DNA of 64,000 nt from Styela clava (lineage: Eukaryota): positions 9,486,001 through 9,550,000 of the forward strand of contig NC_135263.1 in NCBI RefSeq assembly GCF_964204865.1, written 5' to 3'. The position numbers were made by a program, and so were the translations under genes. Positions within the stretch are counted from its first letter, which is position 1. Each line of letters begins with the position of its first letter. Under the pieces are notes generated by a model. That model had not been told where the DNA came from and made no database searches. It worked only from the letters and a program-made list of their open reading frames with translations. Positions 1 to 64,000 of this stretch are shown here, in pieces.

Positions 1-45
1 AGCTAAGTACAATCGGACAATGCTCATTTGGATTGCTATACTTAC

Positions 46-3000
46 AATCCACTTTCTAATGTTCGTCCATAATTTTTTAAACTCTTCAAAGTCCAAATTG
101 ACGTCCTCGTCTTTCTGTTTGATGGGCGGTCAAGGAATAAATATGTATTGACTTTAGTTATCACTTCCTCGCATTCGCTTACACAGAATTAGAGGGGAAT
201 TTGCATATTCAATAAAATTCAAAATAAATTATTAAATAAAGACAAAAATGTTCATGGTAGCAAATAATGCATATAATCCATAGATTTCATTAATTAAGTA
301 TTTGCGCATATTATAAAGCAGTATTAGCTGTGAGTATTAAAGCAGTCCTAAACGGTTAAAGCATTTTTGCTGCAAATATTTGCTTTAAAAGGATACGTCA
401 AATGTTGCCACCAAAGCTCTCACAACTCCGATATCTACGATAACGTTTTCTGAAAAAAGAAATCAGCATTATCGAGACTTATATATTAGGTGATAATCAA
501 CCTATTAGGCACACTGCCTTTTCAAAATAAATACCTGCTTTCAGAGTAGTAGTAAGAATTTCTTTCAGCTCAAACGCATCAATTACTCCATTCTGAACAT
601 AAAAACAAGGTAATAAATGGGATACGTCATTTTCCACTTGGCTAGAGGCAATCGAATTGGGTAGTACTCAAAATCTTTTTATTGCAGATTGCCATTACAT
701 TTCGAATTAGATTCTTCAAATGAGTAAATGACTATTAACTGACAAACATCAATTCCAAATGTATACATTCATATTACCCCTCCGGCCAAGCTCTCGAAAC
801 GTTTTCTGAATTTTTCATCGACTCTCGAATTTTCCTCCTTAATACAAAATTAATGTTATATAAAATAATAATCAATAAAAATACCGTACATTGTTGACAT
901 TCTTTTTCATAATTGATGAGATCAAAACACCGCATGGTAGTTATAAAATCCACGTTTTTCGAAATTAAAAAATTTAAATGATGCCCGTATTAGAAATATT
1001 AAAGCCTATATCAGAAATGGTTGATTAATACAGATTTTTAACTCGAAAATTTTTAATTTTAGTATAAGAAAGAAAATCGCACTTTTGTCTCAATACCAAT
1101 TCAGAAATCTAATTCGTATCCAACAAGAACTGTGTTACAGTATAGTTACAATTGATATTTATAATATATGAAATAAAATATTTTACCAGATTAAAAAAAA
1201 CGTTCTGCGATTTAGGAAAAGCAGTTGGTAATTTAAATGTATTTTATTCTAGTTCACTCGAAATATTTTTTTTTATTTAGTTCATTTTTTATATTCACTA
1301 CGAATGAGAATGTAAACCAACCTCGGTAACCATGGTTCCTCCAATAGGCTTTGTTTCAGATGTATCAGCTGATACCCTATAAGGAACGGAACATAATTTT
1401 CATCATTTTGAATCCCATACCAGATAAATTATACCGGTACTAAGAAGAATGAGAGCATGTGGACTCGATACGATTATACCACTAAGTCAGATTTAAATTG
1501 ATTGAAGTGGGAAATTTATTTTTTATAGAGTGTACCACTTATTTCAAAAGGTCTGGTAGAAGATAAGACGCATTTGTAAAAACAGAATGAGCAGAATTAT
1601 TGGCATAGGGAAAAGAGAAAAAAAATTGATTAAGAGCTAAAACTGTTAAAATTTACAAGTTTCTGTTTGCTGTGCTTTGCATTATAACCACAAATTTATA
1701 CAAATATTCAATCAAAACTAGATTTTTTTTATCCTATAAATGCATATATATTAAAATGGAGAATTACCGAGCCTGTGTTTCTGTAAAAATACGAAGCAAA
1801 AATTTTCCCTCAACATCCGGATCAAGAGTCGAAGGAACAATAACATATTCTCCTGGAGGAAGTGAAAATTCTTTGGTAACTGATCTGCTACTCAAGAAGT
1901 CTGATTTTTCGTTCGATTTGTTTTTCAGAAAAAATTCTTTGTCCAGTTTTTCATTAGCCTGTGAAAAAATATCTTAAATCTTCCGACAGTGCGTATTACT
2001 CAAATAACAAATACAACAAGCATCTGATGAAAGTGAATAAAACATTAAAAGAATGCTTAATTTTTATTCAATATAAAATTTAAAGAAGATTGACGTTGTA
2101 CTTGGAAAAGAGTACAAATTTGGGCGCTCCAGAAGTATGTGCACCAAGATGGCGCACAACCTGAACCCTAACCTGGTACACATACTATGTTCAGGATGTG
2201 CGCCATCTTGGTGCACATACTTCTGGAGCTCCCAAATTTGGGGAAAAGTATTCTCATGCGCTATTTTAGCATTAATGGGCACATACAGCTCACCAACAAT
2301 CATCAATTTCCCTACCTCTTTTCCAACCACCAAATTTTTCAACAAGGTTATTTCTTTTTTAAGACCTACTGTATGATAAATTAAATTATATCGAAACAAA
2401 ATAAGATTACAACTGAAAATACAGAATATGCGAACATATTATTGTTGCAACGTGATTAAAAGCTGATCACTTTATTTAAAGGATTCGGATAACAAATCAA
2501 TATATAAAAAATAATCGATGGAGAGTAGAACTAACCTTGTAGATTTCAAATCCGATAACGATATTATCCAGTCCACGTATTTTTTGCCATCTTCTGTCTT
2601 TCTGCACGAGCGATATCACAACAGCACATGTATCTTTTTCACTGTCTTCTGGTACATCCAATGATAGGAAATATTGGGGATTTGTGTGGAACGTGTCTGA
2701 ATAATAAATATTGAATATACAATTCTAGTAAAATAAAAATAAAATTTATAACACTATAAAGAGTAGTAAAATTCACGATTGCGACAGTTCTGCAAAACAA
2801 CTCAAAAATGATATTGAATAGTAGATATATCCGCAAAGCTGTTATAGCTACATCACGTATCTTTTTATCGGTTTCTAAAAGCCGGTCATCAACCAAAACG
2901 ACTAAAATAGTTCGCTGTAGAATGATAAACACCAGTTTTGGATCAGTTGATAAACGTTTTTATCAACCAACATTCAATAACATTTTCATTACTAGGCCCA

Positions 3001-6000
3001 GCAAGGAAGATATAATAATATTCTTCAACACAATTAAGGTTACAAAATATTACAAATTCAATATTTTGCGATTGTAGCATTCATTTATACCTTTGGAAGA
3101 TCTTAAACAATTGATAACATTCATTTATTAACTTCGCAACACATCTGAGTCGTAACAAAGCCAACAAGAAGAGGAAATAATGAAACGTTATATATATGTG
3201 TAGTAGTCGTTTCACGGCTTGAACCATAAAGAAAATCTGAGTAAGCGTATATTCACGAAAATTTTTCTTTTTAAAAACTACATGTTTGCAAAATTTTTTT
3301 GGAGACCAGGTTACTTTTGCTCACCCCTGTTACCTGTCAAACGAATTTTTTTCACTTGGTTCGAGCACAAATCTCATTACTCCAATAATAGTTTGTCTAC
3401 ATCATGCATGAGGTGCAGAAAATTAAAATTCTAGAAAAAATAATCACCTGGAAAGTTACTGTTTCCACCGGCTGAGAATCCCTTGATCCACTGTCCATCT
3501 TTTTTTTCAGTCTTCCAATATCCTTTCGGGTTATCGTTTGTAATCGGTTCCAGTCGGCAAATCTCAAGAACGGTGAAATTAGAAGTGAACTCTTCAAAAG
3601 ACATCCTTAAGAAATATACAAATTCTTAAAGTATTTTGTCAAAGGTTGAGATTACGAAGCATCTCAATATTTGCTAAAATGGATATATTTCATCACTGAG
3701 GAGAACAGTGATAATAAGAAACTGTTTCATGAGTTATAGAGGTAATCTCTTTTTTTATAAGATGTTATTTTCTCATCAGTCACGCTAATGAAATTCGTTA
3801 TTTTTAGGACGTAATTTCTATTGGTTTTTAGTAAGGCCAATGCAAATACATTTTGTAAATTCACATATAATACATACAACCGCAAAACACAAAAATAGCA
3901 AATTTTCTGGTTTTTGATTATTTCAAGCATCTAACATTTTAATTGGAGTTTTCAATGAAAGCTTGTGAAAAGTTGGGTGAGCATAAATACAGTAGCTCAA
4001 ATTTGTGATATGTCTTGTTCCTAACTCACCAAAATTCTCCGTCGCTATCAAATGCTAGTTTCATTTCCCTTTTAGCAGAGTCAGATAAAAGCCTCCAATT
4101 AGCTGCTCTGTAATAAAAGAACACTGTAAGGAGACGAGTAAGTCGTCAAATTATGACGAAGAAGTTGAAAAAGATTAGAAAGCGCGCTTTCAGCTCATAC
4201 ATACTCGTCTGCCCATTCTCCTGTCCATTTATCCTCTTTACCTCCAGGATTACGAACTCTGACAAGCTGCACTGTTGCATTTCTCTGCAAGCGGGTAAAT
4301 GAAGATAATTACATCCAAAAAAATGAACAGAGGCATTAAAATAGCACTCGAAATATAGAATTGACTTTTATAGTATCTATCATCACGTATTATCATGAAA
4401 GACGTTCGAATTTATGAAGTATTTACATTTCACATTTTTATTGCGATTCTTTTTTGCATTCAAAAACCATAGAATATATATATATATATATTTCTCGCGA
4501 TATTTCTCGCTCATGTGTCATACTTGAAGTAAAAATTCATGATTATAATAAATTTAACAAAATGGAAAAAAGAGTAAAATTACATACAGCCGTTTTTACT
4601 TGAAATTCACCAGTTACAGCAAAGTAGTGACCTCTTTTTAATCCATTCCTAGTATCAGATTGGTTTTCTCCGAAGTGCTTCAAAATATTGATATGTAACG
4701 TTTAAAGTATACGTGCCGATACGCAAATTTAATTTAGATTTGTCCAATTTTTGTTGAATTGCAAACCCCATGAGCGTTTGGAGTTTTGCTGAATGAGTCA
4801 AACAAATTCGACGCTGTTGTTGCTCAAAATCCTTCCACAATGAGACGATAACCAAAATTTATTTTAGACTTCTGCCAGATTTTATTACAGTGAAAAAAAT
4901 GTGACTAATAGAGTCTAAAAAGTTTGATGTTGTTTCAAATTATTAGTTGCCCGCTTTTAGTAAAATACCAAAAAATTGAGATTCAAATTGATATTTTTTT
5001 TTTTGGTGTCTAGTGAAGTAAAAACCAAGTGTTTGATATCATTTTATGTTTCAAATATACCTTGATCAAGTAGTACGATTAAATCATTCACAATAACATT
5101 AATGGATGGCTCAGTGAACGTCTGTTGGTATAAGTGTGGGCATTACTATTGTAAGTATTTCACTAGCTAAAAAACATTTGAATATGTATAAATATAACAA
5201 TACTTCTGCTGCACAGCACATCAAAGCGTTCCTATGAAAACTCATTTGCATATCCTTGATGACATTATCAGTGGATTTCCTTAAATCAATCTTTTGAGTG
5301 ATTCCACCGGTAAAATCTTCCATTGCTTCTGAAGCAGTACCTTTTTCAAGAGCTCCATATGTCATGAACAGTCTTAACAATATTAAAACGATTAACAGTG
5401 TTGGCTTGTACTAATAAACAGTGTCATTTAAAAACTGGTTGTCTTCAAAAAAAATGATGTATCAGAGAGTCCTTAGACTTTGGTATTTCTGTTCTACAAT
5501 AATCAATCTGTTGTGCATGGTTGATGCAACAGATTATGTATCATCCACATCTGAATCGAAAATTTCTCAGATTTGGTTTAATACAGATAAAACAAGGTTC
5601 AGACAGAACTCGAAAGCGAACATGAAAATTTATCGTTTACTTCTTACTTACTTTGCATAGGCTTTCTCTAGCAGTGCGGGCCAGAATTCATTCTTTTCAG
5701 TTGATTGTGTGGATAGCAATCTGCCACGAAACACAGGCAAACGATCATCTATCAGCACTTCAACCCATTTACCGAACTTGAAATATAAATAAAATTTTGT
5801 TTGATTTGTCATTTAGACATATATATAGAGATAAATAATTACTCAGATGAATTCTAGAACTTATTCAAAATTCATATTTTTCAGAACTAACGTAACGTGA
5901 CACGATTTTAAAATATATAGATCGAGTGTTTGGGTAGTTTCTATTTGAAAGAAATTCAACGTCTAATCTGTCGTCCATCTCCAAAGACGCATCCTACCAC

Positions 6001-7466
6001 AAATGCGGACTCCTGTGTATTTTACCTGCCAAAATTGGAAATGAAATATCCCAGCATATTCTTTTTGTGCAAAAGACTGATCCCCAGGCATCACTCGTCT
6101 GAATAGCGCGTAATTGGTCGCAAGACTTGTAAGGGCCGCTGAAAGCCAAGTATCTCCTGTAAAAATAATTTTTTGTATTTGTGTTGCATAGGAAAAACTG
6201 AAAAGATAGTTATTTCAGGATTAAAATTCGATAAGGGGAAAAGGTTAAAGTACTTCAAGTAAAGTAGCTTCAGCAAAACTACTACAACCAACGCAATATT
6301 TGAAATAATAAATTATATATTTTATGCAAATATTTCCATGTAATTTCTTGAATTGCTTGCAGACGACTTATTACATACTATCGTTGCATTGCATATACGT
6401 CACATGCTTTATCACTTTGTATGATAGAAAAGAAAAAACTGTAGCGAAAATCAAGACAACAGGCCAGATAGGCACACAAGTCACGCGTTATAATTTCCAA
6501 ATTATTCGTTGATTTGTAAAAATTTCGAAAAAATTTGTATTTCCGATATCGGAAAGTGCGAAAACCAAGTTTCTACAATGGGGTTCATGAAAAATACTTT
6601 CGGGGTGAAAAAATTTGATATATACACTTTTTTCTGTCATATCTGTTTAAGTACTGACCCAAAAATCCTTGCTTAACGTCGAGTCTACTCGTACCGCCAA
6701 TGAAAAGCTTCGGATTGTCACAAAGGTCCTGGAAAATATTAGGCATCTTATATTACTTCGACAGTAACCAGCACTAATTGCAGTAGCACAGTCTGCTCGG
6801 TAGCCTAAGCTCAAAGCGAACCACATACCCTTTCTCGTGTACTTATTTTTCAAAGATGCATTATGAGGGATGATTAATGTCATTGTTACAAGTAATTCCA
6901 TAACCCTGGTGCAAAGTAACACAATATGTGAAGGAAAACAAAAAGTATGAGCTTGTCCAAAGTTTTGTATTGTATTACTTAGGACATATCATATATAGTT
7001 TATGTGAATAACATCACCATGAATGTTTACCCTACAGTGAAGTATTAGAATCACATAATGAAGAGAGGAGTCATCGAAAATGAACAAACACCGCAAATAT
7101 GAAAACATTTATTTGAACCGAAGATTATTGGGCAGTAAGTAATTATTAACACAAAAATTACCTTTGGGCGTTTCCATTCTACTGCACCCGGTAACTGTTT
7201 TTCAGAAGCCAAGGAACTGTCTGTGGCGGGGAACTCATCATCCTCAAAGAGCACTTTCTTCTCAATGCATTCATTTCGAATTTGTTGGAAGGTTTTGTCT
7301 TTAGTAGTTACAGAAAATGAGCTCACGTGCATCTTTCGTGATTCAAACCTGCATGTTGTGAAAAGGAAGGAACATTGTATGATTCAAATTTTCACCATCT
7401 TCCAGGTCGAAGAAAAAGATTGGTTTATTCATAAAAAAAAGTATTTACATACCTTACAACGTTCAT
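46..7466 (-). CDS. Classical calpain-like protein (CysPc + CBSW/domain III + penta-EF-hand), catalytic Cys replaced by Thr; 3' end lies beyond the window's left edge
   Basis: Spliced exons (minus): 7453-7466 (MNVVR), 7162-7348 ([16 protein letters not shown]), 6659-6728 ([24 protein letters not shown]), 6026-6156 ([19 protein letters not shown]), 5652-5776 ([28 protein letters not shown]), 5204-5372 (EAMEDFTGG), ~4588-4677 ([12 protein letters not shown]), 4205-4284 ([16 protein letters not shown]), 4030-4107 (DGEFW), 3448-3605 (MSFEEF..SAGG), 2536-2696 (TNPQY), 1768-1958 ([20 protein letters not shown]), 1322-1376, 778-837, 535-592 ([10 protein letters not shown]), 397-449, 46-114 ([10 protein letters not shown]). 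Junctions are GT-AG and the ones translated across stay in phase. Confidence 0.93.
115..396 (-). other. U12-type (minor spliceosome) GT-AG intron in the calpain penta-EF region
   Basis: Minus-strand donor reads GAC|GTATCCTTT (U12 consensus). The branch site TTCCTTGAC (~129-137) lies just upstream of the acceptor AAACAG, with no polypyrimidine tract. Confidence 0.85.
2123..2232. mobile_element. ~110-bp palindromic MITE, family A copy 1 (calpain intron)
   Basis: Hairpin GGCGCTCCAGAAGTATGTGCACCAAGATGGCGCACA...TGTGCGCCATCTTGGTGCACATACTTCTGGAGCTCC, flanked by the 8-bp direct repeat CAAATTTG. Confidence 0.85.
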
Positions 7467-10400
7467 CCTCCAGCCTTTTATTCAAACTTAATTTTATACT
7501 AATAATTATATAATTAGATTAGATAAGGTAATTTTACGTAAATATAAAACACCTATCTCAATAATATTGGGACCAAATTCACTTGAAATACGTTAATGGA
7601 ATCTTAATGTTTCAATTCGCGTGCAATACGAAATACTGTCAGCTACAACGAGGTAAACACCACTTTATCTCCCAATCCATGCTACTAAATATATATACCT
7701 AATTTGAATTCAATATCGCTATAAATACATACATTAATTGATTAATATACAGGTATTTTAAAACGTGAGATCAATTGCCGATTTCCGTTGTAATTCTGTC
7801 ACCTAATAAGTTATTAATCGTTGTACTAGCACGGATAAGTGAATGAATTAAAAGTTAACATTTTTATATGAAAAAAGATAATTAATCAAGTTTTGTAAGA
7901 ATTGCAGCACGCAATTTGCAATTATACTTAATTGATGAAATCTAGAAAATGAATGAAATTGCTTTTGTATTTAGTAACTTTTATTGTACGGTAGTAATTT
8001 CAAATACGAATAAATTGTACAGGGCCGACATAAAGTTATCGCATTTGCAGAAATGTTATTACAATTGTAGAGTACACCTTAACTGCAAAATTTTCCGGCT
8101 AACGCACAAACTCGAATTTTTCTGATCACAACCAAACGGCAATTCTTTTGCTTGTACTGTGCATTTATGTGCGCGTCTTTACATATAACGCAGCTAAATG
8201 TTTTAAAATAGATTTAATGAGATTTAATTGAAATTACACTCATCGTGTAAGCCATACAGGAAGAGGCAACTCTGCTATATGATATTATGGTATATTTAAC
8301 ATTTTTGTTCGTGCAAATTACAGACCTCTTGCGATTAAACCACTGATTTTTATATAGGTATTTATTTAAAATACGTCTTTGATGACATTATTTCCTGTTT
8401 ATATCCTGGACTATTCATAGACACGATTATTGGACACGAAATGTGGATCGTTTCCTTATTATTTTCATTCATGATATGAATACTTTGATTCATTTTTGGA
8501 AATGAAATTATCACACGCCTTGTGCCGAATACCATGAAACTTTTCTCTTCTTTCCTTTGCTTAGTATTTATTTTGGATATATACCTTGCAGCTAATTGAG
8601 TTGCAATATATATATATGTTTTAAAGCCCAGCACTATTTTAGTGTTGGATACGAGTTAGTCATGTCAAAGAACCATCGAATACCAAGCCAAATTGAGTAT
8701 ATTTTGTTCGATACAAATATTAAATATATTTGAAGTTTGATTAAAGCCATTTCGTTGGAATAGTTCGAATCTATGAAAAATATGACAAAAACCAGGTATG
8801 CGACTGAAACTATGTGTACATTTATATGCTCCATTGAATCAAATATATATACATATATATATATTTCTATTTTATCGATTTGGTCGACAACCCGGAGTTA
8901 TTTTCGCTGTATTTGGGCGACGGGAATTTTCGGGCCACATTTTGTTGTCGCCCAAATAGTTTGGGCTTTATTTTCTACATAAATTCCTCAAGCAAAAAGT
9001 CTGAAACTTCTCGTCATTTTCAACATTACCCTCAACTATCACCACATAATGTTGGATTTGAAATTCAAGCAAAAAAACTCTGGTTTTTGCCGACAGTTTC
9101 TAGGCCTAGCTATATCCCGTTTTGCTATTTTTGCTAAATTGTGGCTACAAAAATAAATCATGATTTTCTCGTTTCTAACCCGGTTATCTTTTGGCCAGAA
9201 TTGGAGGATTAACAAGAAAAATGTTTCGCTATCGTATGGTATTCCGATACTTCACCGGAAACTTATCTGGGACTTGCGACACTGCTATGGTATATTTCAC
9301 TCTGACAAAATGTGCAAATTGCAGACGAGACATATGACGTCATATATGGTCCGCGTCTGCTCTGTCAGGAGCGATGAGAGAAGTTGGTTTTAGTTATCGT
9401 TTTGAATCAAAGGCAATTCAGTTTGTACATAAGGATGCGGGACATGTTATCATGTAAAACAAAGGCTCTGAGATATTGTATGCAAAGAAATTGTTTGAGA
9501 TGATGTTATCACCTCGCTACCTAATTATGGAAGACATAATTATGACTAATTATGGTGCGACAGAATAGGATTTCGCAGTTAATGTAGTCTAGTCCAATAT
9601 TTTTTTTAAAAAGAGAAAACTTTATATTATTTTGTAAAATAAATTTATGTTTTGTTTTCCTAGTCACAGATTTGGGAAAAAAAAAGAAGCTGACAGAAGA
9701 TCATTGAACGTGTACGGAAGTCTGTCAAAGATCAGGAAAAGGAAAACTTTCCAAGCAAACTCGAGAACATTAAAATAGAAAGTTTATAGTATATATATAT
9801 AAGATAATTTTGAGTCATTTAAAAACATGTGGAAGGAAAACTGTTATTTGAAGAACAAAAGGTTCAATGAGGATAAGACAAGTGAATATTGTCAGAAAAG
9901 CGTATAAGGTCAATCTGGAAAAAGGTAGACACAGTAAATATGGGGAAAAAGACAAATTGGTTGCATCTCTAGAAATTTGTTTATAAGCCAGAACTATTGT
10001 GCACTAGAAAAGGTTATCTATTACAATCCATGAATATAAATATAAGTTCATTAAAATTTCGGCTGGAGACGCACGCACCAATCGAATTTTGTAATCTGTG
10101 TATTGGGTTTCTCATGTCTTAAAATAGGACTGACCGGATTTTGAAACCCATGCCTATTTTGGCAAAAAAATAGGTTATTTTATAAAAATTCTTCTAAATA
10201 CCTCCATAACGTTTCTGGATATTGAATGGATGACAACGGAATATTAGAAAAGTTTGATGCATGATATATAGCGGTTATTGTAATATATATTCTTGATTAC
10301 TATGTACTTTTCGCATGCAAATGTACTTTGTTCGAACACAATTTTTTGGAAACAATCATGTGTGACCAGGTGTATATCACCGTGCTTATTTTAGCCGGAG

Positions 10401-13400
10401 ATGTTAAAATACAACGCTGAGTTGAATTGTTTGTCGGTCAATGGTACAAAACAGTCACTATAAACTGCATGGTCAGCGTAGGTCATTTTGCTGTTACCGA
10501 TTTTGAAAGACTGATCTTGGGGTGGGGGGTGGTAATGAGACGTTATAACAGTTGAAAAGCTGGATTGGTCGTGTAAAGCTGGGCGATTTTACTTCTATAT
10601 AAAGCAACGATCAGCATTGCGTTGCTAACAATATTGCCATATCACCTTTATTGAACATATCAAGAAATGCGCAGATACGTTTTAATATTACTCCTACGCC
10701 CCTCTCTTTGAAGTCCCAGATGAGCGATTTCATAAAATTACAAAGAGGGTAAGATTTGGGTAAGTCCCTGCACCCTTGGCACAAATAGAAATAGCTACTA
10801 TGACTTCAAGTTTACTGGTGACGCGGTTTTTTAGTTTTTTTTTTTATATTCAACTTATTATCCAGTATACTTGCGTGAATAACATACGGATCTTCCGTAC
10901 AACGGCAATTTTCGTATTTTGCGAAATTTTTTATATTAATTTATGACATCATATCACATGAACATCTCTGCTATGACGCCAAAATTAATTTCACTCAAAA
11001 AAAACGTATGACGTCACTATAATTTTCCACATTGTCGGAAATACATAATACTAATTACATTAACTGGTGTCACTAATTTCCGACTATCAAATAAGCAAAT
11101 GAGTTATGGTAACCTCTTGTACATTGTTGGCTATTTTGGACGCATCTCACTCGGAAAAATACATTATCTGAAAATCGGAAATCGAACACTGCGCAGTTGA
11201 AATTCAGATTACAAAGAGCTAATTAGCCCTAAAATCTTTTTTAACGAACAGTGGCATATTTGAAACATCTGTGATCCTTTTAGCAACCGTATTCCTAATT
11301 AACAAATGGGATACAAATTGTTACTTAGATTAGCGGAAATGTAGGAATTAGAAAAACTTTCTATATCGGAAGTCTAGGTCGTTCATGCCGATGGCGGGTT
11401 ATTTCGTTTTCCACTTTCATTCCCTTTGTTCTCCAGTTTTAATTATATGATTAAGCACGGTCATCACAACACAAAACATTGAATTAAATGGGAAACGTTC
11501 TTTGCTTTACTAGACCGGGCAATTAGATTTAATTCTGCGGGAATTTGAGTTTTCATACATCGCCGATTCTTCTTCTCGTTTCCGAAATGGTGACTATATT
11601 TATTTAAAAAATGGTTAATTATTCAGGTGATGGTTTAATTTAATGATGTGAAGTACCATAATACTAGGTACAGTTAAAACTTGCTTATATAAATGCTTTT
11701 GATTGTTAATACAACATATTATCGCCAGAAAACTTGACAATTACGGCGAAAATTGCGTTTTTGACAACATCGCCATAAAGGAGCGATATTTTCGATATTT
11801 TTGCCTAAAGTTGATGAAAAGCACATGCAATGCACTTATTATATTCAAATATATTTGAATAAAACAAAAAAAACGACATCGAAGGCGAAATATTAAAATA
11901 ATCGATGAAACCCTAGTAACGACGATATGTAATGACGATATCATATGTTTCCGAACTGCATTTATTTGGAAATTTCATAATTTTGAATTATTTTTCTAGC
12001 CATCCAATATCATTGAACAATATATCGCCGAATGCGTCTCTAAAATACCAACTGAACGGTATTAACATTTTTGTTTTTTATTAATTATATCAAAAGTTAT
12101 AACCAAAAAAACAATAAAAAAAAAATTTTTTGAACCCAATTTTCTCGAAAACTATTAAATGAATTTTAATAATAAAACTATTTTTAGTTTTGTTTTATTG
12201 AAATCTATCCAAATATATTAAAATTTTCAATACAACTACAATAGAACAAATTTTCAAGTTTGGGGTTAAATGACAAATAATTAATTTAAACCACTCCCTG
12301 AAAAGATAAAAACAAAACTTCCGCATAGACTAGTGAAAATTTTTTCAAATTTGACCTAAAATTCGCTGATTTATATGTGTTCGAATTTTAACTCGTGATT
12401 TCGTAAATTTCAGCAATATGTCACATCTCAGACAATCCAATTTATGAAATTATGGAAGTTTTGTCATCTGCTATCTAGAATCCACTATGAACAACTTTCA
12501 AATATCGCCATTGAATCTATTTTCAGGTTACACTTTGGCCTACGTAGATACACAATATATATATATACAGTATACAGTATATACACAATTACTCTTTATA
12601 CTTTCGTGTGAGGGCATGGAGAATTGAAGACACAGGCAGTCAGAACGAGTGGGCAAATCGCAACAATATCGTTCAGCGAGCGATCAACCGTGACGCCAAA
12701 ATAACAACATATCACGCTGTAAATAGGGCGAGGCGACAAGCCTCAGGCACACCTTAAAACATCCAAAACCACTGTTTTTGGCTATTTCATGGTACGATTG
12801 TAACTGGTGTTTAATTTACCTTGCAAGCAAAGCATTTAGCCGTAGCTGTGAACGTTTTTAATGAAGGACAATGATTATATCTATTCCATGCGGTGTCGAC
12901 CATATCCAATAATGTTCTTCATTTCCGCAAATAGGCTAAAAAAAGCAGTCCCTCGGAATTGGGCGACGACGATTGTGCACCAACTCGACTATATTTTAAA
13001 CAAACTGTATTACTTGCGTGAAATTTTGTCAAAACATTTCCCACTGAAAACCACCAAAATTAACGCTGTGAGTAGCTCACTATATGCCACAGAAAACGAG
13101 TGGCCCAAATGCAGCAAAAAATAGTATGTAACCTCAATGCAGCAAATAGATATATATATATATATATATATATTATATAACTAGCGAAGTTTGGCACAAA
13201 AGCATATTCATAGCACACCACAAAAGCCCCAGTCATTCAGGCAAACAGGTTCACATTTCAAGTAAAGCATGTACCTCATTTAAAATTTATAGTGCGTATT
13301 TTCTTGAATCAACATGCAAGTGCGAATTTGAAGTCATATAAATATAAAAAATAGTGAGACTTAATTGTCTAACAAGCCACGATACTCTGCCACGTATGAC

Positions 13401-13903
13401 ATTTGCAGAAACGTAATACATTATATTAATATTATAATACACTTGCAGTAATCAGTAATCAGTAGTTTATTTTTTCACCACACATGAAATACACTGAATG
13501 CATACGGAATGTAAAAGGAAGCAAAAACGGATAATTCGAGGTGAAAGGAGTCGCGAAAACCAAAATTGGTTATCGAGCGGCGACACCTGAGCTAAAGTCT
13601 AATAAATGAAGCATAAAACAATGAAAAAAAGAATATAAAGAAGTGAAAAATCGAGACGACCTGAATCCAAGAGACGCTCGAGACACAGAAAAGCAAAACC
13701 AAAAACGACGAAGCACATATGTGCGAGTAACTATGGGAACGGCAGCAGGAATGCAGTACAGTGCGATGACAGGATACCGAACCGATATCGCAGCGTTATG
13801 GAATTGATAGTTATTTAAACAGATTTTAAATATATCCCGGTAGGGATATTATGCCGATAACACGGCGTAATCATAGTTATAAATGTTTGCCAAGAGTTCG
13901 AAT

Positions 13904-13973
13904 AAGATTGCAAGTGCTGGGGTGCAAGAAGATTGCAAGTGCTGGGGTGCAAGAAGATTGCAAGTGCTGGGGT
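13904..13973. repeat. 25-bp tandem minisatellite, ~2.8 copies
   Basis: Unit AAGATTGCAAGTGCTGGGGTGCAAG repeated directly. Confidence 0.9.
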
Positions 13974-15148
13974 AAGTCGAATCGTCATTAATACATTACA
14001 GATAAAAATTATTCTAATCTGTGAAAAACAGGTTAACTCAACAAAGTAGATGGGTGTGACAATAAATAGCGTTGTAAATTAGTAAGCATACCGCTTGGAA
14101 TCGTAAATGTAATGTATGCAGAAATGCAGAAATGTAATGTATTATAATATTTACTATATGGACATTTCGCCTCAATGTGTCTCCGACTAGACGTGTCACG
14201 TTATATTTATATTAATTAATATTGGGGTATATTTAATTTCACAAATATTGTTACCTGAAATGTTATCAGTATAGATTTTTTTACCATTCAAAAGTTTTCT
14301 TAAACCGTTCCAGGTTGTCAAGAATGCTAAAGCCCTCATTATTAATGAGACAATGTATGCATGTTTTTCCCCTCATGTTTGATAGATTATTTTTCGAGTG
14401 TGATTTATCACGCTGTCTATACAAATAGGTCACGGTTTGTTAAAATAAGTCATTTTAAATCATTACTTTTGCAGCTAAATATACAGGTTCTACGATATTG
14501 CTTGCAACAATTTTATCATTTTTCTATTGGTATATCTCCCTGCATAGTTGCATAAATTCATTAACATCTGCAAAGACACAGCAACTTCTTTAGGAAATAT
14601 TGGAACCCTTATACGGCTGACTTACCAAACAAATATACCTGCAGGGCAATATATCTAAATTAACAACAAAATAGTTACGCTATTTTAATCTAAACTGATA
14701 AGACTTGCACTGTCTTCTATGCTTCTCATTCATCTTTATTCAATGATTTCCTTTTGAGTCCATTTACAAAAACGTTTATATATATATAACAAGTGGATTT
14801 CAATGTCGATTCAAAAAACGAAACACGCAAACTTTCGCGGTAAGTGTGGGGGATGCTTCATATATATAAATTGATTGATTATTTTTTTGAATTCAGCAAC
14901 TGGTATTTATAGCGTAATAATTTCATTCACCTTACGAAGCATAACCCTTAAAATATATCACGGCCTGCTCAAATGAAGAAAACAAACTATGCGGGAAGAA
15001 ATGAAAGCTTTTTGATTTCTGAATATTTATTCTTAATAGGGTAATACTTTTGAAATAGTGTCAAACAAAGCAAAGTTAAATCTTTGTTAATGCAATAATA
15101 ATAAATGGAAACTCTATCTATGTCAACGTAGACTCAATGCTGAAAAAA

Positions 15149-15247
15149 GGCGCTCCAGAAGTATGTCCACCAAGATGGCGCACAACCTGAACCCCAATCT
15201 GATACACATATTATGTTCAGGTTGTGCGCCAATACTTCTGGAGGTCC
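15149..15247. mobile_element. MITE family A copy 2
   Basis: Same GGCGCTCCAGAAGTATG..CCAAGATGGCGCACAACCTGAAC core, flanked by a GAAAAAA direct repeat. Confidence 0.8.
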
Positions 15248-15263
15248 GAAAAAATCTATCACA

Positions 15264-15463
15264 ACAAATTTAGCAGTGCGATTAAAATAATGTATACACA
15301 TTCCAATGGGTGCTCCCGTAGTATGTACACCAAGATGGCGCACAGCCTGAACTCTAACCTGGTACACATACTATGTTCAGGATGTGCGCCATCTTGATGC
15401 ACATACTACGGGAGCGCCCATTAAAATGTGTATACATTGTTTTAATCGCACTGCTAAATTTGT
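15264..15463. mobile_element. MITE family A copy 3 (~15309-15418) inside an extra ~45-bp inverted-repeat shell
   Basis: ACAAATTTAGCAGTGCGATTAAAA..TGTATACACATT on the left and its reverse complement on the right enclose a family A copy. Confidence 0.8.
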
Positions 15464-15504
15464 TTATATCACAATTTATGCTTTAGGAATGCCTGTTGTC
15501 CATT

Positions 15505-18500
15505 TTATATTCTTGTTCTTGGTTTTAAGAAGTTGGGGCAAACTGGGATCCACTTTGTCCATTTCCAGTCAGTTTTAAAAGGAAGTTGGTACACAAGTCC
15601 GGATGATTTAGTACCGGACTTTGATGCATAAAATCCGACCAATCCTCTTTCTTCTCTTGTTCCTGTAAGGGGTTTTGCAATGATATAAAATGTGTGGTAC
15701 CACTTTATATAAATATTACACATGTACGTACCAGGTGCAATATTATCTAACGCAAATCCAACAATGCCTCCGACGAACATGGGACTGCGAATCAACACGC
15801 GAATAATATTATTGAGTTCTTCAATACCAACATCTACTCTGTCTCCATGTCTTACTGCGTACATTGGAAGAACAACTCCGAACAAAATACTGAATCCGAA
15901 AATGAATAAGTTCCTGGAAAGAGAATACTTTAGAAACAAAACGAAGAAGGCTAGAGAATATGAATATAGACATAGGTAGAGACTGGACGTCGAAATGATA
16001 AAATTTGGCAAGTGTGTACTGCCACACATAGATGTCGATCTATTATACTGCTTTACATACATATATATCAACTAAAATGACTCAAAAATTTCATTACGAA
16101 CAATCAGCTCGATTTAAGTATTGGCTTGGGATGTATATAATTTGAATTCGACTCCAATTCAGAGAAAATCAAATTTTGATAGCAAAGGTATTTGAACCTA
16201 CCTCTAATGCCAACCAAAAAATACTTTATTAGTACTTTTAAAACATTCATTTTTATTCTGAAATCTAACCTGTTTTTACTCATATCCACGTGTTTCAAAG
16301 TATCAACCCCGATTGCCAAGATCATTCCCATTGTAGCACATACAGTTCCACCAAGTACAACCACAGGAAGACTTGAAAATACACTCAAGAATTTTGTGAA
16401 AAGTCCAAAAATAAACATTATCAGTCCAGTTACTTGGAAAACCTGAAAATTAAATAACAAAATAAATTTGTGAATTCCAATGTTTTATTTTTATTTTAAA
16501 TAGGCTTGGTTTAGGTGGATAAGAATTTGATATAAAAAATATAAAAAGTAATATGTCTGTTATAGTGGAGAACTTTTTTTTGTACATGCGGCGCGTGCGT
16601 GAAGCACCTCGATCAAAATTCACTTCAAAACAGCGGTTAAAATGAGTGGGTATGTCATAGAGTTTTTTAATATGCTAAAGAGGATGAAAAAAATTGAGGG
16701 ACATTGTATAATACTGAATAACAATGACATGAATGGAACATTTTTTGGACCTCCTGAAGTATGCGCACCAAGATGGCACACAACCTGAACTCAGGTTGTG
16801 TACCAGGTTAGGGTTCAGGTTGTGCGACATCTTGGTGCGCATACTTCAGGAATACCATAAAATACAAACAAACACTTACCCTGCGACTCGCGACTTTTGA
16901 CACTCCAAGCAACACTATGTTGTGACTCCAAGTCGTTGTAGCGTTGCCGGTGCCAAACAGACCAGATAAAAGAATACAGATTCCTTCCATAAACACGCCT
17001 CTGATCAAAAACAATTTTTAAAGTAATAAAGAGAAATGCGTCCAAGAAAAGCACCAAGATTCCTGAAAAGATTGTCTGACGATGCTTTACGGAGGCGGTC
17101 AAGCGTGACAGAACAAAAAATTGTTTTACTCCAATGAAAACCGGAGGAGCAAAATTAGAGATGAAATATCGGGTACCATAAGACTCAGGAAAAAAAAATA
17201 GGAATATTGAAAAGACTTCTTGCGCCATAGAGTATTGAACATTTGAAATTTGTTGTTCCATTAGTAAAGTCATTTTTCACAACACTACTCACCCGAGCAA
17301 CAACAACAACAACAGGATGAACAACAACCATTCAGCAAAACGAGTTATAGACCTACATCGCGATCAGTAATTAAAATAAAAGGCCAGAATAATCACATTG
17401 AAGGATTGAATCTTGGACAATGATTTAGGTATACCTATTTATTTATAATGGGTCATTTATTTACTAACCGATTAACAGCATGTTTCGGTGGCGATGGTTC
17501 GTCACAAACAACAGCAGTTGCATTGTAATCCCCTATTGATTCCAATATTCCTGGCAATACCGCCGCCATCATTCCCAGAATGCTTCTTGCTGTAAATATT
17601 GGAAAGCCAAACTGGAACGGGTAGGGGAAGCGAATCCTGAAAAAGAAGTATCACTTAATAAATTGGGCAATTAGTTGGCGATATGCACTATACACAACGC
17701 CGGATTTACCATTAAACAATATAAGCACGTGCTTAGGGTAACAAGCAAAGAGGGGCACCAAAGAAATTTTAGAGCAGAATTTTATATAGTTTATCGGTGT
17801 TTAAAAATATTACGAGTTCACCAGACGACTCAAACCTCAAAATGTTCGCTTATTTTTTTCGTCTTCAATTATCATATTAACCTACTATATTAAAAATAAA
17901 CACTGAAACTTATTTATTGGACACGAAATGGGCCTATGAGTCGTTTTCTTAAATTGTTGTTGTTTTTTCTTTCTAGTATTCACTTTGTTGCTGCATTTTT
18001 GTTTTAAAAAAAGTTCTTTTCTCTTCAACAATTGGACCAATGAACTATTTACACTATGTGGCGGTTCCACGATCGCATTTCAACGATCTAGTGGTCAGCG
18101 AAGTCGGAAGTTTTTTGATAAGGTAGACCAGGGTGGTCCAAACCCTGTCATGCTGATACATTCCGTGCGGTTCACAGAACAATTTTAGCGTATATTTGTA
18201 TCTAATGGAGGAACGTTTTTGAGTTTTTTTTTAGGTATTCCAACTGGGGTCGAGATCCCGAGATTCAAACCCCTTTTCCAACGCTTTGTGCCTTTATTTT
18301 AGTAAAAACACTCCTATATTTACAAGCGTCGGCCATGTGACAGTAGTGACGAAACGCAGAGCCGACTTAACGCTGCGCAATCCAGTTTTTTTTTTAGCTA
18401 GGTCCCGAAATACTTAGACGGACTTGGTTGGTATTTGACAATGGCTCTTAGCTTGCTCACGCTGCAAGTTTTTAAATTACTCAATATAACAATTCGTAAT

Positions 18501-21500
18501 AAAATGAGTGTCGAAAGAAAGGTGACATAAGGAAAACACGGCGGAAACGTATTTCCTTGCCCATCACACAGTGCCTGGTTTCATTTCAAGTAATATCTGT
18601 CACGAAAGAATATAAATTGAAGCTACATTAAACGCAAGATGGGCAAAGTACAACGGTAATTCTCGGGAATTAACTTTAAAATAACTGAACGCTATATATA
18701 TCTTATTTAAAAGAACGCCACCCATGCAACATATTAATAGTCTGATTAGAACGGTAAACTCTCGTTGTTTATTAAATTCAAAGTAAGTAAACTCGCGATA
18801 TTTCGATCACTTGCGGCCCGCGAGCCCTCCTCAAAAGTTTTTGCGGCGATATATCGGTTGAGCTCTAATCCTGAGGGAGTCACAACTATAGTTTGAAATT
18901 TTACCGGTGACTACTAGGTACCGGTAAAATTTCAAACTATAGTTGTGACTTGTATCATTTGGTATTTCGATTCACGTTGAGACTGGAGACATGAATCTTT
19001 ATTGTCACACTCCCTCAGGATTAGAGCTCAACCGATATATCGCCCGGTATTGCGTGTTTGCCGATATTGAAAAACCTTAAAATGTTCGTAAAAGTTGTTT
19101 TATTTACTGTTGGTTGTGATTATTTTTAATGAATAATCCACTTTTGAGGTTTATTGTTTTTGTAATTAAATTGCACATGAGGGGTCACCAAAGTCTTCAG
19201 TGCTTATAGGGCACCAAAGGGGCTTAATCCGCCCCCGACTATACATTTGACTTCGTGTAAACAATAGAAATGGTCAGCTGAAAATTTCTCTGCTAACAAT
19301 AAAACTAAACCAAGATGAGTGACGCTAATTTACAGTTTCGAATTTCGTGAGATGATATCGTTATGAATGTTTCCCCAAGCATTAACGTGTTTTGTTTATT
19401 TTCGTTACATTGACTAACAATAATATATCAAAGGTGACGCAACGATTGAAATTCTGAAAGTCGCTTAGAGACATTTTTAACTAAGACAGAGTTTCAGATT
19501 TTTAGGCATTATCTAATACTTTTAGCGGATATTTGTCAGTTTTTAGTTGCATTTCCGAAATGTGGATATGCAATTTATGGTCATTTTGAAGATTTTGTTT
19601 TCCCTAAAAAAAAATCTGATATATATACTATAATAAGCTAAAATTATTTATCTTTTGAATGACAGGACTATTTTGAATCAAAATGTTAGTTATGAAACAG
19701 GGTAACAATTTGTAAGTGCCAACTGGCAAAAATCTATTAAGAATTTTGTAATAGTGAAATATAGGGAGTGATTTTCTGAGTTCAAGAGTCAGAGGAAACT
19801 CATTAATCATTTTATAAACAACCAAAACATTTGAAATACATATCATACAACCCATTAATTTTAATTATATATTTCACACTGGTAATAACGGGGATAATGA
19901 CATACAATTTAAATACGAAATTTACATATTTTTTATAATAATGTAGATATGCATTGTAGATGCTATAAATATCTATAGTACAAAGCTGACAGGTTCTTAC
20001 CACGGGCTTCTCGAAATTGCATTAGACCCGTCAGTGCGAGCATTATATGATGGATCGTTCGGATCATCAGAAAAACCACCAGCGATTGTAATAACGTAGC
20101 ATACAAACCAACCCAACAACGTCGCTAGTAGTATCTGAGTGAAAAAGAGGTCTGTTACTTAAAAACCAGATTATATATTTGAGCTATTCACTACATAGCC
20201 GCCAGAAAACAGCAACTGTAGGTTCTGTACAGCATTTTAATTTGCTTCGCTCGATCTGACTGAAAAGCACATTTATCGTTCTATAGCGTTTCCCATAAAC
20301 ATATCAATAGTAAATATTTTCAGTAAAATATTTTGAATTTTTACTGAACTGATAAAAGTAAGTAGGTCTGCTTTATTGCTTTAATCACTTGCAATAATTA
20401 TATTTTAAGAAGTGAGAATTTATGTACTTCATATAATTATTTTACAATCAATCTCACCGGGAACATGGAAAATAAAGGCAATTTCGATTTTGACGTAATC
20501 TTCAATTTGTTTCTCTTGAACTCGCAATTAGGAATCGGTACAAGTACTTTTTCCATGCATATCGCAAATATGAAGAACAATGCAACAACTCTGTAAAACA
20601 TTTGCTAAAATAATCGAACATTCAGAACATAGAGCGCTTATGCACAAGCCGTATATAATCCATAATAAATAATCAAATATAATCTTAAATTTAATTGACG
20701 AATATAGCAGCAATATGTTTATAAAAACAACAATTGTGCGATTTACTTTTATGACGGATATTTTGCAAATGTTGATTGCCTGAACGGCTTAAACATATTA
20801 GCTTGTCCCCAATTTTATGATGGATCAGCTTCAACCAAAATCCATCAGCGTTTCAAACAAGCTAATAATTCCGATAACAATTTTTTGAGTATACTATTTT
20901 TTGAGTCTTTCATTGGCTCAAAAAAATAATCAGTCCGAATTAGTTTTTGAATTTTCAGACCATTATTAATTAAAGATGCCATACACTCATACTGAATTTT
21001 AAATAATCTACATTATATTTTCAGTTTTTACTAACACCAAATCTTTGTTTCGCATATTTGCGATGTTGATTTGCTGTCGTTGTAAACATTGTTGAAATAT
21101 TTACCGCAAACAGTCATGGACAGAACACACATGTAAAACAAACATAAATGTATCACGGTAGCAATGTTAAGTTCATACAAGAGAGAGATTCCCCATTGAT
21201 CACTCGATATCTGTTCGGCTGTTTCAAATATACCATACGAAAGCAAAACCAAGGTAGGTGCAATGGTGAGCGGTCCGATGAAACGTAGTAAGAATCCCAT
21301 GGCACCAGTCAAGCCAAGCGCCAACTGTAGAAACGAAGCGCAAATGATGCCGCCCTGTATCTGTAAAATAGCAATCGTTTTCAAATTTGCATTAGGAAAA
21401 TCATTGATAATATAACAAAATAATATTGGCGCAAATCAAATAAACTGAACATCTTGCATCTGTCTTTTTGAATGAATATATGGATCCTTAAACATTGAAC

Positions 21501-23568
21501 AATTTTGCATGAAATATTAGGAAAAAGACTGAAAGTCGAAATATGGCAAATTTGATATATTTTTTGCATAATCGTTATATAACTTTTTTTAAGTGTGTTT
21601 GCAATAAAGAAATTTATTTACTATACGCCTAAGAACTGTGGCAACTAATTGAGGGCTCAGTTACTTTTGCATAAAAATTGTAACCTTGTCACCAAAATTA
21701 AACAATTTCAAAAACGAGAATATCGGTCGGAGACCGAAGACTTACCGATCGAAGGTTAGGGGATTCCCCAAAACAGCTTCGAGCAAGTGACACCGTGTGT
21801 CCTATCACTAATTAATTAAAAACTCGCTAATTATACGACATAATTCATCTAAAATCAATAGGCTTCTGATCCGAGCTATGATGAATGCACATGCAAAATT
21901 TGAAGATTCAACCTCGCTTTCGTGAGATATCGCGTGCATCTAACAGACAGACAGACAAACAGACAAATACCTATCAACATACTTACCGATTAAAATCGAT
22001 AAGTAATTACCGATTAAAATCGATAAGTAATAAGTAACATATTAATTACTTCATGTAGACGAAGAAGCCAAAGTTCATTGCTACTTCTTATAATTCCATC
22101 GTTGTCTCTGTAATAATTTGATTCGTCATCTACATTTATTGTTTTGTTCATCAGGTTATCATGAATTGTTTTGCTTGAATTTTGACCCAACTCGACCGAA
22201 AAGTCGATGTGAGAAGAATTTGGATTCAAGTCCAATTGTGCCGGACATTTGAGGTCGGGTGAACTCATTATACTTATCTGAGATGATAAATAAGCTGCGG
22301 TCAAACTCTCAATCAGCGGGAGTCTGAATATAGAGTAAACTGTTTCAATTTTGAAGGTAAGAAAAGACAACACACTATTAATACATAGCCATCCATACCA
22401 CGCGGTTCGGATTAGCGTGTAATGCTTGCAATACAGATGAAGAGTTCTAGATCAATGAGCATCAGCTATCAGTCACATTCTGTACCTTTGCGTAATTTTG
22501 TTTCGGAGTTGCCTATATATTTACTGTGTCTTACTGTTGTAGTAACATTTGTATGTATTTCATTGCCGCAAAAGTGTGGCGAACTGATCATTAGTACTAT
22601 ATTTAATTCTAAGATTTTGAATTAATTTGTATTGAGCATAATTCAGCCCAGTAGGTAAAGTGGATCTTCTGTAGAAAGCACCCGCCAATAAAAAAAACCG
22701 GCCGCCGCTTGAAATAATAATCTAGTGATTATCTAGTTGCAATTTTCATTGATTGATGGAATGAAGCTATGTCAGTGTTAGCGAACGCGCAATTACCTAA
22801 AACGTGGCGACCGCAATCTGCAGAACTTAAAATGCGACTGGGTGTTTTTCTCAAATCTCATATTTTTTGCATCAGTGGCAGGAGCTTTCTATACAAAAGA
22901 TCCGTGGACGTTTTGAGGTCAAGAGTTTCATGTACATCTCACCGTAATCCGAATGTTGTTTGAATGAAGGTAGAAATCCCGGAAACCACAAAAACAGTTC
23001 CAATCATATATGTTTTGTAATCAGTCACGGCTTCTGAATTATCAGCACACATGACAGTCATAACGATCAAAGGAAACGTTACCATGAGGCTGATACATAG
23101 AAGAAATTGCTGAAATATAAATGCGCAATGTTTTCTATTGGTTATAAAAAGGGACGCTCCCGAAGTATGTACACCAAGATGGCGCACAACCTGAACTCTA
23201 ACCTGGTGCACATACTATTTTCAGGTTGTGCGCCATCTTGGTACACATACTTCTGGAGGTCTAAAAAAGTATACTGTCTACTCGATTTAGATTTTCCTCA
23301 TCTGTTGAAATGCTAAAATAAGCCGAAAATTATTGAATAAGATAATATTTATTCCCTTGAGCTTAAACAATACCTGGAAACCGAACAAGGAAGATGTATA
23401 CCATGGAGGAGATTCGTCTACTCGATAAAGCAAAGAGTCGTTTGATTTGTCTTCACCACTTTCAGTACGAATATCACCATTGCTGCTTAACGTGACTGTG
23501 GCCACAGATTCCTCCCGTGTATTAACACACTTTGAATCATCTTGGCGTTTACATGATTTGTTTCCCAT
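15505..23568 (-). CDS. SLC23/NAT (NCS2) nucleobase-ascorbate transporter, SLC23A1/A2-like
   Basis: 11 exons (minus): 23374-23568 (LLYRVDESPPWY..FGFQ), 22943-23109 (IGTVFVVSGISTFIQTTFG), 22050-22323, 21179-21360 (IQGGII..GFLLRFIGPLTIAPTL), 20458-20590 (LFSMFP), 20001-20134 (ARTD), 17469-17636 (FPYPFQFG..ESIGDY..PPKHAVNR), 16880-17000 (GVFMEG..GTGNATT..KVASRR), 16270-16442, 15732-15913 (MFVGGIVGFALDNIAPG), 15505-15662 (TREERGL..WIPVCPNF). Confidence 0.93.
16747..16853. mobile_element. MITE family A copy 4 (SLC23 intron)
   Basis: CCTGAAGTATGCGCACCAAGATGGCACACAACCTGAAC...GTTCAGGTTGTGCGACATCTTGGTGCGCATACTTCAGG. Confidence 0.8.
18845..19044. repeat. Nested perfect inverted repeats (36-bp outer stem, 31-bp inner hairpin) in an SLC23 intron
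   Basis: Outer arms 18845-18880 and 19009-19044. Inner arms 18878-18908 and 18920-18950 with an 11-nt loop. Confidence 0.9.
21711..22030. mobile_element. Non-autonomous Helentron/DINE-1-like (HINE) element
   Basis: Subterminal ACTTACCGAT motif near the start, an internal (GACA)n microsatellite, and a terminal stem-loop ACTTACCGAT-TAAA-ATCGATAAGT that is tandemly duplicated (21981-22030). Confidence 0.6.
23151..23261. mobile_element. MITE family A copy 5 (SLC23 intron 1)
   Basis: Same palindromic core, with A-rich direct flanks (TAAAAA). Confidence 0.8.
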
Positions 23569-25396
23569 TTTTGCTTGTAGTATTCTGTCAATAGGTTTAG
23601 TACCGAATCGTTGAAGATGGAATTGCGATATCCGTAAAAATAAAATATGTAGTTAACATAATATACATGTATCTTTCAGGTACAAGTATCTCAATAAATG
23701 CTTGAGTAGACTAGTAGTAATATGGATGAAGTCTTCTCCCTTATCTGAGTAATAAATCTTCTATAGCCTATATTCTCGAAACACTTATCATTTACGCTTC
23801 ATCGGATAAAAACCTAGAGATATATTATGCTCGAAATATAACACTCATTCTCACACGCAATACAAACGTTTTGATAGATAAGATTGATTTTAGAGAGCGG
23901 ATGACAAGTGGAAATGATGTAGGCCTGCCTATTCGCTGTGATTGATTCGTTTTTGTTTTGTATTTCGAGATGTACTGATAAACGTTTGGTATATATACAT
24001 AAATGTTTGAAATCTCATACGAGACTTGCTAAGCCATTATTTCAGGCCTCACACACCGCTAATCGACTGATCCTCATGTGGGCTATTAAGATCGCATATA
24101 AAGTTCAGGTTTGATATTTTTTAAGGGTTCGCAACAAGATGTGTATTACCAATTACGCGTCAAATATTATTCGTATATTGTGGGCAAATGTGTTTTGAGA
24201 TTTTTTATTTGTACATATATATAGTATTCAAGAATGCGTTTTGGTATCGGAGCCACTGTTTTCGACAACAATGCTATACTTTGAACTAGAGCGGTTTTCA
24301 CTGTTCTCTCTTTTTCAATCCGTCCGTGTTTTCTGCTGCATAATAAAGTTCTTCGCCTGCGTCATCATGCCATTGAAGCTATTGTGAGGGTTTGCAGCAC
24401 ACGGAATCACAACGAGTATATATATATATACTTAATTGCGAATCCGCTTCTGTTAATTTGGCTTTGCTAATACAGACAGGGATATTTAAAATGCACCAAA
24501 TTCCCATTTGTCTGTTTTGGCATTCAACTGAATTCAGTCGGTTTGAAATTATCGACGTTAAATTGTTCAAGCCAACAAAGCTGGTATGCTAGTTCAGTGG
24601 TTCCCAACATTTTTATCTTAATTTCCCACTTTCGATTCAGGCTGAGTTTTCATTCCCCACAACATACAACACATCGACTCCCTTAAAAAAAGATAATTTC
24701 CCGTCAATAATAATTGATAAGATTTTCTTCAGTAAAGAAAGTTCTTTGCAATTGGTGCAGAAGTTGAAACCCCGCGAGAACAATCAATGCCCTTTCTAGC
24801 ATTCCAAGACAGTGACGATCCGTGTAAAAAAAACAGTGTTATTCATCGAATAGAAAAATTAAACGCATACGATTACAGAGAACGCATAAGATTACAAAGA
24901 ACGCATCAGAGTTTACATTACACCGTCATGTTTTTTTAATATGATAGACCGGATGTCGGGATCTATTTTTGAAAATGGCATTTTCAAAATGCGCATCATT
25001 GTTATTGCACAAGGCGACTTGCTTAACGCCGTAGACGTGCTCGGCAGAATATCAGCACACTCTACCAGACAAGTTTTATCAATATCTCACGATGTTATGG
25101 GCCCTTTTGGTCATTGCTATTTGCAGGACAACTGCATAAGATACATTCACTATCGCCTTTAAACTTATCTGAAATTGTCCCATGCTGTCGAATTTCATCT
25201 TTTTCACTCGACTCGCCTAAATGTTTTCAGCCAAATGAGAATAGATCTTTGAAATATGTTGCTTCAGTTGAGGAAGCTTCATAGAACAATTGGAAAGGGG
25301 CTTGAGGCAAACAACGCATTGCGGAAGTTGCTCAAAATTTCTCTTTACAGATCTGAAACCGTAGCCGAGATAACTATGATCGTACTTTCATTTTAC

Positions 25397-25585
25397 GGTG
25401 TTCGTACATTTGAACCCATGTGTATATCGCGGGTTCAATCTATATGCGGGTGCTAAAACCCATGGGTTAGGGTTAGTATGGGTTCAAATATCTGTAATAC
25501 AAACAAAAAATGTACATAGGTGCAATAGTATGCAGGTGCAATTGTCGTGGGTTCAAATGCACGTGGGTTCAATTGTAATGGAACC
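25397..25585. mobile_element. Small Mutator-like MITE with 9-bp TSD nested in the hAT element
   Basis: TSD TCATTTTAC at 25388-25396 and 25586-25594, with imperfect TIRs (GGTGTTCGTACATTTGAACCC / GGGTTCAATTGTAATGGAACC). It interrupts one copy of a ~120-bp tandem duplication whose uninterrupted copy is at ~25640-25760. Confidence 0.75.
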
Positions 25586-25826
25586 TCATTTTACATTAGC
25601 CATTACCTTTTATAACAGTTTATCAGAATGACGTCACGGGCCAGAAAATTTCTCTTTACAGACCTGACACCGTAGCCGGGATAACTATGATCGTACTTCC
25701 TTTTACATTAGCCATTACATTTCATAACGGTGTAGCAGAATGACGGCACGGGCGTATTTCCGGGAAATGTGATAATAGACTGTCGCCATTTGCGGCAACA
25801 AATAACTTTTTACGTAACCTTCAGAT

Positions 25827-26668
25827 CAGGGGTCGCCAAACTGCTGCCCGCGGGTCATATGCGGCCCGCGAACGCCTTTTTTGCGGCCCTCGAATGACTT
25901 TTAACTCATAAAGCGAAAATTGCCCCAAATGTATTGTATCCACATGGATTTATTTGGTAACAAGTACCGCTTGTTTTATAGCAAGTAGTGTCAGTTGTAG
26001 CCTATGTCATATGTCGTTTACTTAAACGTCCCATCGTTGGTTGTAATTATAAGCTAAGTTTATTTTGATTTTTAAAATTTGAAAATGTATGGGAAACGGA
26101 GGAAAGTTTGCGACGAGGGCCGAACATTCCAAAGTGGAGAGGAAAAATATTTTTCTTTTTCGCGCGTTTCAAAACCAGTTTGCTTGATATTCTAGGTCGG
26201 CATCGCAGTTAAGGTATTTAATGTTAAAAGTGTCATTGCAAAAACGAAATTCGACCCCGATCTGCTCATCTGAGCGACAGTGTAAAACGTGAAGTGTGCA
26301 CGTTCGAAAGCACAATATTGCCGTGAGCAGCACTATCTAAACGGTATTACACTAAGATTAAATTTCGTACCCGCTTGTCAGATCGTCAATTGATTTTAAC
26401 GCTTTGGCCATGACACAGAAATAAATTTATCCTTCACACTGTTAATAACTAAATAAAAATATGTATTGTTCGATAAAATATATAAAAAGGTACACGTACA
26501 ATATATAAACATACACGTCTCATTGTGGCAGCCTTTTAATAACACAGCAATAGGTGCGAGTGCGCCATAATTTGAAGTTAAATGTGGCGATTGTTTATAG
26601 CCGGAAATTTATGCGGCCCGTACGCTACCGGAAAAGTGGATATTCGGCCCGCAAGTACATAAAGTTTG
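25827..26668 (+). mobile_element. Charlie/SPIN-like hAT deletion derivative
   Basis: Starts CAGGGGTCGCCAAAC with CGGCCCGC subterminal repeats at both ends. Contains degenerate KRRKV..EGRTFQ..KPVCLI (SPIN/GTF2IRD2-like N-terminus) and FRTRLSD remnants. Confidence 0.6.
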
Positions 26669-26989
26669 CTTTAGTTTAGTGCTTTAAACTGCTTTAGTTT
26701 AGATAGGGCATGGGTCGGCAACCTTTTGTCGCTACATGAGCAAAACGCGATCAGAATATCACGGCCAACAACGTTATTTCACCAAAATTTCGAATGGCTT
26801 ATATTGAACTTTTTCCGTTTTATGGCATAACGTCAAGGACCCTAATACCGCCACCCCCGCAAACTCTGCCTGCCCACTTTCAACGCACGGTATCTGAAAA
26901 ACATGAGGACGCACACAGTTTCAATCAACACAAGCATGTTCGTGACATCTAGTGGATTATTTTTGATTTTTATTATAAAGTTTATTACT

Positions 26990-27190
26990 ATCGTGTATTT
27001 TGTTTTTTAAGTTTGGCCCAAGCCTCATTTAATTGGGCTTGTGTTTTTGTGTGCGTGCTGGTGGGCAGGCACATGAGATACTTCATGTTTTAAACTTTTT
27101 TGTAGGTTTTGCTTGCCCTCCAGAATTCTCCATTTTAAATTTAGGTTTGTTATGGAGTTTTCGAAATAAACTATCTATCTATCTATCTAT
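26990..27190 (+). mobile_element. Probable 3' end of a non-LTR retroelement
   Basis: Ends in AATAAA followed directly by a (CTAT)4 microsatellite tail. No coding remnant was recognised. Confidence 0.4.
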
Positions 27191-29573
27191 TTTATTTCTC
27201 ACCGAAGGCCATTGCCAGATTGAAATGGCCCTGACCCAAAAATTGGGGCGGTATTGGGATGTGTTTTTTACGCTCGGCCAACTTTGGCAGTTTGGCGGGA
27301 AACGGTCGTCTGCCAAAGGGTTATAGCCTGGCAGGGACGTTTGTTTTTTGTTGTCGTTCTTGAAGAAGGAACTTCCACTACGTTAAACCAAAATATAAGC
27401 TGAAAATATGAAATATTGTGATTTTCATTTTGTAATATTTGTTAATTGAGTTATTTTGCGTAAATTTTTATATGAGCATTCATTTCCCACCAGCAATCCC
27501 CGAAGTGGGGAATTCCCCACCGGTTGGGAACCGCTGTGCTAGTTTCTAATTAATAACAGCTGCGATTTTGATAGACATTGATGTAAATTTGATAACCGGT
27601 CATAGTATTTTCTAAGTGATCATGGTGTAATTGAAATGAGGTCGTTACCCAGAAATTGTAGTTTGTCACACTGTTATATCTGTCATTCAGATGCTGATGA
27701 ACATTTTCTATGTGTCGCAATTAATTAAAGCAAAGAATAGACCGAAACTGATATAGCTGAGTCTGCAACAATATGGTCGACTGTTAGTTGTGATTATTAG
27801 CCTACTAGCAAAAAATAATGTGACCCAGTGTAAAACCAAATTATTTTTATAGCTATTAGAATTGATAAGATTGCACATAAATATGTCGGTAAATGAAATT
27901 TCATAAGGTGATCATCAGAAATGTATAAAAAAAAGAGTTGTTCATAACATGAGTTCTGATTTTATGAATTTTTCGTGTCGTGTTGATATATTTGATTTCT
28001 GCAAAAATATCCATAGAGGAATTTTAGAAAATGTTTCATTTACTGATTCAAGATAACATGGAACATTGTATCTCTAAAATCTGAACCGAAAACAAAATCT
28101 ATTGCAGGAAATGAGACTTGGGATTTATGATTATATTTATTACTACTTTATAAGTTGTGTACATGCATAATGATGGCCATAAGTCAGTAAGTAGACAGGA
28201 GTATCAAAGTGCTTTACAATTAGATGCTTTGCTATTGTACAGCTATTGTCACAAAATGTAGAAAAGGGTATAAGAATGAATATTGTGAATGTTTTTATTA
28301 TGAATGCTTTTGCTCAAAGAAATAATAGATGATGTTTTATAATTTATTGATAATGATAACATTGTAATGTATTCATTTACTAATTGTTGTTTTTGATTCT
28401 TACTCTAAACCTTTGTAAATTTATGATCTTTATATAATAACTTAAACACACACCTTATAATATTATCAGGATGGATAATGCAGTAATGTGCATCTTACTG
28501 GATTAACGTTTCATTGGAATGGATAATATTGATGCTAAATTCATGAAATATACGATCATGGGAATTACTATGTTCAGATGTTGGAGGTTGGAACTAATGT
28601 AACATGATGAATTTTCTTATATAGTGATTTAATACCTATGGTACCGTTTGACAAAGGATACAAGATGTCGGTGTGAAAAAGGGATCTGAGCAGCTGCACA
28701 AAATTACATTCAATTATTAACATAAACTCATTACTGATCGATGTTGAACAACAGAGCAAGAAATAGACAAACCGACTGCAGTGAATAAACTCTCATAGCA
28801 ATCCCCATGATTTGAGCGCTCTACTACCAGACCAGGAATAGATGCAACGCTTATATCAAGACTTGGTGATTTCCGGTAGATTTTATGAAATTCATGTGCA
28901 AAAATACAGTATCGCCAGCATATGCATTTTAAACAAGCCTAGTGATGACGATTCAGCTATTTATTGGATATTTCGTCTGTTACTCAAGCATTATCATGCA
29001 TTCTACTTTTTATTTATTTTGAGAAATAGTCAAAATCATATCAGCAAAGTTGTCAAAATAATCACATTGTTAGGGTGACAGGTACGGTACATTGTTTAAA
29101 ACAAAGCAATTTAAAATATAAAAAGTTTATCAGGTTGGTTAAGTTTTATTGTGAAAAGCGCAAGATTGTTATTCCTCCTGCAAATAATAGCCAGTGTGAC
29201 ACATTTGCAGAACAGCAATTACAAAATAGTGTTTATTTTCATTATGACTGGTATATTATGGTTTTAAAAGTTTTACAAATAGTGACTAATTGGGTAGATG
29301 ACAGCTGTTCAATGGTACAGTAGCAATTATCATAATTATTGATAAATGATCATGCTTTATGTGAATAATAAATGTGTGTTACTCATTCTTCAATAAATCA
29401 AGAAATTAAAAACTAATAATATCAGCACCCTGGTTTAGTTATAAAGGTTAGAGTGATGGAATATCATCCGAGTCTTGAATGCAGTTAGACTGTTGTTTGT
29501 GAGCTGGAAGAGTTTTGGTATGAAAAAAATAATAAGCAGTATTGGATTATAATTAGAACAAAGTACAGGAGAT

Positions 29574-30296
29574 ATGGCTAGTAGGCTGAAAACATGTTAC
29601 AGGAATGTTCTACCACCATCTTGCATTCCATTTACATCTGACAAAGGTAAAAAATATTTTAAGGAAGCTTTGCCAACGGGTCACATGAACTGCTACTTTG
29701 TGATCGGTTCTCAGTATAAAACACAAGAAGAACCTGGTGGTTATAGCGGTTTATCATCTCTTGTAATGGTTCTTAATGCATTTCATATTGACCCTGGAAT
29801 TGTTTGGAAATGGCCATTTCGTTGGTACCATGAGGATATGTTGCATTGCTGTACTCCTCTTGAGGAAATAAGGAAAAATGGCATTTCTATTGAGAACCTG
29901 CTGCGTTTGGCAAGATGTAATAACCTTGAAGGCCATGTTAAACGGTTTTCCGTTGAATCCAACATTGATGAATTTAGAGATGTAATCAAAAATGTAACAC
30001 TGAAAGAAGATGTAGCTATGATTTTATCATACAATCGTTCTACTCTTGGGCAGATAGGATCTGGCCATTTGTCACCAATTGGAGGCTACAATCCTATCGA
30101 AGACAAGGTTCTTATCTTGGATGTTGAAAGGTTTAAATATCCACCACATTGGGTTTGTTTGCATGATTTATGGAATGCCATTAAGAGCATAGATGAATCG
30201 ACAGGACTTCCTCATGGATATGTGAAACTGTGGAGGGCTGATACCATCATAGGGGAGAAATTATCCTGCAATTGTTTGGAAAGAAAGAAATTTTAA
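29574..30296 (+). CDS. Phytochelatin synthase-like protein, half-size (240 aa, catalytic domain only), catalytic Cys->Ser
   Basis: Intronless ORF with TQEEPGGYSGLSSLVMVLN, WKWPFRWYHEDML, SYNR, GSGHLSPIGGY and LDVERFKYPPHWV. Colinear with the N-terminal half of the downstream PCS. Confidence 0.88.
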   Translation: MASRLKTCYRNVLPPSCIPFTSDKGKKYFKEALPTGHMNCYFVIGSQYKTQEEPGGYSGLSSLVMVLNAFHIDPGIVWKWPFRWYHEDMLHCCTPLEEIRKNGISIENLLRLARCNNLEGHVKRFSVESNIDEFRDVIKNVTLKEDVAMILSYNRSTLGQIGSGHLSPIGGYNPIEDKVLILDVERFKYPPHWVCLHDLWNAIKSIDESTGLPHGYVKLWRADTIIGEKLSCNCLERKKF

Positions 30297-31238
30297 ACTG
30301 GATCTAGTAGATCTTAAACTATGAACATATTAGGTTTTTTGAAAATGAATTGAATAATTAGATTAGAGAGTCTAATTATTCAAACCTTTATTAAATGTTA
30401 GAAATTTCATTGAAAGTCTGGTTACCTTGCCTTGTTCATGTGTAACCTACAACCTCACTTTTGCATTTTATTATATTTATCAATTTTTATAAGAATCTAT
30501 TAATATGCGGGTTCGTACATAATTAGGTCATGATAAGTTATGGAACATAATATATTTCATCTTGTATGCTATTGTATATGACTGGGTGATTTGTAGTTTT
30601 TCAAATCTTGCCTTTCTGTTCTCAATGTTTTTATTATTATTTCCACCTCTGGTAAATATTTACAAGTTTCTGACACCAAACTGTTAATTGCAGTTCTTAC
30701 TACCTCAATCGAAAAATTTTAAAAAGCTAAATAATACAACAGCAATAAGAATTATTGATATTGGAAATGTGACTTGAAAATATCAGCAAGTGTTTCATGT
30801 GAATTTCCCAAGGATATTCTAAGTTATTTTTATACACTTCTGTAATGCCCAATTTAACTCTTAACTCAATCATAACTGTTATTTCCTATTCATGTCAACT
30901 AATCCGAACATTGTTCATGAATTAGATTCTAGCACGAAAATTCTACTTCCCTATTTATAATACACCAGGTGTTGACCTCTGTATTATTTGTATATATGTT
31001 TTCTGTTATAAGAGTTTGTAGTGGAGTGTGTAATGATTGACGAGTCGACATATGCCATTCTTGCATCATTTTTTATAATAACTGTTATTAAATTATTCAA
31101 AGTTATCGATTTCATTTATTCTATTTTTTAGGAAAATTTGAATTTGTTTCTAACTATAGTTGATACATATTCATGTAACTATGCTGAATAAAATAACATT
31201 TGCATGTGGCCAAGGTTGAACAGCCTGTGGTTTGAACT

Positions 31239-32663
31239 ATGATGGCTGCTACTGCGAAGAAAACATTTTACAGGCGAGTTTTGCCTGACATCTGTACCGC
31301 ATTTGCATCTGAAAGAGGCAAGCAATTGTTCAAAACTGCTCTTGCCACTGAGCACATGAACTGTTACTTTCCACTTGCTAGTCAGTTCAGAACACAAGAA
31401 GAACCAGCATACTGTGGTCTCTCATCTCTTGTCATGGTTCTTAATTCTCTTGCAGTCGATCCAGGTGTGGTTTGGAAAGGGGTTTTCCGTTGGTATCATG
31501 AAGACATGCTTGATTGTTGTTCTCCCCTAGAAGAAATTAGGAAAATAGGTGTTCCTATGGACAACCTGATGTGTTTGGCACTGTGTAATCAACTTGACGG
31601 GGAACTAAAACGGGTGTCTGACACTATGAATATTTCAGAATTCAGAGAGGATGTGAAAAATGCCACAAAAAGCACCAAAATAGCTATCATAGTATCATAT
31701 GGAAGAGGGGTTTTAGGTCAAACTGGCACAGGACATTTCTCTCCTATTGGTGGATACAATTCACAGGAAGATATGGTACTTGTTATGGATGTGGCAAGAT
31801 TCAAGTATCCTCCATATTGGGTTCCTTTGACAAAATTATGGGAAGCTATGCTGACTAGAGATGTAGAGACAGGACTTTATCGTGGATACATGGTTCTATG
31901 GAGGGCTGATGAAGGAGATATATCCAGCCAACCACTGTTAATTTTCAAAATTGCCCAAGGCCTGAATGCCTTTAAACCGATACTTAGAGGCTCTGGCAGT
32001 TTCTTTTTAAAAATCAAGTCATTTCTCATGGAGAGAGTAAAAGAACAAAATGACAAAGATATTCTGCGAATGATTATCACAACTTTGCTTGATCAGTCAT
32101 ACAAGCATACAGAGAGTAATGATGCAAGAGATTCTCCGAACCTTTTGTCAGTGCGAGCCACTGATGACGAAATAAAAAACTCATTTCCCAATCATGCTAA
32201 GGCAATAGGTAAGTTGATCGGGGCAATTAATGAAACACCTTTATATAAAAAAATTGTGCAGCTTTTCCCAAAAGGAATTTGTTGCAGGCAAGCGTTATTC
32301 ATAACCGAAAATGGAGAAGATATGGATGACTATTGCCAAAATAATGATTGTGTTATATGCTTGCCTCATTTTTTGACAGTATTTCTGTTATCTTTTCCGA
32401 CGGACGATGTAACACGTTACGAGGGTTGTAGCAAGAATTCAACAAAGAATACGAATGTTGTGGAAGGAACCTATCATGCCTTTTTGAAAAAAATGATCAA
32501 TTCACAACTGGTGGATGGTGGCTGTGGTTTGTGTGGAAATGTGACAAAAGAACAGGAAGAAGGTCATGTATTATTAGTCAACGAAATTACCCAACTGAGA
32601 AGACAGTTTGCTGCTCTGATTAATTTGGAGTTGCAATCAAATAAGTCCAGCCATGGATCATAG
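31239..32663 (+). CDS. PCS: Phytochelatin synthase (glutathione gamma-glutamylcysteinyltransferase), full length, 474 aa
   Basis: Intronless ORF with TQEEPAYCGL (Cys59), GTGHFSPIGGY (His) and MDVARFKYPPYWV (Asp). The C-terminal domain is Cys-rich (ICC, YCQNNDCVIC, GCGLCG) and ends in NEITQLRRQF. Confidence 0.95.
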   Translation: MMAATAKKTFYRRVLPDICTAFASERGKQLFKTALATEHMNCYFPLASQFRTQEEPAYCGLSSLVMVLNSLAVDPGVVWKGVFRWYHEDMLDCCSPLEEIRKIGVPMDNLMCLALCNQLDGELKRVSDTMNISEFREDVKNATKSTKIAIIVSYGRGVLGQTGTGHFSPIGGYNSQEDMVLVMDVARFKYPPYWVPLTKLWEAMLTRDVETGLYRGYMVLWRADEGDISSQPLLIFKIAQGLNAFKPILRGSGSFFLKIKSFLMERVKEQNDKDILRMIITTLLDQSYKHTESNDARDSPNLLSVRATDDEIKNSFPNHAKAIGKLIGAINETPLYKKIVQLFPKGICCRQALFITENGEDMDDYCQNNDCVICLPHFLTVFLLSFPTDDVTRYEGCSKNSTKNTNVVEGTYHAFLKKMINSQLVDGGCGLCGNVTKEQEEGHVLLVNEITQLRRQFAALINLELQSNKSSHGS

Positions 32664-33879
32664 TGCTGTTTCCTGCAGGAGTTTTTTAGGATAAATGGTG
32701 CAGTTTGCCTTCAAGGCATTTTTTTACATAAATAATCAAACACTTTTGATTCATGTCTTTATAAATAGATTTAGAATATGCAAAAAAGCACATCTTTGCT
32801 GTGCTATTTTCTTATTTTTATCTTTTGACTGTAAGCCTTGGGCGTTTTAATTAACACATCAATTTTTTTAACAATCATCCATACATATAATATAAAGTTC
32901 TATGAAAATGGCATTGTGATCAATTGCCGGACGTGCAATACTCCCGTAACACTTTCAGGTCAGCGCATTCCATCATGATGCGCCATACCACTCAACTTAC
33001 AACTTTTTATTGAGGGAAGTGTTACCGGTATTTAAACATCCAATTTAATTCAACAGGCGCCTTCGTGATACTTATGGCGACCAGAATAAGCCGATATATT
33101 CAGCTTTTTAGACTGATCTAGAACAATTCGAACAGCAAAATAGTATACGGTGGGATGATCATGTTCGTGACATATGCGTATATATATTCAAAACGTTACT
33201 ATTGGATTTTCCGCTGACGCCATGATGTCTCAAAATCCGTACGTCACTCTGCGAAGGATAGATAAACATTTACCTATTTCACAATGAATAAATATAATCT
33301 TCAAGACGCTCCAATGATATGGCGAACTTGGCCTCTTGAACATCCGATAATCAACAATTTCATTTTGAGATACGCTCAGACGTCCACGGCGGAGGATACC
33401 ATGGCCGAAACGTAATCGACGGGGCCTTATTACGACAGCAGTAAACCCAGCATTATCCTCGCCCGTGATATTACTCCGCAGGTAGAAAAACTCGCTCTAA
33501 CGGAGTGTATCACATATAATAGTCCGACCAGAGCCATATATAGCCAGCTATTTTAAGCTTGACCTTGTTTTCAGACAAAGTTTTATTTCATTGGGGTTAT
33601 AGCGAGTCATTTCCACACGGGTGTGGGTTTTGAGCAATTTTTTAATTAGTAAAATACCTAATAGCCTTTTTCTTCCTATTTCGTTCAAATTTTCTGGATA
33701 TACTTGAACGGGAATAAATAATACTTGAATGAAAATATCAAAATCTAAATGGGCATGTCCTGGCGCTCCTCCGTATCTTGTGGTTAAAGAGTGTCAGGGG
33801 TGACTTTGAGCCAAATTGTTTGATATTCATAATGTCAGCGAGCGATTGTAAAATTATATTTAAAGCAAAATATAGAGGG

Positions 33880-36307
33880 TGGTAAGAGTCATAACAATAA
33901 ATTTCCACAACACATAAATAAACTTATAGAACATGTATAAGCAAAAAAGGCATTAGAATCAGTATCGACAACATTTCAGAACTACTAGCTGCCATATCTT
34001 CAAAACTTGATAGGTCATTGCCAGCTGCATTATTCGGCAATACTGTAACCAGTGCAATAAACAAATGTGCAACTGACCTCCAAATCGCACTTGGTATTTT
34101 TTGAAAACTTTAACTAGCCATATGAGGGACTACTATGTAGCATGCTCATATGATGAAATGCTACGTTTCAGAAAGTATACGGACATGTCCAGTTCACCTG
34201 TTTCATTGCTGTCACCAGAATTCCAGAACAACGAAAAATTTCACAATCGAGAGCGGAGGATATCGATTCCATGTTTTTTCGCGATGTTCTCACAGATGAA
34301 AGCCCGGAAAATGGGGTATATATGACCAACTTATGACGAGAACAGGGTAACAACCTGCAACCTAGAACAAATATTGTATATTTACCTCTATTGGACAGAA
34401 CCCCAACGGATCCGACTACGATTATGTTAGCAATGGTGAAGGCACAAAAAATCTTGGAAAATTGATCGAAAGTATGTTGTATTTACAGTAGAACAGCAGT
34501 TGTACCGAATAACATTACATGTAAAATGGGAAAACCAAAGACAATCCAACGATATGTATTTGAGACTTGATGGTATGCATCTGCTGATGAGTTTATGTGG
34601 TTGTATCTACAAAAAATGGCGCCCATGGCAAAGTCTAAAAATGCGCCCCCTTGATTGTTGTTTGGCAATTTATAATGACTATTATTGAATCGAGATACTT
34701 GTACGTTATTATTTGACTAAAAATACGAGTTTCAGTTATTTCTAATTTTGAATTATTTCATTGAAACGTTTTTAATATTGATACTTTTCGCCGTTTTTGC
34801 GCCCCTGTTCAAACGGCGCCCATGGCACGAGCCATGGCTGCCACACCCTAGATACGCCACTGTGTATTGGAACATTAATAGCCGAATCGTAGATGTACTT
34901 ACCGAAGCTTTTGGAGGTGTTCTGAAAATGTTGAGTGGGAAAAAGTTCCCACAAAATGTCAGGGCTTTGAGAATGCTTATAGCAACTAACACCCAAATGT
35001 ACCCCATTTCATGTTGAAATCATCAAAACAAAGTTGATTTTTCCCAAAATTCGAACAAAGACTTTCGTAGGAATCAAATTACACCAGTTTTAGGAACAGA
35101 ACATGTTCCACCCAGTCATTATCAAATTAAAATTTATATTCTCAAGACCTTTGGCACTGATTGAAATAATTATATCTAAGTTCCCATCCGTACGATGTAC
35201 ATAATTACCCTTATTTAGATAATAGGAGTTTTGTTTATAACGTGAATCACGAGCTCACGTTTACAGCATTTAATTAGATTTATGATCGACGTATAAATAC
35301 GACTCGATAGCTTTCAATGTTAAGCTAGTGTGGATGCAAACCATTGGAAACTAGTGTGGATAAATGTTTTTTCTGTGTGTTGTGGAAATTTACGAATAAA
35401 AACATATAGAGATTTTTAACGCATCTTCATTAACGTGGGCATTGAAGCTGAAGGGTGAACGGGCGACTGTCAGTTCTGAGACGATCTACGAAATAGCAAT
35501 ATACGGTGACAACACATTCATTTACCAATTATACATGCTATAAATGGAATTATATATGATGCTTGTCGAAGAATTACTACGACCTGTTCTCTCTAAGCAT
35601 GCAGTTCATGACACGGCTGAATCTCCAAGAGATATTGCTTACATTATCCGCAGAAAGTAGAATTGCAAAGATGTGGATTAATTGTCTTGTGAAACCAATG
35701 TTCGCAATTCTTAAGTATATTCGGGCTGAGCGGGAAGCAGACTGGTATCTCCACCTGCACTGTGTGGGGGAAATGGAGCCTATTTTCTTTGCAGTCAGTC
35801 AGTGCAATCACGTGAACTATGCCAGATACGCACTGTAGGCTACTATCTAAGATCAATGCACGAATTGCCTAGTGAAGTTTTGTAATTTCTCAAGAGACAG
35901 CACACGATGGATTGATTGTCATTGTCACTGGGGAACTTTTCACCCATTCTTTCATCAATGTGGGCGACTCTGTTCAGATTGGAGGAGCACAGATGGTTGC
36001 ATTCAAACGTATTTGGCCGGATGGATTCCACAACTCGATATCTGGTAAATAACCTTGACAACAACGCGGAGGCGCTTGGTAGAGGATTCGAAAGTCATTG
36101 ACACTGAGACTCCTTATGCTTCAGCCTTCAATGTTTGACGAATTTCGACGTATGAGATTTGCAAAAACAAAGGGAATCTTAAAAATATGGGTTGTCCCTT
36201 GGTCCTCAGGCGCTATTGGAAATTACGGTATATATATTAAATTGTTCTGTAGACACATCCATTTGTATTTGGAAAAATCTGATGTTTATTTAATTTTTGA
36301 TCGGTGA
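33880..36307 (+). pseudogene. Decayed DNA-transposon transposase remnant (possibly CMC/Chapaev-like), fragmented
   Basis: Fragments in different frames: CSYDEMLRFRK, FTVEQQLYRI, RLDGMHLLMS, LKMLSGKKFPQNVRALRML, IRAEREADWYLHL..HVNYARY, YLIFDR. Many stops and deletions, and an inserted MITE at ~34600-34862. The superfamily call is tentative. Confidence 0.55.
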
Positions 36308-36693
36308 GTATGTGAAATGTTCATTGCATACCGTAGAGCAGGGCTACTCAACTGGCGGAGTATTTTTTTTATTTTAGATCATTAGCCCCACTTTACAAGT
36401 TTCATTTTATAAAATACGTTTTATTGTTTTGAATATATATATATGAAAAGAACTATAACATCATAATAAACAATCTTGATTAGCTGATAATCATTAGCCG
36501 GTCGAGGAAGTGCGCGTTTAAAGATGCTGAAATATAATTTCTGGAAACACCGGACCCGAATAATTTTCAAGTTTTGTATGCGGATCTTCAGTGAAATTAG
36601 TTGAGTAGCCTGATGTAAAGTACGAAGTTAAAGAACAGTATATAATTTGGTGGTAAAATATGTGATAGGAGAGCATAGTCAGTAAGCAGCAAT

Positions 36694-36826
36694 TAGATAG
36701 GATTGACAGTCCATTTGTTACACTTTTATTAGTAAACAATGACGGAACTCAATAATAACTGAAAGGAAATAAAGAACAAGAGTTAACATTAAATCACACA
36801 CTGCACAGTCTACATAAATATTCACT
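36694..36826 (-). repeat. 3' LTR (133 bp)
   Basis: Near-identical to 41696-41827 and preceded on the element strand by the PPT (36827-36834). Confidence 0.93.
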
Positions 36827-36855
36827 CTCCCCCCAAGTCTTTTGTGCGCCGTTTC

Positions 36856-39800
36856 TTAGGAGTAGCGGGGTATGAAAGACTGAGTATATACAGTAAAATG
36901 TTCATATTTTTGAGGATAGTCTTTTTGCCATCTAGGAGCATTTCGAGCACGATTCGAACGTCGGGGCATCCATTCAGGTGACGTGTCAACATCTATGTCA
37001 GCGTCCGTAGGCCATGAAGGATATTCCACTCCTGCTTTTGTTGGCGGGCTGTTAGGATTTGTGACTTCAGCTTGTGTTTTGTGATCGTTGCCTTCGATCG
37101 GTTCGTCGTGTTCCCCCGATGGTGTGACGTCGTTTCCAAAAAGGCTCTTTCCTCGTGTATTGTCTTCGAGCAGGTGGGAGCTTATAGAGGATGTCGATGA
37201 CGCATCGCGGTTGAGGTCCAATAACGGGTGTGTATTTACGCAGATTTCTGTTACGAAGTGTCACTCTTCCGGATCCGTCGACTTTTACGGCGTATCGATC
37301 AAATGGCCTAACTTTAATTATCAGTCCCGTTTTGTCCCATTTTTTCGGTTCTGGGCCGATCTGATTTTGAATCCTTACGTGATCTCCCTTTTTGTGTGTT
37401 CCGACCATCTTTCTGCCGATCTCATATGCCGGTTACGAAGAGCTTCCTCTTTGGCTGCCAAAGTTTCACGCCAAGTGTTGTGCGGTTTATATCTTCCAAG
37501 AAGAATAGGATGAAGTCTTTAATTGCGCGCCCGAACACGCACATTGCTGGTGACATTTTGGTGTCCGGGTCCGGTGCGTTTCGGTATTGCAGGATGGCCC
37601 GCTGAAAGGAGTCTGTGTCCAGTTCGCCGTTAGGCCCAGTGTTGTTGCAAATAAGTCGTTTGACAGTTTTTACTCCGTCTTCTGCACGGCAGTTACTGTG
37701 TGGGAATGCCACCGATGATAGGCTGTGATGTAAGCCCCATTCTTTCAAAAACTTCTGTGTTGCAACGGAGGTGAATTCAGGTCCTCCGTCAGAAGCCAGT
37801 TCATCTGCAATACCAAATGTCACGAATGTTCGTCGTAGGCTGCTGATAAGTTCTGTCGCACCACCCGCACCACCCTTTCGACTATTGGCCAATTGGAGTA
37901 GCGATCAACGATAACTAGGTAATTGACACCTTTGTAGTGGAAAAAATCGGCACAAATGCATTGAATCGGATAAGATGGTGTATATGGAGATGTAGGCGGA
38001 GCGCATGGCTGTGATGGAGCCATGCGATTGCATTCTCGGCACTTGTTGCGTGTTGTTAAGATCGCTGCTGTAATTCCTGGCCAGAACACGGATGCTTCTG
38101 CCCTTGAGGTCATTGATGAAACTCCTTGGTGTGCGGCGTGAAGGGCACGTAGAACGTCTCCGCGTAACGTGGGGGGGGGGGGGGGTTGGGTGACGATTCG
38201 GTCTTTGTAAATTATCACCCCGTCCACAGTGTAGAGGTCGTTCCTGAATCTGTAATACTCTCGTAGCGGTGTTGGAAGTTCAGTTCGCTTATCTGGCATT
38301 CCCGACTCAATTATTTCGACTAATTTTTTGTTCATGTGATCGTCGCTAGCAGTGGCCAACTTTACCTTTTCCCATGTGACAGTTTGCAGAGCAGCAATTG
38401 ATGAAGCTGCTGCCTCCATGATTGAGGTCTCAAAAGTGCTCTTGTGATTCACGGTAGTGCGAACTTTCTCCATTAAGGTTGATGAAAAAATCGTAGAAAG
38501 CTGAGAGGTTTCGTTCACAATCGATGCAATGTCGTCTGTAAGATGCATCATCTCAGGTTGCCCTGTGGGATGTCGAGAACAGCCGTCAGCAGCTCGGTGT
38601 TTTACGCCTGGAATGTGGATCATGCGGAACTTGTATCTTAGGGTCTTTTCCTTGAGATTACGGAGGCGTGTATTTGATATTTTGTCGAGTGACCTGTCGC
38701 CAAAAATTTTTAACAGCGGTTTGTGGTCTACGGCAATCACAAGGTCATCGCAGCCCAATACGAAGTAAATATGTTTGTCCAAGGCATCGACTACTGCAAG
38801 AGCATCTCCCTCAATTGGGGCGTAGCGTGATTCTGCACTATGAGTGAATCGACTGCCGACTAAAGTTGTTTTCCATCCACTGGGACAGCAAAACGGCTTT
38901 GAGTTTATAAGGGAAGAGCAATGCTTCTGAAAAAGCCAATACCCGATGTCGTTCTTCGACCAGTCGGTGGCGAGGCATGTTGGCTTCGTTTTGCCGAAAA
39001 TCTTTACCCCTTCTTCGATCTCTTTTGCTATGGTAGTTTTTGACTCCTCAAATATACTGTTCAGGTCGTTGTCCCAAACGAATTATGATCCGGGTTTCAG
39101 CAGTTCGCGGAATGGCAGCATGCGTTTCGTCATGCTGAATGCGTAAGACACTTGGTTAATTAATGATGGCGTTTAGGAATTCCGAGCAGGGCAATTTCGA
39201 GCATTTTCCATTGTTATTTCAAACCCAGCAAATTCTACGGTATCTTCGGCAAACACGAACTTTTCCGGATTAAGTGTGATGCCATGTCTCCCACAAATAT
39301 CCAGCCATTTGGCGGCTTGAAAGAAGCTTTCTTCTATGCTGTCGGACCAAAGTAGGGTGTCGTCAATGCATTTTGTTTTATTTGGAACGTCAGCCACAAT
39401 TTCATCGAATCTACGCGAGTATCCGTCTCCTGAAGCAATGTAGCCTTGTGGTGCAGTGCGGTACCGGTAGCGGCCCCAGGTTGTGATGAAGGTAGTCAAG
39501 TGCCGGTCTTCCTCTCGTATATGTACACTCTAATACCCGTTCCACGCATCAAACATGGTCTTCTTTTTGCCGCTTGGGACTGAGCGTGCTTGATGGAATG
39601 GGGACTGCGTGTGGTGGGTCTCCCTGGTGACGTAGGCGTTCAAGGGTTGCAGATCCACTGTGCGACGTGGTTTCCCATTCTTTTTTGCACAGACTACCAT
39701 TCGGTGACACCAAGTGACTGGATCGCCAATAGGAACTGTTTCTATCACGCCAAGTCTGACATCCTGGTCGAGTCCAGCCTTCACTTCGTCCTGCCAGTGC

Positions 39801-41609
39801 AATGGGACCGGTACAGGGGTGTGATGAGCAACTGGGTCGGCGTCTGATTTGATCATCAGTTTCATTGGCGGCCCTTCCATCATGGGCAAAGGCTGGTGTT
39901 CACACGTATTAAACGTGCTGGCTCGGTAGTGTTCAATGAAAAAGTTCTTAAGCTGTGCGAGGTTGTTTGTTGTGGCTAGAAATGGGAGTTTGGTGGGCAA
40001 CGTAGGAGGTAGTTGGCGGCGAGGACAATCACATTGCTTTTGTGTCTGGGCGCTTGTGTGTTTTGCTTCCCTGTTGCTATTTGCGACGGATTTGTCCAGT
40101 GAAGCCGCGCCAGACGCACAATAGATGCTTTGTTTTATGTCGCCTATTTTGGGAAAGTTGTTAGAGATCATTCCCAAGGCGGTGCAAGCTTCCCTGCTGA
40201 TGAACATTTTATCGGTGCTGTCAGTAACGTATGTTATATGCCTAGTTTCAACCGCATCGCCCCTTTCATCATTTCCAGATATTCGCAGGATCGCGGCGCC
40301 AATTATGTTGATACGTTTGTTGTTCGCTGCATGCATCTTCATAATGACTGGTATGAGATCCTTGTCCTTCAGTCCACTGCGGCGGATAATCTTGATGCTC
40401 GCAAGGCAACTTTGACATCCCGTGTCGGCCATTGCCGTGACTCTGGCGACACTGCTGTTGGCCTTTAGGCAGAATCCGAGCGCTTCGTAGTCCTCTTTGA
40501 CAGCTCTTATGGCAAGGCCTATGAATGGTTGAGGTTTCGAAGGCCTCTTGGTCCATATGTCATAGACATTGTCGTATAGATGGTGATCCAGTGATATGCT
40601 TTGGCTTGGCAATCGTTTGGAATTATTAGATCGGATTGTGCCAACGTTCGCGCTTACTGAACACATCGCATCAAAAACGGCTCCTTCGCATTCAGCATCT
40701 TTGTTTGGTTTGCTAGTTCCCGTTCTTCTGGAACTATTTTTCTTCCTGCACATGTGATCATGATGGTGTTTGAGACCGCAGTGTCCACAAGTGTGGTCAT
40801 ATGCCGTACATTCCGCTTGCCTGATTTTTGGGACTGCCCTAGCGCCATGGCCGGGTTCGCCGCAGTATGAGCATTTATTTTGAACATTCCTTTTATCTCG
40901 TCTGTAGGAACTGCTACGCGCAGCTTCCGCACCCATCGAGTCGAACAGGCGTGTAGCTGATCGTTTTCCAGATTCCTTAGTTTCCACGAATAGGAAGACT
41001 TCTTCGAGTGTCATGTCCTGATTTCTGTCGCCCAAAAGATCGAGTTGTATTTCCTGATCAGCTATGCCTCGCGTGAGCACGTCCCGTAAGATAGCATCTG
41101 TATAATTGACAGTTGCTTCGCAAGAAGGGCATTTAATCTGGAATTTGCATATTCCGGCTTGTCCACGTAGGCGGGCGCCAAAAGATCGGACAGTTTCATC
41201 TCTGTCCTGTCGCATGTTATGCAATGCCACTCTTGCAACCATTGTGTTTTCTTCGCGGACTGCCAGTAGTTTTATGGCAGCTACAACGTCATTTTCTGGT
41301 TTACCTGCCAGACTGCCACCCGCTGCCTGCGTGATGTCTTTTCGAAGGGCTTCGTCGCAGCATTCCAGTAGCTGCATTACTCTATCGCTACCCTCTATTT
41401 TCGTTGCGTCAACATATTCCTTCCATCTCGTTTCAAAGTATGCCCATTCCTCTGATGATCCAGCCATGGTGATTGTTGGCCTACGCACTTTTTCCACTTT
41501 TGCAACCGGCGATGAGTTGTGTGTGATGGAATGTGCTGTTACCTGTTATCAAGGCAGCCACGATGGCATCGCTTTGGTCTGGTGTTTGGTATGTACGGAC
41601 GACGGGCAT
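36856..41609 (-). pseudogene. gag-pol polyprotein, interrupted by several stops and frameshifts
   Basis: Gag Zn-knuckles (CSYCGEPGH; CGHCGLKHHHDHMC), protease MADTGCQS, RT (FDAWNGY; RYRYRTAPQG..KCIDD), RNase H (TDWSK..YAPIEGDAL..DHKPL), integrase (HAAHQG..C..C; CADFF; SDGGPEF; NCRAE). Likely start ATG at 41609, with a 7-nt insertion near 41540. Confidence 0.88.
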
Positions 41610-41684
41610 GATGATTGCAAGCACTGGTGCTAGTAAATAGTCACGTTAGCCAAATGTTGATAACGATAACTAGATATTAAGCTA

Positions 41685-41695
41685 GAGTTCCGTCA
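41685..41695 (-). promoter_or_regulatory. Primer-binding site complementary to the element's own LTR (candidate self-priming PBS)
   Basis: The element strand reads TGACGGAACTC immediately after the 5' LTR. Its exact complement GAGTTCCGTCA lies inside the LTR (41742-41752). The PBS does not begin with TGG. Confidence 0.7.
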
Positions 41696-41827
41696 TAGAT
41701 AGGATTGACAGTCCATTTGTTACACTTTTATTAGTAAACAATGACGGAACTCAATAATAACTGAAATGAAATAAGAACAAGAGTTAACATTAAATCACAC
41801 ACTGCACAGTCTACATAAATATTCACT
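41696..41827 (-). repeat. 5' LTR (132 bp)
   Basis: Element-strand termini are AGTG...TCTA and the LTR contains AATAAA. Confidence 0.93.
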
Positions 41828-42680
41828 AGCAATAACTGAATTTTTTTCTCTGGCGTGTAGATTTCAGTGTACAATTTTCAAATTTAGATCAGTATTAGAT
41901 TTTTGCTGATTTTAAACTTGGATTGGTCAATTTATAGCAGATGTCACCAAACAACGGCCCGCGGGCCAGATCCGTTCCATGGTTTCCTTTCATCTGGTCT
42001 GCAATAACACGAAAAAATGGCGAAATATTTTTCCAGGGGATGTTTCCCAGAGCGACTTCCTTGTTTATTTTGTAACACTGGCCAATCAGCAAGATGCAAA
42101 AGTTGCCATCTTAGGGGTTGTAGTTTAATTGCAGTAATCACAAATTAGCCTAGAAATATTTGTTATAAAATAGGCTGAAATTCTCTACCGGTACGCAACG
42201 ATCACGCAACGTTTTCTGCGAAAGATACACTCGTGGCGCGTGTTTTCGGCAAGACTGTTGCTGTGTACTACGTTTCAGGTTGTCCAAAACTCTAGAAATA
42301 TTGTATCTATTTGTTTTGCTTTGATGTTCTTGATCTATATTCTGCGTTATAAAATTTAATATTCAAGACTTCAGAAATGTCGAATTTATATTGGTGAATA
42401 AATTGAATGGATTTTCCAACTTTTGTGAATTTATTATATTGCATTGACAAAAATATTTGTCCGGCCCGTTTCCAACACAGTTTGAGTCATACCGGTCCCT
42501 GATTTATAGGATCGTAGCATTTTATTTCGTGACAATCCTTGGAAGAATAGTATCTGCACATGTACATACACTAAAGTAAACTTTTTTGCAAATATTTTTG
42601 ATGGTAGTACTAAAGAAATGACACGACGAAGTCGGCGCGAGTCTTCTAGCACCAAACATACACTGGTATACACTAGCCCT

Positions 42681-42836
42681 CTACCTTGGCAAAACGTAAT
42701 ACTGGGCGGAACTTAAAATAAGATCCAATTGATTCGAAAATTCAAAAGCAGTTCGTCACTACCTTGGCAAAACGTAATACTGGGCGGAACTTAAAATAAG
42801 ATCCAATTGATTCGAAAATTCAAAAGCAGTTCGTCA
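42681..42836. repeat. Perfect 78-bp tandem duplication
   Basis: CTACCTTGGCAAAACG...GCAGTTCGTCA at 42681-42758 and 42759-42836. Confidence 0.9.
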
Positions 42837-44597
42837 CACCGTCAAGGTCGCAAACTTTTTGTCACTGGCAGATCTTCGATACCAACAGAAATCAGATGCG
42901 AAATGATAAAAAACGAGACCAAATATATGTGGAAACCCCACGCGAGGAAGCGGACTGGTTAAAGGCCAAATTATGATTAAATTACATATTTTTTAAAAAT
43001 AGTTTTCATACCTATGACCATATAGGATGATACTTAAGAAAGAAATACAAGCGAAATTTATTTCGAGCGTGCCAATACGTTTGAATCGCCTGGTCACTTA
43101 GAGTTAGACCAATCATTCCATTAAATGCTAGGGCACTATTGAAAACTCGGCTATGAAGATTGCTGTGGCTCCCCTCTTACTTGATGTCCTAAGCACGGGG
43201 TTCTTAATAATGGTGGAGGAATAAATGTAGTTAGTGTCGCCTTAGAAACCCAAATTAATACAATATCTCCATACAATATTCCTTTACCTCAGCATTAGAG
43301 CGATTTAATTATACCGTTAAACTATTTTCTGTATTGGATTATGTTCATAATAGTGTTGACTTTGTATTTTTGATGGTAATTATAAAAATATTGTAATATT
43401 TGTGATAATAAATTTCTCTTTCTATACTTACCTAAAATGGGATAAGATTTTCATATTCCTCTCGGGGGAACGAACGTCGTGGTTCAATCACGTGACGGCC
43501 TATTTTCCGGTTACCATTCGACGTGGGAATGGGATTAGTTTCAGACGCATGGACTTGATGGGGGAAAGAGTCGTTGCCGACCAGTAGTTTTCCAAACTAA
43601 TCAACGACGGAGGGGGTCCAAACTTGCACATAATTATTCCCCACCTGATTCTTACCCGCGCAGGGTAATAAGCGGAGCGTTTGCACCAGTACCGTACTCC
43701 GTAGTATGATCTGGACTCCAGTTTGGCCAGATATATAACAAGTGAATGAAAACTATTCATGCATCCAATCTGTGACAATTTTGGTTGGACAGTTTGAAAT
43801 TAAGACTGACATGCGTCTGCTTACCCATAAAAGGTATATATGTTAAAATGTAGACCACAAAACGCAACCATTCGCTTACACACCCAGTTAGAAAATACAG
43901 GAACATATTAGAAAATGATCCAAGACCATGAACCAATTTGTCATGACACAATGGGACTTTTTTGAAGGTGGAATTTCAGCTTTCAATACCTCCCTGAACA
44001 ATTCCAAAATTTTTCACTGTAGAATACATCTCAGATTCGGACATATATTTGTAAAAAATTGACCAAAAGTCTGATATAAAAATTTCAATGTCTACCAACT
44101 CCTGATTCGAAGAAGTCTACTCAAAAAGCAACATACACAAGGTCTGGTTAAACATATCACATCAATCCAAAACAGACCATGGCAATATTCCTGAAAATAT
44201 TCTCAATCATGACTTGAGATTAACCAAAGCAAACCAGTTCTGGTAGGCATATGCTATCACGGTTACATTCTATAAAACAAATTGTTTCATGGTGAACTAG
44301 GCGAATCTGATACTGTTTTAATTTTTGATAGCAGCTACTACCTGAAACTAACAATGTTGAGAAATATGAGACAAATGTTCAAGATTAAGAGCAGGGAGTA
44401 GTAATGCAATGGAATGTCCTCCCTTCGATTGCAACAAGATAGCCCTCCCAAACTATAAAAAAACACCACCTTTATCCCATGCGAAGTGATAATTTTCAAG
44501 TAATACAAGGAGCGATTCAGGAATTGGGTATTTCATTACCATCCGCCAAATTCACCAATGCAGATCGAGCAAGTTCTATTTGCTCATTTTGACTTCA

Positions 44598-47500
44598 CTA
44601 TGTTGCTGGAGTTTCCACTTTAATAAAAGCAGCACCACTTGCGAAGTAACTCTTTTTACCGTCAGCTAAAGCTTCTTCATCCACTCGTTTCTCCGATGCA
44701 CTTGGATTTACAATTTCAATTCCTTTCAAAGGAGTGAAAGCCACAGATGATGCTGTTCCACTCCCCCTGTCTCTTATTGATGTTTTCCCTCCCCAAGTGC
44801 TTGCAGCACCTGCTCGATTTGCCTTTTGAATCTTTTGTTGTAATGTTTTTGATACTTTCACTTGAGTTTTGTTGTCAACCTTCAAAAAATATTAAGAAAA
44901 TAAACTATCCCTCAATCTAGCTTATAGATACATGGATAATTTTAAACTACTAACAAATACAACAAGATGAATACAGAATAACATGCGAATATAAAATGGC
45001 TCCATTATCATTTAGTGCTATTCGCTGCAATAATGTTCTAAATAACGCAAAATAAAATAACATGGATAAAAGGAATCTTATTAGAAGTTTTATCAATACG
45101 AACTCCCGTCGGAGGTACGGTGTCCTAATCACTCACACATTATAATATGTAAAATAAAACAACGTACTTGTGCGGCTCTTATTCTCCCAGTTCCCTTCTT
45201 TCCAAGCTGACCGAGTGAAAATCCCAAGTTTTGTTGATAAGCTTCATCCTCAATTTCACCAAAAGTCATTCTATTGGCCTGTTTCCTCATTTCTGTCATT
45301 CCAAGTCTTTCTTTCATTTTTCTATACCTTCTACCTCCTCTCTTCTTCCGTCCTGGATCAATTGGAGCTGGAAGAGCTTTAATCTAAATATAGCGTTGTT
45401 TTGAACTTTGCTCAGTATCACTCGCTTTTAAGACCTAGATTTGATTAAATTGCTCAAAAAATATTCAAGTACCTGTTTAACAGGAGGTGGCTCTTGCCAT
45501 TTTTCTAACTTTCTTTCAATTTCCTCTTTCAAATTGAATCCACTTTTGCCATCTGGTGCTTCATGAAAACTGTCAATTCGAGCGGCTAGAGTTACCTAAA
45601 AAGAAGCCAATTCACAACTCAATGAGCCAATTTGAAAATATATGCTAACATTGGTAACATTCTCAATAATTCCTTACTTTGGCAGAAACAAGTCTTGCTG
45701 CTTTTCTTCTTAAATCCGTAGGAATGTTCTGAACTAAGTCACTGTAATAAATATATCCTAGGAATTAAAATATGAGCATTAGTTTTGTTCTTTTGAAATC
45801 TGATAAAAGGAACACCTATATAATTGTATAATGAGTTCTTATAAAAAGCTGTGCTTTCGTATTCATACTGGAGCTGGGAAAAATACAAATGATCTCATTA
45901 TTTACCCATCCTAAGATCCTATGTTGTAACTACAAAAATTACCTGTATGGGGATTTATAGCAGTGCTAGAGAATCCAGTTAATGTTTTCTTTTGAGATCC
46001 AAGTAACATTATATTACATGCAGGCATCTTTGTCAAGGCAATAAGACCCCCTGCTGCTCCCATTAACTTGGCAGCTGTCGAGGCTCCTAAAGACCAAAAG
46101 TAAAATTTAGAACTACATGTGATACTCATGAATGGAAAATAGACTGACAATAAGATGCAAGCTGATTTTGCCAAAATTACTTTAATCAATTTTTATATTA
46201 CTGTTTATTTTATTATTGCTTGCCAATTTTCCACTGGATTCACAAGTACGGTAAATTATATCGATTCTATATCAATTATTTACTAGAAGATTCTTTAAAA
46301 TTGACGGCCAGTGCATGGTAACACTAGTCTGACGAATACCCTGTGAATTCGCTGCTTTAAATGCACCGTAGGATGGTTTATGTTGAACAGTAAGGGCTTT
46401 CTCCACCATTAAGTCTGAAATGAACATCTGGTTAATTCCTGAAACGGTGACAGTGGTTCCATGGTCTGCCATTATAATTAGGCTTCCCTCCCCCCTCAGA
46501 TACTATGAAATGCCTATATTTCTACTGCCAGTCCTATTTTTTATTACTCACTATACGCTTACCGACAATGATTGTGAGGTTTGGTGCAATGAAAGACATT
46601 CTGGCTTCAACATATTCTAAAATCTTCATTTTAGCCAGTATTAAATCCTCTGACATATGACACGCTTCCAAAATTCTTTTTTCTTCGTATTCATCTAACT
46701 GTTTTCCTTGGGTCGTAGAAGCAGTAACGCTCACAACCATAATTGTGGCATTTGATAATACCTGAAAACAAATATATTGTAGTGAAGCTACCACGGGAAA
46801 CCTGTAAAAATGGTAGTTCCAGTAGCAAGATATGTCCCCTGGGCAGAAAAATCATGCAAATTGGAGAAAAATATTTATAACCCAGGAGTCAAAAACGAGG
46901 TTATCAAGTGCTTACTTCCATCAGCCATCAGCAGCTGACCACTGGTCACGAATGGATAGTTGACTTTAAATAACTTGATTAATCAAAAAAGTTCAATGCA
47001 AAAAAACGAATCTTTAACATTTAAATTTGTGACAAGATTACCTGTTGTAAAACTTCATTGTTTTTACATCTCTCCAAATCATTTCCTAATTCCTTTACGG
47101 TTCGAATATACTCTAGAGGTGTTGGAACAAGAGACTCAAGTTCAGGAAATCTTTTCATATAATTATCCCTGAAATAGATTGATGTTAATTGGCTTTGTAT
47201 AAACAATGCCTCAGCATGATCAGAAATAAACTGTTGGTATTGTACATTTTGTAGTGATTTACAAATTCTTCTACAGTTAATTCATTTGAATAGTTCAACA
47301 TATAATGTGATGTATTACCGGTAACTAATGACAGTTCGAATAATAGAAATGTTTATATAACTGTCCGTCAAATAAACAGTTGTGTGATGCAAAACAAACG
47401 TACCTGCAAAATTTATGTATAATATTGATTTCATTATCAATTTCAACTGTTAAATTATTTGATTCAACTATAAGCTGATATTCTGGATTAGATTCTACTG

Positions 47501-48279
47501 GACCTGCTGATGATACAGGCTCATTTTTGTCAAGAATTTCCGCTATTCGACCCATTACTCTTTTGAATTGATCACTTCCATTCAACCTGTAAAAAAAAAT
47601 GATTGGCTTTAAAATAAAATATCCCCCTGAAAAATAAAACCCACAGTTTCTATATTCATCTTTTATACGTTTTTATCAATTTTTCTATTGTCCGTTAGGT
47701 TGATGAAATATATTTATAACCGGAGCACAAATACCACAGCTGAAAGATGGTTAAATAAATGCACAGAGTAGCTACCTATTACTGTATTATAGGATCATGA
47801 ATCAAATTTTAAAAATGCCAGCCGATCTTATTAAACAAGTTGGATTCAAAGAGATTTCACAATCCCAAATCGTTCATATTCTGTACATTATAAGAAAGAT
47901 TCTGAATCTAATCATTCAGAATAGTAGCATTTGACTTTTCCACCAATAGAAATAGTTATAGAGCGATTGATAAATATAATAATTAGATAATGACTGACTT
48001 AGATAGACTGAAATATGGAGCCCTCTATTTCTGTATATTTACTAATGCAGTAATTATTACAACACAAACATACTACATTCTGACATTAAATCAATACCTT
48101 GCAACATGATGAATGCTTTCAGAATCGGTTGCTTTATGTCCAGAATCAAGATCATCTATATCGTCAATATCATCGATTCCATCGGAATCATCTTCCAGTT
48201 GATGCTCTTCTTCCATTGCAACTTCTCCATCCATTCCAGCATCTTCCAAATCTGCTAAAAGTTCATCAGCCAGAGACAT
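44598..48279 (-). CDS. PRPF31: U4/U6 snRNP protein Prp31
   Basis: 9 coding exons: 48098-48279 ([12 protein letters not shown]), 47404-47586 ([13 protein letters not shown]), 47042-47168 ([10 protein letters not shown]), 46563-46761 ([24 protein letters not shown]), 45943-46086 ([10 protein letters not shown]), 45678-45757, 45473-45595, 45168-45383 ([13 protein letters not shown]), 44598-44879 ([20 protein letters not shown]). Confidence 0.96.
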
Positions 48280-49643
48280 ATTTGTTGATCAATGTTTTGG
48301 ACACAGATAGATGACTATTCTGCTATTAGTCCTAAAACAAAGTTACAATGTTGCATTTGGTAAACAACATGCCAATTGCCAATAAGAAAGTACATGAAAT
48401 AGAAAAAAACAGACTTGTTCAGTTTGTGCATGTTAGTACCCTAATCTAAAATGCACAATGGAGTAGCCTAATCCATTTCTACTTTCTGATCTTAATACAG
48501 TAATATCTTCCTCAATTTTTAGTTTTAATATTTTCTTCAATGTCAGAATGTATTAACACAGATAAATAATTGCAATTTATAAATAAGCCGCCTAACACAG
48601 TTTGAGGCCTCATCACGTTACTTTTCACGTAGAGAGAATATTAGAATCAAGGAGGAACTCCCACTAAAAGGCCATTTGTCTTTTTTTTTTTTTTTGGTTA
48701 TCCAAATACGTGATTTCAATTTATTTGCATGAAGTCACCAAGAATTTATTTTTCCACATTTTGGCCGAATTTTAATTATTCATATTTTTCACCCCCCATA
48801 TGTTTTATGTTAAAAATTACATATAAAAGAAGGAAGTTATTTGTCACGCCATGATGCTAACTACTAACTCCCAACACCAACACACAACGTTTCCAACAAC
48901 ACTATTGAAGCCATCGATAATCACACATGAAAACGTATGATGGACGTAAAGCTATTGTGCTGCGATGAGTCAATTTTTAAATCCGACACCGAGTCACTTT
49001 TTGTAATTTCGACTAAATTCTAAGAGATTCCACCAATTTTTACCCAATCACTATTATTTTGCTAAAAAGAATGAGACCCCAAAATATGAACAGATTTACA
49101 AAATGCAGTGCAATGCATTTTTTTCATCTTTCATGCTGATTATGGAAGCAAAATAATCTAATACTTGTATGTCTGATAACCTGAAATTGTGGTTAAAAGA
49201 ACAAAGTTTTTAACAGTTGGACTAGCAAGTGACGGATGCAGGTGTGAGTTAGGAACTGTAACTGTGTATGTTTGCGTTGCTGGTTTAGTTTTTCATAAAG
49301 TCCTATATAACTTGCTTTATTGTTATTTAACGTAAAAGTTTGTTGAGTGCGGAATCTAATAAAAACTGTACCATGCATGCGTCTGAACTATGTCAGTTTA
49401 CTGACAGTGTGAACAAAATGGTCCGGAGCCTTGCTGTCGTTGATCTTGCATATTGGCATACACAAAACTGTCCCGCTCTATTGATATATAATCTTTCAAT
49501 ATTGTTCTATACTATTTGGTAATGATAATATTATTCATGGAATCTCTCTCTCTCTATGAACTTTAGAAATCAGTGTATGCTTGCCTGCAAAAACATATAT
49601 CTATCTACACTATAAAGTTTCTCTTGGTTTTCAGATTGGAGTA

Positions 49644-50681
49644 ATGGATATATTAAATTCTAAGATTTTAAATATAGATGGACTTTTGTATATAAATTAC
49701 CTTGAAGAGGAAGATTTTGTAATAAATGAACCTAATGAAGAACAATTATACGAGGATGAAACAACTGAAGATGAAACCCTCAACTATGAAAAAACCAGCA
49801 CTGGTTTCAAGGGAAGTATTTCGTGTCCAAGTGCATTATATAAATATGTTATAGGCAGTCGTGGTGCAACAAAGCAAAAGATTGAATATGAAACACATTC
49901 AAAAGTCATAATCCCACAGCGTGGGCAAAGTGGTGACATACTTGTGAAAGCAAAGTCAACAAAAGATGTTGAAGCAGCCATTACCAGGATAGAACTTCTG
50001 ATTTCAGAAAAACGTTGGAAAGAACCATTTGCACATTTTGTCACAATTCCTCTTAATGATGATGTTCTTAAAGATGGATTGAATAAGTTTAAAACTGAAG
50101 TGTTAAAAAAATTTTCAGGCGATGAAGGAGTAACGGATAAATTATTTCCTACTTATGGCAAATTACATTTGACGATAACGACATTAATTCTTCTTGATGA
50201 ATCCGAGTGCGAAAGGGCAGTTAATGTTCTTCAAGGAATCAAAACTAGTAAGATTCTAATAAACTGTGATAGAAAAAGAATTTGTGTGCAAGGTATAGAA
50301 TACATGAATGATGATCCACAAGCAATAGATGTTCTATATGCGAAAGTATCATGCCCCGATGATCCTAATTTTCTGCAAGAATTAGCAGATCACATTGTAT
50401 CAGAATTTGATAGTGCAGGACTTGCGAGAAAAGAACGGGGCCATGTGAAATTACATGCTACTGTAATGAATACTTTGCGAACAATAGACCGCCCGGACCC
50501 CAACCAAAAGAATTTGAGGAACACGAACCAAAAAAGGATAACCTTTGATGGGAAGAATATCCTGAAGGAATTTGAAAACTATTACTTCGGAGAGTTCGAT
50601 CTGAGGGAAATACATATTTCTAAAAGACACACTGTTGGTAAAGATGGATATTATGAAAGTCTTGATATTGTAGCAATATAA
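49644..50681 (+). CDS. ASCC1: Activating signal cointegrator 1 complex subunit 1 (KH + 2H phosphoesterase)
   Basis: Start MDILN, KH GxxG loop (VIGSRGATK), two HxT motifs (KLHLTI, KLHATVMN) and GIEYMNDDP. The CDS is intronless, with a splice acceptor TTTCAG at 49634 just upstream. Confidence 0.92.
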   Translation: MDILNSKILNIDGLLYINYLEEEDFVINEPNEEQLYEDETTEDETLNYEKTSTGFKGSISCPSALYKYVIGSRGATKQKIEYETHSKVIIPQRGQSGDILVKAKSTKDVEAAITRIELLISEKRWKEPFAHFVTIPLNDDVLKDGLNKFKTEVLKKFSGDEGVTDKLFPTYGKLHLTITTLILLDESECERAVNVLQGIKTSKILINCDRKRICVQGIEYMNDDPQAIDVLYAKVSCPDDPNFLQELADHIVSEFDSAGLARKERGHVKLHATVMNTLRTIDRPDPNQKNLRNTNQKRITFDGKNILKEFENYYFGEFDLREIHISKRHTVGKDGYYESLDIVAI

Positions 50682-51190
50682 TGTTTATGCATACAATCTT
50701 TTAAAATATTTCATTGATAGAAGACAAAAGTGTTCTGAAGTATACTTAATAACTGGCAACTACATTTCAACAAGTTCAAGCTTTCTTTTCTAATTAGGGA
50801 ATAGGTAATTATTACTTTGCATACCAAACTGGGAAGCTGTTCTCTTACACTATTGCTAAAAATTGTCTGTTTACTGTTACCTCTCATCATGGCTGGTATT
50901 TAAAAAAAATCATCTTCTTGACACCCAAGGGCTTTTGTTCGGATATATTTAGAGATAATTGTTAGTTTTTTTCAATGCACCAAAAGTCCACAGACTTTTC
51001 AGTATTAACTATTTTGAAAACGATGTTACAACACAAATGTGCTCATATAAAGAGTTCCAGTCGTTCAGAGTTGATATTCAATGAACATCATATGTCTTTG
51101 CATTCATCAACAAATAGGATTTACGCAGTTTAAACTACTTTTAAGCATCGTTTGAGATAGTAATTCATATTGACAATCGTTGTGTATTAT

Positions 51191-52892
51191 TCAGCCATCT
51201 TCCACAAAATCATATTTCAGGTCCTCCCCGGCCATTGTAATCTTATTAAATGTTTTTTCGGAGACGTTCGTTTGCAAATTTTCAAAAGTTTTTGTTGGTT
51301 TATCCCATACGTAACAGAGTTGTATTTTGAATTCCGCCATCATTATTTTCAAGAGTTTCTGTAATAGGGTTAAACTTACTAAATATTCTATTGCTTAAAT
51401 ATAAGCAAACTTGGAAACAAATCTCTTACCAAAATATTTGCTTGCTCAGGCGATAACACTTCGCCTTCTTTACATACTTTGTGTTGTTCCAACATGGTCA
51501 CTACACCTAGAATGATAATATAATTCATATCTGTAGTGTTTTGTTGGCGACAGAAACTAGGATATTGACCACTTTTGAACAATAGATTACAATTAAAGAC
51601 AGTGTGAAAGATATATCAGTTAATCTCAAATTCATGGCTGTTAAAAAACAAGCTCTTTCATTATTGGCTATTGCGTTTCTTAAAATGCATATCTACAGTA
51701 TATATCAATAAAAAAGGATACGATACTGAACATCTGCATACCTTTTTTCAAAGCAACAGGCAATCCTAGCTTACGTAAGTGTGGTTCAATGGCATGAGAA
51801 AACTGGTTGAGAGGCCCTTCTTCCAGAACAACTGTACTGTCTGCTTTGAATCCAGACTTTGCAAAATCGTGCTCCCCAAAGCTGGAAAACCATCTGGAAC
51901 AGAATTATATTTTATGCAATAATAAAAGATTGTTCTCCAACATCACAGATAACCATGTAAAAAGATTGAAGTAAAACTCACTCCTCCACTTCTTTTTTTG
52001 TCTTGCTTGTAAAAAGGATTCCGACTTCTCCGGTTAACTTTTTTGATATGTTGTGAATGTTTTCCATATACTCATCGCCTGATTCTTTACCAAGGGCTAG
52101 CATCATTACTTTATTCTTTCCAAAGAAAAACCTTCAATTTCATAATAGAGAATAGAAACTAACATGCAGACATAGCAGATAAACACATACATGTTTAACC
52201 ATAGTAAGCATAAGCTATATAATAGTCGAAAGTTGAATTGGCTAGAATCACTATCAATCATTGCTTTTCGGAGCACAAACCATTCAACATAAGTCCACAG
52301 TCAAAATGATGATGCAATCCAAAAACTTTACCAGCTTCATACCTACTGTGCTTCCATGCATTTCTTACATCTTTTAACTTGCTGTTCCGCATATTGTGAA
52401 CACTGAATACAAATATTCGTTCATACATGTCAACGCATTTTCGCACCTGTTGAATGGGGAGGAAAAAAATTCTGAAGACAAGCACAAAAAAACGGAAAAA
52501 AATCTTTGTGATTTGCACCATTTATATAATATGAAGTGTAAAAAATGTGTAACCAAGTACTGAAATACCTCCTCTACCAGATTCTGCTTTCCTTCTAAGC
52601 CCTTTTTTCTTGTTTTAGTCAGGGATACTGAAATAAAAGTAAACACGTTTATTTCTGCATTTCCCAGTTTTGTTCTCAAAAAAACAGAATTTATTTTACG
52701 ATTCAGTAATTATCAACTAGATGAAGTATAAAAAACAATAGCTAACCTATTTCTGTAGTTATTGTCCAGGTTCGTATTTAAGAATATTAATACTGGATTC
52801 CCAGTTCAAGTCCGATGTATATTCAATTATTCAACAAAATATCACCCAGGCAAATTGAACTTACCTCGTTTGTCACGTTTCGACTTCGGCAT
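51191..52892 (-). CDS. MRTO4: mRNA turnover protein 4 homolog (pre-60S assembly factor)
   Basis: 7 exons: 52865-52892 (MPKSKRDKR), 52569-52627 ([11 protein letters not shown]), 52343-52446 ([17 protein letters not shown]), 51982-52131 ([14 protein letters not shown]), 51742-51893 ([10 protein letters not shown]), 51430-51506 ([16 protein letters not shown]), 51191-51358. Confidence 0.93.
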
Positions 52893-54055
52893 ATCAGACC
52901 TCAGTGATGATAATTATTAAAATTCACGTTGGTTCCTAATCCAAACCGATATCACCTTAACTTATCAATGTGAATAGTGAAACGGAAATTCGCGAGAGCG
53001 TATATCCAAACGCAGAGCACATGTGAGCAATGGGCATAAACAAATTGTATTGAGATTAGTACGACACGTAATTATTTAGTGTTCACTTATATATTTAATC
53101 AAAGAAAATAAGTGAGATTAGCAGAGAGAGACAGATATTTATTATTTGTCAATCGGAATAAAACAGTTATAATAATAAATCAACGAGTTGTTATAGTAAT
53201 CATATAAAATAATTAAAAAATTATTCATCAAAATTGCGCAATCCGAAAGTAGTTAGGATAGGATTTACTTATTTATTTAGTTGGATTAAAGTTGGATGCA
53301 TAAAACGGGGCTTGACCTCACTCATTGAGTTAATACAGTATATTAATCTTTTTTGATAGCGTTTTAGATTGTTCTATTGTCAATGTACGATAAACCCTAG
53401 CTTTATTTCATGTCAGCAACGCTATCATTAGTAAAACGGTGTATTTCAAATATGACGTCATACTTTCGTAATCAACATCACAAATCGCCCAATGGGAACA
53501 CCACCATTGCGGAAAGTCTTTCACAGGATGACAAGCCTTTCCGAACAAGTACCTTGAACAACGACGGTGGGTTTTTTACTTGTAGTTGTAGCCTATGTGT
53601 TCGTGAAGCCACTGCTATTTCTTAGTGCGCTGTGGCACTCACAAAACACGTTTCATCCGAATAAGAGGGATTACGGTTGAATATATTATATTGATTAATA
53701 TCTTATTTATTAATAAAAATTCCACTTTGAGGCTGTATATTACCGTATTATTAGCCAAAGAATTGAATAATGATAGCAAACCGAAATGTGCTTCAATTTT
53801 GTATTTGACTAGTACAAACTTGGGCACTTGAAAGATAATTTGTGATGTAGCTTGTACTGTTCTATCTGTGCACTCTTTAGGAAATGATTTTACGATATCC
53901 ACCTGCTTAATTGTGGCATTTTCAGATATTTATGTCCCAATCGGCAATCTGGGATGGGTTCAAATAACTAACATGAGAAAGTTCTTTTTAAAATAATGGC
54001 TCATATGTCATTATACTCTAGATTAAATTATTGCAAAGCTTTTATTAAATATAAA

Positions 54056-55042
54056 ATGAATCCGGTCATTGATGTCAAATCTGAAGCAGACTTTCAACAG
54101 GCCATCAAAAATGCAAAAAAAGAACTAGTAGTTGTGCATTTCTGGGCACCGTGGGCAACACAATGTGAACAAATGAATCTGGCCATGGAAGAACTGGCAA
54201 AGCAGTTTGTAAGAGTTCACTTAATCAGATTGGAAGCGGAGGAAATACCTGAAGTATCACAACATTTTGAAATTGTTGCTGTACCGACTTTCATTTTTAT
54301 AAAAAATGGACAGAAAATTGACCGATTGGATGGTGCCCATGTTCCAGAGCTTGAAAAAATGATCAAGAAAAATCTGGATGCCATCGCACCAATCACCGAC
54401 TCAATACAAACTAGCAAAGAGATGCTTGATAATAAATTAAAACGACTTATCAACTCAGCTCCTTGCATTTTATTTATGAAAGGATCTCCAGAAACACCCA
54501 GATGTGGATTCAGCAAACAAACTATTGCTTTATTGCAAAAATACAGCGCAGAGTTCAGTACTTTTGACATATTAGAAGCACCCGATGTTCGACAAGGTCT
54601 GAAAGAGTATTCTAACTGGCCGACGTATCCTCAACTGTACATCAACGGCAAACTCATTGGCGGCTTGGACATACTTAAAGAAATGGATGAAGAAGATGAG
54701 CTTGATGAAATGTTACCAAAACCAACTACAAAAGAGAGCTTGGAAGATCGACTTAAAAAATTAATAAACCAAGACAAAATTATGCTTTTTATGAAAGGAG
54801 AACCAGATGCTCCCAGGTGTGGATTTAGTAAAAAGATTGTTGAAATTTTGAAAGAGATTGGAACCAAATTCGGGCACTTTGATATACTCACAGATGATGA
54901 AGTAAGGCAGGGTTTGAAGACTTTTTCTAAATGGCCAACATATCCCCAAATTTATGTTAAAGGAGAACTTCTTGGCGGACTAGATATTATTCGCGATATG
55001 CAAGAAGATGGAGAATTAGAAGATGCATTGAAGACAGACTAA
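54056..55042 (+). CDS. GLRX3: Glutaredoxin-3 (PICOT): thioredoxin-like domain + two monothiol CGFS Grx domains
   Basis: VVHFWAPWATQC, two PRCGFS motifs and two WPTYPQ motifs. Intronless, with the likely start MNPVIDV at 54056. Confidence 0.95.
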   Translation: MNPVIDVKSEADFQQAIKNAKKELVVVHFWAPWATQCEQMNLAMEELAKQFVRVHLIRLEAEEIPEVSQHFEIVAVPTFIFIKNGQKIDRLDGAHVPELEKMIKKNLDAIAPITDSIQTSKEMLDNKLKRLINSAPCILFMKGSPETPRCGFSKQTIALLQKYSAEFSTFDILEAPDVRQGLKEYSNWPTYPQLYINGKLIGGLDILKEMDEEDELDEMLPKPTTKESLEDRLKKLINQDKIMLFMKGEPDAPRCGFSKKIVEILKEIGTKFGHFDILTDDEVRQGLKTFSKWPTYPQIYVKGELLGGLDIIRDMQEDGELEDALKTD

Positions 55043-55643
55043 AATATGTTCACTGTTATTTTTCATAACGTGCCCTTTGAAGAAACTTGATGTAGGCCTG
55101 TATATCTTCTAATTCTCTTGTCCCCCTCCCCTGTTGTGATTGATAACACCAAAAATTTGGCTCGCTAAAAAAGGAATTCTTGACAGCTCCACTTGGGCAC
55201 ACACTAGGGTTTCATTTCAAGACGTCGCTACCCAAAATGGTAAATGCTTTTAATGCGTCTTACAATATGTGTAAAAATATGAATAGTTTATTGCATGTGA
55301 AATAAAGTTTTTTTCAGTTCCAGTATTTCAACATGATACAAATAGTGACTAGCTAATGTCAGTTGGGGCAGGGTGAATATATTTCCATGAGTAAATCATT
55401 ATTTATACGCTTATTACTATTTAAAAACACAGCAAATGAGGGCTTTTTCGGTCTGAGAGATCAATAAAAATGATGAATCTTCTCTGTCGTCTGGAGTTAT
55501 AAATCTGACATGTGCAAATTGATAACAGTTCAAACATTAAAATATTACTAGCATGATACTGAGTAACAACAGATCGGACAGACAACACAAGAATACAGAA
55601 TCAAAATAAAACCAAAAGTAGCCGCACTGGTTTTGATACAGCA

Positions 55644-57707
55644 TCATATCAAACCTTTGCGCTTCTTATAGTCCTCTAAATTCAATGACCGTTTTGGAAT
55701 GGATACTGACGAGGATAAACTCATGGCCTTCGGTGCTGCAAGAGGGTGAACATCTGAATTTGAAATTTGCAAATCAATTTTGATGTCAAAATTATGAGCA
55801 TCAAACAGACTTGCATCAGTTTTTGAAGTGCCTTCATCCGATTTTTCTTTGTTTCCTCCCCGTTTTGGAGCTTCGTATGACTTGTCAACACCACCGCCGT
55901 ATCTCCGTTCCATTTCCTTTATTAGGCGTTGAGTTTGATCTGAGTCCTCTGCGTTTGAAACTAGCACTGGTTTACAGCGACGTCTGGTGAAAGGATCAGC
56001 TGTCTTTGTGCGAATATTTTTCCATTCTTCTATACAGGCTTTCTCCTTTTCAAGATTAGAACTCTTGATCCTTTCATTAATGTATGTAATACCTGCAATA
56101 TTTTCTTGTCTTTTTTTATCAAGACTTTTAGCCCTATCTTCCAATTCTTCAAGTTCTTGTCCGACCTTAGCTTGTTCTTCTTGATCTCCTGTTTGTTCAG
56201 CCATCTCTCGATGCTTGAGCAAAAGAGTTTTCTGCATTGCATAATTTGTTGGATTTCGTTGAAATCTTTTCTTTTCCTTGATCATGCCATCAATATCTTT
56301 TTCTTGTATATTGTATTTCAATGCTTTCTGAATTTTTCCCAAACGGCTTTTCACTTCATCCAAAGTTGGCAGCTGCAATCCGGCAAGTCTCATAGTCTCT
56401 TTCCATTTAAAAAATTCATTTTCGGTAAAATCAGAATTTGAGACAAACTCAAGTCGAAACACTCTTTCTTGTTGGCCATGTCTGAGTCTAAGACCTCTAT
56501 TGGTTCTCAGTTTATCTAGCTGATAGACTTTGGCAGTTTCTACAACATCCATTATCTCAGCAACCCTGTATACAGGACGGCCGTTGTTGTTTCCAATGCC
56601 AATTCTTACAAAACAACCTGCGATGGTTTCTTTAAAAAAAGGTAATAAGAGCCATCGGCCCAGTTTGTATCTAGAAAGTCTGATTTTTTGAAGCTCCGCA
56701 ACAGACTCAATTTCTTGTGATCCTTTTGACTGCCGCTCAACATCTGAACTTGGTGATCTCCCACGACTACTTCCTTCACTGTCACTTAATGATGTGTCAG
56801 AGTCACTAGATGAGCCCAACGCTGTAGTCCGAGGTTTCGATGTTGATTCATCTTTAATATCATCATCATCTTCCTCATCATCAGTATATACTTCACTCAA
56901 TTTTAACTTTCTCTTCTTTGCGATTTCCTCTGCTCTAAGTTTTTTCCGTTCTCTTTCAGCTTTGAAACTTTCCAAAGTTTTTCTTTCCTTTTTATCCTCC
57001 ATCTTTTGACGACGATCACTTCGCATTGCGGCAAATGGGTCGTTACTGCTCTTAGATTCCTTCTTTTTTTCCACACTACCGCTCTTCTTTTTGGTCAATT
57101 TTTTCTTCTTCAATTTCCCATCTTGTAGCTTTGCAAGTCTTAATTTTTTCTCAATTTCGAATCGTTTCTGCAAAGCTTCACGTCTTTCAAGTCTGTTATA
57201 TAACTCTTGTTCTCTTTCTTTTTCAGTCATATTTTCGAGTGCTCTGCGGTCATCATCATCCCCAACCAATTCTTCATCATAGCCATCATCAAACTGTTTT
57301 CTCAGTTCTTCCTCGTCAAATTCACCAGAGGATCCACCACTCGATTCTGCACCACTTGAGCTGATTTCTCCCTCTTCCGGAGAGTTATCCGCAGCATTTG
57401 CATCACTATCATCTCCAGAATTTGACTCATCAGAAACCACTTTACCTTTTTCTTTCTTGCTACCTTTAGTTTTTGTTTTCTTCTTTGTTTTGGATTTTTT
57501 TGAACGCGCACTGACAGTCCATTCGTCATCATTATCAGATGTATCAGAACTATCACTCGAAGATGACATTTTTTTGGCTGGTGAGTCCTGTTGCGGCCCA
57601 CTGCTGCTACTTCCTTTTCGTTGCCTCTTGGCAGCTACTGGATCACTGCTGATTTCACCATCACTTTCGTCACTGTCTGAAACAATATTCTTTCGACGTT
57701 TTGACAT
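55644..57707 (-). CDS. RTF1: RNA polymerase-associated protein RTF1 (PAF1 complex, Plus3 domain)
   Basis: [22 protein letters not shown] (HMD), Plus3 [42 protein letters not shown] and C-terminal [14 protein letters not shown]. Intronless, with the likely start MSKRRK after an acceptor near 57744. Confidence 0.95.
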
Positions 57708-58188
57708 GATAATATCACAATTGAACTTTTTAGTAACTAATTTCTGAAGTAAAAATGAATTATTAATTAACTGAGGTTTAATGGGCCAGTATTTCATTCA
57801 GTACATTGATAATCGGCATCATCAATTCAGTCGCTATTAATTCTGTAATTATGCGCCTAGTCGGATGGTACCGGTATCAATTTTTTGGAACCTACAGCAC
57901 CAGCAGATTATAATATCGCGTAACCTAGTCCCCTGCAGCCTGTCTGAGCAACTCCACAACCTGAAACAAAACTCGATTCTCTGATCACCACAATAAAACT
58001 AACTGCTCCGGGCAAGCAAGGTCACAAATATCGGTACCGGTACCACCCGCCCAATCAGTCTGAACTTAACGAAACTTCCCCGCGAGATGGACAACACTAA
58101 AAGGCTGAAGGAAGAAACGGATGAAGTGGAGGAAAAACGGAAGTTGAAGTGTTCCCAAGGGTGAAAAATTGAAAAACACTAAAAGGCT

Positions 58189-60440
58189 GAACACTAAAAG
58201 GAAGAAGTGGATGAAATTTATTCCCACGAATAATGATGTGGTTGAAGTCACTAAAAAGCTGAACACTAAAAGGAAGAAGTTGATGAAATTTCTTCCGACG
58301 AATAATGAGGTGGTTGAAGTCACTAAAAAGCTGAACACTAAAAGGAAGAAGTTGATGAAATTTCTTCCGACGAATAATGAGGTGGTTGAAGTCACTAAAA
58401 AGCTGAACACTAAAAGGAAGAAGTTGATGAAATTTCTTCCGACGAATAATGAGGTGGTTGAAGTCACTAAAAAGCTGAACACTAAAAGGAAGAAGTGGAT
58501 GAAATTTTTTCCGACGAAAAATGAGGTAGTTGAAGTCACTTATAATCTGAACACTAAAAGGAAGGAGTGGATGAAATTTCTTCTGACGAAAAATTAGGTA
58601 GTTGAAGTCACTAAAAAGCTGAACACTAAAAGGAAGAAGTGGATGAAATTTTTTCCGACGAATAATGAGGTGGTTGAAGCCACTAAAAATCTGAACACAA
58701 AAAGGAAGAAGTGGATGAAATTTTTTCCGACGAAAAATGAGGTAGTTGAAGTCACTAAAAAGCTGAACACTAAAAGGAAGAAGTGGATGAAATTTCTTCC
58801 GACGAATATTGAGGTGGTTGAAGTCACTAAAAAGATGAACACTAAAAGGAAGAAGTGGATGAAATTTCTTCCGACGAATAGTGAGGTGGGTGAAATCACT
58901 AAAAAACTGAACACTAAAAGGAAGAAGTGGATGAAATTTCTTCCGACGAATAATGAGGTGGTTGAAGTCACTAAAAAGCTGAACACTAAAAGGAAGAAGT
59001 GGATGGAATTTCTTCCGACGAATAATGAGGTGGTTGAAGTCACTAAAAAGCTGAACACTAAAAGGAAGAAGTGGATGAAATTTCTTCCGACGAATAATGA
59101 GGTGGTTGAAGTCACTAAAAAGCTGAACACTAAAAGGAAGAAGTGGATGAAATTTCTTCCGACGAATAATGAGGTGGGTGAAGTCACTAAAAAGCTGAAA
59201 ACTAAAAGGAAGAAATGGATGAAATTTCTTCCGACGAATAATGAGGTGGGTGAAGTCACTAAAAAGCTGAACACTAAAAGGAAGAAGTGGATGAAATTTT
59301 TTCCGACGAAAAATGAGGTAGTTGAAGTCACTTATAATCTGAACACTAAAAGGAAGGAGTGGATGAAATTTCTTCTGACGAAAAATTAGGTAGTTGAAGT
59401 CACTAAAAAGCTGAACACTAAAAGGAAGAAGTGGATGAAATTTTTTCCGACGAATAATGAGGTGGTTGAAGCCACTAAAAATCTGAACACAAAAAGGAAG
59501 AAGTGGATGAAATTTTTTCCGACGAAAAATGAGGTAGTTGAAGTCACTAAAAAGCTGAACACTAAAAGGAAGAAGTGGATGAAATTTCTTCCGACGAATA
59601 TTGAGGTGGTTGAAGTCACTAAAAAGATGAACACTAAAAGGAAGAAGTGGATGAAATTTCTTCCGACGAATAGTGAGGTGGGTGAAATCACTAAAAAACT
59701 GAACACTAAAAGGAAGAAGTGGATGAAATTTCTTCCGACGAATAATGAGGTGGTTGAAGTCACTAAAAAGCTGAACACTAAAAGGAAGAAGTGGATGGAA
59801 TTTCTTCCGACGAATAATGAGGTGGTTGAAGTCACTAAAAAGCTGAACACTAAAAGGAAGAAGTGGATGAAATTTCTTCCGACGAATAATGAGGTGGTTG
59901 AAGTCACTAAAAAGCTGAACACTAAAAGGAAGAAGTGGATGAAATTTCTTCCGACGAATAATGAGGTGGGTGAAGTCACTAAAAAGCTGAAAACTAAAAG
60001 GAAGAAATGGATGAAATTTCTTCCGACGAATAATGAGGTGGGTGAAGTCACTAAAAAGCTGAACACTAAAAGGAAGAAGTGGATGAAATTTCTTCCGACG
60101 AATAATGAGGTGGGTGAAGTCACTAAAAAGCTGAAAACTAAAAGGAAGAAATGGATGAAATTTCTTCCGACGAATAATGAGGTGGGTGAAGTCACTAAAA
60201 AGCTGAAAACTAAAAGGAAGAAGTGGATGAAATTTCTTCCGACAAATAATGAGGTGGGTGAAGTCACTAAAAAGCTGAACACTAAAAGGAAGAAATGGAT
60301 GAAATTTCTTCCGACGAATAATGAGGTGGGTGAAGTCACTAAAAAGCTGAACGCTAAAAGGAAGAAATGGATGAAATTTTTTCCGACGAATAATGAGGTG
60401 GCGGAGGTCACTGAAAAGCTAAACACTATAAGGAAGAAGT
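58189..60440 (+). repeat. 72-bp tandem array, ~31 copies (left arm), with a 792-bp (11-unit) higher-order duplication
   Basis: Unit GAACACTAAAAGGAAGAAGTGGATGAAATTTCTTCCGACGAATAATGAGGTGGTTGAAGTCACTAAAAAGCT. The variant pattern starting at 58643 recurs at 59435. Confidence 0.95.
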
Positions 60441-61088
60441 ACGTTAGGGTTAGATGATATTTTGTCCTATCGATTTTGAGGCGGTTGAAGCCACTAAAAT
60501 ACCGAAAATTAGGAGAGTTAAATAGCCAAAACATATCCCGACGGAAGTGAGATTGGATGAAGACCCTGACAGCGGACTGATGAGTAGGCATGCCACTTTT
60601 AAATTTATGAATTGAATCGATTCAAATCGCAATTTTTTTCGAATCTGATTTACGCGATTCGAAAGAAAGAGAGCCGTTTAGCGAAGAAAAACAAACACTC
60701 CAAATAACATCGATTGCCAGACGGGAATGTAAATGAATTTTTCGTTATTTACTTTTATTGATCTGCCTTCATTCATTTTCATGTTCAGCGCAACACACCC
60801 TGATCATCACTCGAGATGCTGACGTGCTGTGTGGGTAATTAATTTCCTTCAATCTGTCAGTTGAGTATTCCACTGAATGACCTAAGTTTCTATCACACGC
60901 AAATTTAAATGGATCGTATACCCGAAAGTTCGTTGCAATTTTGTTAAAAATATGCAACAGCACACCTTCTCTGCGACTAAGTTATGGTACGCTTTGACAT
61001 GAATTGATAAACGATCAGATACCGACTTCTAGAAAACATTTAATTTTGATTGAAATTTAATTTAAACTCCGTTGAAATTGAAATATTG

Positions 61089-61147
61089 GTACTACTGAAG
61101 TACGCGCACCAAGATGTCGCACAACCTGATCCCTAACCTCGTACACC
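61089..61147. mobile_element. Half copy of MITE family A, truncated by a hAT-type end (CAGTGATTTTCAACC at 61148)
   Basis: CTGAAGTACGCGCACCAAGATGTCGCACAACCTGATCCCTAACCTCGTACAC followed by CAGTG. Confidence 0.65.
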
Positions 61148-62194
61148 AGTGATTTTCAACCTTTTCTGTATCGCGGAACACTTATTTTATTCTAAAATTG
61201 TGACGGAATACCAAATGAGATTTTTGGAAATAAACTATATTATGCAATTAACTGACATCGATCATTTCGGAATAAAATAAATTAACGAAATTAATAATAG
61301 CTTGTCAATTTCAGCTGGAAAAGACGTTACACATATTCCGATTCAGAGCTAGGAACAGAAATGGTATTTTAATGTAATATCTGGGCCTGTTTCGATAAGT
61401 TTCAATATTTTATTCTGGCTGGAATTAAATTTAGAGAGACAAACACGCAGCTCTTTCTCGGTGACTCTCAATTTTCCGTGTTTTTTATACTCTTATGGCG
61501 GCCAAGAAAAGGGTGCGCAAAATCGAATATTTTTTTCGAATCAAATGATTCGAATATTCTTAACAAATACCGAATAGTCCAATACCGAATATTTTTTATA
61601 CGCAGCATGTCCAGAACGTCGCCGCCATGGATCGCCGTTGTATTTTGTAAATACGAAAATAGGTATCAAAAATTAATAATAATCGCGCAGTTAACCACAC
61701 ATCTATGTACATAGATTGCCGTGGTATTGTGCCCGAATATAATTAATTTTTGATTCCGTATTTCATTCCTTGAACTTAATATCTGTTTTTATAAATTTTG
61801 CAAGCAGTTCACGCACGAAGGCTTTGAATAATGATGTATTAGTCAAATCGAAGTCCTGTTAGACCACTGGTTCTCAACCAATGGGCCATGGGCCACTGGT
61901 AAGCCTCAGAGGCATTTTGAGGTGGGCCACAAACATATTATAAATTACAAGGTTTGCTGATTGGAAAAATTGATTTGATAACAAAATCAGCTTCACGCGT
62001 CTTGAAAAACAAGATATCTATTTGCAAAACATGCCTCGCCGTAACCACCCATTGTGGCGCAACATACCCATTATACGGCAGGAACAGCTAGATATGAATA
62101 TATATATATATATATTGTCACATAAATACGAACAAAACAAACATTAAATTATCCAATTCCTAATATATTGAATTTTCAAGTATTCCTCATCCTC

Positions 62195-62815
62195 ACTATC
62201 CGTCGGAAGAAATTTCATCCACTTCTTCCTTTTACTGTTCAGCTTTTTAGTGACTTCAAACACCTCATTATTCGTCGGAAGAAATTTCATCCACTTCTTC
62301 CTTTTACTGTTCATCTTTTTAGTGACTTCAAACACCGTATTATTCGTCGGAAGAAACTTCATTCACTTCTTCCTTTTAGTATACAGTTTTTAGTGACTTC
62401 AACCACCTCATTATTCGTCGGAAATTTTTTTATCCACTTCTCCCATTTAGTGTTCAGCTTTCTAGTGACTTCAACCACCTCATTATTCGTCGGAAGAAAT
62501 TTCATCTACTTCTTCCTTTTAGTGTTCATCTTTTCAGTGACTTCAACCACCTCATTATTCGTCGGAATAAATTTCATCCACTTCTTCCTTTTAGTTTTCA
62601 GCTGTTTAGTGACTTCAACCACCTCATTATTCGTCGGAAGAAATTTCATCCACTTCTCCCTTTTAGTGTTTAGCTTTTTAGTGACTTCAACCACCTCATT
62701 ATTCGTCGGAAAAAATTTCCTCCACCTCTTCCTTTCAGTGTTCAGCTTTTTAGTGACTTCAGCCACCTAACTACCCGTCGGAAGAAATTTCATCCACTTC
62801 TTACTTTTAGTGTTC
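62195..62815 (-). repeat. 72-bp tandem array, ~8-9 copies (right arm, inverted)
   Basis: Reverse complement of the same unit, somewhat more diverged. Confidence 0.93.
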
Positions 62816-64000
62816 AGCCTTTTAGTGTTTTTCAATTTTTCACCTTTGGGAACACTTCAACTTCCGTTTTCCCTCCACTTCATCCGTTTCTTCCTTCAGC
62901 CTTTTAGTGTTGTCCCCGCGAGATACTGTCATCAGTATTCAGTATATCACTTGTATACCTTATTCATTCAAAACCCATCCTACGCGCGAAAAATAAAAAG
63001 GACATAAACAAAACGATTTTAACATTAGCTCTTATGAGGATTGTGGTCACCAGAGCAGAAATTTGCATTTTATGTAGTTTTCTAGTTATCTTTCATTGTA
63101 GACTTGTGCAGTTTCGAAGATGAAATATTTTTCGTATCTTTTTTGATCTTTTTATAATGATGAACATAGTCGAGATTTTCGATAATCGTTCATTAAAATT
63201 TTAACGGGCGTGATTCCCAGACTTGACTTCAAATCTTTTCATGATGAATAGATTTTTATGGTTTTCCTCTAATTGAACCATTTTCCCCACCTCAATTACC
63301 ACATGTTTGAATTCCCGAGCAGACTTCCTCTGATTTGTTATCAGCTGTTAATTTACTGCTTTACTTGTTAGATGGTCCTCTTAGTAAAAAAACTAGAAAA
63401 AAAACAGTAACTTAACAATGCTTAAATGCTGGACCTGCTGGAACTTAGACCCCAACTACCAAGTTTTGGCCATTTTTAACCGAATCCAAAATATCCCTAA
63501 AATAGTCAACCCTCCCTTCAAGGAGAATCTTTTTTTACTTGGTAATTGTTCAAATACCTTAATAAACTGTAAATCTTGATAGCGAAAATGGCCCCTCTGT
63601 CAAAATCAGCGTTGAAAATTTTTTATGATAACAAGGGTCGGGGAAACGTCCATAGAACAAGAGAGCAACGCTCAAATATATGAACACGTGGACGAGAGCG
63701 AAGCAGTCTTTACCTTTGACAATGTAATGTGCAATGTATATGTGCGTAAAAATGAGTCAGCTAACAGTCTAAAAATTTTGAGCGAGGATGATTTGGATAG
63801 AATCCGATGAATCTTTTGTATGATAACTTTGCTTATAATTATGAGGTCATGTGTAATTTTCTTATACTAATGTAACTATGTCAATTGTTAAAAAATGTGT
63901 AAAGTTTGCCATACTTACGTCACAGATAAAACTAGTTATATTTCCTGCAATATATGCCATGAATGAATGGGTTCACTTTACATGCTCTAAGCTAAGTTTG

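What the first reader, a model, noticed from the sequence alone, without database searches (positions are those of the whole stretch)
29574..32663. Tandem phytochelatin synthase pair: an active enzyme plus a half-size Cys->Ser pseudoenzyme
Seen: the upstream copy has TQEEPGGYSGL (AGC Ser58 at 29745-29747, plus a 1-residue insertion) where the downstream copy has TQEEPAYCGL (TGT Cys59 at 31413-31415). It keeps the oxyanion Gln, His, Asp and the SYxR/RFKY substrate residues, and lacks the Cys-rich C-terminal domain. Its ORF is uninterrupted despite heavy nucleotide divergence from the paralog. Established: PCS uses a papain-like Cys-His-Asp triad (AtPCS1 C56/H162/D180), substituting the Cys abolishes activity, and half-size PCS is typical of cyanobacteria. 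Inference: a maintained glutathione-binding pseudoenzyme, a heterodimeric regulator, or a Ser-nucleophile variant, forming an undescribed two-gene metal/GSH module in an animal.
Basis: partly seen in the sequence, partly recalled or inferred. Interest (0 to 1): 0.75.

Follow-up and report, generated by a model that had tools for sequence, protein, structure and literature searches.

The report
Sea-squirt phytochelatin synthase paralog with serine
Next to its normal phytochelatin synthase gene, the sea squirt Styela clava keeps a short, divergent, probably transcribed copy whose essential catalytic cysteine is a serine, so it most likely no longer makes metal-binding peptides and has some other, untested role.

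Summary
Window 29574-30296 (+) is an intact 240-aa phytochelatin synthase (PCS, PF05023) gene. AGC (Ser58) sits where 161 of 163 full-length relatives and 80 of 80 metagenome relatives have Cys. Window 31239-32663 (+) is a 474-aa full PCS with Cys59.

The genome is Styela clava; RefSeq already models the short gene as "PCS-like". Ser58 is also in that RefSeq allele and in contigs of two other studies. Raw reads did not cover the codon.

New here:
- An unnamed 239-aa orthologue (P0002, 76% identical) shares the half size, the 1-residue insertion, a C-terminal CxC and six changes at family-conserved sites.
- P0002 keeps Cys but has lost the invariant Gly before the catalytic His.
- The two orthologues differ at 2 of 54 conserved sites against 48 of 161 others (p=2.5e-5). 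Those two are exactly these catalytic-centre residues.
- The fold model is confident (pLDDT 92).
- RNA-like contigs cover the gene.

My reading: a maintained, remodelled paralogue, not a decaying copy. Canonical PC synthesis is very probably lost in S. clava. Whether it is a ligand-binding pseudoenzyme or a Ser hydrolase is unresolved, as is any "module" with its neighbour. No paper and no earlier scan note describes it.

The parts
29574..30296 (+). Short PCS paralogue: 240-aa intronless ORF made of the papain-like PCS domain plus a ~20-aa tail
   Evidence: ORF. PF05023 E 4.9e-73. AlphaFold2 pLDDT 92.3, pTM 0.89. Foldseek best hits are Nostoc PCS Alr0975, TM 0.90, rmsd 1.7-1.8 A.
29745..29747 (+). 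AGC, Ser58, at the position of the catalytic Cys nucleophile
   Evidence: DNA read. Column count: 161 Cys, 2 Ser (self and own allele), 3 gaps, of 166. No difference at this place in the contigs of X3 and X12.
29736..29741 (+). Gly55-Gly56: the loop before the nucleophile is one residue longer than in other PCS (B-loop 1 of the NsPCS/AtPCS1 nomenclature)
   Evidence: Gap in the pairwise alignment. The same insertion is in orthologue P0002. It is an insert state in the profile alignment.
29904..29906 (+). Arg111 in place of the first Cys of the conserved CxxxC motif (equivalent to AtPCS1 Cys109)
   Evidence: shared with P0002. The conserved Cys set is named in PMC11314372 (passages).
30066..30071 (+). 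His165 (catalytic, kept) followed by Leu166 (family consensus Phe, 91%)
30120..30128 (+). Asp183 (catalytic, kept), Val184, Glu185; the family has Ala at 185 in 100% of the reference set
   Evidence: Glu is shared with P0002.
30213..30215 (+). His214 in place of a 99%-conserved Arg (aligned with Arg232 of Nostoc PCS)
   Evidence: shared with P0002. The role of Arg232 in binding the gamma-Glu carboxylate is recalled from Vivares 2005, which I could not read.
30267..30275 (+). Cys232-Asn-Cys234 in the short C-terminal tail; P0002 has C-E-C-C at the same place
   Evidence: Alignment; DNA.
30297..31238 (+). 942-bp spacer between the two genes. It is covered by RNA-like contigs up to about 31064, and the contigs of the long gene start at 31148
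   Evidence: table 8; sequence.
31239..32663 (+). Full-length PCS: 474-aa intronless ORF with Cys59 (TGT 31413-31415), His and Asp, and a Cys-containing C-terminal half
   Evidence: It keeps 53 of 54 family-conserved sites.

Best explanation
The short gene is a maintained, probably transcribed paralogue of phytochelatin synthase. It arose by duplication of the full-length gene in the ancestry of Styela clava and at least one other species.

Shown: after the duplication it lost or never had the C-terminal domain. It evolved about 2.6 times faster than the full-length copy. It changed residues around the active site: a longer loop before the nucleophile, Phe->Leu after the catalytic His, Ala->Glu two residues after the catalytic Asp, and Arg->His at the conserved Arg of the RG motif. 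Later, in the S. clava line, the Cys nucleophile became Ser. In the other species the invariant Gly before the His became Asn.

Inferred: because each orthologue has separately changed an otherwise invariant catalytic-centre residue while the rest of the conserved core is preserved, the ancestral short protein had already stopped depending on canonical gamma-glutamylcysteine transpeptidation. In S. clava it very probably makes no phytochelatins. Most likely it works by binding, or only very slowly turning over, glutathione, a glutathione-like ligand or a conjugate. That would make it a pseudoenzyme or sensor/buffer in thiol or metal metabolism. A role alongside the neighbouring full-length enzyme is possible but not shown.
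For: The gene is real and intact.

Ser58 is seen in 4 sources: the window, RefSeq P0001, and the contigs of X3 and X12.

Orthologue P0002 is 239 aa and 76% identical (77% over the 215 domain columns). It has the same insertion, the same short tail with CxC, and the same six derived residues at conserved sites, but keeps Cys.

In the tree, (short, P0002) has support 100/100. It lies inside a 98/95 clade with the S. clava long copy, the chromosome-4 copy and P0016. The stem is 0.47 and the tips are 0.22 (S. clava) against 0.18 (P0002), so there is no extra acceleration after Cys->Ser.

Short and P0002 differ at 2 of 54 family-conserved sites against 48 of 161 other sites (Fisher p=2.5e-5). The 2 are the nucleophile (S. 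clava) and the Gly before His (P0002). For comparison, long vs P0016 is 0 of 54, and long vs the chromosome-4 copy is 5 of 54.

Pairwise dN/dS of short vs long is 0.16-0.27, with dS saturated.

X12 differs from the window at 3 places (no indels) in the 723-nt CDS against 11 places (7 SNPs, 4 indels) in 642 nt of flanks (p=0.028). The CDS rate of 0.41% equals that of the long gene, 0.42%. Two of the 3 variable CDS places seen across X3, X12 and X16 are synonymous. The one non-synonymous change, D88N, and the RefSeq P95S give residues that other PCS carry at those sites.

The AlphaFold2 model has pLDDT 92.3 and superposes on Nostoc PCS at TM 0.90.

RNA-like contigs: X3 gives a 1102-nt contig at 29447-30548, depth 8, against 56 for the long gene. 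X12 gives depth ~105 against ~92, with none beyond 32807. The 9 runs of this organism (A) that were guessed to be RNA, from 3 studies, each hold at least 72% of the gene's words.

Precedent: AtPCS1 C56S makes no PC and does not deglycinate GS-bimane, yet complements a defence phenotype (bioRxiv 10.1101/568113, passages). A Nostoc PCS chain with Ser at the nucleophile is deposited 'bound to glutathione' (6tjl).
Against: No biochemical data exist.

No DNA of the orthologue was available, so there is no branch-specific dN/dS. Polarised to the S. clava branch alone, the site-class test has no power (1 of 54 against 9 of 161, p=0.46). A recent loss of function in S. clava therefore cannot be excluded.

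Only one orthologue was found. It is a single predicted protein from one unnamed assembly.

The runs taken as RNA are only guessed to be RNA. In X3 the gene's depth (8) is only 1.3-3 times that of its flanks (2.6-6.3). In X12 the depth is about equal over both genes and the spacer.

The RefSeq allele carries 3 amino-acid differences in 240 residues, against 2 in 417 for the long gene. This could mean somewhat relaxed constraint.

Papain-fold enzymes with engineered Cys->Ser can keep some activity (PMC10318531), so 'non-catalytic' is not shown.
Confidence: 0.55

Rival explanations
1. It is an active enzyme that uses Ser58-His165-Asp183 as a serine-type triad on the papain fold, for example a hydrolase or transpeptidase for glutathione, a conjugate or another gamma-glutamyl compound. 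The shared remodelling of the pocket (Ala185Glu, Arg214His, longer loop) adapted the site before the thiol was exchanged.
For: His, Asp, the oxyanion Gln and the second-site residues are all kept (residue list from PMC3855540). The gene looks constrained. Ala->Glu adds a negative charge and Arg->His removes a positive one next to the triad in sequence. According to passages of PMC10318531, papain-like enzymes may keep activity with Cys->Ser when the active site is more negative. The same passages say that bleomycin hydrolase and congopain Cys->Ser mutants keep measurable activity, and that several papain-like families have a conserved Ser.
Against: AtPCS1 C56S is inactive for both PC synthesis and GS-bimane deglycination. 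The orthologue with the same pocket still has Cys, and it has lost the Gly before His, which does not look like tuning for catalysis. The net charge of the domain is ordinary: +1, the 65th percentile of 160. I could not measure 3-D distances of Glu185 and His214 to the triad.
Confidence: 0.2
2. It is a duplicate that has recently lost function in S. clava and is starting to decay. The ORF is still open only because too little time has passed.
For: The nucleophile is gone. The short clade evolves faster than the long gene: path 0.69 against 0.26 from the duplication node. There are 3 amino-acid differences between two S. clava alleles. The test on the S. clava branch alone has no power. Expression is not proven.
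Against: The half-size form is old and is kept in a second species. The S. clava tip is not clearly longer than the orthologue's, 0.22 against 0.18. Only 1 of 54 conserved sites changed on the S. clava line. There are no indels or stops in the CDS in 4 sources, while the flanks carry 4 indels in X12. The fold prediction is confident. The chromosome-4 copy, by contrast, does show losses at conserved sites (5 of 54) and a stranded C-terminal remnant.
Confidence: 0.15
3. It is a dedicated partner of the neighbouring full-length PCS, as a heterodimeric regulator or co-transcribed module. The dead subunit would modulate activity or metal activation of the live one.
For: The genes lie in tandem on the same strand, 942 bp apart. 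In X12 the depth is about equal over both genes and most of the spacer. Nostoc PCS crystallises as a dimer (recalled, not checked here).
Against: Adjacency is what a tandem duplication leaves behind, so it is not evidence of joint function. In X3 the two genes differ 7-fold in depth, and contigs of the long gene start on their own at 31148. No tool here predicts complexes. The gene order in the other species is unknown.
Confidence: 0.08
4. The Ser codon is an assembly or sequencing error.
For: Raw reads (X16) did not cover the codon.
Against: The same Ser is in the independent RefSeq allele and in contigs from two other studies whose differences are fully listed.
Confidence: 0.02

Closest known systems
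Eukaryotic phytochelatin synthase (AtPCS1 type; MEROPS C83, Pfam PF05023). The animal examples, C. elegans PCS-1, Schistosoma PCS and Ciona PCS, are named from recall or from search listings only.
   Same: Same domain over its whole length. Same His, Asp and oxyanion Gln, and the same second-substrate residues: equivalents of AtPCS1 Q50, E52, Y55, R152, Q157, F184, K185 and Y186. The closest named relatives are animal (mollusc) PCS at about 50% identity.
   Different: Ser instead of the acyl-enzyme Cys. No C-terminal Cys-rich domain. One extra residue before the nucleophile. Six substitutions at sites conserved in at least 90% of the family.
AtPCS1 C56S, the engineered Cys->Ser mutant
   Same: The same substitution at the same residue.
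   Different: It is made in the laboratory, in a full-length plant enzyme. It is inactive for PC synthesis and GS-bimane cleavage but still complements the pen4 defence phenotype (bioRxiv 10.1101/568113, passages). Here the change is natural and sits in an already remodelled pocket.
Nostoc sp. PCC 7120 Alr0975 (NsPCS), the 'primitive' half-size PCS, including entry 6tjl with Ser at the nucleophile, deposited as bound to glutathione
   Same: Half-size architecture. The predicted fold superposes at TM 0.90, rmsd 1.7-1.8 A, with 28-30% identity. The 6tjl chain carries Ser where the short copy does.
   Different: NsPCS is bacterial, natively has Cys and mainly hydrolyses GSH. The Styela protein is a secondary truncation of an animal full-length PCS (tree), not a relative of the cyanobacterial half-size forms.
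Natural Cys->Ser members of the papain superfamily: menin, DUF2145, DUF2272, DUF3750 and APC5867 from PMC10318531; silicatein and Plasmodium SERA5 from recall
   Same: Papain-like fold with Ser in place of Cys beside a retained His and third residue. Function is either non-proteolytic or unresolved.
   Different: Those are whole families with a conserved Ser. Here the Ser is known in a single species inside a family that otherwise always has Cys.

Membership tests
Phytochelatin synthase domain family (Pfam PF05023 / MEROPS C83) | Significant full-length match to the PF05023 profile | tested here: met
   E 4.9e-73, 245 bits against a cut-off of 24.9, profile positions 2-210 of 210.
Phytochelatin synthase domain family (Pfam PF05023 / MEROPS C83) | Papain-like fold of the solved PCS (Alr0975) | tested here: met
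   AlphaFold2 pLDDT 92.3. Foldseek hits 6th5, 6tho, 6tjl, 2btw and 2bu3 with E about 1e-20, TM 0.85-0.91 by target length (0.90-0.91 in 7 of the 9 chains). This is a prediction, not a solved structure.
Catalytically competent phytochelatin synthase (gamma-glutamylcysteine dipeptidyl transpeptidase, EC 2.3.2.15) | Cys nucleophile of the Cys-His-Asp triad (AtPCS1 Cys56) | tested here: not met
   Ser58, AGC at 29745-29747. AtPCS1 C56S lacks PC synthesis in vitro and in vivo.
Catalytically competent phytochelatin synthase (gamma-glutamylcysteine dipeptidyl transpeptidase, EC 2.3.2.15) | His and Asp of the triad, and the oxyanion Gln | tested here: met
   His165 and Asp183 are invariant columns; Gln51 is kept.
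Catalytically competent phytochelatin synthase (gamma-glutamylcysteine dipeptidyl transpeptidase, EC 2.3.2.15) | Second-substrate cavity residues (AtPCS1 Q50, E52, Y55, R152, Q157, F184, K185, Y186) | tested here: met
   Q51, E53, Y57, R155, Q160, F187, K188 and Y189 are present. The loop that carries E53 and Y57 is one residue longer, though.
Catalytically competent phytochelatin synthase (gamma-glutamylcysteine dipeptidyl transpeptidase, EC 2.3.2.15) | Conserved Arg of the C-terminal RG motif (NsPCS Arg232; its role in binding the gamma-Glu carboxylate is recalled) | tested here: not met
   His214 in both the short copy and P0002; Arg in 99% of the 160 reference sequences.
Catalytically competent phytochelatin synthase (gamma-glutamylcysteine dipeptidyl transpeptidase, EC 2.3.2.15) | PC synthesis or GSH / GS-conjugate deglycination activity | not testable with these tools
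   Needs recombinant protein assays.
Pseudoenzyme (a catalytically dead homologue kept by selection) | Loss of an essential catalytic residue | tested here: met
   Cys->Ser in S. clava; the invariant Gly before His is Asn in the orthologue.
Pseudoenzyme (a catalytically dead homologue kept by selection) | Purifying selection after the loss | tested here: inconclusive
   Both orthologue lineages together: 2 of 54 against 48 of 161, p=2.5e-5. S. clava branch alone: 1 of 54 against 9 of 161, p=0.46. Polymorphism: 3 differences in the CDS against 11 in the flanks, p=0.028.
Pseudoenzyme (a catalytically dead homologue kept by selection) | Expression as RNA and protein | tested here: inconclusive
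   Contigs of runs that are only guessed to be RNA cover the gene in 3 studies. There are no stranded raw RNA reads and no proteomics.

The most novel reading that the evidence does not exclude
The short protein may be the first natural serine-nucleophile member of the phytochelatin synthase family. Its pocket (Ala185Glu, Arg214His, a lengthened loop) would have been rebuilt first, allowing the thiol to be swapped for a hydroxyl. The result would be an oxidation- and metal-insensitive hydrolase or transpeptidase for glutathione-like compounds in a metal-accumulating sea squirt. Alternatively it may be a dead subunit that tunes the neighbouring enzyme.
Probability: 0.2. Interest if true: 0.7.

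Novelty: new variant of a known kind. Interest (0 to 1): 0.45.

Why it matters
Phytochelatin synthases are treated as strict Cys-His-Asp enzymes, and every other family member I could inspect has the Cys. A copy with Ser that is kept by selection would mean one of two things. Either the PCS fold has a second, non-catalytic job in animals, as the Arabidopsis C56S complementation result hints for plants. Or the fold can run on a serine.

Either outcome bears on how animals that lack a clear need for phytochelatins use these genes. It also bears on thiol and metal handling in an invasive, metal-exposed ascidian.

It is also a clean natural pair for pseudoenzyme evolution: two orthologues that each broke a different invariant catalytic-centre residue. 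The finding is testable with simple recombinant assays. It is not a new kind of system.

Tried and rejected
As substitutes I used a site-class test on proteins, branch lengths and polymorphism.

2. I looked for more orthologues. A second word-based search with P0002 found none. A metagenome scan gave 80 loci, the best at 53% identity, none of the short clade. The exhaustive representative search returns one protein per 50% cluster, so the short clade is hidden under P0016.

3. Run X14 (organism B) was laid in the hope of seeing codon 58 in a relative. It held only a 242-nt, depth-2 piece that carries X12's own variant, which is most likely carry-over within that study. It also held organism B's own long-type PCS contig. 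This says nothing about codon 58.

4. Raw reads of X16 gave too little depth to confirm AGC.

5. I tested the idea that the domain as a whole is more negatively charged. It is not: net +1, the 65th percentile.

6. I considered a retrocopy origin for the chromosome-4 copy and rejected it. Homology includes about 230 bp upstream of the start codon and stops after codon ~230, and a 34-aa C-terminal remnant lies downstream. This fits a DNA-level duplicate with deletions.

7. I considered horizontal transfer, because the genes are intronless. There is no support: the nearest named relatives are mollusc PCS.

8. Vivares et al. 2005 (the NsPCS structure paper) is not held, so the roles of Arg232 and Asp225 are recalled, not read.

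9. Literature searches for a natural Cys-less PCS gave the following. 'phytochelatin synthase' + 'pseudoenzyme': 0 papers. + 'Styela': 1 irrelevant paper. + 'C70S' + 'Nostoc': 0 papers. + 'catalytic cysteine' + 'paralog': 2 papers, neither on this. Supplementary files were not requested. Alignments in the supplements of PMC11314372 (220 algal and cyanobacterial PCS) might contain non-Cys variants that I could not see.

10. The first MAFFT run of all 166 sequences timed out. It was replaced by a profile alignment.


Full report
WHAT IS THERE. The window is G000:C18:9486001-9550000. A protein 99% identical to the short ORF is named by RefSeq/UniRef 'glutathione gamma-glutamylcysteinyltransferase-like', Styela clava, so the genome is that of this solitary ascidian.

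Two uninterrupted ORFs lie in tandem on the + strand, 942 bp apart: 29574-30296 (240 aa) and 31239-32663 (474 aa). Both match Pfam PF05023 (phytochelatin synthase) over the whole 210-position profile, at 4.9e-73 and 3.1e-84. They are 60% identical over 222 residues and 65.4% identical as aligned codons.

Codon 58 of the short gene is AGC at 29745-29747. It aligns with Cys59 (TGT, 31413-31415) of the long gene and with the nucleophile of the solved Nostoc enzyme.

IS THE SERINE REAL AND UNUSUAL? The RefSeq protein P0001 is a different allele (three amino-acid differences: P95S, G227E, S231F) and also has Ser. One read-laying run gave these results:
- In run X3 a 1102-nt contig covers 29447-30548 with only two differences, at 30062 and 30454.
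- In run X12 a 1981-nt contig covers 29000-30541 with 27 differences, all listed, none at 29745-29747.
- X3 and X12 belong to two further studies.

In a profile alignment of 166 sequences (163 database proteins then held plus my three translations), the nucleophile column holds 161 Cys. Three fragments lack the column. The two Ser are this gene and its own allele. A metagenome scan added 80 loci, and 80 of 80 have Cys. Only the best 150 of 3654 family hits in the representative library could be seen, so rarer non-Cys variants elsewhere are not excluded.

THE KEY NEW FACT: AN ORTHOLOGUE WITH CYS. P0002 is 239 aa, comes from one unnamed assembly, and is 76% identical. It shares with the short copy the extra residue before the nucleophile (EPGGY), the short tail with a CxC, and the absence of a C-terminal domain. 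It reads GGYCGL, so it keeps Cys.

In a maximum-likelihood tree, (short, P0002) is supported 100/100. The tree used the 45 nearest of the 163 sufficiently complete rows (of 166 aligned), minus the three allelic rows P0001, P0003 and P0004, which leaves 42 rows and 215 columns. The pair lies in a 98/95 clade with the S. clava long copy, a third S. clava copy and the unnamed P0016. The half-size gene therefore predates the split of the two species, and Cys->Ser came later, on the S. clava side.

The G000 genome holds only three PCS loci, so P0002 is not a S. clava paralogue. A second homology search with P0002 found no further member of this clade.

REMODELLED POCKET. I took 160 reference sequences, leaving out the short clade and the fragments. 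They define 54 sites with at least 90% identity and at least 90% occupancy, out of 215 profile columns.
- The long copy keeps 53 of 54.
- The short copy and P0002 each keep 46.
- Six of the departures are shared by the short copy and P0002 but not by the long copy: L44I, L70F, C111R (the first Cys of the conserved CxxxC; PMC11314372, passages), F166L (next to His165), A185E (two residues after Asp183; Ala in 100% of references) and R214H (Arg in 99%).
- R214 aligns with Arg232 of the Nostoc enzyme. I recall, but could not re-read, that Arg232 binds the gamma-Glu carboxylate of the acyl intermediate.
- Private departures: Cys58Ser in S. clava, and in P0002 the 100%-conserved Gly before the catalytic His, which is Asn.

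The residues that PMC3855540 (passages) assigns to the second-substrate cavity are all present.

IS IT MAINTAINED?
(a) Short and P0002 differ at 2 of 54 conserved sites against 48 of 161 others (Fisher p=2.5e-5). The two are exactly the nucleophile and the Gly before His. A pair of presumably working genes, long vs P0016, gives 0 of 54 against 59 of 161. Long vs the chromosome-4 copy gives 5 of 54 against 28 of 160.
(b) Tip lengths are 0.22 (S. clava) and 0.18 (P0002). The acceleration lies on the shared stem (0.47), not after the Cys->Ser change.
(c) Pairwise dN/dS of short vs long is 0.16-0.27, but dS is saturated at 1.2-1.9.
(d) Against the window, X12 has 3 SNPs and no indel in the 723-nt CDS, against 7 SNPs and 4 indels in 642 nt of flanks (p=0.028 with indels, 0.20 for SNPs alone). 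The CDS rate (0.41%) equals that of the long gene (0.42%).
(e) Of the three variable CDS places seen in reads, two are synonymous (K24, S163) and one is D88N. D88N and the RefSeq P95S fall on variable columns where Asn and Ser occur in other PCS.
(f) AlphaFold2 with an 87-row alignment gives pLDDT 92.3 and pTM 0.89. Only the first ~10 and last ~20 residues are less confident. Foldseek puts the nine Nostoc PCS chains first, with TM up to 0.91 and rmsd 1.7-2.0 A for eight of the nine (6.3 A for 6tho_A).

Points against:
- Polarised to the S. clava branch alone, the site test has no power (1 of 54 against 9 of 161, p=0.46; 30 of the 50 differences could not be polarised).
- The short gene shows three amino-acid differences between two alleles.

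A very recent loss of function therefore cannot be excluded.

IS IT EXPRESSED? The look-up of sequencing runs listed 14 holders. Nine runs of the same organism, from three studies, are 'RNA? (a guess)', with 53-79 Mb of contigs, and hold 72-96% of the gene's words.

In X3 the depths are uneven in the way RNA is: 8 on the short gene, 2.6-6.3 around it, 56 on the long gene. In X12 depth is about 105 on the short gene, about 105 and then 53 in the spacer, 92-102 on the long gene, and 0 beyond 32807. This fits transcription of both genes, with a long 3' extension of the short gene's RNA to about 31064 and a separate start of the long gene's RNA at 31148. But the library type is not on record. Contigs show neither strand nor ends, and breaks near 30541-30548 are allelic bubbles, not RNA ends. 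I rate expression as probable, not shown.

No splice joint was seen in either gene.

HOW IT MOST LIKELY WORKS. Published work shows that AtPCS1 C56S makes no phytochelatin in vitro or in planta and does not deglycinate GS-bimane, yet still rescues the pen4 defence and indole-glucosinolate phenotype (bioRxiv 10.1101/568113, passages). A Nostoc PCS chain with Ser at the nucleophile is deposited as 'bound to glutathione' (6tjl; sequence, title).

From these and the evolutionary pattern I infer that the short lineage gave up canonical transpeptidation early. Each orthologue has since damaged a different invariant catalytic-centre residue while the fold core stayed fixed. I infer that the S. clava protein binds, or only very slowly turns over, glutathione or a related ligand. 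The CxC tail could be a minimal metal site; this is speculation.

The main rival is a true serine enzyme. Passages of PMC10318531 report that some papain-like enzymes keep activity after Cys->Ser. They also cite Gisdon et al. for the idea that this needs a more negative active site. Ala185Glu and Arg214His go in that direction, but the domain's net charge is ordinary, and I could not measure distances in the model.

A partner role with the neighbouring full-length enzyme rests on adjacency only.

COMPARISON AND NOVELTY. The protein belongs to the PCS domain family (sequence and predicted fold) but fails two features of a competent PCS: the Cys, and the Arg of the RG motif. It resembles the cyanobacterial half-size enzymes only in architecture. 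The tree shows a secondary truncation of an animal gene.

The gene is already modelled in RefSeq. I found no paper on Styela PCS or on a natural Cys-less PCS (supplements not seen). I class it as a new variant of a known kind, of moderate interest.

OTHER COPIES AND CONTEXT. A third PCS gene lies at G000:C4:15226761-15227375 (-). Its ORF is 233 aa and it has Cys. It is 86.5% identical in DNA to the long gene, with dS 0.38 and omega 0.24. It is a DNA-level duplicate that includes about 230 bp upstream of the start codon and loses homology after codon ~230. A 34-aa remnant of the C-terminal domain lies just downstream, and it has 5 changes at conserved sites relative to the long gene (6 of the 54 depart from the family consensus). 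It is the better candidate for a decaying copy.

S. clava has thus produced half-size PCS genes twice.

Noticed in passing
G000:C4:15226589-15227375 (-) = L002:1456-2157 (-) and just downstream: A third PCS gene: 233 aa, Cys kept, equal to RefSeq P0004 apart from allelic differences. It is a partial DNA-level duplicate of the long gene that includes about 230 bp of upstream sequence. It has 5 changes at family-conserved sites relative to the long gene (6 of the 54 depart from the family consensus) and a stranded 34-aa remnant of the C-terminal domain. It may be a decaying or independently truncated copy.
   Followed up: partly
window 32250-32420 (inside the long gene): The RefSeq model P0003 (417 aa) lacks 57 internal residues of the 474-aa ORF, as if an intron were spliced out. 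The RNA-like contigs of X3 and X12 are colinear with the genome there and show no joint. The unspliced 474-aa form may therefore be the main product.
   Followed up: partly
window 31132-31162: A ~30-nt stretch upstream of the long gene (GAAAATTTGAATTTGTTTCTAACTATAGTT) is almost identical in the chromosome-4 copy, while its surroundings have diverged. Contigs of X3 and both alleles of X12 all start at 31148, inside it. It may be a core promoter, transcription start or trans-splice acceptor region. Part of the sequence just before it resembles the Ciona spliced leader as I recall it; this was not tested.
   Followed up: no
window 30297-31064: The spacer downstream of the short gene is covered by RNA-like contigs at about the depth of the short gene (X12 ~105 then 53; X3 6.3 then 4.6). 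This suggests a ~770-nt 3' UTR, or read-through towards the long gene. Coverage is missing at 31065-31147 in both runs.
   Followed up: no
window 30595-30627 and after 32687: Indel polymorphisms in S. clava: a 31-nt deletion allele in the spacer (X12, two bubble contigs at depths 73.7 and 31.2), and a 26-nt insertion after 32687 in the long gene's 3' flank (X12).
   Followed up: no
run X14 (organism B), pieces on window 29568-29809: A depth-2 contig identical to S. clava, carrying X12's own variant 29645 A>G, sits in a run labelled as another organism of the same study. It looks like carry-over between libraries, not a shared gene.
   Followed up: no
window 36856-41633: Long ORFs on the - strand (320 and 655 aa) in a GC-rich block (GC 0.42-0.48 against ~0.34 around it).
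   Followed up: no
window 56001-60000: GC and AT skew switch sharply, -0.25 then +0.31. This fits the foldback element with satellite arms noted earlier at 58080-62924.
   Followed up: no

Follow-up and report, generated by a model that had tools for sequence, protein, structure and literature searches.

A gypsy-type retrotransposon clade from marine animals that most likely primes reverse transcription with its own RNA

A broken 5.1-kb gypsy-type retrotransposon in the Styela clava genome carries, where a tRNA primer site should be, a sequence that pairs with its own LTR. Dozens of related marine families carry different sequences at this position that each match their own LTR, and on this evidence the lineage most likely primes reverse transcription with its own RNA, as yeast Tf1 does. 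The element lies in a 64,000-nucleotide stretch of contig NC_135263.1 (positions 9,486,001 to 9,550,000, assembly GCF_964204865.1), which we refer to as the window, and all element coordinates below are on the minus strand of the window.

Results

Complementarity at the LTR boundary

The element runs from 41828 to 36694. The 5' LTR (133 bp) occupies 41828-41696 and the 3' LTR occupies 36826-36694 (133 bp; it lacks the first T), and the two differ by one substitution and one single-base indel. Within the 5' LTR, GAGTTCCGTCA lies at 41752-41742, followed by T at 41741 and by the polyadenylation signal AATAAA at 41732-41727. The 11 nt that directly follow the last LTR base, A at 41696, are TGACGGAACTC (41695-41685), the exact complement of this segment; if the A:T pair at the LTR end is counted, the match between 41752-41741 and 41696-41685 extends to 12 nt. 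The complementarity noted in the preliminary description is therefore confirmed. Given the base composition of the window, this 11-mer is expected about 1e-5 times inside a 133-nt LTR, and the observation is far beyond chance. As RNA, 41752-41680 is predicted to fold into a 12-bp stem that encloses a hairpin with AAUAAA in its loop, with an energy of -22.7 kcal/mol and a z of -4.9.

Comparison with other copies in the genome shows that the LTR begins TAGTG and ends ATCTA, giving termini of TAG...CTA rather than TG...CA. The LTRs of all self-type loci likewise begin TA and end TA, while several tRNA-type relatives end in CA. The target-site duplication is consequently 5 bp (ATTGC, at 41833-41829 and 36693-36689), as in all sister copies, and not 6 bp as the preliminary description had implied. 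A polypurine tract ending GGGGGGAG sits at 36843-36827, immediately before the 3' LTR, and the same tract is present in the sister families. Two exact tandem copies of a 78-bp unit occur at 42681-42836, about 850 bp upstream of the 5' LTR, and elsewhere in the window a 203-bp direct repeat at 73% identity is found at 29748-29950 and 31416-31618, in a region described in another preliminary note as a tandem phytochelatin synthase pair.

Identity of the element

The window copy is defective, with a coding region that is split over at least five ORFs in different frames. Gag, with zinc knuckles, protease (ADTGCQSC) and the N-terminal part of RT lie at 41609-39530, where the start ATG at 41609 is followed by a stop and the 655-aa ORF runs 41497-39530. 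The C-terminal part of RT with the KCIDD motif is in another frame at 39499-39173 (Pfam RVT_1, E 1e-6). RNase H and integrase (H2C2 zinc domain, rve core and C-terminal part) are split over three ORFs at 38782-37067, in which Pfam finds Integrase_H2C2 and rve. Relative to a better-preserved copy on contig C2 of the genome, the window copy has five in-frame stops. On a 1030-aa ORF of the C2 copy, Pfam finds RVT_1, RT_RNaseH, RT_RNaseH_2, Integrase_H2C2 and rve in that order, and gag-pol is a single frame in intact relatives. The best solved structures are Ty3 Gag-Pol and Ty3 RT (7q5b, 4ol8; E 5e-29), with the same PR-RT-RH-IN order. Together with the LTRs, the target-site duplication and the polypurine tract, these results identify a Ty3/gypsy-type (Metaviridae) element that is only distantly related to Ty3, which is tRNA-primed. 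An assignment to BEL/Pao was rejected because the Pfam domains are of the gypsy type.

The family is small in this 377-Mb genome, with four copies that have a 5' LTR and primer site, plus solo or 3' LTRs. A protein search returned 1,758 relatives at E below 1e-20, a count that also takes in tRNA-type relatives. The 120 best have 58-68% identity, and most are 1.3-1.7 thousand aa long and sit on contigs of about 5.2 kb. The few named hits come from a sea urchin (Diadema), a sea anemone (Actinostola), a sea slug (Elysia) and a bivalve-symbiont bin. A search of a protein atlas gave only generic RT clusters. The preliminary description had also pointed to a CIDD motif in RT and to the absence of a recognizable chromodomain. 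Both points hold: the motif is present in the window, KCIDD is invariant in 25 aligned relatives, no chromodomain is listed among the precomputed domains of the 120 homologues, and no Chromo hit is seen at E up to 1 in ten C-terminal regions.

Co-variation of the primer-binding site and the LTR

If the site is a self-primer site, related elements should keep the complementarity while its sequence changes, and this was the test set for the hypothesis beforehand. The copies within the family are too similar to be informative: the complementarity is kept in the other full copies, and the LTR segment is identical in both LTRs and in most family copies. One decayed copy (L004; L numbers denote individual loci) has two transitions that would each leave a G-U pair.

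A protein search of the same genome revealed sister families. Family B has 57% pol identity to the window element, and seven copies (L020-L026, on contigs C19, C14, C1, C17 and C16) of 5057-5060 bp were examined, all with 5-bp target duplications. Six have identical LTR pairs of 141 bp and four carry an uninterrupted 1574-aa gag-pol frame, which points to very recent activity. The site after the LTR in family B is TGCTCATAAT, completely different from that of the window element, and ATTATGAGCA, which it matches, lies at the homologous place in its LTR. The more distant families C, D/E and G (44-35% identity) have sites that start TGGCGCTGCGA or TGGCGTTG and show no self-complement. Family C (L027-L032, on contigs C6, C10, C16, C19 and C13) is a tRNA-type relative of 4910 bp with 132-bp LTRs that are identical or nearly so, a 1533-aa frame in most copies and a site starting TGGCGCTGCGA, and it is also apparently young.

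We next scanned marine metagenome contigs with an alignment of relatives, which returned 80 loci. About 25 further families in marine metagenome contigs have completely different sequences at this site, each complementary to a segment of its own LTR. In nearly every locus with a usable leader, the nucleotides at the LTR boundary are the exact complement of a segment 36-78 nt upstream in the same LTR. The arms are 11-18 nt long and their sequences are unrelated between families, as in L053, L056, L088, L093, L114 and L121. After removal of near-duplicates, 26 distinct arm sequences remain. All end in CAT, such that the partner reads ATG across the LTR boundary, and positions 4-11 use all four bases. 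One further relative, L051 (a contig of 5352 bp), has a whole LTR that appears to be only about 95 bp, among the shortest for an autonomous element.

Since those 26 arms were selected for complementarity, we also carried out an unbiased count using only elements whose LTR ends are set by the LTR repeat alone. Within the clade, 28 of 34 elements have no mismatch over 11 nt and 3 have one mismatch. The remaining three, L062, L066 (which contains N) and L122, do not fit and are unresolved. In L122 (1637-1923) and L123, the arm ATGAAACAGAT lies inside the repeated (LTR) part rather than after it, so the 3' LTR is followed by the same 11 nt, which may reflect tandem elements or a different boundary. 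L054 (60-240) is an exception of another sort, in that its site starts TC (TCAATACTGA) rather than TG and its LTR arm ends GAT rather than CAT. Old copies carry single mismatches (L004, L055, L061 and L113). By contrast, the 10 tRNA-type relatives, whose sites start TGG, have 5-6 mismatches, which is chance level. In 587 control windows of 500 nt taken from inside ORFs of related elements, only 12 had any inverted repeat of 11 nt or more with a 25-95 nt loop, and 2 of these had the CAT/ATG form.

These results bear directly on the possibility that a host tRNA, tRNA fragment or other small RNA is the primer and the LTR match is incidental. Most LTR elements do use tRNAs, and copia-type elements use internal tRNA halves (PMC6317226). 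However, the site in the window starts TGA, not TGG, as the preliminary description had observed, and across more than 25 families the site never starts TGG and differs completely, yet matches that family's own LTR. The 11-mer GAGTTCCGTCA occurs 63 times in the genome against 54 for the reversed control, and about 15 of the 63 fall inside copies of this element, so it is not enriched beyond the element's own copies. Four exact copies lie 420-750 bp apart on one strand of contig C19 (10829504-10831194), outside any known copy of the element. In a tRNA scan limited to the window, no tRNA gene is present. On the basis of the co-variation, priming by a host RNA is very unlikely.

Phylogenetic distribution

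An IQ-TREE tree was built from 44 pol sequences on 1018 columns, without an outgroup and without Tf1/sushi sequences. All 32 self-type rows, together with 5 rows of unknown type, lie on one side of a branch with 99% SH-aLRT support, and the 7 tRNA-type rows lie on the other side, as a grade when the tree is rooted at the midpoint. One change of state suffices. We take tRNA priming as the older state since several deep branches share the same TGGCGCTG site and since tRNA priming is the general rule for LTR elements. The KC(I/V)DD and DAWNGYHS motifs are shared by the self-type clade and by the tRNA-type relatives L102, L107 and L125. L027 has KCVDD but showed no DAWNGYHS match, and the more distant D/E and G families lack both. 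Along with the absence of a detectable chromodomain, these observations argue for an origin separate from Tf1/sushi, an inference that rests on domain content, motifs and the tRNA-primed relatives rather than on a tree that includes Tf1/sushi.

RNA folding and promoter-like motifs

All 17 families tested are predicted to fold into a stem formed by the two arms with one or two inner hairpins (z -3 to -8), which recalls the structured Tf1 leader (references in PMC4600332). Many families lack a canonical AATAAA between the arms. One could suggest that the inverted repeat is solely a structural RNA element, for packaging, dimerization, translation control or hiding the poly(A) signal, and that priming happens in some other way. 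The stem does enclose the AATAAA hairpin in the window, and such panhandles exist in retroviral leaders. However, a purely structural role does not explain why the downstream arm begins exactly at the LTR boundary in every family, where the primer's 3' end must sit. In addition, no alternative TGG site lies next to the LTR and the tRNA-type relatives lack the repeat. We consider this alternative unlikely.

The preliminary description assumed an RNA start at the G at 41752, which is doubtful and is not supported by the promoter-like motifs. An initiator-like TCAGTT lies at 41764-41759, so that the predicted start, inferred from sequence alone, is its A at 41762, 10 nt upstream of the paired segment, and the paired part would be nt 11-22 of the RNA. 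In about half of the 26 distinct families the upstream arm begins with AG after a pyrimidine, resembling the initiator TCAKTY (PMC3601003), and most of the others begin within 1-4 nt of such a motif, often with an AT-rich box about 30 nt upstream. This fits pairing by the very 5' end of the RNA. The window's family is the outlier. Its closest relatives, L048 and L050, have the same TTTCAG directly joined to their arms. A 5' tail would not prevent priming, because only the 3' end produced by cleavage matters, though an unpaired tail would be a difference from Tf1 and from the geometry given in the preliminary description.

Discussion

The interpretation offered in the preliminary description, a self-priming signature in place of a tRNA primer site that possibly marks an unrecognized lineage in marine invertebrates, is supported. 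The boundary between the LTR and the internal region is by definition where the primer's 3' end sits, so the arm that starts there is the primer site and its partner in the LTR is the obvious primer. In the scheme that we propose with high confidence, and which is the one established for Tf1, transcription starts in the LTR at or a few nt upstream of the segment GAGUUCCGUCA, and this segment folds back over a 44-nt loop onto the complementary site just after the LTR. The element's RNase H would then cut the RNA after ...CA(U), and the freed 3' end would prime minus-strand DNA synthesis at the last LTR base. While the analysis establishes the complementarity, its exact position at the LTR boundary, its co-variation across many families and its restriction to one clade, the RNA start, the cleavage and the priming itself are inferences from sequence.

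In the accepted scheme of reverse transcription the plus strand rebuilds the site by copying the primer. In this view a change in the LTR segment would pass to the site within one cycle, which would explain both the perfect matches in young copies and the free drift between families. The CA at the 3' end of the arm, to which L054 is an exception, matches the last two bases of a tRNA's CCA, and the enzyme may have kept its preference for a primer that ends in CA; the conserved ...CA(T) is only suggestive with respect to RNase H release of the primer. A variant of the same idea remains possible, though unlikely, in which the segment pairs in trans from the second packaged RNA or from the copy in the 3' LTR. 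The segment is present in both LTRs and would also lie near the 3' end of the RNA, and in the window's family it may not be at the very 5' end. However, the arms that start at an initiator-like A in about half of the families fit pairing by the 5' end, and in Tf1 the primer is the transcript's own 5' end (PMC4600332).

Self-primed reverse transcription has been demonstrated only for Tf1. It has been inferred for Tj1, other fungal elements and vertebrate sushi elements (PMC4600332, PMC6934838), and, from LTR-PBS complementarity alone, for plant Tcn1 chromoviruses and the TAR (Houba, Osr-1) copia lineage (PMC6317226), which belong to a different superfamily or clade and to different hosts. As in Tf1/Tf2, Tj1 and the Tf1/sushi group, the site in the present elements directly follows the 5' LTR, is not of the TGG type, and is complementary to an LTR segment that is at or near the predicted RNA 5' end, with a predicted fold-back that has inner hairpins. 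The arms are 10-18 nt, against 11 nt in Tf1. The present elements differ in having no detectable chromodomain, an RT motif of KC(I/V)DD instead of the usual YxDD, LTR termini of TA...TA, tRNA-primed nearest relatives and marine animal hosts, and in the 10-nt unpaired 5' tail that the window's family may carry. Mag-lineage and Steamer-like elements are also compact, at about 5 kb with one gag-pol frame and very short LTRs, and are widespread in marine invertebrates (PMC8905726, PMC11046912). Steamer and its relatives in bivalves have a tRNA-Leu site and TGT...ACA ends, with TGGTGTCAGAAG as the site and LTRs that start TGTAACA and end ACA in Steamer itself (PMC8905726), and the window element was not identified as Steamer because its site and LTR ends differ. 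The large survey of mollusc LTR elements does not discuss primer sites at all (PMC6238403). We found no report of self-priming in invertebrate non-chromoviral gypsy elements and nothing on the CIDD/CVDD motif, although the literature searched was incomplete and this does not prove novelty. Self-priming in this large marine-animal lineage would be a variant of a known mechanism and not a new principle.

If the inference holds, a second and probably independent animal lineage uses self-priming, and that lineage is abundant. It would explain why standard annotation finds no tRNA primer site in these elements, and it warns that LTR-finding tools which demand TG...CA ends and tRNA sites will miss or misclassify them. 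Its closest tRNA-primed relatives are at hand, in part in the same genome, giving a natural comparison for asking what an RT/RNase H needs in order to cut its own RNA into a primer. A broader reading, which we regard as somewhat more likely than not, is that a large clade of non-chromoviral gypsy elements, spread through sea urchins, anemones, sea slugs and marine metagenomes, switched once from a shared tRNA primer (site TGGCGCTG...) to self-priming independently of Tf1/sushi, keeping a primer that ends in CA and acquiring TA...TA LTR ends. If so, self-priming is a recurrent solution in animal retroelements, and the clade offers matched tRNA-primed and self-primed relatives for studying how the switch happened.
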